A DNA stretch of 64,000 nt from Candidatus Latescibacterota bacterium. Its GTDB lineage: Bacteria; Latescibacterota; UBA2968; GCA-2709665. Positions 1 through 64,000 of the stretch are shown here, piece by piece. The stretch's first letter is position 1. Every line of letters begins with the position of its first letter. Location: assembly GCA_963662665.2 (NCBI GenBank), contig CAXXJS010000021.1, positions 64,001 to 128,000 of the forward strand. Reading direction: 5' to 3'. The translations under genes were made by a program, and so were the position numbers. A model generated the notes under the pieces. It had not been told where the DNA came from. It searched no databases and saw nothing but the letters and a program-made list of their open reading frames with translations.

Positions 1-770
1 ACGCCCTCGCGGCTGCTCAGCTTGACTGCGGTGGCCGACGGATTATCGGGGTCGCCGGGTACCGCATCGAGCAACGCATATCGCACCAGATTGTTTCCGG
101 AATTCCACTCGAGTCGCGCGGTCAGCGACGTCGCCGGAAAAATCGACGGACCGTTTTCTCCGGTCTGGGAATAGGTGGGTATGATTCCGTGAGAACTGTT
201 CAGGAATAACGCCGCCGAATCAACGGCGTCGAATTCGCTGTTGAGATCGTAGAGTCCGAACTTCAGGTTCAGCCGTTCCGTAAAGAGATGTTGGTACCAG
301 AACTCGTAAAGTCGGAACGCCTGCTCCACGTCGATGTTGGAGACAACCTGCGCGTCGCCGGGGTATCGATCCGAAAACGTCGACGCGTTGTTCCAGAGCA
401 GATACGCGAACAACGTCCCGCCCCCACTTCCAAATATCCGCCCAAGGTCGAACGTGAGAATCGCATCGACGTTCTGCAGATAGGCCGAGCCGTTCCGGAT
501 GCCGCCGGAGGCGTTTCGAAGCAAATCCGCGACATACCCGACTTCGGCGGAGACTGCTTTGCCGCCTGCCTCCGTTTCAGCGCGCACGGGGACGGGGACC
601 AAGCCGATCATCAGCATACAGACAACCAGACGGAGCAATCCGGCTTTCGATCCAACAGTGGCCGTTTTCCGTCCATACCAGGAGGCGGCAATGAATCGAC
701 GCGGAACAGCGTGTTTCAAGGTGCGCTTGTTCCGGTGCTTCTGATGCGCGGCGGATGAATTCGGAGTCAT
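1..770 (-). CDS. Carbohydrate-selective porin, OprB family (partial, runs off the window start)
   Basis: Not in the ORF track because its stop lies outside the window. Manual translation from ATG 770 is open to base 1: signal-like LLRLVVCMLMIGLVPVPVRA, then YVADLLRNASGG, GDAQVVSNID, RLYEFWYQH, KFGLYDLNSEFD, LFLNSSHG, typical OprB motifs. Exact start is uncertain. Confidence 0.75.
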   Translation of the reverse strand, partial: MTPNSSAAHQKHRNKRTLKHAVPRRFIAASWYGRKTATVGSKAGLLRLVVCMLMIGLVPVPVRAETEAGGKAVSAEVGYVADLLRNASGGIRNGSAYLQNVDAILTFDLGRIFGSGGGTLFAYLLWNNASTFSDRYPGDAQVVSNIDVEQAFRLYEFWYQHLFTERLNLKFGLYDLNSEFDAVDSAALFLNSSHGIIPTYSQTGENGPSIFPATSLTARLEWNSGNNLVRYALLDAVPGDPDNPSATAVKLSSREG

Positions 771-877
771 GATCTCAGCGATCGTCCTCATTAAACCGCT
801 CAGCTGAAATTCCCGGCGGAAGCCGCGTGTACCGGTCCACGACCAGGTGTCTGAAGGCCCGTTTTGCGAATATTGCC

Positions 878-1792
878 TTAAAACGTGAGTTCGAAGTTGC
901 GCACGCTGTAACCCGCGAATATACCGTACCCGTTCTCAATATTGCTGTGAATTCTCACCGGTTCGGCAAAAGGGTTGTCGTCCGTGGTATCATGTAGGAG
1001 GGCGCTCTTCAGGTGTCTGTAATATGCTTCGCTGATGTAGCGGACCTGGACCCAGATTACACGCTCCAGGCTCGCCTCAACAAAAAGGTCAACGGACGAA
1101 AGGTCGATTTGGTGCGACTCTCCGTCAAACAGGGCGTCGCTGAAAAACGGCTCGGAACCCACAAACGGCTCGACGCCTTCGAGAACAGGATCTTCGATCC
1201 GATTGTCGGCGATGATGGATGGATCTCTCGTGGAAAAGCGCAGGTCGCGCCTTCCCGATCGATCTGGAGCAATGACCCGAATCTGATATCGGTTTTCCTC
1301 GCCGGGTGGATCCTGAATCTGAAGGGTGATCCGGAAATCCGTTATCGTGGTCACGCCGGGTCCCCCGGGAGCAGGAACGGAGGTCTCGACGCGATACGAT
1401 TTGATGGACGTCGGTACGGGTGGGGGCGCGCTGTCAGTCGCATGGACGGTCTCGAAGCCCGGCGCTGATACCCGCAGCGAGTAGGACTTGCCCGATTGCA
1501 GGGGTTTTTCGCTTGCATACACCCTTTCTCGCTGGAGAAAGAGCAGCCGGTCGATGATCCGGCTATCTGAAAGCAGTTCCACGCTGGCGCCGGTAATCAG
1601 GCGTTCGGGTCCGGGAGCGGGGTCCTGGATGCCTACGGACCGACTGACGGAAGCCGCCCAACCGCCGTCCGGCGTAAAGAATGCCTTAATCACCAGTCGA
1701 GGCGTGTGTTCGGGCAATTCCGGGTTGATGATTAGTTCGCACGCGGTGAATGCGATTGCGAAGATCGTAATTGTGATGCATTTCTTCTTCAT
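878..1792 (-). CDS. DUF4249-family lipoprotein, partner of the TonB-dependent receptor
   Basis: Lipobox FTAC; QDPPGEENRY, FSDALFDG, ISEAYYRHLKS and NPFAEPVRIHSNIENGYGIFAG motifs; directly downstream of the TonB receptor as in FCB genomes. Confidence 0.8.
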   Translation of the reverse strand: MKKKCITITIFAIAFTACELIINPELPEHTPRLVIKAFFTPDGGWAASVSRSVGIQDPAPGPERLITGASVELLSDSRIIDRLLFLQRERVYASEKPLQSGKSYSLRVSAPGFETVHATDSAPPPVPTSIKSYRVETSVPAPGGPGVTTITDFRITLQIQDPPGEENRYQIRVIAPDRSGRRDLRFSTRDPSIIADNRIEDPVLEGVEPFVGSEPFFSDALFDGESHQIDLSSVDLFVEASLERVIWVQVRYISEAYYRHLKSALLHDTTDDNPFAEPVRIHSNIENGYGIFAGYSVRNFELTF

Positions 1793-1808
1793 TGAGGCGC
1801 GCCGGTGT

Positions 1809-4268
1809 TCAGAATTTGAACCGGTAACTGATCCACGGCAAAACCGGAAACAGGGTCACCTGTTTGGCCTGGTACTCCCTGGAATCCGTCTGGGGGTCAC
1901 GGTAATCGTCGAAATAGATGAAATAGGGGTTCTTTCGATTATATGCGTTGTAGGCGCCCACGCGGAATCCGTGCCTCGACCAGTCGAAGTTGAACCCCAG
2001 GTCAATACGATGGTAGGCGGACATTCGGAAGCCGTTGCGTTGTTCGTAGATTCTGGTCTCAAAGGGCAGCACGCGAGGAGTCCAGAGTTCATGACCGCCA
2101 ATTGATCCCCTTACGTACTCGTCATAGTATCTTGCGACGGGTAGGGTCACCGCATTACCGGTTCCGTACACCCAGTTTATCGAGGCGCTCGTGATGCGCG
2201 ACAGTTGATGGGTCAGGACCACGGCCACGTCGTGCCGGCGGTCGTAGCGAAAGGGAAAGGCGCGGCCTTCATTCAGTTCGGTGAAACGGCGCCTGGTCCA
2301 TGATAGCGTGTACCCGACCCAACCCGCTGTGCGGCCGCGCTTTTTCTGCAGAAACAGTTCGACGCCGTAGGACCATCCACGCCCCGTTTCCACCTTGTCC
2401 TGCCAGTCCTGCTGCTCGCCGAACCCCGCCAGAAAGGTCGCGCCTTCCCGGTACTCGATCAGGTCGGTCATCGTTTTGTGATAGGCCTCCACGCTGAATT
2501 CGTACTGTCCCTTTTTCAATGTGCCCGCCAGGCCGAGGCCGTACTGGCGAGACCCCTCGGGACGCGCGCGTTCGGTGGCAGGAAGCCACAGGTCGGTCGG
2601 GAGCCCTATGGTGCTGTTGGAAAGCAGATGAATATACTGGCGCATCCGGGCGTAGGACGCTTTAAGGGCCCACCGCGGATTCAACAGAAAACGCGTCGAA
2701 ACGCGGGGTTGCAGGGATCCGAAGCGCGAGTTGCCCACAGAGAAGCCGGAGGCGTGCAGCCCCACGTTGGCGCTCAACCGTTTTGACAGTCGGACATCGT
2801 CCTCCAGGTACAGGCCGATCTCTACGGCGTCCGTCGCCCGGGCGGCGCCAAGTGTTGTATCCTCCGGGGCGCCGCCTGCGGGGTTGAATCTGTACTGTGC
2901 CGCTCCGGGGCTGTACGTGTGGTAGGTGCCGTTGCCGCCAAAGCGGATATAGTGGGCCGGATTGGGAATGTAGTCGAGATCCAGCTTAAGGCCGAAGTCG
3001 CGGATGCCTGAGTGGTAGCGCAGGCTGAGCGTCTCGGTCTCGTGGACGTCCCCGTCACTTGTGGCGGATCGATCGTCGATATTCGAAGTAAGCTTATAGC
3101 GGCTGAAGATCGTGGTGAGGTTGCCGAAGAGCCGGTTGCTGAAGAGGATATTCCAGCGCAGCGTCGAAGTGAAATTGCCCCAGCCGAAATTCGCCGACGT
3201 CGTCTCTTCGCCGCGATAGGCGCCGGAGGCGTAGTCGTCCTGGATGTCACTCCAGAAACGGTCGTCGCCGCCGTAAAGGCTCAGGAAAACACGGTTTCGG
3301 GGCGACAGGACATGGTTCAACTTGGCATTGATATCGTAGAAATAATAGCCGCCCCGCTCGTTGGGATCCAGAAAGGGGCGGATCAGCAGATCGATATACG
3401 TCCGCCGTGCCGAAACGATGAATGACGTCCGGTCCTTGCGTATCGGACCCTGCAGGGTCACCTGGGAAGCCACAAGACCGATGGAGCCCTCTACCTCGAA
3501 CGCCTGCATGTTGCCGTCCTTCATGGCTACCTCCAGGACGGAAGAGAGGCGCCCGCCGAAACGTGCAGGAAATCCTGCCTTTGTGAGTTGTACGTTCTTG
3601 ACGGCGCTGGTATTGAAGACAGAGAAAAAGCCGAAGAGGTGGGAGGCGTTGTACACCGGGGCGTCGTCGAGCAGGATGAGATTCTGATCCGGACCGCCGC
3701 CCCGGACGTAAAGGCCGCTCATCCCCTCGGCGCCGGACTGGACGCCCGGAAGAAGCTGCATGGTTTTCATCAGATCGACTTCGCCCAGGAGGACGGGCGC
3801 CTTCTCAATCTGGCTGACCGGGACATCGACAACACCCATCCGTGTCTGCTCCTGGATCGGATCCACCTGTTCGGCCTTTACCTCTATGGCTTGCATTTCC
3901 AGGGCAAGCGGCTTCAGGGCGAATTCCACGCGAATGTCGCGTTCCAGGCGGATTGACAGGGTGTCGCTCCGAAACCCGATGTAGGAAACGACAATCTGAA
4001 GCGAATCCGCCGGCAGGGTCAGGCTGAAGAAGCCATAGCGATTTGTCGTGGCGCCTTGCTGTAGGGTGGGTTCGTACAATGAGGCGCCGATCAGCTGCTC
4101 GCCGTTCGAGGCATCCGAGACGTGCCCGCTGATGGTGTGTTCCGCCGGGGGCTGGGCGTTGGCCCCGAAGACACAGCCAAACCAGAAGATCGACATCCAT
4201 GCGACGCGCGTCTTCCGAAACGCCCGATTCAGGTTGACGGCCGCGAGGTGAGTGAAGGATGAGTGCAT
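1809..4268 (-). CDS. TonB-dependent outer-membrane receptor with N-terminal carboxypeptidase-regulatory-like domain
   Basis: TISGHVSD..GEQLIGA..TTNRYGFFSL N-domain; plug LLPGV..GLYVRGGGPDQNLILLD; FGGRLSSVL; C-terminal aromatic F (YRFKF). Confidence 0.92.
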   Translation of the reverse strand: MHSSFTHLAAVNLNRAFRKTRVAWMSIFWFGCVFGANAQPPAEHTISGHVSDASNGEQLIGASLYEPTLQQGATTNRYGFFSLTLPADSLQIVVSYIGFRSDTLSIRLERDIRVEFALKPLALEMQAIEVKAEQVDPIQEQTRMGVVDVPVSQIEKAPVLLGEVDLMKTMQLLPGVQSGAEGMSGLYVRGGGPDQNLILLDDAPVYNASHLFGFFSVFNTSAVKNVQLTKAGFPARFGGRLSSVLEVAMKDGNMQAFEVEGSIGLVASQVTLQGPIRKDRTSFIVSARRTYIDLLIRPFLDPNERGGYYFYDINAKLNHVLSPRNRVFLSLYGGDDRFWSDIQDDYASGAYRGEETTSANFGWGNFTSTLRWNILFSNRLFGNLTTIFSRYKLTSNIDDRSATSDGDVHETETLSLRYHSGIRDFGLKLDLDYIPNPAHYIRFGGNGTYHTYSPGAAQYRFNPAGGAPEDTTLGAARATDAVEIGLYLEDDVRLSKRLSANVGLHASGFSVGNSRFGSLQPRVSTRFLLNPRWALKASYARMRQYIHLLSNSTIGLPTDLWLPATERARPEGSRQYGLGLAGTLKKGQYEFSVEAYHKTMTDLIEYREGATFLAGFGEQQDWQDKVETGRGWSYGVELFLQKKRGRTAGWVGYTLSWTRRRFTELNEGRAFPFRYDRRHDVAVVLTHQLSRITSASINWVYGTGNAVTLPVARYYDEYVRGSIGGHELWTPRVLPFETRIYEQRNGFRMSAYHRIDLGFNFDWSRHGFRVGAYNAYNRKNPYFIYFDDYRDPQTDSREYQAKQVTLFPVLPWISYRFKF

Positions 4269-4477
4269 GCCGTGTATCGAATAGAAGAGTCAAGGGTCGG
4301 CGTACGGCGCGAAGTCAGACGGTCGAAATCCGGAGGCCGCGGTTGTCGCCGCAGAATTCCGGACGCAGTTCCCAAGGAGGGCCTGCCGAAGTCATAGAGC
4401 GAAATCGGCCCCATTCCGGCAATACCGAATAGGTTGCTCCACGACCGCCGGGCGTCTGGTTCTCCGGCGTATCGGCA

Positions 4478-4900
4478 CTAACTGGAATCGAGAACGAGAC
4501 GAAAACCGCGGTTTCCGGCGGCCCGATAGGTCGAAAAGCCGCGGCGGTCGAGGGTGGCGACGTCGAAGCATTTCAGATGTTCTGCCAGCAGCACCAGGGT
4601 GGAGTCGGCGTAATCCATCGGCGTATCCGCGTATTTTTCCATAAGCGTTGCGCACGCGCGCAGGGCCGGGGGCTGAGTGAAGTCGAACACCCGAATGCGG
4701 GCCGACGTGACAAATTCAGAAAGCAATCGGGGACCGGACCGGCTATCCCCTACGAAATGCATCGCTTCGGTGAGGACTGCGCCGGTCGTACAGAATTGTC
4801 CCTTGAAGGCGTCGAGTGCGTCCCCCACGTCCCGATGAGCGGGGTCCCCGGCATTCAGATAGGCGACCAGCGGACCGGTATCCAGCAGCCAGACCGTCAT
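4478..4900 (-). CDS. vapC: PIN-domain ribonuclease toxin (VapC family)
   Basis: LLDTGPL, VLTEAMH, MDYADSTL and TLDRRGF carry the acidic PIN residues; overlaps the upstream antitoxin stop (ATGA). Confidence 0.85.
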   Translation of the reverse strand: MTVWLLDTGPLVAYLNAGDPAHRDVGDALDAFKGQFCTTGAVLTEAMHFVGDSRSGPRLLSEFVTSARIRVFDFTQPPALRACATLMEKYADTPMDYADSTLVLLAEHLKCFDVATLDRRGFSTYRAAGNRGFRLVLDSS

Positions 4901-5130
4901 CGGCGCCAGTTCCGTTCACGAAGGCGACTGCGCCAGGCGTCGGAATCGGGGCCTGCCAGTTCGAGACGTCCCTTTAGATGTCCGGCGCGTTGTGCCAGCG
5001 GACGTTCGGAAATGGCGTCTGCGAGAAGCCGGCGCACCAGTTCCGAAACCGTTAATCCCTGCGCCCGGGCGCGTTCTTCCAGGGCTTCCCGCATGGCCCG
5101 GTCGGTCCGTACCGTCAGTGTCGTATTCAT
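4897..5130 (-). CDS. Ribbon-helix-helix (CopG-like) antitoxin
   Basis: 77 aa, TLTVRTD..LEERARAQGLTVSELVRRLL RHH pattern; translationally coupled to the PIN gene. Confidence 0.8.
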   Translation of the reverse strand: MNTTLTVRTDRAMREALEERARAQGLTVSELVRRLLADAISERPLAQRAGHLKGRLELAGPDSDAWRSRLRERNWRR

Positions 5131-5166
5131 GTATTACATTATACGACACTGTAATACAATCTGCAA
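5131..5166 (-). promoter_or_regulatory. Sigma70-type promoter and inverted-repeat operator of the toxin-antitoxin operon
   Basis: Minus strand TTGCAG (5166-5161), 17 bp spacer, TATAAT (5143-5138); perfect 8-bp inverted repeat GTATTACA (5131-5138)/TGTAATAC (5150-5157) straddles the -10 box. Confidence 0.7.
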
Positions 5167-5333
5167 ATACAATTCCGGGAAATTCGCTTATTCCATTGCA
5201 GGCTGTATATTAGTGAGATACCTGTGCGGGATCCTCGCTGCCGACCGACACGCCATCAACCAAAGCGAATCCCCGCCGTGATGCCGGGGAAGAGGACATC
5301 CCAATCCAGGTCCCGCATCGTTCCACGAATAGT

Positions 5334-6212
5334 TCACACATCCACGCCGGCCCGCCGTAGCAAATCCGGTATCATACCCGTGAATTCATCCCTGGCCCGA
5401 TGACTCCTGTCGCGGAACCGGACGATGAGGTCTTTCACGAGCGGAGAGACCTCCAGCGGCACCCCGAGTTCTTCACCGAGCGCAACGCCCAGCCGCATAT
5501 CCTTCACGGCAAGTTCAGCGGTCGAGCCCATTCGGCCGTCGTTCAGGAACAGGGAGAGCGTGCGTTCGAAAATACGACTTTGACCCATACTCGCCTTCAC
5601 CGAATCCAGAAGCAGGTGCAGGTCGACTCCTGCCCTCGCGCCCATGGCCACGCCTTCACACACGCCGGCGAAGTTTACAAACATCATCAGGTTATTGATC
5701 AGCTTGACCACGCTCCCTGATCCGGCCTGTCCGACGTGAACGATCCTGTCGCCGACACACGCCAACACCTGCTGCACGCGCCGCAGATCCTCCGATTCAC
5801 CCCCGACGAACAGGGTGAGCGTCCCGTCACGCGCGCCGACGATGCCACCGCTGACCGGGGCATCGAGCACGCCGATGCCGCGTTCCGCACCGAGTGCGGA
5901 AATGCGGCGCATCACGGCCGGTGCGACGGTGCTCGCGTCGACGTAGGTCGATCCCCCGGAAAGACCGGCAAACACGCCTTCGTCACCCAACGCCACGTCC
6001 TCGACGGTCTCGCCATCCGGCAGCGACGACACCACCACCTCGGACCGAACCGCCACCGCCTTCGCGTTGTCAGCCCAGGCAGCGCCCGCCGACTCCAGGT
6101 CGCGGCCGGTGTGACGTCGGGAATCGTGGATGGTCAGTTCGTGACCGGCGCGGAGAATATTGGCCGCCATCGGCTGCCCCATGTTTCCCAGGCCGATGAA
6201 TCCGACTCTCAT
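5334..6212 (-). CDS. NAD(P)-dependent beta-hydroxyacid dehydrogenase (3-hydroxyisobutyrate dehydrogenase / 6PGD family)
   Basis: GFIGLGNMG Rossmann motif, DAPVSGG, GSGSVVKLINN catalytic Lys motif, KDMRLG. Confidence 0.88.
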   Translation of the reverse strand: MRVGFIGLGNMGQPMAANILRAGHELTIHDSRRHTGRDLESAGAAWADNAKAVAVRSEVVVSSLPDGETVEDVALGDEGVFAGLSGGSTYVDASTVAPAVMRRISALGAERGIGVLDAPVSGGIVGARDGTLTLFVGGESEDLRRVQQVLACVGDRIVHVGQAGSGSVVKLINNLMMFVNFAGVCEGVAMGARAGVDLHLLLDSVKASMGQSRIFERTLSLFLNDGRMGSTAELAVKDMRLGVALGEELGVPLEVSPLVKDLIVRFRDRSHRARDEFTGMIPDLLRRAGVDV

Positions 6213-6225
6213 GCGAATCCTTTCC

Positions 6226-6286
6226 CTTAGAAGCTGTTTTAAAATACCCAGCGGTCTTCTCGCGGCTGCAAAAGCGCCGTTCGGCG
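6226..6286. repeat. Dispersed intergenic repeat, copy 1 (MITE/IS-end-like)
   Basis: 53/61 identical by manual alignment to 42720-42780; begins CTTAGAAGCTGTTTTAAAA. Confidence 0.75.
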
Positions 6287-6362
6287 TTGGCCAAATCCAC
6301 CCGTATTACAAGGTCGAGGCTGCGCTCGCTCGCCTCTCATAGTCGAATTTTCCCGTTCTTAA

Positions 6363-6785
6363 TCACCGCTGTTCGTCGTGGGTGTCGAATTCGGCTGGCA
6401 TGGTGATCTCGATCACTTCCCAATCATCTGAGTATTCGAGGACTTCATGCCTGATACCCGGAGGCTGATACCAGGCATCACCCGCTTCGACCCGAATTTC
6501 GCCGATGTCCTCGAAGTAGAGGCGGGCCCAACCGTTGATCAGGTAGACCATCTGAAATTCCAGGTCGTGCGAGTGATAACCCAGCGGGCCCGTGCAGGGT
6601 TCGTGAGCGCGGATAATATGGGCCAGCACACGACCCTCCGTCGCATCCTTGATACCCAGATCGCGATAGCTGAAATACGTACGCAAACCCTGCTGTATCC
6701 AGCGGGCATCTTTGGCGTGGGCGGCAAACGACTTGACCTTTTTCTCAGACATCGTGGAATCCCCTTTCTTCGTGGTGGTATCCAT
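6363..6785 (-). CDS. Cupin-domain protein
   Basis: YHSHDLEFQMVY and GDAWYQPPGIRHE cupin metal motifs; true start may be the second Met (MSEKK). Confidence 0.85.
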   Translation of the reverse strand: MDTTTKKGDSTMSEKKVKSFAAHAKDARWIQQGLRTYFSYRDLGIKDATEGRVLAHIIRAHEPCTGPLGYHSHDLEFQMVYLINGWARLYFEDIGEIRVEAGDAWYQPPGIRHEVLEYSDDWEVIEITMPAEFDTHDEQR

Positions 6786-6844
6786 TTATGGTCGGCTTGA
6801 TTCTGACGACGGAGTTCCCGGGCGCCATCCGACCTGAAAGCGTC

Positions 6845-7852
6845 TCACGGGTTCCACACCTGCTCGAAAAGGCGCATCCAGTTGCCGCCGAGCAGTTTCG
6901 TGATCTCTCCGGCGTTATAGCCCCGGTTGACAAGCGCCTCAGCGATGTTCGGAAACTCGGACGACGTGGCGATTCCGCCGGGCTGAAAGCTCAGTTCGGT
7001 GTACGGGAGCGAGCCGTCCGCAAACGTGGATGGGAATTTCGTGCCCTGTTGCGATCCAATGTAGTGCCAGAATTCGAGGGGTTGATCGTGGGTGGAATCC
7101 GTGCCGATGGCGACGTGGTCGACGCCGATCCGTTCTACCATATCGTCGATGGCGTCAACGAAATCTTCCACCGTGGATTCGAATCTCCGGGGAAGGAAGG
7201 GCGCGAAGGAAGTTGCGCCCACGACGCCCCCTTTTTCAGCCAGGCGTTTCAACGCGTCTTCTTCTTTGTTTCGCGGATGGTCACAGAAACTTCGCGCGTT
7301 GGCATGGGAGATGGCGACGGGCTGTTCGGAGGTTTCGATGGCGTCCAGTGTCGTCCGGCGTCCCACGTGCGACAGATCGATGAGAATGCCGAGCCGGTTC
7401 ATCTCCCGCACCGCATCGACACCGAAATTGCTGAGTCCCGCGTCGTTTCGTTCCCAGCACCCGCTGCCCAGCAGATTCGTCTCGTGATAGGTGAGCTGAA
7501 TCACCCTCACGCCAAGCGCCAGGAACAACCCCAGGCGGTCGAGTTCGTTCTCGATCGGCGAAGCGTTCTGAAAGCCGAGAATGATCCCGGTCTTTTTCAT
7601 CTGCTTGGCGGCGCGGATGTCGTCCGTCGTTTTCACCTGCAGGATGTCGTCTCGCTCCCGGAACCGGCGCATCCACGCCGCAAGATGCGCCATGGTCTGG
7701 ATGAAGTTCTCCCACGTGGACACGGTCGCGTTGATCGCCGTGAAATTGCCGGCGCGGAGTTCCCGGAATACTGCATCGCTGTTCCAGTTGCAGACGCTCA
7801 GCCCGTCGATCACCATTGCGCCATCGTAGATTTCCCTCGGATGCATTGTCAT
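6845..7852 (-). CDS. Membrane dipeptidase (peptidase M19 / renal dipeptidase family)
   Basis: GFQN, RVIQLTY, GLSNFG..VREMNRLGILIDLSHVG, SHAN, PRNK, GVDHVAIGTD, LLGGNWMR. Start set at ATG 7852, after the upstream stop and a G-rich SD. Confidence 0.88.
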   Translation of the reverse strand: MTMHPREIYDGAMVIDGLSVCNWNSDAVFRELRAGNFTAINATVSTWENFIQTMAHLAAWMRRFRERDDILQVKTTDDIRAAKQMKKTGIILGFQNASPIENELDRLGLFLALGVRVIQLTYHETNLLGSGCWERNDAGLSNFGVDAVREMNRLGILIDLSHVGRRTTLDAIETSEQPVAISHANARSFCDHPRNKEEDALKRLAEKGGVVGATSFAPFLPRRFESTVEDFVDAIDDMVERIGVDHVAIGTDSTHDQPLEFWHYIGSQQGTKFPSTFADGSLPYTELSFQPGGIATSSEFPNIAEALVNRGYNAGEITKLLGGNWMRLFEQVWNP

Positions 7853-7865
7853 TGGAATACCCCCA

Positions 7866-8996
7866 TTAGTCAAATCGGTTTCCGATCCTGAACGTATCGC
7901 CCAGGGGGTTCTCCCGGTCTTCCATCGCGTCGGCAATTACGGGACCGATGGCGCCGCCGAATTTGAACCCATGGCCGCATCCGCATCCGGCAATCAACAC
8001 CCGTTCGAATCCCTGCGCCCAGTCGATGACGAACGCCTCGTCCGTCATATCGGCCATGTTCGTGTACAGGCAGGACCGGCCCCCGACGAGTTTCGCCTCG
8101 CTCAGGCCGGGGATGCGCCGGGCGACGAATTCACGGGCCCATGCCAGAAATTCGGGCGTCGGGTCACGTGAGACGTCGACCTGAGCATCGTCCAGCTTGC
8201 TGTCTTCCGCCACCTTGACGAACCCCTCGTGCAGATATGGAAACCCGTACCACAGGTTGCCGGGCGAAACGATCGACCACACCGGAAAACGGGACCGCTC
8301 GAACGGCCCGGGGTCGTCGGGTGCGAAGAAGGCCATCTGCTGCCGCGTGACGCGTACGCGTTTCTTCATCGCGGGAAGGAGTTCGGCCACCCATGGACCG
8401 GCGGCTACGACCGCACGGTCGAACTCCATCCATTCCGCGCCTGTTCGGACTCTGGCCCGGCCACCCGTCTCTTCCACCGCGGTGACGAGCGTATTTTCAA
8501 GAACGGTCACGCCCGCTTCACGCGCCAGCGTCGACAGGTCCGCCAGCGCCTGTCCGCTTCGCAGGTACCCGGCCCACGGGTCGAAGAACAGCCGGTCCTC
8601 GTCGCTGACGGTGAACTGCGGAAACCGCTCTTGGACCTGGCTGGCGGTGAGTTCATAGACGTCCCTCGTCAACCGGCTCAGGGTTTCCCAACCCGCGTGG
8701 GCCTCGTGATCCGAATCCAGGTCGCGCGCGACGATCAGCTTGCCATTCTGGAAATAGATCGACCCGCTGGTGCGGTTGTGCCACGCCCGCCACTGCGCCG
8801 CGGACCGGGTCACGAGTTCCACGTATACCTCGTTCGGGTACATCGTGCGCCGGATGACTTTGGAGACATCGGTGCTCGACGCGTCCGGGTTGGGAATTTC
8901 ACCACGCTCGATCAGCGTGACGTCATGACCGCGGTTACGCAACTCCAGGGCGGCGGCCATGCCGAAGATCCCTGCGCCGACAATACAGACATTCAT
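7866..8996 (-). CDS. FAD-dependent oxidoreductase, monomeric sarcosine oxidase / fructosyl-amino-acid oxidase family
   Basis: IVGAGIFG FAD motif, SSTDVSKVIR, SCLYT (position of the flavinylated Cys in MSOX), GHGFKFG. Confidence 0.85.
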   Translation of the reverse strand: MNVCIVGAGIFGMAAALELRNRGHDVTLIERGEIPNPDASSTDVSKVIRRTMYPNEVYVELVTRSAAQWRAWHNRTSGSIYFQNGKLIVARDLDSDHEAHAGWETLSRLTRDVYELTASQVQERFPQFTVSDEDRLFFDPWAGYLRSGQALADLSTLAREAGVTVLENTLVTAVEETGGRARVRTGAEWMEFDRAVVAAGPWVAELLPAMKKRVRVTRQQMAFFAPDDPGPFERSRFPVWSIVSPGNLWYGFPYLHEGFVKVAEDSKLDDAQVDVSRDPTPEFLAWAREFVARRIPGLSEAKLVGGRSCLYTNMADMTDEAFVIDWAQGFERVLIAGCGCGHGFKFGGAIGPVIADAMEDRENPLGDTFRIGNRFD

Positions 8997-9072
8997 GGGC
9001 ACTCTCTTGAATCGGGGTTGGCGGGTTTGGCGGCCGGGCGGCGCCGGCCGTGTTCGGACGATCGAACTCCGT

Positions 9073-9858
9073 TCAGGCAGATGCGCCGGAATAGTGACGG
9101 AGCCCCCACCGCCAGAACAAGCGCGAGGCGATCAGCATTCCGACCGCAACGAGGACCGCGGCCGAAAGGGACTCCGTGTCGAGCCGGCCGGTCAACGCCC
9201 GGGCGGGGACAGTGATTGCGAACGCGACGGGAACGATGAACGTCAGAATGAAGCGTAGCCAGTCAGGGTAGATGCCAATGGGCCAGCGGCCGGCCTGGAC
9301 CATCGCGTCGAAAATATTGAGGATGTTCTCGACCTTGATGTACCAGAATGAAATGGTAGACAAAACCAGGAAAAAGCTGTAGATCGTGGCCGCTCCGCAC
9401 AGCAGGACGAGGCCGAAGCTGAACGCGTCCATAACGCCGACACCGATGCCCCTCTTGAAAAGCGCATAGGACAGAACGATCCCGCCCAGCGCGAAGTCCG
9501 TTGCCTTCCAGATACGAAACTGGCTGATACTGATCAGAAACTGCGCATCCGCGGGCTTTGTGAGGGTATAGTCGAGCGTTCCGCGACGGACGTCCGTCAT
9601 CAATTGCGCCATGCTGGGCCGGATGACGATTGAGATCGCCCCGCCGATGATGATGAATACACCGATCAGGGCGAGCAGATCGTAGGACCTCCAGTCGCCC
9701 AGCGTTTCGGTATGCAGAAAGACCACGTAGACCCCGAGAAGCGCCTGTGCCAGACTCACTGCGGATTGAAAGATCTGGACGTAGAAGTTTACGCGATAGG
9801 CGAGTTCGTTGAGGACCCCGATCTTCAGAAACGTCCAAATGACAATCAGTCTGTGCAT
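9073..9858 (-). CDS. ABC-2 family (DUF990-type) transporter permease
   Basis: AYRVNF, GTLDYTLTKP, WPIGIYP, YSGASA end; multiple TM helices. Start set at MHRLIV (9858). Confidence 0.85.
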   Translation of the reverse strand: MHRLIVIWTFLKIGVLNELAYRVNFYVQIFQSAVSLAQALLGVYVVFLHTETLGDWRSYDLLALIGVFIIIGGAISIVIRPSMAQLMTDVRRGTLDYTLTKPADAQFLISISQFRIWKATDFALGGIVLSYALFKRGIGVGVMDAFSFGLVLLCGAATIYSFFLVLSTISFWYIKVENILNIFDAMVQAGRWPIGIYPDWLRFILTFIVPVAFAITVPARALTGRLDTESLSAAVLVAVGMLIASRLFWRWGLRHYSGASA

Positions 9859-9886
9859 GGTCCGGATCCCCGGTCCGTACGAAGAT

Positions 9887-10681
9887 TCAGGAACCCACTG
9901 CTGAATATTTCCTGACACCCCGGTACCAGACGAGTCTGACGATGCCAAATCCGATAATTACCCACACGACCTGCATCAGGAAACCGTGTGAGATCTGTGA
10001 ATCGCTGAGCCTTCCGAGGACGAGTTCCACGGGAAAGGCGACGGACCATTTAAAAGGGAGTACGTCGGCGATCGTCCGGGCCCAACCGGGAAGCAGGTCC
10101 AATGGTGCGATCCTGCCCGAGAGGAACAGGCCGAAAAGGAAGTACATCTGATTGACGGCGTCGTTTCGCGTTGTCCAGAAAGCAACCAGCGAGAGAGACC
10201 ACTCAACGAGGAACCGGAGGAGGTACGCAAGAATCAGCGATAACACAAAGAGGAGAACGCTTGTGAATTCAAAGTCAAACGTTGGATTGAAAAGGAGCCA
10301 GAGCACCGCCACGGAAGGGATCAGCACGCACAGCGTCAGGGTCTTGTAGCCGATGTTATCGGCAATGTCGCTGTGGATGGGATTTATCGGCTTCAGGAGC
10401 ATCGCGGAGAGTTCGCCGTGCTGTACGCGATAGCCCATTTCGTGCATGATCCAGGTGAAGGTCCACATGTTGACGACCATCAGCACGATATAGTACGCGG
10501 CGAACCCGCCCGCGTCGTAACCGGCCACTTCGCCGCCCCGCGCCAACGCGACGGTCGTCCACACGACACAATAGATCGTCGGTTCGAGAAGCCCCCCGAT
10601 CATCCAGATCGCCATGGCGACGCGGTATTGAAACTGAAGTGCAAGCGTGGTTTTCAGGTATGCCCAGTAAATCGCAAGCAT
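9887..10681 (-). CDS. ABC-2 family (DUF990-type) transporter permease
   Basis: QYRV, GELSAMLLKP, LSGRIAPLDLLP, KYSAVG end; about 6 TM helices. Confidence 0.85.
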   Translation of the reverse strand: MLAIYWAYLKTTLALQFQYRVAMAIWMIGGLLEPTIYCVVWTTVALARGGEVAGYDAGGFAAYYIVLMVVNMWTFTWIMHEMGYRVQHGELSAMLLKPINPIHSDIADNIGYKTLTLCVLIPSVAVLWLLFNPTFDFEFTSVLLFVLSLILAYLLRFLVEWSLSLVAFWTTRNDAVNQMYFLFGLFLSGRIAPLDLLPGWARTIADVLPFKWSVAFPVELVLGRLSDSQISHGFLMQVVWVIIGFGIVRLVWYRGVRKYSAVGS

Positions 10682-10840
10682 TGGTGTCGGTCGTCGCTCG
10701 GGTTTTTCGATGCAGATCGGATGCGGGGAAATACGGGAGGAAAAGTGTGAGACGGTTGGCAGCGTATCCCGGGGGCGCGTATCAAGCCCGGTGGAATCGA
10801 CGCCCGGATCCGCGGTCGGTTCCGATTTCGGTGTTTCAGT

Positions 10841-11872
10841 TCATGCTGAGACCGTTTTAGGGACCCCGGTTTCGGCGCCGGTCGGCGCGGTGTCGTCCTC
10901 AGGCGTCTCGACCGAGAATACCTGCTCAATGACTTCCTCGATGGGCGGGTCTTCAACCGTCAGGTCAAGCACCGGCAGATCCCCCAGAATTCTTGCTGTC
11001 ACCTGCGGGGTGGCCTCTTTAGGCACGCGCAAAGAGTAGCGCAGCCCGGTGGCTTCAACCACTTCTCCGTACGGAGAAAGGTCGGCGTTTTCGGTCTCGA
11101 GTTCGACGTCGATGGTCTTGTGCGGGGAGAACCGGGCGACAAGATCCGAAAGCGCGCCATCGAAGAGTATCTGACCGTGGTGGATGACGACAACACGCTT
11201 GCAGAGCGCTTCGACGTCGGCCATGTAGTGGCTTGTGAGCAGCACCGTTGCACCGTGCGTCCGGTTGTAGTCTTCCACAAAGGTTCGAATGCGGCGCTGC
11301 ATGGTGACGTCGAGCCCGATTGTGGGTTCGTCGAGGAACAGTACCTTCGGACGATGCAGCAGCGCGGCCGCGATTTCGCACTTCATCCGCTCACCTAGCG
11401 AGAGATTTCTTACCGGTTTCGGGAGAAGCGACCCCAACTGGAGCAGTTCCGTCAGTTCATCCAGCGTCTCTCTGTAGTCTCTGCGCGAAATCCGGTAGAC
11501 CGCCCGATTGCGTTCCAGAGAATCGATCATCGGGATGTCCCAGATCAGCTGGTTGCGCTGTCCCATCACGAGCGTAATCTGGCTGAGGAAAGCCTTTTCG
11601 CGCCGGTGAGGGATATGACCCAGGACGTCGGCCGTGCCTTCCGTGGGATAGAGCAACCCCGAGAGCATCTTGAGCGTTGTGGTCTTTCCCGCCCCGTTGG
11701 GACCGAGAAAGCCGACGATCTCGCCCGGTTCGACGCTGAAGGAAGTCGCCTCGACGGCCTTGACCACCCTCGTTTTACGTTTGACGAGGCTCTTGAGCGC
11801 GGCGCGCAGACCGGCCTCGCGTTCGGGTACGACGTAGTACTTGGAGAGGTCTCTAATCGTGATGGCATGCAT
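10841..11872 (-). CDS. ABC transporter ATP-binding protein
   Basis: Walker A GPNGAGKT, signature LSLGE, Walker B LFLDEPT, H-loop TSH. Confidence 0.93.
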   Translation of the reverse strand: MHAITIRDLSKYYVVPEREAGLRAALKSLVKRKTRVVKAVEATSFSVEPGEIVGFLGPNGAGKTTTLKMLSGLLYPTEGTADVLGHIPHRREKAFLSQITLVMGQRNQLIWDIPMIDSLERNRAVYRISRRDYRETLDELTELLQLGSLLPKPVRNLSLGERMKCEIAAALLHRPKVLFLDEPTIGLDVTMQRRIRTFVEDYNRTHGATVLLTSHYMADVEALCKRVVVIHHGQILFDGALSDLVARFSPHKTIDVELETENADLSPYGEVVEATGLRYSLRVPKEATPQVTARILGDLPVLDLTVEDPPIEEVIEQVFSVETPEDDTAPTGAETGVPKTVSA

Positions 11873-12090
11873 GTGAGCTTGGCTGCCGTTGCCCGCGGCG
11901 TTGCATGAACTTGCATGGATGAAGCGGGTGTGCGTTGGGAGTCCGTGAAATCAAGGCGCCCCACCAGGAGGTGCAATAACCGGCTCCGGACTATTGTTAT
12001 CACGTAGGACGAGCCGCCGGTCTGTTGAATTCGGCGGCTCCTGACGGAAAGAAGCGCAATGCCGCTACAGGCAGAATACAGATCCGCCAT

Positions 12091-13323
12091 TCATACCTGA
12101 ACCGTGTCCTGTATCACCCGCCAGTCCGATTCCGTCATGTCATTGTAATGCCAGTAAATGAGGGTCGTCAGGCCGCCGTGTTCAACGGTGTGCAGCAGGT
12201 GTTCGAGTTCGCGACTGTCCATGCGGACACCACCGTGGTGCAGCCCCATCCAGGGTCGGATGCGGGAAACGTCACCCACACGCTCTCGCATCTTGAAGAT
12301 TTCGCTGAGGGCCACCTGCCCGAAGAACTCAGCGGGCAATGGAGCGTCCAGGTCCGCGAGGCATCTGACGCCGGGAACCCACAGGGCGAAGAGTTCGCGC
12401 ACGCGGTCGAGCGCTTCCGGTTCGTTCATGCCGGGGTTCCACGCGCACAGGGTTTCGGCCCAGCGATACAGCGTGCCTTTCAGGCCATCGATTCCGTGTT
12501 GCCAGAAATAGAGTTTCGGGCACTGGAAGTCGACGATTTCCGATAGGCGTCCGAAATTGTAGCCGGTAAGCGGCGCAAAGGCGGGCAGGCGGGGGCCGCA
12601 GGCCACCTTGCGCGCCGGCTCCAGGGATCTGGCGGTATCGGCAAATGCGCCGACGTAGTGCTCGATGCTGTCGGTCTTGAAACGGAACCAGTCGAATAGG
12701 CCGGGGTTTGCGACCAGCGCGTCGAGGCCGTCGATCAGCCCGCGTTCCCGGCGGCCCGGCGGCAGATCCCCCAGACTCCCAAGACGATCCTTCAGCCGCG
12801 CCCGCGCCTGCCACAGGACATCGAAATCGTACCCCCATTCTGCGGCTCGCGTACGGCAGCAGTCGCAGTCGCACCGGAACAGATTGCTCCGATAGTCGGG
12901 TGCGATTTCGTACCCCCACTCCGGTCCGTCCAGGATGAATCCGTCCACCCCGGGGAAACTCCGCACGACGTCTCGCGTCCGCGCGGGTCCGTACCTGAGT
13001 TTCTCCGGATCGTTGATGCAGCCAGGGGCGGATTGAAGCCAATCGTGCAGATACACGCCGAAGTTCCGGTCTTTCGCCCGCTCAACGGCGCGTTGAAGGG
13101 TTTCAAACCTGGGCATGTCTTCGGGCGACATTTCCGGCGGACGGGTCTCACATTCGCTATAGAGTTCAGGCGTGGGCGGATACGCCGGCGATGACCCGAA
13201 TCTCAGGTCACCGAGCACGATCTTGTCGATGCCCACGCTTTCCAGGCGGTCCAGGATGTGGTCGGCGCCTTCTTCTTCGAAGGCGTCGATCCGGCCGATA
13301 AACATCCAGATATCGAGTGACAT
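12091..13323 (-). CDS. Hypothetical protein, possible glycoside-hydrolase-like TIM barrel
   Basis: 410-aa ORF with GAGG SD; DGFILDGPEWGYE followed by CDCDCC, DWFRFK and DFQCPKLY resemble GH-like (beta/alpha)8 proteins. Function not assignable. Confidence 0.65.
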   Translation of the reverse strand: MSLDIWMFIGRIDAFEEEGADHILDRLESVGIDKIVLGDLRFGSSPAYPPTPELYSECETRPPEMSPEDMPRFETLQRAVERAKDRNFGVYLHDWLQSAPGCINDPEKLRYGPARTRDVVRSFPGVDGFILDGPEWGYEIAPDYRSNLFRCDCDCCRTRAAEWGYDFDVLWQARARLKDRLGSLGDLPPGRRERGLIDGLDALVANPGLFDWFRFKTDSIEHYVGAFADTARSLEPARKVACGPRLPAFAPLTGYNFGRLSEIVDFQCPKLYFWQHGIDGLKGTLYRWAETLCAWNPGMNEPEALDRVRELFALWVPGVRCLADLDAPLPAEFFGQVALSEIFKMRERVGDVSRIRPWMGLHHGGVRMDSRELEHLLHTVEHGGLTTLIYWHYNDMTESDWRVIQDTVQV

Positions 13324-13336
13324 GGACGGTCCTCAC

Positions 13337-13367
13337 AAAAGGAGGGCGGGTATGAAACCCCGCCCTC
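13337..13367 (-). terminator. Putative intrinsic terminator after nadA
   Basis: GAGGGCGGG/CCCGCCCTC stem followed by CTTTT on the minus strand. Confidence 0.55.
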
Positions 13368-13389
13368 AAGGCTCGGGATGTCTGCTAAT

Positions 13390-14439
13390 TCAGCCAATTT
13401 CCAGCATCCGGTCCACCGCGCGTCTGGCGCGGATGCGGATATCTTCGGGCACTTCGATCACCTGTTCGTTGTTTTTCAGGGCGTTCAGCGTGTCTTCAAG
13501 TGTAATCTCGTTCATATGCGGGCAGCGGATGCTGCATAGCCTTACCATTTCCTTGTCCGGGTTATCGGCCATGATATTATCGCCCATGCTGCATTCTGTA
13601 AGCAGCAGATAGCTGGAAGCTTCGGTCTCCTGAACAAAAGCGCTCATTTTGGACGTGCTGCTGGAAAAGTCGGAAGCCGCCACAACTTCAGGGCTGCACT
13701 CGGGATGGGAAAGAACGAGTACCCCCGGGAACTGCTCGCGAACGTGGGTGACATCGTCGACCGTGAATTTCTCGTGCACTTCGCACCGGCCGTGCCAGCC
13801 GATCATCTCGTATTCGAGCTCCGCTCCCGTCAGATCGGGCTCCTCCCGTGTGGGGAAGATGATTCGCTTGCCGGTTTCCTGGGCGACGTTGGCCGCCAGA
13901 TATTCGTCTGGCAGAAAGATGACGGTTTCGCTCTCAAGTGATTCAACGACCCTTGCGGCGTTACTGGACGTGCAGCAGACGTCGCATTCCGCTTTCACGT
14001 CTGCATAGGTGTTGATATAAGTGACAATGGGAACGTCCGGGTAATCCCTTCTCAGCCTCCGAACGTCTTCGGCGGAGATGCTTGCCGCCAGCGAACAACC
14101 CGCAATCCTCGCCGGCAGAAGAACGGTCTTGTCCGGGTTGAGAATCTTTGCGGTTTCCGCCATGAAACGCACGCCGCAGAATACGATGGGGTCGCAATCG
14201 GTTTCGGCGGCTTTTCGGCTGAGTTCGAGCGAATCGCCCACCACGTCGGGCACCGTATGGAAGAGCGCCGGTTCCATGTAGTTGTGCCCCAGGATGATGG
14301 CGCCGCGTTCTTCCTTCAGGCGGTTGATCTCGTGGACCAGTTCGGCTTTATACAGAAGCTCGATTTCCGGCACGATGCCGCTGAGTTTGCGCTCCATCCG
14401 TTCGTATGTTTCCTGGAGCGTATCTGTCAGAATTGCCAT
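13390..14439 (-). CDS. nadA: Quinolinate synthase
   Basis: ILGHNY, GDSLELS, FCGVRFMAETAKILNPDK, GCSLA, YINT, TSSNA, CEVHE, HPEC, CPHM. Confidence 0.96.
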   Translation of the reverse strand: MAILTDTLQETYERMERKLSGIVPEIELLYKAELVHEINRLKEERGAIILGHNYMEPALFHTVPDVVGDSLELSRKAAETDCDPIVFCGVRFMAETAKILNPDKTVLLPARIAGCSLAASISAEDVRRLRRDYPDVPIVTYINTYADVKAECDVCCTSSNAARVVESLESETVIFLPDEYLAANVAQETGKRIIFPTREEPDLTGAELEYEMIGWHGRCEVHEKFTVDDVTHVREQFPGVLVLSHPECSPEVVAASDFSSSTSKMSAFVQETEASSYLLLTECSMGDNIMADNPDKEMVRLCSIRCPHMNEITLEDTLNALKNNEQVIEVPEDIRIRARRAVDRMLEIG

Positions 14440-14678
14440 GACGTCGATCTCCGTGCCCGTTCAATGCGGGTTTATTAGCGCTAAAGATAACCAAAGTTCT
14501 CCGTATCGGCAAGGGGTTAGCGTACAAGATCTTTTCGCCCCGGTCAGGATGCGGCGTGACGTTAGAGCGGAACTGCGCCGTGGTGGCAGAGACGTCCCGC
14601 CGATGCTGCCAACGGCAGGGCGACGGGCGCGGTAGCGCCGGCTCGAGGGTGAATCACTGCGTCCGGCGGCGCATCCGT

Positions 14679-15737
14679 CTAGTCTCGAAGATCCGCCTGC
14701 CGAGAACGCTTAAGGAGCTCCGCTTCCGCCGCTTCCCGGTCCGCGTCGGTATTGAGAGGAGTTACCGTGACCCCGGCCGCGGGCCGCGGCGAAAGGATCC
14801 GGCCCGCGCCGGCGTTTCGCAACGCACGGACAACCGGATCGGGATCCGGCGCCAGCGCGATGATGGTGCCGCCGCCGCCGGCCCCTGCAAGCTTGGCCCC
14901 CAGAGCGCCGGCGTTCATCGCCGCCTGGATGAGGCGTTCGTTTTCCGGTCCGGAACCGCCCAGTTCCCGCTGTATCTCGTGATTCTCGACCATCAGTTCG
15001 CCCAGTGTGGGCCAGTCTCTTTCCAGGATTGCCCGTTTTCCCATCCGCGCCACGTGGGCAATCCGGAGATAGCCGCGTACGACCTCCCGGTCACCTTCCA
15101 GCCAGCGTTCCCGAATCGGACGATGCACCAGGGACGAGTCGCGTTTCACACCCGTGTGAGCCAGGATAAAGGGGCATTCGTCTACGTATGGCGCCAGGGG
15201 CTCCACTGTGGCATAGGGTTCGTCAGCAAGCGCACGGTAAAACTGTTTCTCCCGAAAATCCAGAAAGTTCAGCCCTCCGATCGTGCACATATAGGCGTCC
15301 TGGTAGCCACAAAGAACAAGGTAATGCAGTTCGATGTGGCGGGCCATTTCTGCACGGTAGTACACGTGAACCGACCGGCCTATGTAGGCCAGAATGGCGT
15401 TGAGAATGGAGACGATCAGAGCGGATGAACTGGATAGACCCGCACGAAAGGGGACGTCGCACGCCCATCGCAGCGAGAACAGCGCCTTCTTGAGGCTGAG
15501 GAAATCGACGACGGCCTTCGCAACATCGAAATATCCGCCGTCCGGTTTCAATTGTTCAGAGGTGCGGACCACGTGGCGGCAACCCGCAGTTTCAAAGACG
15601 AGTTCGTCAGCGGCTTCGATCAGTACGACGGCGCGTTCCACCGTGGAACAGGAGATGACGCTGCCGCCGTACATGTCGGTGGGGTTGCCTATAATGCCGG
15701 CTCGGCCCGGCGCCGTGCTCAGGTAAGCCCCCGGCAT
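14679..15737 (-). CDS. GHMP-family sugar kinase (glucuronokinase/heptose-kinase-like)
   Basis: APGRAGIIGNPTDMYGG, PFRAGLSSSSA ATP loop, CGYQD, GAKLAGAGGGG. Confidence 0.85.
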   Translation of the reverse strand: MPGAYLSTAPGRAGIIGNPTDMYGGSVISCSTVERAVVLIEAADELVFETAGCRHVVRTSEQLKPDGGYFDVAKAVVDFLSLKKALFSLRWACDVPFRAGLSSSSALIVSILNAILAYIGRSVHVYYRAEMARHIELHYLVLCGYQDAYMCTIGGLNFLDFREKQFYRALADEPYATVEPLAPYVDECPFILAHTGVKRDSSLVHRPIRERWLEGDREVVRGYLRIAHVARMGKRAILERDWPTLGELMVENHEIQRELGGSGPENERLIQAAMNAGALGAKLAGAGGGGTIIALAPDPDPVVRALRNAGAGRILSPRPAAGVTVTPLNTDADREAAEAELLKRSRQADLRD

Positions 15738-15739
15738 AT

Positions 15740-16645
15740 TCAGAATTCCCTCAGCTGTTTCTGAATATGCTGGCGGATGATATACCCGTGGCGCTGATCG
15801 GAGATGGCGAAGTCGATAAAGGCTTTGTAGTAAGAAACGGGGTCGCCGATGCCGTATCGTATTTCTTCCTCTTTCAGCCGGACACAGCGTACGTTCCGGC
15901 CCATTTTGATTAGCGTCGCTATGGCATCCGTGAGTTCCAGTTTCCCGCTGGGACCGGGCAGGGTATGACGGAGCGCATCGAATATCTCGGGATGAAACAC
16001 ATACCGGGCGGCGACTGCGAGGCGACTGGGCGCGTCGGCGATAGCCGGCTTTTCCACGATGCTCTCAATCTCGAAATCAGTCCCTGCTCTGCCTTTTGGT
16101 TTGACAATACCGTAGTTGGGCACTTCCGAGGGCTCTACCTCCACTACGGCGATCGTACAGCGGGAATCGTGCTGGAAGTGGGATCTGATCATTCTCCGCA
16201 TCAATCCCGCGTGGTTCCCTGATTTTACAATTGTATCACCAAGCGCGACAATAAAGGAATCGTCTCCAACGAAGTTTTCCGCGCCGGCCACGGCGTCTCC
16301 GATTCCGGGCGGTGTGTGCCGCCCATGGGGAATGAGCTGTCGGGTGTAAAAAAACCTGACCGTTGCACGTCCGTAATCCACCACGTCAAGCAACTCGCGG
16401 TTTTCACTCTCCGATAGGCGATTCAACAGTTCAGGGTCCCGATCGAAGTGGTCTTCCACAGACCGTTTATCGCGCCCGGTAATGAACAGGAAATTCGTCA
16501 GGCCCTGGTCTACCATTTCTTCCACGACGTATTGAACCACGGGTTTACACGCCACCGGGAGCATCTCTTTCGGTTGCGATTTGGTGGCCGGCAGCAGTCC
16601 GGTGCCCATACCGGCTAACGGGATAACGACCTTCTCGATGTCCAT
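15740..16645 (-). CDS. Sugar-1-phosphate nucleotidylyltransferase, GalU-like (divergent)
   Basis: VIPLAGMGTGLLPATKSQPKEMLPV, EDHFD, LGD, YGIV, VEKP, LELTDAI; signature Arg is replaced by Gly. Confidence 0.85.
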   Translation of the reverse strand: MDIEKVVIPLAGMGTGLLPATKSQPKEMLPVACKPVVQYVVEEMVDQGLTNFLFITGRDKRSVEDHFDRDPELLNRLSESENRELLDVVDYGRATVRFFYTRQLIPHGRHTPPGIGDAVAGAENFVGDDSFIVALGDTIVKSGNHAGLMRRMIRSHFQHDSRCTIAVVEVEPSEVPNYGIVKPKGRAGTDFEIESIVEKPAIADAPSRLAVAARYVFHPEIFDALRHTLPGPSGKLELTDAIATLIKMGRNVRCVRLKEEEIRYGIGDPVSYYKAFIDFAISDQRHGYIIRQHIQKQLREF

Positions 16646-16770
16646 ACTACCGAACTCCCCTTCGAACGGATTGAGTAAGCTTGTCGGGCCTGGCAGGGGC
16701 CACCCTGCGGCTTCGAATTGCGAAGGCCGCTTTGCACGTACAGCCGGAGCGGGAACCTGAATGCGGCGAA

Positions 16771-16807
16771 TATAAAATCAGGGCGTGCCTGCTGCGGCAC
16801 ACCCTGA
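16771..16807 (-). terminator. Putative intrinsic terminator after trxA
   Basis: TCAGGGTGTGCC-GCAGCA-GGCACGCCCTGA followed by TTTTATA on the minus strand. Confidence 0.6.
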
Positions 16808-16875
16808 ATTCGATGTGACAGTCGTGGTTCGAAACGCGTCCGCTCAGGTCGTTTTCGGACAGCGTGGCCGCTTCT

Positions 16876-17199
16876 CTACAACACGGCCTCGAGTTTATCG
16901 ACCAATTGTTTTTTAGGGACCGCGCCAACGATCTGGTCGGCCAGTTCGCCGTTTTTGAATATAAGCAGTGTCGGTATACTGCGGATGCCAAAGTCGGAGG
17001 CGATTTTCTGTTCGGAGTCCACGTCGACTTTGCCGACCTTGACCCGGCCCTCGTACTCGACGGCAAGTTCGTCTACAATAGGAGCAACCATGCGGCATGG
17101 TCCGCACCAGACAGCCCAGAAGTCCACGAGCACCGGGATGGTGGATTCGACCACTTCAGACTGAAAACTATCGTCGGTTATGGTAATTGCATTTGCCAA
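16876..17199 (-). CDS. trxA: Thioredoxin
   Basis: VDFWAVWCGPCRM, GIRSIPTL; TTG start with AAAGG SD. Confidence 0.97.
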   Translation of the reverse strand: MANAITITDDSFQSEVVESTIPVLVDFWAVWCGPCRMVAPIVDELAVEYEGRVKVGKVDVDSEQKIASDFGIRSIPTLLIFKNGELADQIVGAVPKKQLVDKLEAVL

Positions 17200-17324
17200 G
17201 GCACGTACCGCCTTTCTCCGTTGGTTTTAAGGAACATTGAAAAATTGCCAGCTGAGACGTGAGTGGACGGACCGACTTGCGTCAGACACGGACCGTGGAC
17301 ATTCGGCTCCGTCAGGAAATGTGA

Positions 17325-17353
17325 AATCTACCAAGTTTTCACGGGCATGTCAA
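17325..17353 (-). promoter_or_regulatory. Sigma70-type promoter of trxA
   Basis: TTGACA, 17 bp spacer, TAGATT with extended -10 TG on the minus strand. Confidence 0.65.
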
Positions 17354-17404
17354 GAATCAGAAAAACGGGTGGAAGCTCAAGGGAAGAGGCGACCTGGATC
17401 CGGT

Positions 17405-18433
17405 TCAGCCGGTCGGACCGGAACACATCCGACAGATGAGCCCCGTAAGGGTGGCGGCCGGCGCACGAGAACGGGACTTCAGCCGGTTATCCGCGTCCAG
17501 GAGCGCGTCGTAAGCCTGCCACAGGCTCCGGTCATCGAACTGCTCCGCCTGTCCGACATAGTTGGATAGAAAGAAAGGGGGCACCTTCAGTTTTCCCGCC
17601 AATTCAGATCGGGACAGCCCCTGATTCCGGAGCCAGCGTGCCTTACGAAGAATTCCGATATGCCGTATGAGCATCGCGACAACAGCCACCGGGTTGTCGC
17701 CCCGATCGAGCAGGTGGTGGAGAACCGCCAGGGCTTCGTCGGCTTTCCGATTCCCCACGGCATCCGCAAGCTCAAAAACCGTCGCGCTCCGCGAACCGCC
17801 AGCCACCTGGATGACGTCGTCTCGCGTGATGGTATCTCGTTCGTCTGCATATATGGAAAGCTTCTCGATTTCGCTGGCGAGTTCGCCGGGACTCGGGCCT
17901 ACGCCGAGGTGAAGCAGGTGCGCGGCATCAGGTTCGATCCGTTTATTCAGGGCGGCCGCGCGTCTTCGAATCCACTCCGGGAGTTCCCTCTCGTAAGGCG
18001 GCTTGAATTCTATCGCGACGGCGTTCTTTCGCAACGCGACGCTGAGCTTCTTTCGACCGTCCAATTTGTCCGCTGTGATAATTAGAACAGTGGAATCGAC
18101 AGGTTTGTCAATAAGGGTCAGGAGCGTTCGCGCGTCGGTGTCCCGCAACCGTTCCACCCGTTTGACAACGACAACCCTGCGCGACGCCATCATCGGAAAG
18201 GCGGTTGCCCGGCTGACAGCGTCGGCCACGTCCATATCTTCACCGCGGAATATATCCAGGTTGAAGGCGCGTAACGCGGGATCGACAGCAGCATCCACAA
18301 GGGCTTTCAGGCTTTCTTCCTTGCTGACGTTCTCAGATCCGTGCATCAAATAGAGCGGTGCAAATTCGCCCCGTTGAATCTGTGCGGTCAGCCTATCCTG
18401 CGGGTTGCCTGATTTAGATCTGGATTTGGCCAC
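17405..18433 (-). CDS. holA: DNA polymerase III delta subunit
   Basis: PLYLMHGSE, AFNLDIFRGE, FPMMASRRVVVVK, LDGRKK, SEIEKL, VFELADAV, ADNRLKS. GTG start 18433 inferred. Confidence 0.9.
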   Translation of the reverse strand: MAKSRSKSGNPQDRLTAQIQRGEFAPLYLMHGSENVSKEESLKALVDAAVDPALRAFNLDIFRGEDMDVADAVSRATAFPMMASRRVVVVKRVERLRDTDARTLLTLIDKPVDSTVLIITADKLDGRKKLSVALRKNAVAIEFKPPYERELPEWIRRRAAALNKRIEPDAAHLLHLGVGPSPGELASEIEKLSIYADERDTITRDDVIQVAGGSRSATVFELADAVGNRKADEALAVLHHLLDRGDNPVAVVAMLIRHIGILRKARWLRNQGLSRSELAGKLKVPPFFLSNYVGQAEQFDDRSLWQAYDALLDADNRLKSRSRAPAATLTGLICRMCSGPTG

Positions 18434-18564
18434 GGTCGTGGTAAATGCAAGAGATGCAGAAGATATCAAAACAGGTAAGGAACGACGCTGCCAGAAAGCG
18501 CTAGCGTGCTGTCTCACCCACGCAGACAGGCGGATGAATGGCGACATATTTCCGGGACGGGTCG

Positions 18565-18756
18565 CTAGCCGTCCAGGTCCCGAAATTCAGCATCCCTGAT
18601 CCGGTTCTTGTTGACGTCCCAGGATGGCTTCTTGCCGTGTGAACGTGACCCCCCCTTCCGGCGCCAGACCCATCGAAGCGAGGAGCGCAAAACATCCCTG
18701 AGTATACGGTATACGAGACCCAGCAACAGGCAAAAAAGGAAAATGCGCAACAACAT
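18565..18756 (-). CDS. Small single-pass membrane protein
   Basis: GGAG SD; N-terminal TM helix, basic linker, C-terminal IRDAEFRDL motif; fills the purM-holA gap. Confidence 0.6.
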   Translation of the reverse strand: MLLRIFLFCLLLGLVYRILRDVLRSSLRWVWRRKGGSRSHGKKPSWDVNKNRIRDAEFRDLDG

Positions 18757-18768
18757 GGTGTACTCCCG

Positions 18769-19812
18769 CTAAAGGATTTGAACACCGGAAACCGGATCGA
18801 TGACAACTTCACCCACGACGTAGCCTGTCTCTCCGTTTCGATTCAACTGTTCGATCGCATTTTCAGCCTGACCGGGGGGAACGACAAGCACCAGGCCCAG
18901 ACCCATGTTGAACACACGAAACATCTCGTCGGTTTCAATATAGTCGCCCATTTTCTGCAACAGGTTGAATACGGGCAATTCGGGCCATGTTCCCCGGTAT
19001 ACGCGCGCGCCGAGCCCATCGGGAAGGGTGCGCGGCAGATTGTCCACAAGCCCTCCGCCGGTGATGTGGGCCATCCCCCTTACCTCCACGGCTTCCATAA
19101 GGTTGAAGGCCGATGATACGTAACTCCGGTGAGGGGCCAGCAAGGTATCGCCGATCGTGCCGCCGAGTTCGCCCAGATGGGTGTCGACGGTCCATCCTGC
19201 GGTTTCGAAGAAGAGTTTGCGCGCCAGGGAAAATCCGTTGGTGTGCAGTCCGGACGACGGCAGACCGATGAGCTTGTCTCCCTGCTGAACCCGTGTACCG
19301 TCCAGAATCTCTTCCCGGTTGACAATACCGACAATAGTACCCGCCAGGTCGTATTCGCCGTCGGCGTAGAAGTCCGGCATTTCCGCCATTTCCCCACCCA
19401 GCAGCGCGCATCCGCAGGCTTTGCATCCGTTCGCGATTCCCTCAATGACGGCCTCGGCCACGACGGTGTCGTGTTTACCCATGGCCAGGTAGTCCAGGAA
19501 AAAGAGCGGGCGCGCGCCCTGTACGAGTATGTCGTTGGCGCAGTGGGCCACAAGGTCCGCACCGACCGTATTGTGGACATCCGTCATAAAGGCAATCTTG
19601 AGCTTCGTGCCGACACCGTCCGTTCCCGCCACCAGGACGGGATGCCGATAGGCATCCCATTGCGGCGCGAAGAGACCGCCGAACCCGCCGATATCGGTGA
19701 GTACTTCAGGACCGAATGTTGATCGTACCAGCCTGGAGATGCCTTTCTTGGTCCGACTGGCGCTTTCGATATCCACGCCGGCGGCGGTATATGCGCCTGA
19801 CTTTCCCCTCAT
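18769..19812 (-). CDS. purM: Phosphoribosylformylglycinamidine cyclo-ligase (AIR synthetase)
   Basis: YTAAGVDI, GGFGGLF, TDGVGTK, PLFFLDY, GGEMAEMP, SSGLHTNGFSL, HITGGG, FNMG. Confidence 0.96.
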   Translation of the reverse strand: MRGKSGAYTAAGVDIESASRTKKGISRLVRSTFGPEVLTDIGGFGGLFAPQWDAYRHPVLVAGTDGVGTKLKIAFMTDVHNTVGADLVAHCANDILVQGARPLFFLDYLAMGKHDTVVAEAVIEGIANGCKACGCALLGGEMAEMPDFYADGEYDLAGTIVGIVNREEILDGTRVQQGDKLIGLPSSGLHTNGFSLARKLFFETAGWTVDTHLGELGGTIGDTLLAPHRSYVSSAFNLMEAVEVRGMAHITGGGLVDNLPRTLPDGLGARVYRGTWPELPVFNLLQKMGDYIETDEMFRVFNMGLGLVLVVPPGQAENAIEQLNRNGETGYVVGEVVIDPVSGVQIL

Positions 19813-19916
19813 CGGGCTACCTTCCATACTTCGTCTCAAAATACACGGGGAGGAGGGACAGGATAAGATACGTGATTTTCAATCCACCTGAGTATAAGGC
19901 GGCGTTTATGCAGGGC

Positions 19917-20897
19917 TCATTCGACTGCGCCGCATTTCGACGGCGGGTAATCGCCGCGTCCGACCGGCAATTTTGCATCCTCTCCGGGTGCGGCACGTAC
20001 GGCGCCCGAGGCCGCAACGATCTCTTCGGCAACACGCGCTGCACGACCGGCTGCCGCAACGTCATGCACGCGCACTACGTGAGCCCCGGCGGCCACGGAT
20101 AAACCCACCGCGGACAGCGTACCTTCCAGCCGTTCTTCAGGCGTAAGATCCAGCCCGGCGCCAACGAATCTCTTCCGCGACGGGCCCACCAGCAGAGGGC
20201 GGCCCAGATCATGGAATTCCTCAAGCCGGGCAAGAATCTCAAAGTTGTGGGTACTTCGTTTGCCGAATCCCAGTCCGGGGTCAATCAGAATCCTGCCTGG
20301 CGCGATGCCGGCTTTGAGGGCTGCGGCCAGGCGAACGTTGAGAAAATCGGTTATTTCGTGGATCAGGTTGTGATACGACGGATTAATCTGCATGGTTCGG
20401 GGCGTGCCCTTCATGTGCATAAGGACAACCGCGGCGCCCGATTGTGCGACGGTTTCGGCCATGAGGGGGTCGAAGCGCATCGCGCTTATGTCGTTGACGA
20501 TGGATGCGCCCGATTCTATTGCTTTCTCCACGACGGCCGCTTTCGTGGTGTCTACGGAAATGAGCCGGTCTGTTCTGGATGCGATTTCTTCGATCACCGG
20601 CGCCGTACGGCGAATTTCCTCTTCCGTCGAAACGGTGCGGGCTCCCGCGCCGTACGTCCCTGCCGGACGGGTGGACTCGCCTCCTACGTCGATGATATCC
20701 GCGCCCTCTTCAACCATCCGAAGCCCATGCGCGACGGCTTGCCGTGGTTCGAAATAACGCCCACCGTCGGCAAATGAATCGGGTGTGACGTTGAGAATAC
20801 CCATAATCAGGGTTCGTGCGCCCAGTTGAAGGACGTTGCCCCGGCAATCGAGCCGGCGCGCGGGGGAGGTTACGTATCGCATTGGAAATGTGGACAT
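19917..20897 (-). CDS. folP: Dihydropteroate synthase
   Basis: MGILNVTPDSFADGG, DVGGESTRP, DPGLGFGK, SRK, RVHDV. Confidence 0.96.
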   Translation of the reverse strand: MSTFPMRYVTSPARRLDCRGNVLQLGARTLIMGILNVTPDSFADGGRYFEPRQAVAHGLRMVEEGADIIDVGGESTRPAGTYGAGARTVSTEEEIRRTAPVIEEIASRTDRLISVDTTKAAVVEKAIESGASIVNDISAMRFDPLMAETVAQSGAAVVLMHMKGTPRTMQINPSYHNLIHEITDFLNVRLAAALKAGIAPGRILIDPGLGFGKRSTHNFEILARLEEFHDLGRPLLVGPSRKRFVGAGLDLTPEERLEGTLSAVGLSVAAGAHVVRVHDVAAAGRAARVAEEIVAASGAVRAAPGEDAKLPVGRGDYPPSKCGAVE

Positions 20898-20960
20898 GCA
20901 AAAGGGATGGCAAAATGACGCGGCCTTTTACCATCCCTCATTGAATTTCGAGGAGAGTGT

Positions 20961-23108
20961 TTACGCTTCGTTATCGGATCCTTCATTCTGTTCGGCTGTC
21001 TGATCCTCCGGGGAGGGCGTGCCAGGCTCGTCCGCGTCGGCGGTTGCGTCCTGTTTTGGACGTCCGTTTTGAGATTCGGACGGTTCAGGAGGTTTTTGGA
21101 GCTTTTCTCCAGCCAGAATACGGTCGAGTTGGGAGTCATCCAGCACTTCGAACTCCAGAAGCGCATCCGCCAGCACGTGGACCTGGGCGATATTCTCCCG
21201 CAGCAGGGCTTCCGCCCGGTCCTCCGCGGTAAGGACGAAGTTGCGGATTTCGTCGTCGATGACCTGTGCGACCTTTTCGCTGAAATCCCGGCGCTGGGCT
21301 ATTTCACGGCCAAGGAAGACCTCGTCCTGTCTGTTTCCGTACGATACGGGACCCAGTTCCTCGCTCATGCCCCAGTCGCAGACCATTCGGCGCGCGAGGT
21401 CGGTGGCCATCTTGTAGTCCTGCTGGCCGCCGCTGGAGACTTCTCCGAAGACGATTTTTTCAGCCACCCGACCACCCAGCGCATACGTGAGAACGGCGTC
21501 GCTGTAGCTCCTCGAGTAGTTGTGGCGTTCGTCGATTGGCAGATAAGTGGTGAGTCCGAGAGATTGGCCGCGTGGAATAATGGTGACCTTGTGTACCGGA
21601 TCGGACTCCGGCACGAGTTTGGCCACCAGCGCGTGACCGATTTCGTGGTAGGCCGTAGTTTTCTTTTCCGAATCTGAAATGACCAGACTGCGCCTTTCCA
21701 CGCCCATAATGACCTTGTCTTTGGCATTTTCGAAGTCCTCCATAATTACGGAGGTCCGGTCGTGCCTGGAGGCGAGCAGCGCGGCCTCGTTGACCAGGTT
21801 TTCCAGGTCGGCCTGGGAAAAGCCGGGCGTAGCCCGTGCGAGAACGGTCAGATCGACGTCCTTGTCCAACGGGGTATTTCGGATGTGGACTTTCAGGACA
21901 CCCTCCCGGCCCTTGACGTCCGGCCGGTCCACAACCACCTGTCGGTCGAAACGGCCCGGACGCAACAGGGCCGGATCGAGGACGTCGGGCCTGTTGGTGG
22001 CGGCAATGAGGATGACCCCTTCCTTGGAGTCGAATCCGTCCATTTCAACCAGCAACTGGTTGAGCGTCTGCTCCCGCTCGTCGTGGCCGCCCCCGATGCC
22101 GGCGCCCCGGTGCCGCCCCACGGCATCGATTTCGTCTATGAAGATGATGCATGGCGCATTGGCCTTTCCCTGTTCAAACAGGTCGCGAACGCGGGAGGCG
22201 CCAACGCCGACGAACATTTCGACAAAGTCGGAGCCGCTCATGCTGTAGAACGGTACGCCGGCCTCGCCTGCAACCGCTTTGGCCATATACGTTTTGCCGG
22301 TACCCGGCGGCCCGACCAGGAGTACACCCTTCGGGATTCGGCCGCCGAGCCGCTGGAATTTTCGGGGATCCTTGAGGTACTCGATAATCTCCTGGAGTTC
22401 CTGTTTGGCCTCGTCCGATCCGGCCACGTCTTCAAAGGTGACTTTTGGGCGGTCTTCAGTAACCAGCTTCGCCCTGCTCTTGCCGAAGCTGAACGCACCC
22501 TTGGGGCCTCCCTGCATCTGTCTGAAGATGAAGAGCCAGAGGCCCACAAAGAGCAACCACGGCAGGAAGTTGAAGAAGACCTTCAACCAGTCGAAGGGTT
22601 TTTCCTGAAAGCGGAAGTCGATTTCGTATTTTTCCCAGTCGGCAATTGCCTCTTCGCCGATGACGCCCAGGTTGACCACAAAGGTGCGATACGGCTGTTG
22701 CGCGCCCCGACTGCTCGCATATTCGGGTTCGAGCAACGTGCCGTGAAAATCGCTGTCGATGATGATGGCGCTTTCGATCTTGCCTTGTTTCATCAGGGTC
22801 CGGTACTCCTTGTAGCTGAGTACGACGTCGCCAGAGCCGGTACTGCTCCCGAAGAACCGGGTCGCAAAAAGGGCGACGAGAACAAAAAAGACCCAGAATG
22901 CAAGCGTTTTTGAGCGCCGCCGCCACTCGCTGCCGTCGTTCTCGGGACTTGATCCGGGCTCCCGGTTCTGCCGCGGTCGCGGTCGGTTCCTCGGGGCCTC
23001 GTGTTCTTCCCGGTCGCTGTCAGATTCAGGCTTCAACTCCGGCACGGGCGGCGTCTGTTCTTTTTGCTCCGCAGCCGGGGTTTTTTCCTGATCTTTACGT
23101 TCTGCCAT
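20961..23108 (-). CDS. ftsH: ATP-dependent zinc metalloprotease FtsH
   Basis: Two TM helices, [43 protein letters not shown]. Start set at MAERK. Confidence 0.97.
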
Positions 23109-23131
23109 GTGAACCGCCTTGCCAATGATAC

Positions 23132-24556
23132 TCAGGAGGAGGCGAAAACGCCTCCCCAACCACCCTTGAAGGTGACGTCCAGCACCGTTTTTGCCCGATG
23201 TGTAACGGCCGTAGACTGGGCAGTACGCAAACCGACCACCCAGAGGATGGCCTGGCCGCCCAGGAGCAGCGGAATCTCGTCACGCAACGGTCTCGGAATT
23301 TTGAGGTTGATAAACAGGTCGCTGACTTTTTGTGTCCCGTTCAGGCCGAGCGGTCGGAAGCGATCCGCCCGGCGCCGATTCCTCAGGATCAGGCCACCGG
23401 GAAGCGCATCGTAGTCGAAACAGGCGCGATATGGATCGGACGATAGTTCATTCCTTCGTACCCGGCCGGCCGGCCGGATTCTCGTTTCCAGAACCGCGCC
23501 GATTTCCGCAATTTCAGTGATGCCCGGAACGGCGACTTCGGACTCGAAAAACGGCGTTGGGCGACTGAAAATCAGCCAGGGGCTCGAACGATGAACGGAG
23601 ATGTCGGAAGACATCTGAACCACGCCGGCAGGGGTCAGACGCAACGATTCCATGCGGCTGATGCTCTGCTCATCCAGCGCCCGCGCACGGCCCTGAAGCC
23701 GGAAAAAAGCCGTTTTGAAGATTCGGCGCTGAAGTGCTATATGATAACCGAAAACGGCTTTTTCATCAAGGATTATTTTTCGCTTGCCCTCGTAGCGAAG
23801 GGCCATTCGGTACGCCGATTCCGCCTGCTCATCCAGCAGTTGATCTTCGCCCTGGATGATCTCCGCGGACCTTGCCAGGGCAGCTTCGATGGCGGGGTTG
23901 TATTCCGACGCGAGCTCCGGCAGGAGACGATGCCGGATCCGGTTCCTGAGAAACCGGATATCGGCGTTTGTGACGTCACGGCGCACATGCAGGTTTCGGT
24001 GGTCGACATAGGCTTCGATCTGTTGGCGCGAAACCGTCAGAAGGGGGCGTATCCAGATGCCGTCGCGGATCGGCCTGATTGCGCCGAGCCCGGTCGGACC
24101 GGCGCCGCGAATGAGGCGCATCAATACAGTTTCGGCCTGATCGCTTCGCGTATGGCCCAATGCGATCCGCGAAGCGCCTGCGGTCCGCATTACGCGCTCA
24201 AGAAATGCCAGTCGTGCTTCGCGGGAATCCGATTCAGGAGAACCCGTTCCCGGCAGCGTGGCTCTTTCCGAATAGAACGGGAGACCCATCGAGGCGGCGA
24301 GATCCCTTACGAATCGCTCGTCCATATCGGATGCCCGGCCCCTGAGTTGATGGTTGAGGTGGGCGACGCAGAGCGAGATATCGAGAGATTCGACAAGCCT
24401 GGCCATGATGTCCAGAAGCGATACGGAGTCCGGGCCGCCCGATACGCCGATCACAATTCCGTCGTCCCGATCGATCATATCGTGCCGGTCGATGTACGAT
24501 TGTACCGCCGGGAGCAGGTCAGGTGTGTCGGAATTGCGGCTGGTGGACGGTTTCAT
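23132..24556 (-). CDS. tilS: tRNA(Ile)-lysidine synthase
   Basis: [10 protein letters not shown]-loop, [28 protein letters not shown]-terminal RDEIPLL. Confidence 0.94.
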
Positions 24557-24764
24557 GGGTAAATTGCCCGTGTTGCGATTCCCTTCTCTCGCGGCGTACG
24601 CCTATCGGGCCTTGTGGTGTTGAAGGCCCTTTCGGACATTAGACGCCGCGGAAATCGGATCGGTTTCTGAAAAACCGTATTCGCGCAATCGTTTCTGTGG
24701 TTCGTTCTTGCGCCATCCATCCCGTCCGAAAGATAGATTCTACACAACATCGCAGCAAGAAAAG

Positions 24765-24794
24765 AAAAAACGCGCTGAAATCAGCGCGTTTTTT
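24765..24794. terminator. Intrinsic terminator ending the redox operon (symmetric A/T tails)
   Basis: AAAAAACGCGCTGA-AA-TCAGCGCGTTTTTT, 22 nt downstream of the 24817 stop on the minus strand. Confidence 0.8.
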
Positions 24795-24816
24795 CGTTCG
24801 AATACACCGCATTTAT

Positions 24817-25803
24817 TCAGGGTACGCTTTTACCGAAGTTCCTGGCGAATTCCAGAAAGTCCGGAAAGTCGACCAGGCCGCTCCCGTCCAGGTCGAAGGC
24901 GGGATTGTCGGTGTTGAAAGCCTGGGCGAAGGCGATGAAGTCGCTGAACCCGATTTCGCCGTTATTGTCAAAGTCGGCCCGGGGATTGACGGAGACAACA
25001 ATGGCCGTTCCCGAAATTGCGACCGTGACGCTGCCGTTTTCCGGGTCGTCGCTGGAAATGGTAATGGTGCCGGAGAATGGGCCGCCCTCCGCGGGCGTGA
25101 AGGTGATGTCGACATTCGCACTGTCGCCCGGTGCGACCATAAGCTCCGTCAGGCTGAACGTGACGCCCTCGAGGTCGGACGCCAGATCTGTGATGCTGAG
25201 GTCGTCTCCGCCTGTATTTTTCACGACGAGGGTAACGGTCCTGGTTTCGCCGGCCGGAACGTCATCCCCGAAGTCGAGCGATGGAGTGGGGAGGCTGATT
25301 GCAGGCGGCGCGACGGTCAGCAATTCCCGGATACTCGTCGCCGCGGCGCCGAGACCCGAAGCGCCGCGCCCGATGTGACGGATGATCCCTTCCCGGTCCG
25401 CGACCAGCAACGTGTGGGTCCCGTGAGAACCCCTGATATTGCCTGCCTGCAGCAGGAGGGGAAACGTGATCGTGGATACTGACTGAAAACCCCTGAGCTG
25501 AGCCGGACTGCCATTGTAGATGTCAAGTCCCAGGACTGCAAAGCCGTCATCATCCTGGAACGCCTTCCAGATCTGCTGTTCTATGGACGGACCCGCCGCC
25601 CGGCAGGTGGGTCAGTTATGGCCCAGGTAATATAGAGCCAGAACACTGCCCTCGTAATTCGCAGAGCCATAGGTTTTCCCGTCCAGCCCAGTAAGTGAGA
25701 ACGTCGGTACCGCGTCACCGACACTCTGTGCATTCGCGGGTCCGAGGGGGTAAAACGCCAAGGCCAGTAGGAATACGACGCATGCAACGATTCGACCCAT
25801 CAC
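24817..25803 (-). CDS. Putative secreted selenoprotein: AhpC/TSA-redoxin domain with UxxC, Ig-like (ASH/choice-of-anchor-D-like) domain and dockerin/EF-hand-like tail
   Basis: ORFs 25612..25803 and 24817..25410 share one frame, separated only by TGA 25612-25614. Readthrough gives ..VGDAVPTFSLTGLDG..LYYLGHN-U-PTC..FAVLGLDI..ITFPLL..LLVADREGIIR, a thioredoxin fold; 328 aa in total; AAGGAGG SD. Confidence 0.82.
25585..25611 (-). promoter_or_regulatory. Candidate bacterial SECIS element
   Basis: After UGA: CCCACCUGCC-GGGCGG-CGGGU-CCGUCC. The stem starts 11 nt downstream and the G-rich apical loop begins after 16 nt. An alternative hairpin ACCUGCC-GGGC-GGCGGGU is also possible. Confidence 0.5.
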
Positions 25804-25834
25804 AGTCCTCCTTTGAGAAAATGTGTCGTCTGCG

Positions 25835-27418
25835 TCAGAAATAGGTTTTCAGACGCATCTCAAGGCCATTGAACGGCAACACCAGATAGCATGTCCCCGA
25901 TGTACACGCGGCGCCGCCTCGTCTGCGGCCGGCGAATACGAAGGCTTCGTATCGATCGAGAAATGCGACGTTGAGATTGACCGACAGCCAGGAACGTGTC
26001 CCGGTCTCCACCCGGTCCGGTGTGGCGCCGTCGTCCACTTCAAACGGATCGTTGGTACGATCCAGTATGAGGGCGCAGCCCACGCCCGAGGGATGCTGGA
26101 AGGAAAACTGGGTAAAGACGTCCAAGAACCCCGGCTCGGTTCGAGGCTGCCTGGCCGCGCGCCGGACCTGAAAATCCAGGCCCGCGACAGATCCGCAGGG
26201 CGTCGTGGATTCGATTCCCGCGCCGGCGATTCTGTGCTTCCGAATCCCCTTCAGTTCGTTTTTTCCCCAATCGACGAACAGGTTGGTGGAAATCGCGTGG
26301 TCCCCGCCATCAGACGGAAGGTCGACCTCCACGCTGAAATACCGCTCGTTGAAGGTCGTTGTGAAGCCGGGCGCGAGTTCGTTCTCACCCTTGCTTACAT
26401 TTGCCGTCAGCGTGCCCAGACCGAATATAGAATAGGTGGCTTCCGCCTGATAGCCCTTTTCCGTATCGGCAATCAGGGCATGGGTGGCCCGGTTGAGCAG
26501 GACGGCCGAGTGTTCGCGGACAAGGGATGGTGGATCGTTGAAACTGAAGGCGAATTTCTCGTAATCCTTGTATTCCAGGCTCAAGCCCAGGTTGGAAATT
26601 CCGGCGTTGGCCGAAATATAGAGAGCGCTGCCGTCCACGTGCACGTCTTTCAGCCCTGCGTATTCGGCGTAGACGGTTGCATAAGCTTCCGGAAGGCCGG
26701 ATGCTTCGATTGCGGGCGTGACGTCGAATTCCAGAAAACCCGACCATGTTCGGGTGGAGTCAAACCTGGAGGCGTGATGGTTGACGGCGGTGACACCGGT
26801 CTTCACTTGCTTGTGAGGCCGCAGCGAGACCTCGCCTCCGAGAATCCAGTCGTCACGTCGCGGTACATCACGAAGCGGATTACCCACCCGCACCGCAGGC
26901 GGAATATCACTAAATACGGGTCGCCCGATCAGGGCCTTTGCCTCGGCCCGAGACCCCGCCCAGGTGGCAATGCCACCCTCCAGGTCCCGGGAAGGCGAAT
27001 AACGCCGTCGGTATTGCCCGCTCTCCAGAATAACTCCGGGCAGATCGAAGGCCCTGATCGTGATGCCACGACCCAGGATGGCGTAGTAGTTGCCCGCAAC
27101 CAGCTCGACGGATCCCTGCGTCCAGCGCGCGTGTTTCTGGGAGATATGCACGATCTGGTATTCAACCTGTGACAGCGGCGAGCCCGGAGCCGTGCTGCGC
27201 CATGCATTGAAGATTTCCGCCCGGAATCCGGCCTGCAGACCGTGCCGTGTGTAATCGAGGTCGAACTGCTCATAGAGTGACGAAACCGCCAGCGAGTCCG
27301 AGCCCGGTACGCGTCCCCGCTGGATTTCGGTCAGGCTGGATGCGGTCACCTGAGCCACGGCCGGTTTCGAGGTCGGCAGCAGTAGGAGCATTGTCAGGCT
27401 ATTGATCAGCGCTCGCAT
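25835..27418 (-). CDS. Outer-membrane beta-barrel protein, DUF6029-like
   Basis: Signal peptide, AGNYYAILGRGITIRA, EYKDYEKF..NDPPSL, C-terminal GRRRGGAACTSGTCYLVLPFNG..KTYF; alternating beta-strand pattern and terminal F. Confidence 0.75.
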   Translation of the reverse strand: MRALINSLTMLLLLPTSKPAVAQVTASSLTEIQRGRVPGSDSLAVSSLYEQFDLDYTRHGLQAGFRAEIFNAWRSTAPGSPLSQVEYQIVHISQKHARWTQGSVELVAGNYYAILGRGITIRAFDLPGVILESGQYRRRYSPSRDLEGGIATWAGSRAEAKALIGRPVFSDIPPAVRVGNPLRDVPRRDDWILGGEVSLRPHKQVKTGVTAVNHHASRFDSTRTWSGFLEFDVTPAIEASGLPEAYATVYAEYAGLKDVHVDGSALYISANAGISNLGLSLEYKDYEKFAFSFNDPPSLVREHSAVLLNRATHALIADTEKGYQAEATYSIFGLGTLTANVSKGENELAPGFTTTFNERYFSVEVDLPSDGGDHAISTNLFVDWGKNELKGIRKHRIAGAGIESTTPCGSVAGLDFQVRRAARQPRTEPGFLDVFTQFSFQHPSGVGCALILDRTNDPFEVDDGATPDRVETGTRSWLSVNLNVAFLDRYEAFVFAGRRRGGAACTSGTCYLVLPFNGLEMRLKTYF

Positions 27419-27938
27419 CGGCCTTCGCCCCTTCGTCGGCGCCAGCATCCGGAAAAAGCGCCTCAACGGCCGTCAGCAACACTTCGGCGTTTTTCGAATT
27501 GTATCCGACCTGCCTCAGCGCAATCTCACCGTCCGGGGTGATCAGAAGCGTCGTCGGCAGGACGTTTACCTGCATTCGCCGCATCACCGCGCTGTCGGAG
27601 TCGAGGGCGACGGGGAAATTGACCCGTCGCGCCCTGAGAAAGGGTTTCACCCGGTTCTGCCCACGCGGACCGTCCACGTTGACGCCAAGAACCGTGAGTC
27701 CGGATTTGCCGTATTTCTCGTGAATCTTCTGGAGCTTGGGCATTGCCTTGACGCAAGGTTTGCAGTAGGTCGCCCAGAAATCCAGAAGCACCGGCCCGTT
27801 TTTCAGCAGGGTCTTCAGGTTGACCCGTTCGCCCTGAAGGTTCCGGAGGTTGAAGTCTGGGGCTGAGGCGGCGTTCACAGTTGCGACGCCCAGGGTAATC
27901 GAGGCTGCAAAAGCCAGCGATTGAAATAGCGATTTCAT
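27399..27938 (-). CDS. TlpA/ResA-family thiol:disulfide oxidoreductase, exported
   Basis: Signal peptide, APDFNL, LDFWATYCKPC, LPTTLLI; start set at MKSLF (27938); overlaps the barrel gene. Confidence 0.9.
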   Translation of the reverse strand: MKSLFQSLAFAASITLGVATVNAASAPDFNLRNLQGERVNLKTLLKNGPVLLDFWATYCKPCVKAMPKLQKIHEKYGKSGLTVLGVNVDGPRGQNRVKPFLRARRVNFPVALDSDSAVMRRMQVNVLPTTLLITPDGEIALRQVGYNSKNAEVLLTAVEALFPDAGADEGAKADASADQ

Positions 27939-28046
27939 CGTCGCAATCCTTCCCGTTTTCCGCAGTGGTTTGAAGGTCTTGCAATTTATCACCGGGAGCA
28001 GAAAATAGTTGACGTCTATTGCGCCTGCTACGGCGGAGAGGAACTT

Positions 28047-28147
28047 GCCCAAACGGGGGCGCTGAGCTTGTCGAAGCGCCCCCGTTCGGGCGCGTTATTT
28101 CCTTTGCAGACCCTTCGACAAGCTCAGCGAACGGCTCAGGGTGCCGG
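28047..28147. repeat. REP-like palindromic element (CTGAGCTTGTCGAAG family)
   Basis: CGCTGAGCTTGTCGAAG (28060-28076) and its exact reverse complement (28113-28129), plus a GC hairpin 28047-28091. Confidence 0.7.
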
Positions 28148-28760
28148 GTCAATGTTGTGGACAAAAGGTAGACTATCGGGTACTCCCCGTGATAACTGAA
28201 GGACGCCCGGTGTGACTGTGTGGTTCCAGGCTGGAAAACGCCAGTTGCGAAGTGCTTTGCGCCGCACGGGTGAGAACTGATAAACAATAACCGATAATTT
28301 CCGTTTCATCAAGGGCTATTTTGCCAACGCCGGCAACGCGATAGGGTAATGAGGCGCATGCATATCGGACAGATGACGTGAAGGCCGAATCCAGGTCGAT
28401 CCGTTTCCGCTTGCAGCGCCTCACCGGGCGATCTATATTGGATTTGACATTGTTTCACACACCCTGGCGAGGACGACGAGTTCATTGAGTCGCTATGGTC
28501 GCGTCGGGCCCGCTGTGAACGCCCCGGCAGCGTGACCGTGCGATAGCGTCCTGTCCCAAGAATATCTCACCATTCGGCCGCCGATTCATCCCGTCTCGCA
28601 GCGTTGCCCTCGCTCGCCGACTTTGCCCAAGGTCGTCTGTGCTCAGGCGCCTTGCGAGCCGAGCGACTCGACGGCCGAATTCAGGTAACTTATTTTCGGG
28701 ACCGGACACTGGGCCGTCCGTTTTGCGGAGGGTCGTTGAATTTAAGGGGAAGGGCTCGTT

Positions 28761-42831: not shown

Positions 42832-43476
42832 TTGCTTGTTATGGGTATCGACCCCGGCAGTATGATTACCGGTTACGGCGTGGTGGAGTCCGAACGCCGG
42901 AAGAACCGGCTGGTTGCGTGCGGAGGCTTGCGCCCCGAAGCCGGGCTGTCTTTTCATAGACGGTTGCTGGAGATACACGACGGCCTGCTACGGTTGATTG
43001 AAGAGTATAAGCCTGATGAAGTCGCCGTCGAAAATGCCTTTTATCGGGCTAACGTAAAGACATTGATGAAAATGTGCGAGGCCCGGGGTGCGATCCTCGT
43101 GGCACTCGCCAGGTCGGATGTGCCCGTCTTTGAGTACGCGCCTCGTGAGGTCAAACAAGCCGTCGTGGGTCGTGGCGGTGCGTCCAAGGAGCAGGTTCAG
43201 TTCATGATACGAAATCTGTTTGGTGAGAAGCGGGTCGCCGGTCCATACGATATCACCGACGCGCTGGCGGTTGCGGTTTGCCACGTGAACCGGCTTCAGA
43301 CGCCGGGAAATCGTGGAAAGTGCGAAAATTCTCCCGGGGGAAAGCGGGCGCCGACCTTTCCCGCGCCGGGAACCCCGAAAGCGCGTACCAGGCAGATGGA
43401 ACAATTAAGAAAGAAGCTATCGGAAATGGGCGTGGAAGGGGTCAGGACGATCGAGGCGAAACGAAAGGGTCGGTAA
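42832..43476 (+). CDS. ruvC: Holliday junction resolvase RuvC with C-terminal extension
   Basis: GIDPG, VAVENAF, EYAPREVKQAVVG, ASKEQV, DITDALAVAVCH. Confidence 0.94.
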   Translation: MLVMGIDPGSMITGYGVVESERRKNRLVACGGLRPEAGLSFHRRLLEIHDGLLRLIEEYKPDEVAVENAFYRANVKTLMKMCEARGAILVALARSDVPVFEYAPREVKQAVVGRGGASKEQVQFMIRNLFGEKRVAGPYDITDALAVAVCHVNRLQTPGNRGKCENSPGGKRAPTFPAPGTPKARTRQMEQLRKKLSEMGVEGVRTIEAKRKGR

Positions 43477-43480
43477 TCCA

Positions 43481-44074
43481 ATGATCGCCTATCTGGAAGG
43501 CAAACTGGCCGCAAACAGCCCCACGCATCTGGTCGTCGACGTTGCGGGCGTCGGGTTTATTGTCCATATTCCGCTATCAAGTTATGACGCTGGCCGGATT
43601 CAGGGTGAAACCCTCAGAATCTTGACCCATCTGCACGTGCGAGAGGACGCACTGACGATTTACGGATTCGCAACCGAAGCCGAGCGGGAACTGTTCGAGT
43701 TGCTGATTTCGGTTTCGGGAATCGGCCCCCCATTGGCCCAGAAGATCCTCTCAGGCGTTCAGATTCAGGTTTTTCGCAGGTTGGTGGTATCCGAAGACGC
43801 CACTGGACTCACTCAGATCAAAGGGATTGGCCAGAAGCTGGCGCAGCGGCTCGTTCTCGAATTGAAGGACCGGATTGACGATGTCCCCGATGAAAACGAC
43901 CGGGAGCGGATACCACCCGTTGCGGCGGAACGGGCTGAGGAAGCGGCAATGGCGCTTTCGGGTCTGGGCGTACCTCAGATTCAGGCACGTAGCGTGGTGT
44001 CCCGGGTAGTACGGGAACAGGGTAAAGACATACCGGTGGAAGAGATTATCCGGGAGGCGCTGCGGCGTCTATAG
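43481..44074 (+). CDS. ruvA: Holliday junction branch migration protein RuvA
   Basis: MIAYLEG, HVREDALTIYGF, VSGIGP, KGIGQKLAQRLVLELKD. Confidence 0.95.
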   Translation: MIAYLEGKLAANSPTHLVVDVAGVGFIVHIPLSSYDAGRIQGETLRILTHLHVREDALTIYGFATEAERELFELLISVSGIGPPLAQKILSGVQIQVFRRLVVSEDATGLTQIKGIGQKLAQRLVLELKDRIDDVPDENDRERIPPVAAERAEEAAMALSGLGVPQIQARSVVSRVVREQGKDIPVEEIIREALRRL

Positions 44075-44119
44075 TCGTCAGGAAAGCGAGAGGCCCAACG
44101 CCCGCGCGGATGTCTCAAT

Positions 44120-45190
44120 GTGGGAGAGAGGCTTTCGGACCAGGTCAATAACGGAAGACAGACCGGCATGGACGGAAGGATAAGCGATCCACAGATGCAG
44201 GACCAGGACCGTTTTGAAGGTGACGGTCAGTTGCGACCGGCTCGATTTGCCGATATGACCGGACAGGAGAAGGTCAAGGAGAAGCTGCGGATTGCGGTCG
44301 ACGCGGCGATGCACAGGGGTGACGCTATGGACCACGCCCTTCTCTACGGTCCACCGGGCCTGGGAAAGACGACGCTGGCATTCGTGGTCGCCAACGAACT
44401 GGGAGCCGAAATCGTGCCGACGTCGGGCCCTGTGCTTGAACGAGCCGCGGACCTGGCAGGGTTGCTGACCAACTTGAGCGAAAAAGACGTCCTGTTTATC
44501 GATGAAATCCATCGGATGAACAGGGTCGTGGAGGAGACATTGTATCCCGCAATGGAAGATTTCGTGCTGGACATTATGCTCGACAGCGGTCCCGGCGCGC
44601 GTTCCTACAGGGTTCCCCTCGAGCGGTTTACACTCATTGGCGCAACCACCCGTTATGGCCTTCTCACCGGTCCGATGCGGGACCGATTCGGAATCGTCGA
44701 ACGGCTGGACTTTTACAAGGTGGAGGAATTGAAGACGATCGTCGAGCGTGCCGCTCGAATATTGAAAATAGAGATTCATCCGGACGCGGCGTTCGAGATT
44801 GCGCGCCGGTCACGGGGTACCGCCCGCATCGCAACACGGCTGTTGCGAAGATCGCGGGATTTTGCGCAGGCGCGCGCACAAGGCGCCATCACGTTCGATG
44901 TTGCGGGTCGAGCGCTGGAATTGGCCGACATCGATAACGAAGGGCTCGACGATATGGACCGTCGACTCCTCTCTACGCTGGTGGAGAAGTACGGAGGCGG
45001 TCCGGTCGGCCTGAACAATCTGGCGGCCGCACTGGGCGAGGAGCCCGATACCATCGAAGATGTATATGAGCCGTACCTGATTCAGGAAGGCTATCTGCTG
45101 CGCACCCACAGGGGGCGCCAGGCAACGCTGCTGGCCTATCGGCATCTGGGATTGAGTCCACCGGAAGGACGGCAGGAGCGCTTGTTATGA
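44120..45190 (+). CDS. ruvB: Holliday junction branch migration ATPase RuvB
   Basis: [49 protein letters not shown]; start uncertain. Confidence 0.96.
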
Positions 45191-45237
45191 AGCCGGACGT
45201 TATTGGAAACCGTGCTTTCGTGCCATAAGGCGGAGCG

Positions 45238-45921
45238 ATGTACGTGTTGGGAATCGAAACTTCGACGCCGGTTTGCAGTGTGGGGCTGGTGGAAGACGAC
45301 TGTGTGCTGACGTCATATTCACAGAATACGGGTTTGCGGCACGCGGAACGGGCGATGTCGATGGTTGAACGGGCGGTGGAAGACGCCGGACTCGTACCGG
45401 CGGATCTGCACGGGGTGGCGGTGGCATCGGGACCGGGTTCGTTTACGGGCCTGCGGATTGGAATGGCCGCGGCGAAGGGCTTGTGTATCTCGTTGAACCT
45501 GCCGCTGTTGGCAGTGCCGACACTGAAGGCCATGGCGGCACCGTTTGTCTTCGCGGGTATGCCGGTGTGCGCGATACTGGATGCCAGTCGCGGCGGAGTT
45601 TACGCGGGTGTGTACAGTCTTGATGCAGGCGCCCTGACAGCGCACCTGGCAGACGGCGCGTTTCTCCTTGAAGACCTGATGCCGAGACTGCCAAGGCCCG
45701 TGTTGTTCGCGGGCGAAGGCGGATTGGCATACCGGGATCGGATCGCGGCGTACATGGGCGAGGACGCCCGGTTTGCCCCTGGAGCCGCCCATCCCAGCGG
45801 AGCATCCGTGGCGCTTCTGGGCGTTGAAGCCCTGCAGGCCGGGCATGCGGTCGACGTGGCGACCGCGGAACCGGAATACCTGCGCCGGAGTCAGGCTGAG
45901 AATGAGGCAGTCGCGCAATAA
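45238..45921 (+). CDS. tsaB: tRNA threonylcarbamoyladenosine biosynthesis protein TsaB
   Basis: LGIETST, GPGSFTGLRIG, EPEYLR. Confidence 0.94.
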   Translation: MYVLGIETSTPVCSVGLVEDDCVLTSYSQNTGLRHAERAMSMVERAVEDAGLVPADLHGVAVASGPGSFTGLRIGMAAAKGLCISLNLPLLAVPTLKAMAAPFVFAGMPVCAILDASRGGVYAGVYSLDAGALTAHLADGAFLLEDLMPRLPRPVLFAGEGGLAYRDRIAAYMGEDARFAPGAAHPSGASVALLGVEALQAGHAVDVATAEPEYLRRSQAENEAVAQ

Positions 45922-45928
45922 CGGGCCG

Positions 45929-46468
45929 ATGCCTGCGGAAAGGACTCCCGAATCGATGCAGACCGACTTGCCGGCGATATCGGAATTTACACTCTGTGAA
46001 ATGGGCGCAGGGCATCTCGATGCGGTAGTGGATATCGAACGAGCAGGATTCGAGGACCCCTGGCGGAAGAGGGATTTTGAAGACGCGCTGTCCAGACGGA
46101 ACAACCATTGTCTTGTTTTTCTGAGAGGTCAACGGGTCGCAGCGTATGCGGTTGGTTTTCTTGTTGCCGGTGAATATCACCTGGCCGATCTGGCGGTGCA
46201 CCCTGATTTTCGGCGCCGCGGCCTCGGTCGGAGGTTCATGAAGGCCGTGCTGAAAGGGTTGCCCGCTCGAAATGTAGAGGCAGTTACCCTGGAGGTACGT
46301 GTTTCCAATCTGGCGGCCATCGGGCTCTACAGGAAGCTCGGATTCCGGACAGTGGCGATTCGTTACGGGTATTACCGTAAGCCCGCGGAAGACGCGCTTG
46401 TTATGTTGAAGGCGTTTAACGGATGTTCTTCCGGGTGGGTGAACGGTGGCGTTGCGGGCCTTCGTTAG
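45929..46468 (+). CDS. rimI: Ribosomal-protein-alanine N-acetyltransferase
   Basis: LAVHPDFRRRGLG, LEVRVSNLAAIGLYRKLGF, YY..EDALVM; follows tsaB. Confidence 0.88.
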   Translation: MPAERTPESMQTDLPAISEFTLCEMGAGHLDAVVDIERAGFEDPWRKRDFEDALSRRNNHCLVFLRGQRVAAYAVGFLVAGEYHLADLAVHPDFRRRGLGRRFMKAVLKGLPARNVEAVTLEVRVSNLAAIGLYRKLGFRTVAIRYGYYRKPAEDALVMLKAFNGCSSGWVNGGVAGLR

Positions 46469-46490
46469 TCAGGCAGCAGGCGAGTGGCGT

Positions 46491-47555
46491 ATGTTCGAAC
46501 AGGCAGTCGTGGGGCAAAAACGCGTGAAGGAGCGGCTTAAGCGGATGGCACTCAGTGCGAATCTGCCGCACGCCCTCCTGTTTACCGGTCCGGAGGGTAC
46601 GGGCAAGTTGGCAGCGGCCCTTGAAATGGCGCGGAGCCTTTACTGCGCCCAGGGGACAAAGGGGTGCTGTGAGAATTGCCGGGGGTGCAGGAAAACAGCG
46701 GGCTTGAATCATCCGGATCTGTCTGTTCTGTTTCCGTTTTCAGCTCGAACGTCGCCTGATACGGAGCGAGAGACGCTGCGACAGGTCGTAAGTGACCCAT
46801 ACGGGTACCCACTGCCGGCCGACCACGCCACCCTTTCAATTGAGCAGGTTCGAACGCTGCAGAAGCAGTTTGCATATGGCGCGTTCGAAGGGGGCTGGCG
46901 TGTGGCCGTTGTTATGCATGCGGATCGAATGCGGGTCGAATCCGCCAATGCCCTTTTGAAGACGCTGGAAGAACCGCCCGCCCGCTCTCTGCTGATTCTC
47001 ACTTCATCCACTCAGGAGGCTCTGCTGCCGACGATCGTTTCTCGCTGTCAATGGGTCGTATTTTCGGCCGTAGCGGTTGACGACGTGGCACGGATGCTGG
47101 CGGACGGGCTGGCGGTCGACGCCGACCGGGCGTTGTTCATCGCTCGATCCTGCGGCGGTAGCCTGAGGCGCGCCCGTGAAATGGCCGACGGGGAAGTCGA
47201 TGACCTGCAGGACCGTGCGTACAGGTTTCTTTCGGCGCTCCTGTGGGACGAGGAGGCCAGAACCCATGCAACACTGGAGAAACTGGCTGCAGATCGAGAT
47301 GAAGCGCTGCAACTGCTCGGCGGCGCGGAGGTGTGGCTGCGGGACGTCCTGCTTCTCCGGTACGGCGACGCCGAGGGGGTTACTCACAAACGACGGGCGG
47401 AAGATATCCAGCGCCTTTCCCGTGCATTTGGCCGGGAGGGCTTGCAGCGGACAGCCGGCATGATCGAGTCGGTACGAGAAATGAACCGTCGCAACGTAAA
47501 TCTGTACGTCGGCCTCGTTTCGCTCTGGCGCGAGGTCAGGAGAACCGCGAACTAG
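46491..47555 (+). CDS. holB: DNA polymerase III delta-prime subunit
   Basis: HALLFTGPEGTGK, Zn-binding Cys cluster, HPDL, ANALLKTLEEPP, LLPTIVSRC. Confidence 0.93.
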   Translation: MFEQAVVGQKRVKERLKRMALSANLPHALLFTGPEGTGKLAAALEMARSLYCAQGTKGCCENCRGCRKTAGLNHPDLSVLFPFSARTSPDTERETLRQVVSDPYGYPLPADHATLSIEQVRTLQKQFAYGAFEGGWRVAVVMHADRMRVESANALLKTLEEPPARSLLILTSSTQEALLPTIVSRCQWVVFSAVAVDDVARMLADGLAVDADRALFIARSCGGSLRRAREMADGEVDDLQDRAYRFLSALLWDEEARTHATLEKLAADRDEALQLLGGAEVWLRDVLLLRYGDAEGVTHKRRAEDIQRLSRAFGREGLQRTAGMIESVREMNRRNVNLYVGLVSLWREVRRTAN

Positions 47556-47712
47556 CCAGACAACCATTCGGTGAGACGCAAGGGGGCCACACGCTGCATA
47601 TCTAAGGTCATTCTCGCAGTTCCTCTTCTTCCGTCTCACGTCCTGCCTTGGGCGGGGTTGACGGGTGGCGCAGCTGCCGAAAGCTTGTCTTGAGACCTGG
47701 AAGGTTGTGTGA

Positions 47713-49617
47713 GTGGGGCGTTTCTATATTACAACACCCATATACTACGTGAATGACGAGCCGCATCTTGGCCATGCGTACACGACCATCATGGCTGACG
47801 TGTTTGCCAGGTATCATCGGGTTGCGGGCGACGAGGTGCTGTTTTTGACTGGAACGGATGAGCACGGGCAGAAAGTCGCGCAGGCAGCGAAGGAACGAGG
47901 GATCAATCCGCAGGAACATTGCGACGAGATGGTCGAACGCTTCCGTAAACTCTGGTCCTCTTTGAACATTTCACACGATGACTTCATTCGCACAACCGAA
48001 TCCAGGCATCGGCGCGTCGTGCAACAGATTCTTCAGCGTCTCTACGACGCGGGGGAGATCTACGCGGACGACTACGAGGGCTGGTATTGCGTGCCGGACG
48101 AACGGTTCTGGACGGAAAAGGATCTGTCGGACGGGAAATGCCCGGAGTGCGGGCGCGAGGTGGCGCGGATATCCGAGAAGAATTATTTTTTCCGCATGGG
48201 GAAATATCAGAAGTGGCTGACAGACCACATCCGAAACGATTCATCCTTTGTGCTACCTGCTACCCGCAGAAACGAAATGCTCGGGTTTCTTCGCCGGCCA
48301 TTGAACGATCTGTGTATCTCCCGTCCGAAAGCCCGATTATCCTGGGGCATTCCATTGCCATTTGACAACTCGTACGTGTGTTACGTCTGGTTCGACGCTC
48401 TGATCAATTACATTACGGCCGCAGGTTATCTTCAGGACACCCAGGCATTTGCACGGTGGTGGCCCGCTTCATGCCATCTGATAGGCAAAGACATTCTGAC
48501 CACGCACTGCATCTACTGGCCGACGATGTTAAAAGCCATGGGTGTCGAAATTCCAAACACCGTGATGGCTCATGGGTGGTGGCTCGTCGACGACGAAAAA
48601 ATGGGCAAGTCTCTGGGCAACGCGATCCGTCCCCTGGATCTGGCGGAGAAATACGGCGTGGACGCCTTTCGGTATTTTCTGGTACGTGAAATGGTGCTGG
48701 GGATGGACAGCACTTTCGGCGAGACGGGATTCGTCCACCGGTATAATTCCGAATTGGCAAACGACCTGGGCAATCTGCTGAATCGCACCGTCGTTATGGC
48801 TAAACGGTACCTGGGCGGGCGGGTGCCCGAGGCAGACCTGAATCACCCTGATCTCTTCGCGTTGAAGGCGTATGCCGGCAAGACGGTGGATGGCGTGATC
48901 GACGCGTTGGGTAACATGAATCCCACGGGAATTCTGGACGCGATATGGGACCTCGTCAGGCAGGCAAATCGCTTTGCGGAAGCGCAGGCGCCGTGGAATC
49001 TGGCGAGGAATCCTGAAAGTAAAAACACACTGAATGCGACAATCTACGGCCTTCTTGAGACGATGCGCTATCTGGCGGTGCTGCTTTTTCCGGTCATGCC
49101 CGGCAAGACTGAGGAGATCTGGGAGCAGATCGGCGCCGATGGCGACTTAAGTACCCAGACGATACATGGCCTTCATCCCTGGGGCGGGCTGCGCGCCGGG
49201 GCGGAGGTGAGCGCGCAGGGCCCCATTTTTCCCAGGATCGAGTGCGTAGAAGAGGACCTTTTGGAGAAGACCGATATGCCTGACCCGAAAGAAGATCTGG
49301 TAACGTTCAAGGAGTTTCAGAAGCTCGAGTTTCGTGTGGCCACGGTGGAATCTGCCAAGCGAGTACCCGGCGCCGACCGGCTGCTGAAGCTACAGGTCAG
49401 CCTGGGTGACCAACAACGCCAGATTGTTGCCGGGGTTGCCCAGCACTATCTCCCGGAGTCGCTGGTTGGGCGTCAGATTGTGGTGGTGGCAAATCTGGAG
49501 CCGGCGACCATCCGTGGGGTGGCGTCGGAAGGGATGCTGTTAGCGGCGTCGGCGGACGGCTGTGTTGCGCTCGTCCAGCCGGATGCACGCGTTCCCGACG
49601 GTGCGGAGGTCGGCTGA
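47713..49617 (+). CDS. metG: Methionine--tRNA ligase with C-terminal tRNA-binding domain
   Basis: ITTPIYYVN..HLGH, TGTDEHGQK, YVWFDALINY, KMGKS, RQIVAG..NLEP..SEGM. Confidence 0.97.
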   Translation: MGRFYITTPIYYVNDEPHLGHAYTTIMADVFARYHRVAGDEVLFLTGTDEHGQKVAQAAKERGINPQEHCDEMVERFRKLWSSLNISHDDFIRTTESRHRRVVQQILQRLYDAGEIYADDYEGWYCVPDERFWTEKDLSDGKCPECGREVARISEKNYFFRMGKYQKWLTDHIRNDSSFVLPATRRNEMLGFLRRPLNDLCISRPKARLSWGIPLPFDNSYVCYVWFDALINYITAAGYLQDTQAFARWWPASCHLIGKDILTTHCIYWPTMLKAMGVEIPNTVMAHGWWLVDDEKMGKSLGNAIRPLDLAEKYGVDAFRYFLVREMVLGMDSTFGETGFVHRYNSELANDLGNLLNRTVVMAKRYLGGRVPEADLNHPDLFALKAYAGKTVDGVIDALGNMNPTGILDAIWDLVRQANRFAEAQAPWNLARNPESKNTLNATIYGLLETMRYLAVLLFPVMPGKTEEIWEQIGADGDLSTQTIHGLHPWGGLRAGAEVSAQGPIFPRIECVEEDLLEKTDMPDPKEDLVTFKEFQKLEFRVATVESAKRVPGADRLLKLQVSLGDQQRQIVAGVAQHYLPESLVGRQIVVVANLEPATIRGVASEGMLLAASADGCVALVQPDARVPDGAEVG

Positions 49618-49622
49618 GGACC

Positions 49623-50387
49623 ATGCTTGTCGATACCCATGCCCATCTCAATTTTCCGCAGTTTCTGGGGGAGGAAGAAGCGACTATCCGGCGGGCCAGG
49701 GAGGCAGGGGTCGAATGCATTGTCAACGTGGGTACAAACCTGGATGTGAGCCGCAGGGCGCTGGATCTGGCTTTGCGGCACGAGGGAATCCACGCAACCG
49801 TGGGTTTCCATCCGCACGACGTACACCTGGCGGACGCGGCCGGCTTGAATGCGCTGAAGCGGCTTGCATCGAATGAAAAGGTTGTGGCCGTGGGCGAGAC
49901 GGGCCTGGATTTCTTCCGGAATTATGCGCCCCGAACCCTTCAAGAGCGGATTTTCAGGCTACATATACGTCTGGCGCGGCAGGAGGGCCTTCCGCTTGTT
50001 ATTCACAGTCGTGGCGCCGAGGACCGGGTTATGGAGATTCTCGAGGCCGAAGGCGGTATTGCGAGTGGGGGGGTCTTGCACTGTTTCGGCGGAGGTCCCG
50101 ACCAGGCAAGGCGGGCGGTGGATCTTGGCTTCCATTTGGGATTCGGTGGAACTGTGACGTATAAACGCTCCACATCGTTGTCCGTCGCGCTGGGTATTCC
50201 GCACGATCGGGTACTCCTGGAAACCGATTGTCCATATCTCGCGCCGGTCCCGCATCGGGGCCGGCGGAATGAACCGGCCTACGTACGGCAAATTGCCGAG
50301 TTCCTTGCCGGATGCGCGGACGAACCGATGGACAGGCTGGCCGTTAGGACGACGGAAAATGCCCGCCGGCTTTTCGGGTTGACGTGA
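49623..50387 (+). CDS. tatD: TatD-family nuclease
   Basis: DTHAHL, GFHPH, GETGLDF, IHSR, LHCF, LETDCPYLAP, RNEP. Confidence 0.94.
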   Translation: MLVDTHAHLNFPQFLGEEEATIRRAREAGVECIVNVGTNLDVSRRALDLALRHEGIHATVGFHPHDVHLADAAGLNALKRLASNEKVVAVGETGLDFFRNYAPRTLQERIFRLHIRLARQEGLPLVIHSRGAEDRVMEILEAEGGIASGGVLHCFGGGPDQARRAVDLGFHLGFGGTVTYKRSTSLSVALGIPHDRVLLETDCPYLAPVPHRGRRNEPAYVRQIAEFLAGCADEPMDRLAVRTTENARRLFGLT

Positions 50388-51277
50388 TGAAGAAGCCCAA
50401 AAAGGGCCTCGCGCAGCATTTTTTGACCGACGCAGAGACTGTCCACCGAATCGTCAGGGCAGCTGGCGCCGGCGCCAACGATCTGGTGGTTGAAATCGGG
50501 CCGGGCCGCGGCGCGCTGACCGGACGGTTGTTGGCGCAATCGGCCAGAGTGATCGGGATCGAAAGGGATGAAGCACTATGTGGTTTCCTGCTATCGGAAT
50601 TCGGCCGAAGACTGGATTTGCACAACCAGGACGTGTTAGCTGTAGATTTTCGAGAATTGATTCGCAAAGAAGGATTTGAGCGGGCGATTCTGGTGGGCAA
50701 CCTGCCTTATAACATCACGGGTGCGGTTATTCAGCGAATCCTGGATGCCCGGGTTCAATTCCGGCGAGCCATCCTGACCGTACAGCGGGAGGTTGCCCGA
50801 AGGATCGTCGCCGCACCGGGCAGCAGGGACTACGGGGTACTATCGATTGCCGTTCAGTTGCGTGCCCTCCCGGAGATACTCTTCGACCTGTCTCCCGGTG
50901 TGTTTTATCCGGCACCCAGGGTCTTTTCGTCCGTCATTCGACTGGACTTCGCCCGTCAGACTCCCTTTCAGATCAGGGATGAGGAATTTTTCTTTCGCGT
51001 GGTCCGTACGGCATTCGGCCAGCGGCGGAAGATGCTGAAGAATGCCCTCCTGGGTATGGTAAACGGTAAATCGGAGATCCTGCAACGCGTGGGTGCGGTG
51101 GCGGATATCGATTTCAGATTGAGACCGGAAGCGATTTCCATATCGCAGTTTGAACGGATTTGCCGAGCTCTCAAGGCATCGCATGAGACCGGCGCCGGAT
51201 CTGGCGACGCCGATAGCGGTCGCCCGGGTCCCGCCCACGTGGATTGTTGCCGGCGGCGGGAGCAAAGGGTAAAGTGA
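50384..51277 (+). CDS. rsmA: 16S rRNA adenine dimethyltransferase RsmA/KsgA
   Basis: QHFL, EIGPGRGALT, GNLPYNIT, QREVA, FGQRRKML. Confidence 0.95.
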   Translation: MMKKPKKGLAQHFLTDAETVHRIVRAAGAGANDLVVEIGPGRGALTGRLLAQSARVIGIERDEALCGFLLSEFGRRLDLHNQDVLAVDFRELIRKEGFERAILVGNLPYNITGAVIQRILDARVQFRRAILTVQREVARRIVAAPGSRDYGVLSIAVQLRALPEILFDLSPGVFYPAPRVFSSVIRLDFARQTPFQIRDEEFFFRVVRTAFGQRRKMLKNALLGMVNGKSEILQRVGAVADIDFRLRPEAISISQFERICRALKASHETGAGSGDADSGRPGPAHVDCCRRREQRVK

Positions 51278-51342
51278 TGCACGCGATATGTCTGTGAACG
51301 GCGTTTCCAGCTGAATACACATCCATCCAAAAAGGACTAGAA

Positions 51343-52269
51343 ATGCCCCCGATGCCTAAGGCGGACAAGATCTGGTTTAATGGAAAGTTCGTGGATTGGG
51401 ACGACGCGAGGATTCACGTGTTGTCACACGTCGTGCACTACGGGTCCAGCGTGTTTGAAGGAATTCGCTGCTACAATACGCAGAGGGGCCCTGCCTGTTT
51501 CCGTCTGTCCGATCACGTGAATCGACTGTACGATTCAGCCAAGATCTACCGGATGCCGATTCCTTATGAACGTGAGGAAATCTCGCGGGCTATTCTGGAG
51601 TCCATTCGTACAAACGGACTGAAGGCCTGTTATGTGCGCCCCGTTATCTTTAGAGGATACGGGAGTCTGGGGGTGGACCCCTCATCCTGTCCCGTCGAAG
51701 TCGTGGTCGCCGTGTGGGAGTGGGGCGCCTATCTGGGTGAAGACGCTCTGGAAAAGGGGGCCACGGTGCGATTTTCCTCGTGGAACCGACTGGCGCCCAA
51801 CACCATGCCATCGTTGGCCAAGGTCGGCGCCAACTACATGAACTCGCAATTGATCAAGCTGGAGGCGCTGGCGGATGGATACGTGGAAGGAATCGCGCTG
51901 GATGCGCAGGGACACGTGAGCGAAGCCAGCGGAGAAAACATCTTTATGGTGAAGAACGGTGCGATCTACACCCCCTCCACCGGATCGTCTATTCTGCCTG
52001 GCATTACACGTCATACGTTGATTACGCTGGCGCGAGATCTGGGATACTCGGTGACCCAGCGCGCCATCCCGAGAGAGTCGTTATATATTGCCGACGAGGT
52101 CTTTTTTACGGGAACGGCGGCAGAGGTGACGCCAATTACGCGGATTGATCACATTTCGGTCGGCGAAGGGACCCGCGGGCCCATCACAAAGGCGCTGCAG
52201 GACGCTTTTTTCGGTGTTGTTTCGGGCGAGAAGGCCGACAGGCACGGCTGGTTGACCTTTGTCAATTGA
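51343..52269 (+). CDS. ilvE: Branched-chain amino acid aminotransferase
   Basis: [18 protein letters not shown] (PLP Lys), [30 protein letters not shown]. Confidence 0.96.
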
Positions 52270-52339
52270 TGAACCCTTACACCCTGGAAGCCGTGTTAAT
52301 TCAAAGGAGCTCCGGATAGAGAGTGCCGGATACACGGAT

Positions 52340-53158
52340 ATGGCCGATTTAAGAGATAAGAATATAGTCGTCGTCGGTGCGGGAAATATGGGCGGCGCGT
52401 TGATTGCGGGTCTGGTGCAATCCGGTACTGTGCCGCCGGAACGGGTGACGGCCGTGGATATCGACGAGGCATTGCTGGATTCGCATCGGCGGTCGCTTGG
52501 TGTGAATACAAGCCGCGATGTTGCTGCAGTCGCCGCGAAACAGGATGTGTTGGTACTGGGTCTGAAGCCACAGATCTGGGCCCCGGTTGTCGCACCGTTG
52601 GTGTCGTCGCTTACCGATCGGCAGATGGTGCTTTCGATTATGGGCGGCGTGCGAACCCGGGCGATCGAGGAAGTTCTGGGCGGACGGGCTCCGGTTGTGC
52701 GCGCCATGCCTAATATTCTTGCGCAGATTCGAGCGTCTGTGGCTGCCGTTTGCCCAGGGCGATTCGCCGAGGATGCCCACGTGGCGGCGGCTGAATCCAT
52801 CCTGCAGTCGGTTGGTGAGTCGGTGCGCGTGAGCGAAGCACAAATGGATGCGGTAACCGGTCTTTCGGGCAGCGGCCCCGCGTTTGTGTACGTAATGATC
52901 GATGCGTTGGCCGACGGTGGCGTGAAGATGGGGATTCCGAAGCCGGTAGCGCTCAAGCTGGCCGCGCAAACGGTTTTCGGCAGTGCAAAAATGGTGATCC
53001 GGAGCGGACAGCACCCGGCAGTGCTGAAAGACCAGGTGACGTCCGCCGGCGGTACCACAATTGCCGGATTGCAAGCCCTTGAACTGGGCGGTTTTCGCGC
53101 CGCGTTGATGGAGGCGGTGGAGGCCGCAACCCGACGGTCGGAGGAGTTGGGAGCATAA
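52340..53158 (+). CDS. proC: Pyrroline-5-carboxylate reductase
   Basis: GAGNMG, RAMPN, DAVTGLSGSGPAF, VTSAGGTTI; start set at MADLR. Confidence 0.95.
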   Translation: MADLRDKNIVVVGAGNMGGALIAGLVQSGTVPPERVTAVDIDEALLDSHRRSLGVNTSRDVAAVAAKQDVLVLGLKPQIWAPVVAPLVSSLTDRQMVLSIMGGVRTRAIEEVLGGRAPVVRAMPNILAQIRASVAAVCPGRFAEDAHVAAAESILQSVGESVRVSEAQMDAVTGLSGSGPAFVYVMIDALADGGVKMGIPKPVALKLAAQTVFGSAKMVIRSGQHPAVLKDQVTSAGGTTIAGLQALELGGFRAALMEAVEAATRRSEELGA

Positions 53159-53210
53159 TCGATAGATATATTGGTACAGACCTGCGGCGGAGTTCCGGAC
53201 GGGGGTTTTC

Positions 53211-53816
53211 GTGATTGTTATTGTGGACTGCGGCACGGGCAATCTGCGCAGCGTTCAGAAGGGATTCGAGCGCGTCGGGCACGCCGCGTTAATTACCGAC
53301 CGTCCTGATGACGTGAATCGCGCCGACCGTGTGGTACTGCCCGGTGTCGGGGCCTTTGGCGATGCAATGGTGAATCTGGACGCGGCCGGTCTGATCGAAC
53401 CTCTCAGGGACTCAATTGCCGCCGGTCGTCCATTTCTGGGTATCTGTGTCGGTCTCCAGCTTCTTTTCTCCGACAGCAGTGAAATGGGCCGCCACCGCGG
53501 ATTTGGCGTTTTTCCCGGTTCTGTACGGCGGTTCCCGGAGGGTGTGCGCATACCGCAGATCGGGTGGAATCAGATTCGGATTCAGAGGCAGACACCGCTT
53601 CTTGCCGGCATCCCAGGCGATGCGTTTTTCTATTTCGTACATTCATACTATGTGGACCCTGAGGTGGCGTCCGATTGCGTGGCGACAACGGACTACGCGC
53701 TTGACTACACGTCGGTCGCGGGCAGAGGGGCAACCTATGGGATTCAGTTTCACCCCGAGAAGAGCCAGGATCTCGGACTGCGAATCCTGAAAAATTTCGC
53801 GGAGCGGGTATGCTAG
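53211..53816 (+). CDS. hisH: Imidazole glycerol phosphate synthase glutaminase subunit
   Basis: GNLRSV, LPGVGAF, GICVGLQ, YFVHSY, QFHPEKS. Confidence 0.96.
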   Translation: MIVIVDCGTGNLRSVQKGFERVGHAALITDRPDDVNRADRVVLPGVGAFGDAMVNLDAAGLIEPLRDSIAAGRPFLGICVGLQLLFSDSSEMGRHRGFGVFPGSVRRFPEGVRIPQIGWNQIRIQRQTPLLAGIPGDAFFYFVHSYYVDPEVASDCVATTDYALDYTSVAGRGATYGIQFHPEKSQDLGLRILKNFAERVC

Positions 53817-54598
53817 CCAAACGAATCATACCCTGTCTGGACGTAAAGAACGGCCGGAATGTCCGCGGAGTGAAGTTCTCGGCGGACCGGGACGCCGGAG
53901 ACCCTGTGGAACTGGCCCGTCGCTACGATGAAGAAGGGGCAGACGAACTCGTATTTTACGATATCACAGCGTCGGCCGAGAAGAGAGAAATCGTCGCCGA
54001 TCTCGTGCGCCAGGTATCGGAACAGGTGTTTATCCCGTTTACGGTGGGAGGGGGCGTGCGGACGTTTGACGATATTCGCGCGATCATCGAGGGCGGCGCC
54101 GAAAAGGCATCCATCAATTCGGCGGCGCTTCGCACCCCGGAGTTGATTACCCGCGGTGCGGAACGATTCGGCGCGCAGGCAATCGTGGGATCCATCGATG
54201 CCGTTAGATGCCCAAGCAAATCGGATAAACCAAAATGGGACGTGATGATCGACGGGGGCAGAACGCCGACGGGCAGAGATGCCCTTGAATGGGCGTCGGA
54301 ATTGGTCGACAGGGGCGCCGGTGAATTGGTGTTGAACAGCATCGACGCTGACGGTACGAGGGAAGGGTATGATATTGAGTTGAACCGTGCAGTGGCGGAT
54401 CTTGTAGATGTGCCCATCGTGGCTTCCGGGGGATCGGGCGGACCGGAGCATATGTATCAGGTGCTTCAACGAGGCAAGGCGAGTGCCGCACTGGCGGCGT
54501 CTATATTTCATTTCGGGCACTATAGCATTCCCCAGGTGAAAGCATTTCTCGCCGCGCGGGGCATCTGTGTGCGACCCCGGGTGAGGGTGGATTTATAA
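53810..54598 (+). CDS. hisF: Imidazole glycerol phosphate synthase cyclase subunit
   Basis: KRIIPCLDV, GADELVFYDI, PFTVGGG, SIDADGT, IVASGG, AALAASIFH. Confidence 0.96.
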   Translation: MLAKRIIPCLDVKNGRNVRGVKFSADRDAGDPVELARRYDEEGADELVFYDITASAEKREIVADLVRQVSEQVFIPFTVGGGVRTFDDIRAIIEGGAEKASINSAALRTPELITRGAERFGAQAIVGSIDAVRCPSKSDKPKWDVMIDGGRTPTGRDALEWASELVDRGAGELVLNSIDADGTREGYDIELNRAVADLVDVPIVASGGSGGPEHMYQVLQRGKASAALAASIFHFGHYSIPQVKAFLAARGICVRPRVRVDL

Positions 54599-55806
54599 TG
54601 GATCGCTGGTTGACCGAAGGAAAACAGGGGCGTCGAGCGACGGAAGCAAAGATTGGTGACTCGGAGCAGAATCGGACCTGCCCCGAACGAAGGAAGCTTT
54701 TCGAAGGCGTCCGGCGCGTTGTGGTAAAGCTGGGAACACGTTTGGTCACGCTGCAGGATCACACGCTGAATCTGAAGCTGATCGAACGCCTGGCTGCCGA
54801 CGTGGCGGAATTGCGGCGGAATGGGATACAGGTCGCCGTTGTGTCGTCGGGCGCGGTTGGGGCCGGTATGGGGCGGCTCGGACTGGTAGAGCGGCCAAGG
54901 AGGCTGTCGGCGTTGCAGGCGACCGCGGCGGTTGGACAGGTGCTGTTGATGAATGCGTACAAACTCGCGTTCAGGGCCCACCGTGTTTCCGTCGGACAGG
55001 TCCTGCTGACGGCGGATGATCTGGATAACCGTCGTCGTTACGTTAATGCCCGGAATACGCTGGACTCGTTGTTTCGGTTCGGCGCCGTTCCGGTTCTCAA
55101 TGAGAACGACAGCGTGGCAGTTGAGGAACTCCAGCTTTCGGTGGGCGACAACGACCGGCTTTCCGCGCTCGTGGCGCATCTGGTTGACGCCGACCTCCTC
55201 GTTATCCTGACCGACGTCGACGGACTGTACTCGGATGACCCGGAACGCCACTCGGACGCGCGATTCATTGCTAGGGTTGAGGAGGTCGGCCCTGAACTGA
55301 TCGAGCGGGCCGGAAGAGCCGGCAGCCAGGTAAGCCTGGGCGGAATGCGTTCGAAACTGGAGGCGGCGCAGAGTGTGACGCGGGGAGGCAGGTTGGCGGT
55401 GATTGCAAACGGGCACAAGATCGGATTGACCGGGATCCTTGCGGGATCGGTATCGGGGACGTTGTTTCTTGCCGCGAAGGAGAGGCTACCAGGACGCAAG
55501 CTATGGATTGCCAATTCCCGTCGACAGGGCGCCGTAATTGTGGACGACGGCGCCGTGGAAGCAATCGTGAAACGCGGAAAGAGCCTGTTGCCTTCAGGTA
55601 TCTTAAAAGTGGTAGGCGCCTTTGAGGCCGGAGAGTTGATTGCCGTTGAAGACCGGCGTCGGTTGGAGGTTGCACGCGGCGTAGTAAAGTACGGCTCGAC
55701 GGAGGTACGGCGGATATTGGGCAAATCAACTGGCGAAATGGTGGCGATTCTGGACGTGGAAGCGGGAGGAGAGGTGGTCCACCGTGACGATCTGGTGGTG
55801 CTGTAA
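54598..55806 (+). CDS. proB: Glutamate 5-kinase with PUA domain
   Basis: VVKLGT, VSSGAV, QATAAVGQ, NENDSV, GDNDRLSA, GGMRSK, SLLPSG, VHRDDL; start may be internal. Confidence 0.95.
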   Translation: MDRWLTEGKQGRRATEAKIGDSEQNRTCPERRKLFEGVRRVVVKLGTRLVTLQDHTLNLKLIERLAADVAELRRNGIQVAVVSSGAVGAGMGRLGLVERPRRLSALQATAAVGQVLLMNAYKLAFRAHRVSVGQVLLTADDLDNRRRYVNARNTLDSLFRFGAVPVLNENDSVAVEELQLSVGDNDRLSALVAHLVDADLLVILTDVDGLYSDDPERHSDARFIARVEEVGPELIERAGRAGSQVSLGGMRSKLEAAQSVTRGGRLAVIANGHKIGLTGILAGSVSGTLFLAAKERLPGRKLWIANSRRQGAVIVDDGAVEAIVKRGKSLLPSGILKVVGAFEAGELIAVEDRRRLEVARGVVKYGSTEVRRILGKSTGEMVAILDVEAGGEVVHRDDLVVL

Positions 55807-55880
55807 TCGTTGGGTTATCGTTCGGTGAATCGATAGTCGGGCGGCGCCTGGCGGTCCACTCGTCTGATGGGGTCTTCGGA

Positions 55881-56228
55881 ATGAAATTCTATAGAGGAAA
55901 ACGGGAATACCTGTACGTACCCCGCAGGAGGATGTATAGATTCCTGTGGGCTCTGCCGGCGCTCTGGTTCGTCTATCTGTTTTTCGCGGGAGACAGCGGG
56001 TATCTGCAGATTCGGGAGCGGAGCCGGGAGATCGAGGCGATGCAGCGTGAAATTGAAACCGTAAGCGCCGGAAACCGGAAGTTGACAGCCGAAGTCAAAA
56101 TGTTGCAGACCGACCTGGCGATCATTGAGAGGATCGCGCGGGAGCGGTACGGGATGGTTAAGGAAAACGAAACGGTCTTTATGGTGTACCCTGAAGCGCC
56201 GGCGCCTAAATCCAAGTCCAAGAAATGA
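55881..56228 (+). CDS. Septum formation initiator (FtsB/DivIC family)
   Basis: Single TM, FAGDSGY, coiled coil, IERIARERYGMVKENE. Confidence 0.85.
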   Translation: MKFYRGKREYLYVPRRRMYRFLWALPALWFVYLFFAGDSGYLQIRERSREIEAMQREIETVSAGNRKLTAEVKMLQTDLAIIERIARERYGMVKENETVFMVYPEAPAPKSKSKK

Positions 56229-57007
56229 TTTCGAAAACCGAAGGTCTGGTTCTGCGCGGCTACCGGATGAGCGAGAGTAGCAAGGTCGTGGTTATCTATA
56301 CCCGTATCTCGGGTAAGGTGCGGGTTGTCGCCAGGGGCGCTCGGCGACCCAGGAGCAAGTTCGGCGCCAGCGTTGAACCCATGACCTGGGGCGCTTACGT
56401 TTTTTATAGCCGGGAAAACAGAGATTTGCAGACGCTGAGCGAAGGCGACATTCTGTATGCCTTCGGAGGTCTCAAGCGGGTCTACCGGCGCCTTGTGTAC
56501 GCCAGCGCCGTCTGTGATTTGCTGGATCGCCTGACACTGGAACAAGATCCGAATTCTCTTCTGTGCAGCGTTACGCTGGACACGCTTCGATGGATGGAAA
56601 CGGTTGAGGAAGCGGCGATTGAATTGCCACTCTGGTATTTTCAGCTGAGGGCCGCCTCTGCACTGGGATATCGTCCTCATCTGAGCGGGTGCGTCCAATG
56701 CGGCGTACGGATAACCGGGAGCCGGGTCTGTTTCGACGCGGGGCGCGGCGGTACGGTCTGCCTCCGGTGCGAAAGTGGAGGTCCAGGCGTAAAAATGGCC
56801 ACCATCCAATACTTGGAGCAGCTTCAGACAACACGCGCGGACCGAATCGACGAGAAGGGTTTCCTGGCGATCGACACAGGCGAAGCCCGTCGTGTGCTGC
56901 GTAGCTTTTTATGGCGCCACATTGAGAACCGGGGCCAGGTCAAGTCGCTGGATTTTTTGAATCGAATGCTTGCTGCAGAGGGTCCAACTGCGCCCTACGG
57001 CAGTTGA
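56225..57007 (+). CDS. recO: DNA repair protein RecO
   Basis: EGLVLR..ESSKVV..GKV..ARGARRPRSKF, GYRPHLSGCVQC..CLRC zinc finger. Confidence 0.92.
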   Translation: MISKTEGLVLRGYRMSESSKVVVIYTRISGKVRVVARGARRPRSKFGASVEPMTWGAYVFYSRENRDLQTLSEGDILYAFGGLKRVYRRLVYASAVCDLLDRLTLEQDPNSLLCSVTLDTLRWMETVEEAAIELPLWYFQLRAASALGYRPHLSGCVQCGVRITGSRVCFDAGRGGTVCLRCESGGPGVKMATIQYLEQLQTTRADRIDEKGFLAIDTGEARRVLRSFLWRHIENRGQVKSLDFLNRMLAAEGPTAPYGS

Positions 57008-57082
57008 GTACCGGCCGAGGGTTGGCGGCATTCCAAACAACTGAGTGATGCCCCGCCTTTTGCAAAGGACCGGGTCCGCGGA

Positions 57083-59776
57083 ATGGGAGAACAGGCCGTG
57101 CTCGAAAAAAAGTACGATCCGGGGTCGGTTGAAACGACCTGGTACGCATTTTGGGAGTCGAAGGGTTATTTCCGGCCGGAATACAGGGCCGCCGGCAAGG
57201 CGTATTCCATCACGATTCCACCGCCGAATGTCACCGGAGAGCTCCACATGGGGCACGCGCTGCAGCATGCGATTCATGATGCCGTGGTGCGATGGAAACG
57301 CATGCAGGGGTATCGAACGCTCTGCCTTCCCGGTACAGACCACGCCGGTATTGCCACTCAGATGAAGGTAGAACAACAGCTCTTCAAAGAGGAACGAAAA
57401 GGACGCCACGATATTGGTCGTGAAGAGATGTTGAAGCGGATCGAGGTCTGGAAACAGGAATACGGTGGAACCATTCTTAAACAACTCCGGGAAATGGGTT
57501 GCAGCTACGACTGGGACCGTGAACGGTTTACCATGGATCGTGGGTACGTCCGGGCCGTTTTATCGGCTTTTGTGCGATTTTATGAAAAGGGTTGGGTCTA
57601 CCGCGGCAAGCGGATGGTAAACTGGTGCCCGAAATGCGGCACGGGTCATATCGGATCTGGAAGTGGAGGAGCGGGATCTTGAGGGGCACCTGTGGCATAT
57701 TCGGTATCCGGGTCTGGACGGTGGGCCGGACGTAGTGGTTGCCACGACCCGCCCTGAGACGATGTTGGGGGACACGGGTGTGGCGGTGCATCCCGATGAC
57801 GGACGCTGGAAGCGGGCAATTGGCGGCCGAGTCATGTTGCCGCTTATGGAGCGGCCGATTCCGATTGTGGCCGATCGGTACGCGGACCCGGAGATGGGTA
57901 GCGGCGCGGTCAAGGTGACGCCCGCACACGATCCCAATGACTACGAAATCGGGTTGCGGCACGGGTTGCCGGAGATCCAGGTCATCGGATTCAGCGGAGA
58001 GATGAACGAGGACGCCGGATCGTATTGCGGCATGGACCGGTTTGGCCTGCCGAAACGCGGTGATTGCGGCCCTGAAGGAGTCGGGGTTACTCGATCACAT
58101 TGAGGATTACGAACATATGGTGCCGCACCACGACAAGTGCGGCACTCCGATCGAGCCGCTGCCGATGGACCAGTGGTTTCTGGCCATGAGATCCCTTGCA
58201 GACCAGGCTCTGCCGGCCTTGAGAAAGCAGGAGATCAGATACGTTCCGGATCGCTTTCGGGTATATTCCGTCGAGTGGCTGGAGAACATCCAGGATTGGT
58301 GCATCTCCCGTCAGATCTGGTGGGGGGCACCGTATCCCGGTGTGGACCTGTGAAGACTGCGGAGACGTGCTGGTCCGTGTGGATGCGCCTGTGTGTTGCG
58401 GCGCCTGCGGTAGCCGGAAACTTGTGCAGGATCCGGACGTTCTGGACACCTGGTTTTCATCGGCCCTCTGGCCCTTCGCCACCCTCGGATGGCCGGCTCC
58501 CGCCGAGGACCTGAAGGTGTATCATCCAACCGATCTGATGATCACCGGCAGGGACATTCTCTTCCTGTGGGTGGCGCGGATGGTCCATGACGGCCGTGGA
58601 GTTCGTCGATGAAATTCCTTTCGGAAGGGTTCTTGTACACCCGGACCGTCCAGACGCGCGACGGCAGACGGATGAGCAAGTCACTGGGTACCGGAATCGA
58701 TCCCAGGGAACTGATCGAACGGTACGGCGCGGACGCTACCCGACTGTCGTTGCTTTACCAGTGCGGCAGTTCACAGGACATTCGATTTGACGCCGAGGTT
58801 GTAGACAACCAATTACAGGACTCGCCCATAACGGAGGCCTGCAGGAACTTCTGCAACAAGATCTGGAACGCGGCGCGGTTTGTACAGATGAACGTGGACG
58901 TGGATGACTCCCGGTACAACCGCGTCGCCGCCGGCGTCGCCCGTTGATCCTGCGGATCGTTGGATACTCAGCCAGTACAACCGCACGGTGCGCGCCGTAA
59001 CGGCATCTCTGGAGGCCTATCGTTTTGACGAAGCATCCAGAACCCTGTACGAATTCGTATGGAACGCGTATTGCGACTGGTACCTCGAAATCGCCAAGGT
59101 GAGACTGAATGCCGGCGATCCGGAAACCGACAAGACCGTTCGGGACGTACTCGTCCACGTTCTTGAGGGCTCGCTGCGTCTGCTGCATCCGATGGCCCCG
59201 TTTATCTCCGAAGCGCTGTGGCAGCAATTGCCGCACTCCGGAGAAGCGCTGATTGTTGCGAAGTGGCCGGCGGCGAATTCGAAACGAATCGACGAGACGG
59301 CGGAACGTGAGGTGGCGCTATTGCAGACGGTCGTGGGTGCGGTCCGGAATATTCGTGGTACGATGCGGGTGCCGCCGGGAAGACGCGCGGACCTCCACTT
59401 GAAGGTGAATTCGACCCGAATCGAGGGCGTCCTGAACCGATTCAGGGATTACCTGCGCGCGCTCGCCAGGGTAGAGAACCTTCGCATCGGTGCCGATATC
59501 ATCCGCCCGCCGGCTTCTGCGAGCGCCGTCTTGAGCGATGTCGAGATCTTTGTGCCCTTACAGGGGCTGATCGATCTCGACGTTGAACGCCAGCGCCTGC
59601 AGAAGGAGATCGACAAGCTGGAGGGCCTGCTGGGCGGGCTGGACCGGAAGCTGGGGAACGCCGGATTTCTGAACAATGCGCCCGCAGAGGTCGTCTCCAG
59701 GGAGAAGGGACGCCACGAGCAGTACCGGAGTGCGCTGGGCAGGTTGAACGAGAATCTCGCGGCGGTCACGTCGTGA
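57083..59776 (+). CDS. valS: Valine--tRNA ligase, frameshifted six times in this sequence (probable sequencing errors)
   Basis: [80 protein letters not shown] and the C-terminal coiled coil appear in order across seven ORF pieces. Confidence 0.93.
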
Positions 59777-59924
59777 AGCGACTGCCCGTAACACCGCGGT
59801 TGCTGCGGATCCGAATTCAGAGCCTTGCTGTGCGCGGGTCAACCGCGGTCGTACACGGCTGGAATGCCGTTTCGCCGGTCCGGCCCGGAAGCGTTTTACT
59901 TCATTCAGATTGGAAGACCTCGGG

Positions 59925-62078
59925 ATGTTGAGATATTACTCGCGGCGGATTCTGCTCTATTGTGTGATCTGCGTCCTGGTGTACGCGGGTATCGCTGGAG
60001 GGGTGGTGCTTCGATTCAAGGATGAGCTACCCTCCTTTTCGCAACTGGAAGAGGTGGAACCCGCGCGAACCACCAGCATCATCTCCGCCGACGGTGTCGT
60101 ACTGAAGCGTTTCTGGGTCGAGAATCGGGTACCGATTACTTACAGCCAGATTCCCCAGGCCGCGATCTGGGCCCTGACCGCGACGGAGGATCAGCTCTTC
60201 TGGCGGCATTGGGGTGTGAGCCTTCCGGATATCTTCCGCGCCGTATTGCGCAACGTGACGCAGGAGGGCAGTCTGAAGGGCCACGGCGCCAGCACGATTA
60301 CGCAGCAACTCGCCCGGAATCTGTTCCTGGACCAGAAACAGACATGGACGCGGAAAGTGAAGGAGCAGTTGACGGCGGTGCTGTTGGAGCGGACCTATAC
60401 GAAACGGGAAATTATCGAGATATACTTCAACAAAGTCCTGTTCGGTAACGGTGCATACGGCATTCAGTCAGCGGCGGAACGTTTTTTCGGCAAGCCCGCG
60501 AGGGAGTTGACGCTGGAAGAATGCGCGCTGCTGGTTGGACTGCTCAGAGGACCCTATTTCTACTCACCGATCAACCATCCCGGACGGGCGAGAGACCGGC
60601 GTGACCTGGTGCTTCGTCTGATGCGCAGCACGGGTCGAATCACACAGGCACAATACCTTTCCGCCACGCAGCGAGACATTGTCCTGAAAGATCCCGAGGA
60701 TGCGGAGATAGGTGAAGCGCCGTATTTTACGGAGTACATCCGTCGCTACCTGGAGAGAAATTACGGTTGGAATCTTCTGTATAAGGACGGCGCGTCGGTC
60801 TATTCGACAGTGGACAGCCGTATCCAGTCCATTGCTGAAGAGACCCTGCTGAACCATCTGGATACGGTGCAGAAAAGGGTGGAGGCGAAACGACGGCGGA
60901 GCCCGCCGGATTCGACGTTCTGGGCAGAAATAAAAACCCGGGAAGATTCGCTGAGGGCCACGGTGGTGCAGGGAGCGCTGGTCGCGCTGGACACCCATAC
61001 GGGACACATTCTGGCTATGGTGGGTGGCCGCGACTTCACCGAGACGAAATTCAACAGGGCCGTTCAGGCGCTACGCCAGCCGGGATCGGCATTTAAGCCA
61101 ATCATCTATGCGTCGGCAATCGCGCAAAAAATCCCGCCCACGCGCCGGTATCCGGATACGGCGGTTACGGTTGAGATGTACGACGGCAGCCTGTGGCGAC
61201 CGCAGAACTACGATCGGAAGTTTCTGGGCTGGATGACGATGCGGGACGGCCTGGCCATGTCTCGGAACGTGGTGACAACAAAAATTCTGGAAGAGGTCGG
61301 GCCTCGAACCGCGGTGAATCAGGCAAAACGCATGGGAATTTCAAGCAGGATCCGGGCCGTGAAGTCCCTCGGCATGGGTACAAGTGAGGTAAAACTGATC
61401 GACCTGGTGTCCGCCTACGGGACCCTTCCCAACGGCGGCATCCTCGTGGAGCCGGTTGCTATTCTGAAGATCTCGGACAAGGACGGCAACGTTGTCGAAA
61501 GCCGGGTTCAGGGCCAGGAGCACGAGGCGCTCAGCGCGGAGGCGGCCGCCGTCGCAACAAACCTGCTTCGGTCCGTTATGGATATGCGCAAGCAGACACC
61601 GAAGGGAACCTGGCGGGGCACCGGTTCGGGCGCCCGTACGATATATGGGTTTCGACGGCCCGCGGCAGGGAAAACGGGTACCACTCAGAACTTCGCGGAC
61701 ACGTGGTTTGTAGGCTTTACGCCACAGATCGTTGCCGGCGTATGGGTAGGGTTCGACGATTATCGGGTCTCACTGGGAAACCGGATGTCGGGTGCTGTCG
61801 TGGCACTGCCGGTGTGGGCGAAATTCATGAAGAGGGTACACGAAAAACTCGGATTGCCGCGGGAGGAATTCGAACTGCCGCCGGGCGTGGCGCAGTTGGA
61901 GGTATGCGGCGAAACGTATGAGATCGCGTCGATGTATTGCCCGAGTCGACTGAAGGAACTGTTCGTGCCGGGAGCCGAGCCGACGTCTCCCTGTCCGGAC
62001 CATACGGCGGCAGTCGTCCGCCACCCGGACATGAAGAAGCAGGATCGGGAGAACGCGAAGCGAGCGTATCAGTTCTGA
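59925..62078 (+). CDS. Class A penicillin-binding protein (PBP1A family)
   Basis: TEDQLF, GASTITQQLARN, RKVKE (glycosyltransferase); SAFK, SRN, KTG (transpeptidase). Confidence 0.94.
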   Translation: MLRYYSRRILLYCVICVLVYAGIAGGVVLRFKDELPSFSQLEEVEPARTTSIISADGVVLKRFWVENRVPITYSQIPQAAIWALTATEDQLFWRHWGVSLPDIFRAVLRNVTQEGSLKGHGASTITQQLARNLFLDQKQTWTRKVKEQLTAVLLERTYTKREIIEIYFNKVLFGNGAYGIQSAAERFFGKPARELTLEECALLVGLLRGPYFYSPINHPGRARDRRDLVLRLMRSTGRITQAQYLSATQRDIVLKDPEDAEIGEAPYFTEYIRRYLERNYGWNLLYKDGASVYSTVDSRIQSIAEETLLNHLDTVQKRVEAKRRRSPPDSTFWAEIKTREDSLRATVVQGALVALDTHTGHILAMVGGRDFTETKFNRAVQALRQPGSAFKPIIYASAIAQKIPPTRRYPDTAVTVEMYDGSLWRPQNYDRKFLGWMTMRDGLAMSRNVVTTKILEEVGPRTAVNQAKRMGISSRIRAVKSLGMGTSEVKLIDLVSAYGTLPNGGILVEPVAILKISDKDGNVVESRVQGQEHEALSAEAAAVATNLLRSVMDMRKQTPKGTWRGTGSGARTIYGFRRPAAGKTGTTQNFADTWFVGFTPQIVAGVWVGFDDYRVSLGNRMSGAVVALPVWAKFMKRVHEKLGLPREEFELPPGVAQLEVCGETYEIASMYCPSRLKELFVPGAEPTSPCPDHTAAVVRHPDMKKQDRENAKRAYQF

Positions 62079-62120
62079 ATGAAACGCGCAGTCCGCGCCC
62101 GTTCCGGCAGTGACATCAGG

Positions 62121-62173
62121 ACCGGCATGCAAGAAGCCCGGCGAAATTGGCGCCGGGCTTCTTGCATGCCGGT
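62121..62173. terminator. Perfect 23-bp inverted repeat between convergent genes
   Basis: ACCGGCATGCAAGAAGCCCGGCG-AAATTGG-CGCCGGGCTTCTTGCATGCCGGT. Confidence 0.6.
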
Positions 62174-62186
62174 TCGGTTTGCCTGA

Positions 62187-64000
62187 TTACGCGCGCGCGC
62201 GGCGGGAGGCCGAGACAGCAGTCTCTTTCCGGCGGTCGAGGGCATTCTGCCACACCAGCACGAGAGGGCTGGCCACGAAGGAGGAAGAATAGGTTCCCAC
62301 GATCACACCGATCATCAGGGCAAATGCAAAATCGTGGATAACCTCCCCGCCGAGGAGCAGCAGGCCAAGGACAACCAGCAGCGTTGTACCAGAAGTGAGG
62401 ACCGTCCGGTTAAGGCTCTCGTTGATGCTCCGGTTGATCACTTCGGCCGAGCTGTCCCGCCGGTAGAGCCTCCGGTTTTCCCGGATGCGATCGTATACCA
62501 CGATCGTATCGTTCAGTGAATATCCGACAATCGTGAGCAACGCGGCCACAATGGCCAGAGAAATCTCTTTATCGAGGAGAGAAAATACGCCCAGAGTGAG
62601 CAGAACGTCGTGGAACAGCGCCACGACCGCGGCGATACCGAACTGGATCTGCTTGAAACGCCACCAGATGTAAAAGACGATCAGAAACAGGGAGACGATA
62701 ATCGCATTGACGGCGTTAAGTTTGAGTTCACTGCCAATCTTGGGTCCAACCGCCTCCTGACGCCTCAACCACTGAGTCGGATCGGGAATGCTGGACGCAA
62801 ATTCCGACTTGAGCGTGTTCTTTATTGCGTCTGCCGTGACCGTCCCCTCCGTTTCTTCTTCGACGCGAATCAGAATATCGCTAGCCGGGCCGAAAACTTT
62901 GATTTCACTGTGTCTAAGGTCTCGTCTTTCACCCTTCACGTCCACGTCCTGCAGGGCGTCCCGCAGGTTTGCGACCTCGACCGGAGGATTGAAGTGCAAC
63001 TCCAACAGGGTACCCCCCGCGAAGTCAATGCCGAGGTTGTACCCACCTTTGGTTATCGTGGAACCCAGACCGATCACGATGAGCGTCGCCGAAAGTACGA
63101 ACGCAGGCTTACGCAGGTTCAGGAAGTCGAATGATGGACGACGGAATATGGTTATTCTGCCGATGCTGATGGAAGTTAGTTGCCAGCGATTGATGGCGAT
63201 ATTGAAGAGGGTCCGGGTGACGAAAAGGGCGGTGAACATACTGCAGAGAATGCCGACCATGAGCGTCAGAGCGAAACCGCGGATGGGACCTGTACCGAAC
63301 TGGTAGAGCACGACGGCTGTGATTATCGTGGTGATGTTGGCGTCGACAATGGTAAGCAGGGCCCTGCCGTACCCGTCCTCAACGGCGACGCGGAGGGTCT
63401 TGCCGTTTCGCAACTCTTCACGGATACGCTCGAAGATCAGCACGTTGGCGTCGACGGCCATTCCGATGGTGAGAATGATCCCGGCAATTCCAGGCAAGGT
63501 GAGCGTGCCGCCGAATCCCGCCAGAATCGCCATTACAAACAGGAGGTTGAGGATCAATGCAAAGTTGGCCACGATTCCGGAAAGGCCGTAGTAAAGAACC
63601 ATGAACACCATAACGATTGACAGACCGATCAGTGCGGCCTTTCGTCCCTGCTCAATCGAATCCCGTCCGAGCGAGGGACCGACGGTTCGGTCTTCCACAA
63701 TTGGCGCGTTGGCCGGAAGCGCCCCCGCACGCAGTACAATGGCCAGGTCTTTCGCCTCCTCAAGGTCGCCGCTACCTTCGATTATGGACCGGCCATCACG
63801 GATTTTCGCGCGAATGGTAGGCGCCGAGTAGACCTGGTCATCGAGTATGATGGCCATGCGTTCTTCGAGATTGGCGCCCGTTACCCTGGAGAAGCGTTTG
63901 ATACCGTCGTTCGTTGTGGTAAAGTTGATTATGGGCTGCCCGGCATTTTCAAAACTCTGACCCTTGGTAACCTTGGCGTCCTGAACGATGTCGCCGGTCA
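62187..64000 (-). CDS. secDF: Protein translocase SecDF fusion (partial, N-terminus outside the window)
   Basis: SecD motifs LRAGALP, GPSLG, GMAVDANVLIFERIREE followed in frame by SecF motifs GIDFAGG and GYSLNDTIVVYDRIRE; frame is open to the window end. Confidence 0.95.
   Translation of the reverse strand, partial: TGDIVQDAKVTKGQSFENAGQPIINFTTTNDGIKRFSRVTGANLEERMAIILDDQVYSAPTIRAKIRDGRSIIEGSGDLEEAKDLAIVLRAGALPANAPIVEDRTVGPSLGRDSIEQGRKAALIGLSIVMVFMVLYYGLSGIVANFALILNLLFVMAILAGFGGTLTLPGIAGIILTIGMAVDANVLIFERIREELRNGKTLRVAVEDGYGRALLTIVDANITTIITAVVLYQFGTGPIRGFALTLMVGILCSMFTALFVTRTLFNIAINRWQLTSISIGRITIFRRPSFDFLNLRKPAFVLSATLIVIGLGSTITKGGYNLGIDFAGGTLLELHFNPPVEVANLRDALQDVDVKGERRDLRHSEIKVFGPASDILIRVEEETEGTVTADAIKNTLKSEFASSIPDPTQWLRRQEAVGPKIGSELKLNAVNAIIVSLFLIVFYIWWRFKQIQFGIAAVVALFHDVLLTLGVFSLLDKEISLAIVAALLTIVGYSLNDTIVVYDRIRENRRLYRRDSSAEVINRSINESLNRTVLTSGTTLLVVLGLLLLGGEVIHDFAFALMIGVIVGTYSSSFVASPLVLVWQNALDRRKETAVSASRRARA

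Follow-up and report, generated by a model that had tools for sequence, protein, structure and literature searches.

A thioredoxin, a DUF6029 outer-membrane barrel and a UxxC selenoprotein encoded in one operon of a Latescibacterota bacterium: a possible thiol/selenol relay across the outer membrane

The window, a stretch of 64,000 nucleotides from a Candidatus Latescibacterota bacterium (contig CAXXJS010000021.1), harbors three tightly linked genes on its minus strand. The first encodes a TlpA/ResA-type thioredoxin-fold protein of 179 aa with the active site WATYCKPC (27399..27938, from open reading frame, translation and Pfam) and the second a DUF6029 outer-membrane beta-barrel protein of 527 aa with 24 predicted strands (25835..27418, from Pfam PF19494 and AlphaFold2). 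The third encodes a UxxC selenoprotein, here called the redoxin, which is obtained by translation with TGA read as selenocysteine (24817..25803 if started at GTG). The barrel gene begins with an ATG at 27418 and overlaps the thioredoxin gene, whose stop codon occupies 27399-27401, by 20 nt. Between the barrel and redoxin genes the gap is 31 nt when counted from the GTG and 34 nt from an ATG at 25800, which stands 5 nt after AAAGGAGGA and is the likelier start. An intrinsic terminator on the same strand, consisting of a 14-pair stem and a subsequent T-run (24764..24795), ends the operon. This layout of co-oriented genes with overlap, 31-nt gap and strong terminator had been described in the first-pass annotation and was confirmed on the sequence in all its parts; the arrangement is not due to chance, because it recurs in relatives. 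An Rfam scan of 24500-28800 gave nothing near gathering score, with weak matches confined to the terminator and an upstream palindrome. Judged by eye, all three proteins carry signal peptides with a K/R start, a hydrophobic core and an A-x-A motif, and the putative cleavage sites lie between VNA and AS, VAQ and VT, and ANA and QS. An N-terminal helix (residues 2-16) is present in both AlphaFold models, those of the barrel and the redoxin.

The thioredoxin-fold protein matches the Pfam families AhpC-TSA (88.7 bits) and Redoxin (73.9 bits), and Thioredoxin_8 is also over its cut-off. It stays below the equivalog cut-offs of TlpA (NF047696, 50.3 vs 230) and ResA (NF002854, 104.3 vs 170); by these profile scores it is a family-level relative only. 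A profile built from 51 thioredoxin partners of such barrels matches solved ResA/DsbE/TlpA structures, and W55, C59, P61, C62 and P128 are invariant in all 51 (the CKPC codons for C59..C62 lie at 27753..27764 on the minus strand). The protein thus has the WCxxC motif, the cis-proline and the thioredoxin fold of the TlpA/ResA/DsbE reductants, and its putative export follows from the signal peptide. BLASTP found no significant similarity between this protein and the redoxin, so the two thioredoxin-fold proteins of the operon are not recent duplicates. One DsbD_TM gene is present in the same genome.

The barrel protein reaches 50.3 bits with Pfam DUF6029 (PF19494; gathering score 27) in a partial match covering residues 53-124 only, while 90 of its 91 database homologues carry PF19494 and its nearest atlas clusters are all DUF6029; NCBIfam holds no family for it. 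The AlphaFold2 model has 24 strands (pLDDT 89.4, pTM 0.84), and the chain ends with an aromatic residue (...KTYF). Ushers are the best structural matches, namely FimD (Z 19.1) and PapC (Z 17.7), and Foldseek with VIA-align returned generic large barrels only and no specific homologue. The redox-type cysteine pair that had been noted near the C-terminus, CTSGTC (C505..C510, codons at 25889..25906 on the minus strand), is located 18-23 residues before the C-terminal Phe. It proved invariant in every family member with a readable C-terminus, in 20/20 members, in 40/40 diverse members and in 26/26 members of a second phylum. Based on this, a C-terminal hairpin of the form G-x-R-R-x-G-x(1-2)-C-x4-C is proposed from sequence as the hallmark of DUF6029, which the window barrel fits. 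In the model, the cysteines are found at the tip of a short hairpin (E502-506/E509-513). The sidedness of the loops was assigned on the usual assumption that a barrel has both its termini in the periplasm, on which the cysteine hairpin would be the last extracellular hairpin of the barrel.

The in-frame UGA of the third gene (25612..25614, minus strand) encodes U64 when counted from the GTG and U63 from the ATG, within the motif UPTC, as read from a codon alignment of homologues. The codon aligned to it is TGA in 56 of 61 homologous genes and a Cys codon (TGC or TGT) in the other 5, and the homology runs on both sides of the UGA, with alignments crossing the codon. The genome encodes the machinery for selenocysteine incorporation, with selB (371.7 bits), selA (560.3), tRNA-Sec (73.6) and selD (355.6) all over their cut-offs. 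Just 3′ of the UGA lies a SECIS-like hairpin region with two alternative stems (25585..25608, minus strand, from the minimum-free-energy fold), in which the predicted hairpin exposes a GGUC loop at +22..+25 from the UGA. In this stem, 82.7% of cells are paired, compared with 36-51% when the stem is slid, and in a related clade pairing extends to 80/80 cells and includes one compensatory GC<->UA swap, probably a single event. The pairs were counted clade by clade because the clades use different registers; RNAalifold on 26 mixed segments downstream of the UGA found no consensus structure, the window reference being 2 nt off in register, and no Rfam family matched the hairpin. From the TGA/Cys interchange, the two-sided homology, the incorporation machinery and the hairpin 3′ of the UGA, we infer that the redoxin is a real selenoprotein, as had been suggested in the first reading of the sequence. 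Public gene calls cut it at the UGA: none of the 44 matches (0/44) extends over more than 78% of the protein, and the truncated entries are named choice-of-anchor D or DUF1573.

According to Pfam and NCBIfam, the redoxin consists of the signal peptide, a UxxC thioredoxin fold (28-162), an Ig-like choice-of-anchor-D domain (169-268) and a dockerin-like two-helix tail (275-325), and its AlphaFold2 model has a pLDDT of 87.8. The thioredoxin domain is closest to ResA/DsbE structures (TM 0.79-0.84) and bears the active-site context GHN-U-PTC, with Sec at the CxxC position; the Pfam match to AhpC-TSA (38.8 bits) is generic. Peroxiredoxins have their peroxidatic Cys in a PxxxT/SxxC context. The redoxin, with its ResA/DsbE-like fold and CxxC-position motif, does not have a peroxiredoxin active site. 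Of the two roles initially considered, the reduction of extracellular disulfides is therefore more likely than the detoxification of peroxide. No curated selenoprotein model reaches its cut-off on the window protein or on the scanned homologues.

The location of the redoxin was assessed from its C-terminal tail. TIGR04183, the model of the type IX sorting tail, exceeds its cut-off in 7 of 12 scanned homologues, which stem from other loci, and by motif 27/61 redoxins have a type IX tail and 24/61 a dockerin-like tail, which also occurs at dozens of places per genome. Nearly all homologues thus carry a surface-sorting tail and are probably extracellular. The window redoxin gave no TIGR04183 match. 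Its tail, with two D-x-D/N-x-D/N-G repeats and two helices, passes EF-hand_1 (26.5 vs 25.4 bits), does not have Dockerin_1 among its Pfam matches and remains below the cut-off of the dockerin_GC model NF041540 (24.8 vs 29 bits), so that it is called no more than dockerin-like. The genome itself harbors 16 type IX tails, along with a PorU-like gene. The surface display proposed for this selenoenzyme is probable for most homologues, and for the window protein, with no type IX tail and a sub-threshold dockerin-like one, a location at the cell surface is suggested by analogy only.

The gene neighborhoods of related barrels, which come from related genomes and are not independent samples, separate a core from an accessory part. 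A gene for a WCxPC thioredoxin adjoins the barrel gene in 78/78 related loci. In a second phylum this holds for 25 of 29 loci, with three of the four exceptions falling at contig ends; around one barrel (L142/L166), no thioredoxin is encoded within about 5 kb. Among all 107 loci, barrel genes (104) and thioredoxin-fold genes (96) are the only recurrent ones, and no DsbD/CcdA, OPX, polysaccharide-export, cargo or transport genes recur nearby. A UxxC or CxxC redoxin is found at most 4 kb from the barrel-thioredoxin pair in 52 of the 78 loci and in four gene arrangements. In the remaining 26, and in most loci of the second phylum, no redoxin stands beside the barrel, and for one genus without it at the locus the redoxin is encoded elsewhere in 5/5 genomes. 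Of the partners expected for the barrel family, the TlpA-type thioredoxin is thus nearly universal and the redoxin is not: the conserved core is TlpA plus barrel, in at least two phyla, to which the selenoprotein is added in part of the family.

Structure prediction of the barrel together with the thioredoxin yielded an ipSAE of 0.83 (runs 0.71, 0.85 and 0.83), the best of three controls scoring 0.00; the score mark used is reached by 58/80 solved complexes and by 2/110 mismatched pairs and is rough here, where our own alignments were used. At least 87% of the contacts are shared between runs, with a partner pLDDT of at least 83. In the model, the thioredoxin is placed inside the barrel lumen, and the interface takes in its active site as well as the tip of the cysteine hairpin, in keeping with the passage of electrons from TlpA to the barrel CxxxxC loop envisaged in the first-pass annotation. 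On the barrel side, contacts are made by every other residue at the periplasmic ends of many strands, by the loops 111-128 and 295-304 and by hairpin residues 507-508; those of the thioredoxin include 56, 58-60 and 64, and C59 lies in the interface. In the barrel, conservation is higher at the interface than elsewhere (0.569 vs 0.476, permutation p about 0.002), which does not hold for the thioredoxin (0.534 vs 0.561, p about 0.74).

Taken as a whole, the operon may encode a plug-and-barrel relay for thiol/selenol-disulfide exchange across the outer membrane, a reading to which we give slightly less than an even chance and which bears out the first-pass interpretation in part. Reducing equivalents from the cytoplasm would be passed by a DsbD/CcdA-type membrane protein to the periplasmic thioredoxin with its WCKPC site. 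This protein is predicted to dock in the barrel lumen from the periplasmic side, where its active-site face would be opposite the hairpin tip with the cysteines and the conserved loops that fold inward. By disulfide exchange, the hairpin cysteines would take over the electrons and pass them to an extracellular acceptor. In the lineage of the window, this acceptor would be the co-encoded UxxC selenoprotein, which after secretion would stay attached to the surface through its C-terminal tail and in turn would reduce extracellular disulfides or similar oxidised substrates. Several points count against the relay. Cysteines flanking a tight beta-turn also look like a purely structural staple, and the thioredoxin, if its active site is buried in the lumen, would have to undock for re-reduction by DsbD or be fed otherwise. 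Furthermore, the loci without an adjacent redoxin (26/78 and most of the second phylum) lack it as terminal acceptor, the thioredoxin interface is not preferentially conserved, and the barrel L142/L166 has no thioredoxin nearby.

The same lumen pose would also be expected if the barrel were a redox-gated channel, that is, a transport pore with the thioredoxin as removable plug and the cysteine hairpin as thiol-switched latch, without any export of electrons. The barrel is of usher size and its best matches, FimD and PapC, are plug-closed pores; the cysteine pairs of barrel and thioredoxin are both invariant, and loci without any redoxin are accounted for. Such a channel leaves the company of surface-tailed UxxC redoxins, kept through four gene arrangements, unexplained and finds no recurrent cargo or transport genes in the neighborhoods, and we regard it as unlikely. 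Less is asked of the barrel if the hairpin disulfide only stabilises an extracellular loop, the thioredoxin keeps these cysteines reduced or proof-reads them during the passage of the barrel through the periplasm and the selenoprotein is a mere neighbor with a task of its own. A C-x4-C pair that spans a tight turn has the typical look of a staple, stable disulfides are favored on the extracellular side and the folding of some outer-membrane barrels depends on oxidoreductases of the periplasm, as that of LptD on DsbA/DsbC. A one-to-one pairing at operon level across phyla would be unusual for a folding helper, however, the complex model joins a folded thioredoxin to a folded barrel with high confidence against controls of 0.00, and the redoxin linkage persists through shuffling of gene order, which together make this explanation quite improbable. 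We see a slim chance that the lumen pose represents a translocation intermediate, the barrel being an usher-like pore that exports the thioredoxin or the dockerin-tailed redoxin. This would suit the 24-strand usher-like fold with a thioredoxin in its lumen and the window redoxin, whose export route is left free by the missing type IX tail, but the type IX tails of most distant redoxins imply another route, a thioredoxin exported in this way would have to be reduced all the same and the invariant hairpin cysteines would have no role. A polysaccharide export porin can practically be dismissed, although PMC9603273 reports that proteins resembling the Wzi barrel and encoded near OPX genes have HHpred similarity to DUF6029, and although Wzi matches the structure of the barrel weakly (Z 13.5), since Wzi ranks under many unrelated barrels and no polysaccharide-export cluster recurs in the 107 loci, whereas the thioredoxin partner does.

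The proposed relay has counterparts in known systems for each of its parts. With TlpA, ResA and CcmG (DsbE), which are fed by DsbD/CcdA, the window thioredoxin shares the secreted thioredoxin fold, the WCxxC motif and the cis-proline, and a DsbD_TM gene is at hand in the genome; it differs in its sub-cut-off equivalog scores and in adjoining an outer-membrane barrel, inside which it is predicted to lie. The clients that known members of this group reduce, among them apocytochrome c, Sco and CuA, are located in the periplasm, and we know of none that is paired with or placed inside an outer-membrane barrel. To our knowledge, periplasmic pathways from DsbD to TlpA, ResA or DsbC end in the periplasm, the known outward conduits are haem-based and no mechanism provides the outside of a two-membrane bacterium with reducing power in the form of thiols. 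MtrCAB follows the logic predicted here, in which a barrel-sheathed periplasmic redox protein hands electrons to a redox protein at the surface, and MtrB is a structural match to the barrel (6r2q_B, Z 13.9, 371 residues aligned). In contrast to MtrCAB, the carriers of the window would be Cys and Sec pairs instead of haems, the barrel itself bears a redox pair and there is no sequence relation. The CxxCH motif is absent from all three operon proteins; membership in the MtrAB-type porin-cytochrome conduits was rejected for want of a multihaem CxxCH partner, which leaves a likeness of logic only. LptD-LptE and the ushers FimD and PapC, the latter with 24 strands, likewise have a large barrel with a separate protein or domain in its lumen, as predicted here, but they serve the transport of lipopolysaccharide or pilus subunits, their plugs are not redox-active, and the likeness is one of fold size only (7-8% identity).

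The review PMC13188914 lists selenoproteins described as 'Redoxin family protein, PF08534, UxxC' and 'UGC-containing TlpA family'. Compared by these descriptions, the window redoxin shares UxxC at the CxxC position and the Sec/Cys interchange, and its family adds a signal peptide, Ig-like domains, a surface-sorting tail and the linkage to barrel and thioredoxin. The redoxin family was not found by title or abstract among the papers listed in the literature search, and the supplementary selenoprotein lists of works cited by PMC13188914 could hold it. In the same search, again by title or abstract, no relay of thioredoxin, barrel and selenoprotein across the outer membrane was found.

At somewhat under an even chance, the operon would represent the first thiol/selenol electron conduit across a bacterial outer membrane, formed by a barrel-sheathed thioredoxin, a cysteine hairpin and a surface selenoenzyme, with its core in several phyla of the Fibrobacterota-Chlorobiota-Bacteroidota group. 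If true, DUF6029, an uncharacterised family of large barrels, would gain a function and an obligate partner, and a new plug-and-barrel class would stand as the disulfide-exchange counterpart of the haem-based MtrCAB conduit. It would also account for secreted selenoproteins and thioredoxins being kept reduced outside the cell, for instance to open disulfide-rich extracellular substrates. Whatever the mechanism, a selenoprotein family has been identified which public annotation cuts at the UGA, and the simple rule of DUF6029 with an adjacent WCxPC thioredoxin can be tested in cultured Bacteroidota.

Three co-oriented genes on the minus strand of the window form the operon. The first (27399-27938) encodes a thioredoxin-fold protein of 179 aa with the active site WATYCKPC, and the second (25835-27418), whose ATG lies 20 nt inside the thioredoxin gene and overlaps its stop, a barrel protein of 527 aa with the C-terminal end ...AACTSGTCYLVLPFNGLEMRLKTYF. 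The third (24817-25803) encodes a UxxC redoxin, the frame of which is open only with readthrough of the TGA at 25612-25614 (GHN-U-PTC). A terminator hairpin of 14 pairs with a T-run (24795-24764, minus strand) closes the unit, and the window sequence thus confirms the three linked genes, the 20-nt overlap and the terminator described in the first-pass annotation. The 31-nt gap reported there between barrel and redoxin holds with the start GTG 25803; a Shine-Dalgarno sequence (AAAGGAGGA) 5 nt upstream of ATG 25800, however, makes this ATG the likelier start, with a gap of 34 nt. Signal peptides of the operon proteins were judged by eye.

A non-coding stretch of about 820 nt (27939-28760) separates the operon from a divergent oxidoreductase gene. 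It contains a perfect 16-nt inverted repeat (28060-28129, arms about 36 nt apart) with weak palindromic Rfam matches on each strand and, on the plus strand, a terminator-like site; the repeat may have a regulatory role or be a repeat element. Beyond the operon terminator, the gene at 23132-24556 resembles tRNA(Ile)-lysidine synthase (SGGxDS motif); this name (tilS), like MocA-type oxidoreductase and ftsH for other neighbours, was assigned by eye. The window also carries tRNA-Ile(GAT) and tRNA-Ala(TGC) with 20 nt between them (35667-35838), a pair typical of the spacer in ribosomal RNA operons.

The thioredoxin matches the Pfam families AhpC-TSA/Redoxin/Thioredoxin and scores under the NCBIfam equivalog cut-offs for both ResA and TlpA. 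A profile built from 51 orthologous partners matches solved structures of ResA, DsbE and TlpA. Conserved synteny of the barrel with such a TlpA-type thioredoxin, as anticipated earlier, was found almost throughout. In the 78 loci returned for the best 80 of 273 relatives (assemblies labelled Candidatus Latescibacterota, Gemmatimonadota, Eisenbacteria and others), a WCxPC thioredoxin always adjoins the barrel; in 50 it precedes the barrel on the same strand, and in 28 it is divergent. In a second phylum, which includes a genome labelled 'uncultured Cytophagia', this holds for 25/29 loci, three of the four misses being contig ends. The sole complete DUF6029 locus seen with no thioredoxin gene within about 5 kb was L142 (extended as L166, G120:C501). 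When the neighbours in 107 loci were clustered, the barrel (104 loci) and thioredoxin-fold proteins (96 loci) were the only families to recur widely; all others are lineage-specific.

The redoxin fared differently as a conserved partner: 52 of these 78 loci from the best 80 of 273 relatives have a UxxC/CxxC redoxin no more than 4 kb from the barrel, but it is lineage-specific rather than part of the core. Four arrangements occur: the order is thioredoxin-barrel-redoxin in 24 loci and redoxin-thioredoxin-barrel in 2; in 17 the thioredoxin is divergent and the redoxin convergent, and in 9 thioredoxin and redoxin form a pair divergent from the barrel. Since the genomes are related, the counts do not represent independent events, and the reshuffled gene order carries more weight as an argument. 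In a genus without the redoxin at the locus, all five genomes have TGA-containing homologues elsewhere. There, the tRNA(Ile)-lysidine synthase-like gene directly follows the barrel, so that the redoxin gene appears as an insertion or loss at a fixed place. On one chromosome the whole thioredoxin-barrel-redoxin locus is found twice (L079 and L080); the redoxin frame breaks after about 126 aa in both copies and continues in other frames, which may reflect frameshift, assembly error or decay.

The barrel gave a partial DUF6029 match in Pfam (50.3 bits) and no family match in NCBIfam. Homologues are present in 38/41 genomes of the order, the three misses being 97%, 94% and 82% complete, and DUF6029 is above cut-off in 34/167 genomes of the second phylum. 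The cysteine pair C505/C510, on which the earlier proposal had built, proved to be conserved: it is invariant in 20/20 order-level loci, where the other two barrel cysteines vary, and in 40/40 diverse database members with identities down to 25%, within the block G-x-R-R-G-G-x-A-C-T-x-G-x-C-Y-x-V-L-P-F-x-G-x-E. In the second phylum, C-x4-C stands at the same place in all 26 barrels with a readable C-terminus (e.g. GFVCVGGICRYEPEF), three fragments having been left out. AlphaFold2 with 40 sequences predicted 24 strands (pLDDT 89.4, pTM 0.84). On one side the turns comprise 2-5 residues except for two (7 and 12), and the loops on the opposite side are long and strongly conserved (112-145 and 288-320). 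Strands 23 and 24 are joined by a short hairpin (502-506/509-513) with C505 and C510 on either side of its tip. The termini of outer-membrane barrels are usually both periplasmic, and given this topology the hairpin is predicted to be the last extracellular loop. In structure comparison the barrel came closest to two usher pores of 24 strands, FimD (Z 19.1, rmsd 4.6 over 360 aligned residues) and PapC (Z 17.7), in agreement with Foldseek; MtrB gave Z 13.9 and Wzi Z 13.5. Such matches show size and fold, no function.

For barrel residues 22-527 and thioredoxin residues 24-166, each chain with its own alignment, complex prediction yielded an ipSAE of 0.83 (runs 0.71, 0.85 and 0.83), the best of three controls being 0.00. 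The mark applied is reached by 58/80 solved complexes and 2/110 mismatched pairs and is a rough guide, since the alignments were author-built. The runs share at least 87% of contacts, with a partner pLDDT of at least 83. Barrel contacts involve the periplasmic ends of most strands, often at alternate residues (23/25/27/29, 53/55/57, 246/248/250, 375/377/379, 524/526), a pattern as from inward-facing side chains, as well as loops 111-128 and 295-304 and hairpin residues 507-508. Those of the thioredoxin include 56, 58-60 and 64 around C59, 88-105, 114-126 beside cis-Pro128, and 141-149. We read the model as a thioredoxin inside the barrel lumen, its active-site face up against the inward-folded loops and the cysteine hairpin; the prediction supports binding. 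The barrel interface is more conserved than the rest (0.569 vs 0.476, p ~0.002), the thioredoxin interface is not (0.534 vs 0.561, p ~0.74). To our knowledge, there is no solved complex of a thioredoxin within a barrel for the structure model to have memorised.

Judged from its sequence and genomic context, the third gene encodes a real selenoprotein, in agreement with the first reading. The window's genome harbors selA, selB and tRNA-Sec adjacent on one contig as well as selD (G000:C40:300099-301019), all above cut-offs; selD contains one in-frame TGA and is therefore probably a selenoprotein itself. The redoxin TGA is kept in 22/23 copies from 20 same-order loci (TGT in one), and among 61 site-spanning genes of the wider set (78 loci, best 80 of 273 relatives) it is TGA in 56 and Cys in 5. 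A hairpin lies 3′ of the UGA in the window. In the dockerin-tailed clade it has a 5-pair stem and a GGUC loop at +22..+25, with 82.7% of cells paired, compared with 36-51% for slid partners. Members of the type IX-tailed clade have a stem at +14..+28 in which 80/80 cells are paired, with one GC<->UA exchange (8:8) that is probably a single event. Position and loop presumably resemble those of the E. coli fdhF element. The full protein is absent from public annotation: 44/44 database matches cover at most 78% of its length, most being fragments of 194-241 aa that begin past the UGA and are named 'choice-of-anchor D' or 'DUF1573'. In close relatives a second selenoprotein paralogue (GHN-U-D/N-L-C, 63-67% identical) directly follows the first (L043:6657-7631; L046:6640-7614; L049:6551-7582; L076:6650-7624), unlike in the window, where the single gene leads straight to the terminator.

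The redoxin consists of a redoxin domain (28-146), a choice-of-anchor-D/HYDIN Ig-like domain (164-266) and a C-terminal EF-hand/dockerin-like repeat pair (Pfam, NCBIfam), the tail scoring 24.8 for dockerin_GC, under the cut-off of 29. All three domains are seen in the AlphaFold2 model (pLDDT 87.8), in which residue 64 stands where CxxC motifs usually lie, at the N-terminus of helix 65-82. The structures nearest to the redoxin domain are ResA/DsbE (TM 0.79-0.84) and not peroxiredoxins, which argues against the peroxide detoxification suggested before. Distant redoxins of about 270-380 aa comprise signal peptide, UxxC domain, acidic linker and C-terminal domain. TIGR04183, the type IX sorting model, is above cut-off in 7/12 scanned; of the others, three are dockerin-tailed, one gave only weak FlgD-like matches, and one lacks TIGR04183 among the matches listed. 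By motif, 27/61 redoxins have type IX tails and 24/61 dockerin-like tails (23 by pattern, one by eye), the remaining 10 being mostly cut, masked or frame-broken. L111:1442-3358 and L119:1428-3344 encode the UxxC redoxin as a fusion with a serine beta-lactamase/D-aminopeptidase-like domain, followed by a type IX tail (639 aa). In five genomes of one genus, g6 (G022, G024, G026, G029, G030), the whole-redoxin query gave 29-88 matches per genome, most of those listed to the dockerin-like tail of about 55 residues and the rest to Trx and Ig domains, many in very long open frames, the longest 8739 aa; in this lineage the tail seems to serve generally as a tag for surface anchoring. Type IX tails number 16 in the window's genome, which also contains a PorU-like gene, and 'choice-of-anchor' domains are named for their occurrence with alternative surface anchors. 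Tails, recurrence, PorU-like gene and anchor domain together suggest that the enzyme is extracellular or held at the surface; for the redoxin of the window itself this is by analogy.

The proposed trans-envelope thiol/selenol relay is sharpened and partly supported, by genes, selenocysteine reading, cysteine conservation, synteny and predicted docking, and is the most economical reading. A DsbD-type membrane protein (one gene in the window's genome) would reduce the thioredoxin, which would pass electrons to the hairpin cysteines, these to the surface UxxC selenoprotein, and the latter to extracellular disulfides; flow and direction are what we infer. A redox-gated channel with the lumen-docked thioredoxin as its plug is unlikely, though to be kept in mind. 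That the invariant cysteines form a structural disulfide staple with a dedicated folding helper seems rather improbable, and a secretion pore quite improbable. A polysaccharide porin, in line with the export role suggested for DUF6029 from HHpred similarity (PMC9603273), is highly improbable.

The operon parts are of known kinds. A 2026 review names selenoproteins 'Redoxin family protein, UxxC' and 'UGC TlpA family', its main text being free of the words periplasm, T9SS, dockerin and Latescibacter (PMC13188914). In the article listings and main-text passages searched, we found neither such an assembly nor a thiol relay across an outer membrane. The conserved unit is the thioredoxin-barrel pair, spread across phyla, and the selenoprotein is its lineage-specific partner, predicted to act at the surface.

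Follow-up and report, generated by a model that had tools for sequence, protein, structure and literature searches.

Gene structure and reading frame

On the minus strand of the window (the whole 64,000-nucleotide stretch of Candidatus Latescibacterota DNA that was analysed), two open reading frames (ORFs) lie on either side of a TGA, and the question raised by this locus is whether that codon ends a short secreted peptide, disables a gene, or is decoded within one longer redox protein. The ORFs, one of 63 aa with a GTG start and the TGA as its end (25612..25803) and one of 197 aa with a TTG start (24817..25410), share one frame and were found exactly as described in an earlier note made from the sequence alone. 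Between 25803 and the terminal TGA at 24819-24817, the TGA at 25614-25612 is the sole internal stop; the frame thus continues past it into the 197-aa ORF, as had also been claimed, and read-through yields a product containing ...LGHN-U-PTC-RAAGPSIEQQIW..., with U denoting selenocysteine (Sec).

The same note had proposed one exported selenoprotein of 328 aa. The interpretation as a single Sec-decoded gene is upheld, whereas the length has to be corrected. In the alignment of orthologues, the GTG at 25803 lacks conservation as a start, its place ahead of the ATG being taken by an Ala or Ser codon; the conserved start is the ATG at 25800, so that the protein comprises 327 aa and Sec occupies residue 63. 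The minus strand from 25800 to 24817 is very probably a single gene of 327 codons for an exported selenoprotein of 327 residues with Sec63, and carries the following features:

25807..25812, minus strand: Shine-Dalgarno sequence AGGAGG, 6 nt ahead of the ATG (direct sequence reading)
25798..25800, minus strand: start codon ATG
25729..25800, minus strand: signal peptide, residues 1-24, with MGR, a hydrophobic core, and A-N-A followed by Q (by inspection)
25366..25722, minus strand: redoxin domain (AhpC-TSA / TlpA-like thioredoxin fold), residues 27-145 (Pfam, family profile)
25612..25614, minus strand: UGA predicted to be read as selenocysteine, residue 63, the first of U-P-T-C (alignments, homologues)
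25603..25605, minus strand: TGC, Cys66, resolving Cys of UxxC, invariant in the family alignment
25006..25314, minus strand: Ig-like domain of the 'choice-of-anchor D' / DUF1573 / HYDIN type, residues 163-265
24832..24978, minus strand: dockerin-like tail with two calcium-loop repeats, DFDNNGEIGFSDF and DLDGSGLVDFPDF, residues 275-323
24817..24819, minus strand: true stop codon TGA, followed by a terminator
24764..24795, minus strand: intrinsic terminator, a 14-bp stem and then a T run

The signal-peptide pattern was recognized by inspection in all 22 aligned family members.

Integrity of the gene

If the TGA had arisen by nonsense mutation or through a fault in assembly or sequencing, the locus would be a pseudogene, an explanation in keeping with the fact that gene callers halt at this codon. 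It is contradicted by the independent assemblies, in which contigs from four runs of three studies span 25612-25614 with zero differences and retain the TGA, whose accuracy the earlier note had wanted checked. Neither did relatives display the decay downstream of the TGA that this note had named as evidence to the contrary. Among 10 orthologues of the same genus (45 pairs), the median dN/dS is 0.208 upstream of the TGA, 0.202 in the remaining redoxin domain, and 0.201 in the Ig-like domain plus tail, and purifying selection is thus equally strong on both sides. Furthermore, a TGA occupies this position in nearly all homologous sites inspected, down to approximately 30% identity (see below). 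A pseudogene or an error is next to impossible in the face of these observations.

An arrangement of two genes would comprise a 63-aa secreted peptide and a 'choice-of-anchor D' protein of 197-241 aa initiated at an internal TTG, GTG, or ATG. Public collections do contain only pieces of 197, 211, 220, and 240-241 aa, and all 14 proteins that matched residues 1-160 in a collection of 5.8 billion clusters are C-terminal pieces of 197-241 aa, some of them named 'choice-of-anchor D domain-containing protein'. The splitting of the gene by standard annotation, which the earlier note had anticipated, is thereby confirmed; as a result of this division in the records examined, the redox function of the gene goes unseen and the pieces take their names from the Ig domain. 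However, such a division would break the thioredoxin fold apart right at its active site, and the 67 codons from the TGA to the TTG at 25410 show conservation at the protein level and lie within the Pfam match. The gene callers pick differing starts, and there is thus no conserved internal start. A search of the minus strand between the internal TGA and the true stop found no terminator-like sites either. Two separate genes are therefore extremely improbable, and a single gene interrupted by an in-frame TGA is the preferred reading.

Selenocysteine and cysteine in homologous proteins

The homologous sites of relatives that were read by eye (n = 61) contained TGA at the UGA column in 59 cases and a Cys codon in 2, both of them paralogues. 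They comprise 38 homologues from 30 loci, including the gene itself (36 TGA, 2 TGT), and further loci from other families, with TGA in 3 of 3 sites in one set and in 20 of 20 in another; all 59 Sec sites read have the UxxC motif. A phylum-wide search, whose matches beyond these 61 sites were counted by in-frame stops only, was positive for 106 of the 168 genomes at E <= 1e-10. Among the 150 matches listed, 142 contained exactly one TGA, 6 were free of stops, one contained a TAA, and one a TGA plus a TAG; 18 further matches exist beyond these 150. The use of Sec thus appears widespread in Candidatus Latescibacterota, nearly all matches having a single TGA. In a library of 1.84 billion proteins, the best 150 of 2986 uninterrupted relatives carry CxxC (n = 147) or AxxC (n = 3) at this column, and the first Cys of WCxxC in solved TlpA-like proteins aligns to the TGA. 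Both the expectation that homologues have either Cys or TGA here and the claim that the TGA stands where the first Cys of a CxxC motif belongs were borne out by these data.

In a tree of 44 rows, the Latescibacterota rows formed a clade with a support of 100/100, within which the two Cys forms were placed on long branches. A FastTree analysis of 83 rows included 21 of the 38 rows of families f1 and f2, the deduplicated rows of families f3 and f4, and 40 Cys representatives, namely the first 40 of at most 300 aa that carry the motif. Either topology can be reconciled with Sec having arisen once and reverted to Cys a few times, a direction of change that the trees do not prove. No second copy of the redoxin domain was detected in the organism's own genome by tblastn at E <= 1e-3.

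Selenocysteine machinery and probable SECIS element

All four components that the earlier note had proposed to look for are present in the genome. The tRNA-Sec scored 73.6 bits (gathering score 47) and was called SeC with the anticodon tca by ARAGORN; selA (560.3 bits), selB (371.7), and selD (355.6) each scored above the curated cut-off. The selD gene itself contains one in-frame TGA, with a 7-bp hairpin carrying a GGUC loop 17 nt 3' of it. Searching the whole genome for a TGA accompanied by a GGTC-loop hairpin, and requiring open frames on either side of the TGA, returned 20 candidates of which, judged by inspecting their translations, only this gene and selD were gene-like; on its own, the pattern thus lacks specificity. 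A codon-usage scan for further selenoprotein genes was uninformative: it gave 208 candidates and ranked both known genes outside the top 70.

Downstream of the internal UGA lies a conserved hairpin:

25585..25601, minus strand: predicted SECIS core hairpin, in two registers (criteria from PMC13188914)

In the first register it has 6 bp (GGGCGG/CCGUCC) and the loop CGGGU 16 nt past the UGA; in the second it has 4 bp and the loop GGUC (25593-25590) 18 nt past the UGA. The fold of 25601-25580 had the same 6 bp and CGGGU loop, with -9.5 kcal/mol and a spacing of 16 nt. The hairpin at 25601-25585 conforms to the bSECIS model as given in the legend of Fig. 2 in PMC13188914, which specifies a 3-9-nt loop having G at its first two positions, a stem of at least 4 bp, a spacing of 16-37 nt, and an energy of at most -7.5 kcal/mol.

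The consensus hairpin over 27 sequences has the loop GGUC at +22..+25. Gly70 is encoded by GGT and Pro71 by CCG in 34 of 37 sequences each, whereas GGT occurs at six other conserved Gly columns in only 2/33, 3/37, 2/38, 13/38, 7/38, and 3/38 sequences and CCG at the other conserved Pro column in 7/38. To judge from these codon choices, the hairpin is held by synonymous-site constraint in the Sec forms; the GGUC loop is absent from both Cys forms. We take this loop to resemble that of E. coli fdhF. Other subfamilies have differing stem sequences at the same distance from the UGA. A hairpin of at most -4 kcal/mol at 14-22 nt was found in 49 of 52 distinct Sec sites compared to 279 of 3120 shuffles, and one of at most -5 kcal/mol at 16-37 nt in 32 of 52 compared to 460 of 3120; in the largest other subfamily the distance is 15 nt, just short of the published 16-37 nt. 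The stability relative to shuffled sequences is modest (z -0.78 for a 66-nt stretch and -1.55 for the 22-nt core). The consensus stem shows little covariation, with a double change in one of four pairs; on seven pairs the covariation score was 0.228 compared to a shuffle mean of 0.160, a value reached by 4 of 500 shuffles, the sequences being related to each other. An Rfam scan of 25400-25800 (E <= 10) yielded no SECIS family and just three chance-level matches to snoRNA/lncRNA families.

A GC-rich hairpin with a G-rich loop after the TGA had already been pointed out in the earlier note. This structure exists (25608-25591, 7 bp, loop GGGC), but it was rejected as the SECIS element because it is too close to the UGA (10 nt), is matched in stability by 39 of 200 shuffles (z -0.78), and has a 5' arm that is mutated in orthologues without compensation. 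The expectation of a SECIS element just 3' of the UGA is thus supported for a different hairpin, the conserved one at 25601-25585, which overlaps the former and lies a few bases further 3'. With the UGA in the ribosomal A site, the 5' arm of the stronger, unconserved hairpin would be inside the ribosome, which might leave the conserved hairpin free to form. The short hairpin, starting 10-14 nt past the UGA and presenting its G-rich loop (G-G-U, around GGGUCC) 16-18 nt downstream, would recruit SelB, and the UGA at 25614-25612 would be decoded as Sec by tRNA-Sec and SelB.

Instead of Sec, the UGA could be read as Trp, Cys, Gly, or Arg by near-cognate suppression or under a changed genetic code. 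The reading frame alone cannot identify the inserted residue, and low-level insertion of Cys or Trp at Sec codons is known to occur when selenium is scarce. However, TGA is the terminal stop in 22 of 32 complete family genes and is therefore still a stop in these organisms, and internally it occurs exactly once per gene. A standard amino acid at this position would also leave unaccounted for the complete Sec system with a selD gene whose in-frame TGA is accompanied by the same type of loop, the coincidence of the TGA with the catalytic Cys of homologues, and a SECIS-type hairpin that synonymous constraint maintains in Sec forms and that Cys forms have lost. Decoding as an ordinary amino acid is thus very unlikely, and we infer from the combined sequence evidence that this is very likely a genuine gene with Sec insertion at the UGA.

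Redoxin domain and predicted chemistry

The N-terminal domain was matched across the TGA by Pfam AhpC-TSA (PF00578; 38.8 bits, cut-off 26; residues 28-119) and Redoxin (PF08534; 27.1 bits, cut-off 26.6; residues 28-146), the former also matching all 22 family members. The family profile matched solved ResA and TlpA-like structures with E-values from 1.1e-15 to 1e-8, and the protein scored 28.1 bits with the ResA model, compared to its cut-off of 170. By inspection, the active-site motif H-N-U-P-T-C lacks the preceding Trp of the WCxxC motif in TlpA/ResA, and no Pro is present at the aligned TlpA/ResA cis-Pro site, where relatives have a P-T/S loop ahead of the (V/I)-D-R-x-G strand. The mature protein would be a Prx-like/TlpA-like oxidoreductase of the thioredoxin fold. 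Judging from this fold family, Sec63 would act as the attacking residue and form a selenenylsulfide with Cys66, and the enzyme might catalyse thiol-disulfide exchange or possibly the reduction of peroxides.

C-terminal modules, genomic neighbourhood, and cellular location

An Ig-like domain (PF22544, 47.5 bits; NCBIfam choice_anch_D, 49 versus 45), found in all 22 family members, comes after the redoxin domain. It precedes a tail with two repeats of the pattern D-x-D/N-x-D/N-G-x-(I/V)-x-F-x-D-F, likewise conserved in 22 of 22. The tail of the window's protein matched EF-hand_1 (26.5 bits) and remained below the cut-off of 29 for dockerin_GC (24.8); it was also below the threshold of Pfam Dockerin_1, a model matched by 8 of the 22 family members (E <= 0.01). 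Two genes on the same strand precede the selenoprotein gene:

25835..27466, minus strand: DUF6029 protein, probable outer-membrane beta-barrel (Pfam PF19494, 50.1 bits)
27399..28052, minus strand: TlpA/ResA-like thioredoxin-fold protein with the Cys motif C-K-P-C (Pfam AhpC-TSA, 88 bits)

The DUF6029 gene is the immediate upstream neighbour, ends 32 nt ahead of the start of the selenoprotein gene, and is adjacent to it in 19 of 30 loci and in 5 of 6 wider loci; the beta-barrel interpretation follows a passage in PMC9603273. The best NCBIfam match of the TlpA/ResA-like neighbour, which is co-located in 5 of 6 loci, was ResA (103.7 bits, below the cut-off of 170). Based on this conserved neighbourhood, the Cys-type TlpA-like protein and the DUF6029 barrel are probable partners of the selenoprotein.

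The Ig-like spacer and the dockerin-like, calcium-binding tail make the cell envelope or surface a likely destination. The selenoprotein could be periplasmic in the manner of TlpA/DsbE, with the Ig-like domain and EF-hand tail serving to bind calcium or interact with other proteins, and having nothing to do with cohesins or the cell surface. The protein has only an ordinary Sec-type signal peptide and no type IX C-terminal sorting domain (TIGR04183), which by itself would not account for a crossing of the outer membrane; its own tail remains under the dockerin thresholds, and the TlpA-like neighbour belongs to a periplasmic type. On the other hand, the genome contains some 70 tails homologous to this one (36-58% identity), many of which pass Dockerin_1, and the family profile matched a solved dockerin (2y3n_B) with an E-value of 1.2e-8. 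The genome encodes four cohesin domains above the cut-off, and its cohesin proteins carry type IX secretion sorting domains. Homologues that belong to other families of this class have a type IX sorting domain where the Ig-dockerin module would be (TIGR04183 in the f3 homologue L113, 40.4 bits versus 23), and Cys relatives elsewhere bear this domain as well. On this evidence, a periplasmic role of the genuine selenoprotein is a serious contender with slightly less than even chances. The prospects of surface display are about evenly balanced, and docking of the tail onto one of the genome's cohesins, as far as sequence similarity can indicate it, is conceivable but somewhat doubtful. The combination of one redoxin head with two different surface-targeting tails points to an ability of bacteria to display selenoenzymes at the cell surface.

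A more far-reaching and rather tentative hypothesis is that the whole phylum has fixed Sec in redoxins displayed outside the cell, some as type IX cargo and others, the present protein among them, docked via dockerins on type IX cohesin scaffolds. If this is true, these would be the first selenoproteins linked to dockerins or the type IX secretion system (T9SS), and the cell surface would be the site of a thiol/disulfide or peroxide chemistry based on selenium, in which Cys cannot replace Sec (59 Sec versus 2 Cys forms); the Cys-type TlpA-like protein and the DUF6029 outer-membrane barrel would then form a route for electrons or export.

Comparison with known systems

Redoxin selenoproteins with UxxC are already a known kind. 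Prx-like thiol:disulfide oxidoreductases with PF00578 and UxxC are contained in the surveys PMC13188914, PMC1088965, and PMC5029168, and in the Sargasso Sea set Sec forms outnumbered Cys forms by 22 to 4 (PMC1088965). As far as the survey passages describe them, these proteins share with the present clade an AhpC/TSA-type fold with Sec as the first residue of UxxC instead of a peroxiredoxin TxxU motif, the prevalence of Sec over Cys forms, and a SECIS element just 3' of the UGA. Compared with these published descriptions, the present clade differs in being always exported. This clade, which is confined to records of Candidatus Latescibacterota, moreover carries fused Ig-like and dockerin-like modules or, alternatively, a type IX sorting domain, fusions that are not mentioned in the passages of the three surveys on this class. 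The earlier note had suspected that the Ig-like/dockerin fusion might be undescribed, and in the literature outside the supplementary tables of selenoproteome surveys we found neither a report of it nor any of Sec in Candidatus Latescibacterota. The Latescibacterota clade and its surface-anchoring modules thus seem to be undescribed.

With the E. coli fdhF-type SECIS and the bSECIS model, as described in the passages of PMC13188914, the hairpin shares its location in the coding region and a small apical loop with G followed by G/U. It differs by an upper stem of only 4-6 bp in this genus, the lack of an Rfam match, and stems that are specific to each subfamily. With 52 distinct Sec sites, several stems, and one fixed distance, the family constitutes a clean natural set for SECIS prediction.

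TlpA/ResA/DsbE proteins provided the best solved matches (ResA 1st9 and 4nmu; thioredoxin-family 2ls5, 3kcm, and 3hdc) and agree with the new proteins in the active-site Cys aligned to the UGA, the N-terminal export signal, and the size of the domain. They are distinguished by WCxxC instead of UxxC, by the preceding Trp and the cis-Pro, and by the lack of the additional C-terminal modules found here. The closest uninterrupted relatives are Cys-type redoxins of approximately 255-270 aa with a type IX sorting domain, for which no curated family name was found and which are represented in the library by 225 sequences at E <= 1e-10. TIGR04183 scored above its cut-off in all five Cys relatives of about 260 aa that were scanned, as well as in the two-domain protein P0047. 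These proteins share the motif G-x-x-C-P-x-C-x-x-x-(G/A)-P and the domain architecture of the Sec forms in family f3, and differ from them in having Cys in place of Sec (147 of the best 150).

Reading frame, domains and conservation of the in-frame TGA

The TGA or Cys column of homologues, the Sec machinery, the dN/dS ratios and the contigs all agree with the interpretation, proposed in an earlier note, of a hidden selenoprotein, and as judged from these comparisons of sequence the window gene (25800-24817, minus strand) very probably represents a genuine, conserved selenoprotein gene that was missed in annotation. The following features define it:

25803-25612, minus strand: upstream open reading frame of 63 amino acids (aa), ending in TGA (ORF listing)
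25800, minus strand: ATG start codon, 6 nt after AGGAGG
25410-24817, minus strand: downstream open reading frame of 197 aa, in the same frame as the 63-aa frame (ORF listing)
3' of the true stop, minus strand: terminator, 14 bp

The two listed frames are one, whose sole interruption between 25803 and the terminal TGA (24819-24817) is the TGA at 25614-25612, and translation through it yielded H-N-U-P-T-C, confirming the proposed U-P-T-C motif. The GTG start and the length of 328 aa given previously had to be revised: orthologues carry an Ala or Ser codon at the aligned GTG position, and with the ATG at 25800 the product therefore has 327 residues, with Sec at residue 63. Residues 1-24 resemble, by inspection, a signal peptide ending in A-N-A. 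The Pfam domains AhpC/TSA (38.8 bits, cut-off 26) and Redoxin (27.1 bits, cut-off 26.6) both span the TGA and are followed by an Ig-like domain (PF22544, 47.5 bits; also DUF1573; NCBIfam choice-of-anchor D, 49 bits versus a cut-off of 45) and an EF-hand-like tail as last module, so that the described combination of all three in one product is borne out. Residues 180-266 of the window protein, in the Ig-like domain, also weakly matched the NCBIfam model "OS_HP2 family (seleno)protein" (25.1 bits), as did a Cys relative from the protein library, P0051 (54.6 bits; cut-off 100 for both); this similarity probably reflects merely the shared Ig fold. Standard annotation splits the gene, as had been anticipated: the 14 entries that matched residues 1-160 in a collection of 5.8 billion protein clusters were without exception C-terminal pieces of 197-241 aa, some of them named after the Ig domain.

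The TGA appears to be true sequence, since positions 25612-25614 were unchanged in contigs that came from four public runs belonging to three studies; two of these contigs showed no difference anywhere in the stretch, and the assembly may derive from them. Each of the genus's 14 other genomes had a nearly full-length match containing a single TGA. Residue-by-residue reading of 38 homologues from 30 loci revealed TGA in 36 and TGT (Cys) in two, both of the latter being tandem neighbors of a Sec form, and TGA also occupied this column in 3/3 further loci and 20/20 loci from other families of the class. The homologues' column, for which Cys or TGA had been predicted, thus contained TGA in 59 and Cys in 2 of the 61 sites read. 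Phylum-wide, 106 of 168 genomes had a match at E ≤ 1e-10; among the 150 matches listed (18 more exist), 142 contained one TGA, six none, one a TAA, and one a TGA and a TAG, the column of the TGA having been read only for the 61 sites. The coding sequence shows no decay downstream of the TGA: the median dN/dS (45 pairs of ten same-genus orthologues) was 0.208 before it, 0.202 for the remaining redoxin domain, and 0.201 for the Ig domain with the tail. TGA still serves as a stop in these organisms, because 22 of 32 complete family genes terminate with it (TAG, 6; TAA, 4).

In solved TlpA-like thioredoxin-fold proteins the first Cys of WCxxC aligns to the TGA, and the family profile matched the structures 2ls5, 3kcm, ResA, and DipZ. 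Searched exhaustively, a library of 1.84 billion representative proteins, which necessarily shows only forms left unsplit by gene callers, yielded 2986 relatives at E ≤ 0.001 (225 at E ≤ 1e-10), and the best 150 of these had CxxC (147) or AxxC (3) at the aligned column. By the chemistry of the fold family, Sec63 would attack and Cys66 would resolve.

Selenocysteine machinery

All expected components of Sec machinery were found in the genome:

C16:126253-129770, minus strand: cluster of selA (560.3 bits), selB (371.7 bits) and the adjoining tRNA-Sec, head to tail (loci L001, L009, L015)
C40:300099-301019: selD (355.6 bits), away from the cluster, with one in-frame TGA of its own (locus L022; TGA at L022:1528)

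The tRNA-Sec scored 73.6 bits (versus 47) and was called SeC, anticodon tca, by ARAGORN. The TGA of selD lies within the motif C-G-U-A and is followed after 17 nt by a hairpin of 7 bp (−12 kcal/mol, z −1.94) that has a GGUC loop like the hairpin of the window gene; selD of this genome is a selenoprotein gene, too.

SECIS-like hairpin

The GC-rich hairpin with a G-rich loop previously noticed after the TGA does exist and corresponds to the region's fold of lowest energy (7 bp, loop GGGC, 25608-25591), but as a SECIS element it was rejected: its stability does not exceed that of shuffled sequences (z −0.78), it lies 10 nt from the UGA, and it is unconserved, as orthologues lose pairs without compensation. 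The conserved part is located around GGGUCC. RNAalifold, applied to 27 distinct Sec forms, predicted a 4-bp stem with a GGUC loop at +22 to +25, and a second register in this genus has 6 bp and a CGGGU loop (−9.5 kcal/mol). The bacterial SECIS model, as given in the Fig. 2 legend of PMC13188914, has a loop of 3-9 nt with G in the first two loop positions, a stem of at least 4 bp at 16-37 nt from the UGA, and an energy limit of −7.5 kcal/mol; loop, stem and spacing of both registers agree with this description, as does the energy of the 6-bp register. The codons GGT for Gly70 and CCG for Pro71 each occur in 34 of 37 sequences, versus 2/33 to 13/38 for GGT at six other conserved Gly columns and 7/38 for CCG at the other conserved Pro column; the nucleotides around GGGUCC are therefore held beyond the needs of the protein. 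The GGUC loop is gone from both Cys forms. In other subfamilies the amino acids encoded here differ, and stems of clearly different sequence stand at an unchanged distance from the UGA (CUCUCG/CGAGAG, loop CGUGC; CGCGG/CCGCG, loop AGG or GGG; a long stem, loop GUC). Among 52 distinct Sec sites, whose relatedness means that these counts are not independent trials, 49 had a hairpin of this type at 14-22 nt and ≤ −4 kcal/mol (279 of 3120 dinucleotide shuffles), and 32 had one at the published spacing and ≤ −5 kcal/mol (460 of 3120). Formal covariation was weak on one fixed register, and Rfam contained no match for the hairpin region.

Genomic neighborhood and paralogues

A DUF6029 gene, of a family linked by profile comparison to Wzi-like outer-membrane barrels in the part of PMC9603273 consulted, ends 32 nt upstream of the selenoprotein gene and is preceded by a Cys-type TlpA-like gene. 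DUF6029 adjoins the selenoprotein gene in 19/30 loci, and the trio occurred together in five of six wider loci, including three of family f3 (same class) with a different gene order. The longest DUF6029 frame, which opens with a TTG at 27466, shares its first 68 nt (27399-27466) with the end of the TlpA-like gene, and the true start is probably further downstream. The window's genome has one copy of the selenoprotein gene, directly followed by tilS. In four loci of the same genus (L027, L028, L029, L030; genomes G002, G003, G010, G008) the orthologue is immediately followed by a second Sec paralogue, with the motif U-D-L-C or U-N-L-C and about 60% identity in the redoxin domain.

Tail modules and predicted location

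The last 55 residues of the window protein form two calcium-loop repeats. This tail is itself below curated dockerin thresholds; 8 of 22 family members matched Pfam Dockerin_1, and the family profile matched the solved dockerin 2y3n_B (E 1.2e-8). It resembles 69 other places in the genome, many passing Dockerin_1; of the about 70 dockerin-like tails genome-wide, 24 matched Dockerin_1 at E ≤ 0.001, all over the cut-off. Four cohesin domains exceeded the Pfam cut-off:

C17:13328-18121: cohesin protein, ending in a type IX secretion sorting domain
C17:7192-11868: cohesin protein
C36:58852-61734: cohesin protein with WD40 repeats and its own dockerin-like tail
C20:38894-39721: cohesin protein, ending in a type IX secretion sorting domain

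The dockerin-like tails and the cohesins, some with a type IX sorting domain, suggest that this Latescibacterota genome has a surface system of the cohesin-dockerin type; it also encodes SprA and a PorU-like protein. The only export signal of the window protein is its signal peptide. The Sec-redoxins of family f3 (269-283 aa) themselves carry a type IX sorting domain, as do the protein library's Cys relatives with a length of about 260 aa, and some family members have two or more Ig domains. Mainly because the same head is joined to two different surface-targeting tails, the window protein may well work at or beyond the outer membrane.

Distribution and relationship to known selenoproteins

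Among public records, the nearest bear the title Candidatus Latescibacterota MAGs or, in a few cases, Gemmatimonadota. The gene occurs in "Gemmatimonadota bacterium" records (L058, L060, L062; 83-86% identity in the redoxin domain) and in Candidatus Latescibacterota-titled ones, so that the phylum labels of these MAGs disagree. Outside the phylum, the scan of public records yielded only Cys TlpA-like proteins with ≤33% identity or unrelated Sec peroxiredoxins. Seven loci (L069, L071, L072, L073, L075, L095, L099), from records titled Acidobacteria, Pyrinomonadaceae, Terriglobia or Actinomycetota, carry a different Sec-containing peroxiredoxin-like gene with an in-frame TGA and the motif (G/P)-G-U-T-(K/R)-(E/Q). 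In trees the Latescibacterota forms grouped together, and both Cys paralogues fell within the Sec group; a single gain of Sec with a few reversions to Cys would fit this pattern, the direction of change being unproven.

A literature search retrieved no paper on selenocysteine in Latescibacterota and no dockerin- or type IX-linked selenoprotein; supplementary tables may list the family. In the text of a 2026 review the words secreted, signal peptide, and periplasm are absent, and "extracellular" occurs once, in a reference title. Since it lacks the Trp before the motif and the Pro at the aligned cis-Pro site of TlpA/ResA and reaches 28.1 bits with the ResA model (cut-off 170), the window protein is not a typical TlpA/ResA. 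Assigned by description rather than by reference sequences, its redoxin belongs to the "Prx-like thiol:disulfide oxidoreductase" selenoproteins (PF00578, UxxC), which, according to the parts consulted of PMC13188914, PMC1088965 and PMC5029168, were recognized as early as the first surveys of bacterial selenoproteomes and likewise have more Sec than Cys forms. The kind of protein is thus already known; what appears new from the sequences compared, and merits a short experimental follow-up, is the Latescibacterota clade, the near-fixation of Sec across a candidate phylum, and the putative surface-anchoring modules.
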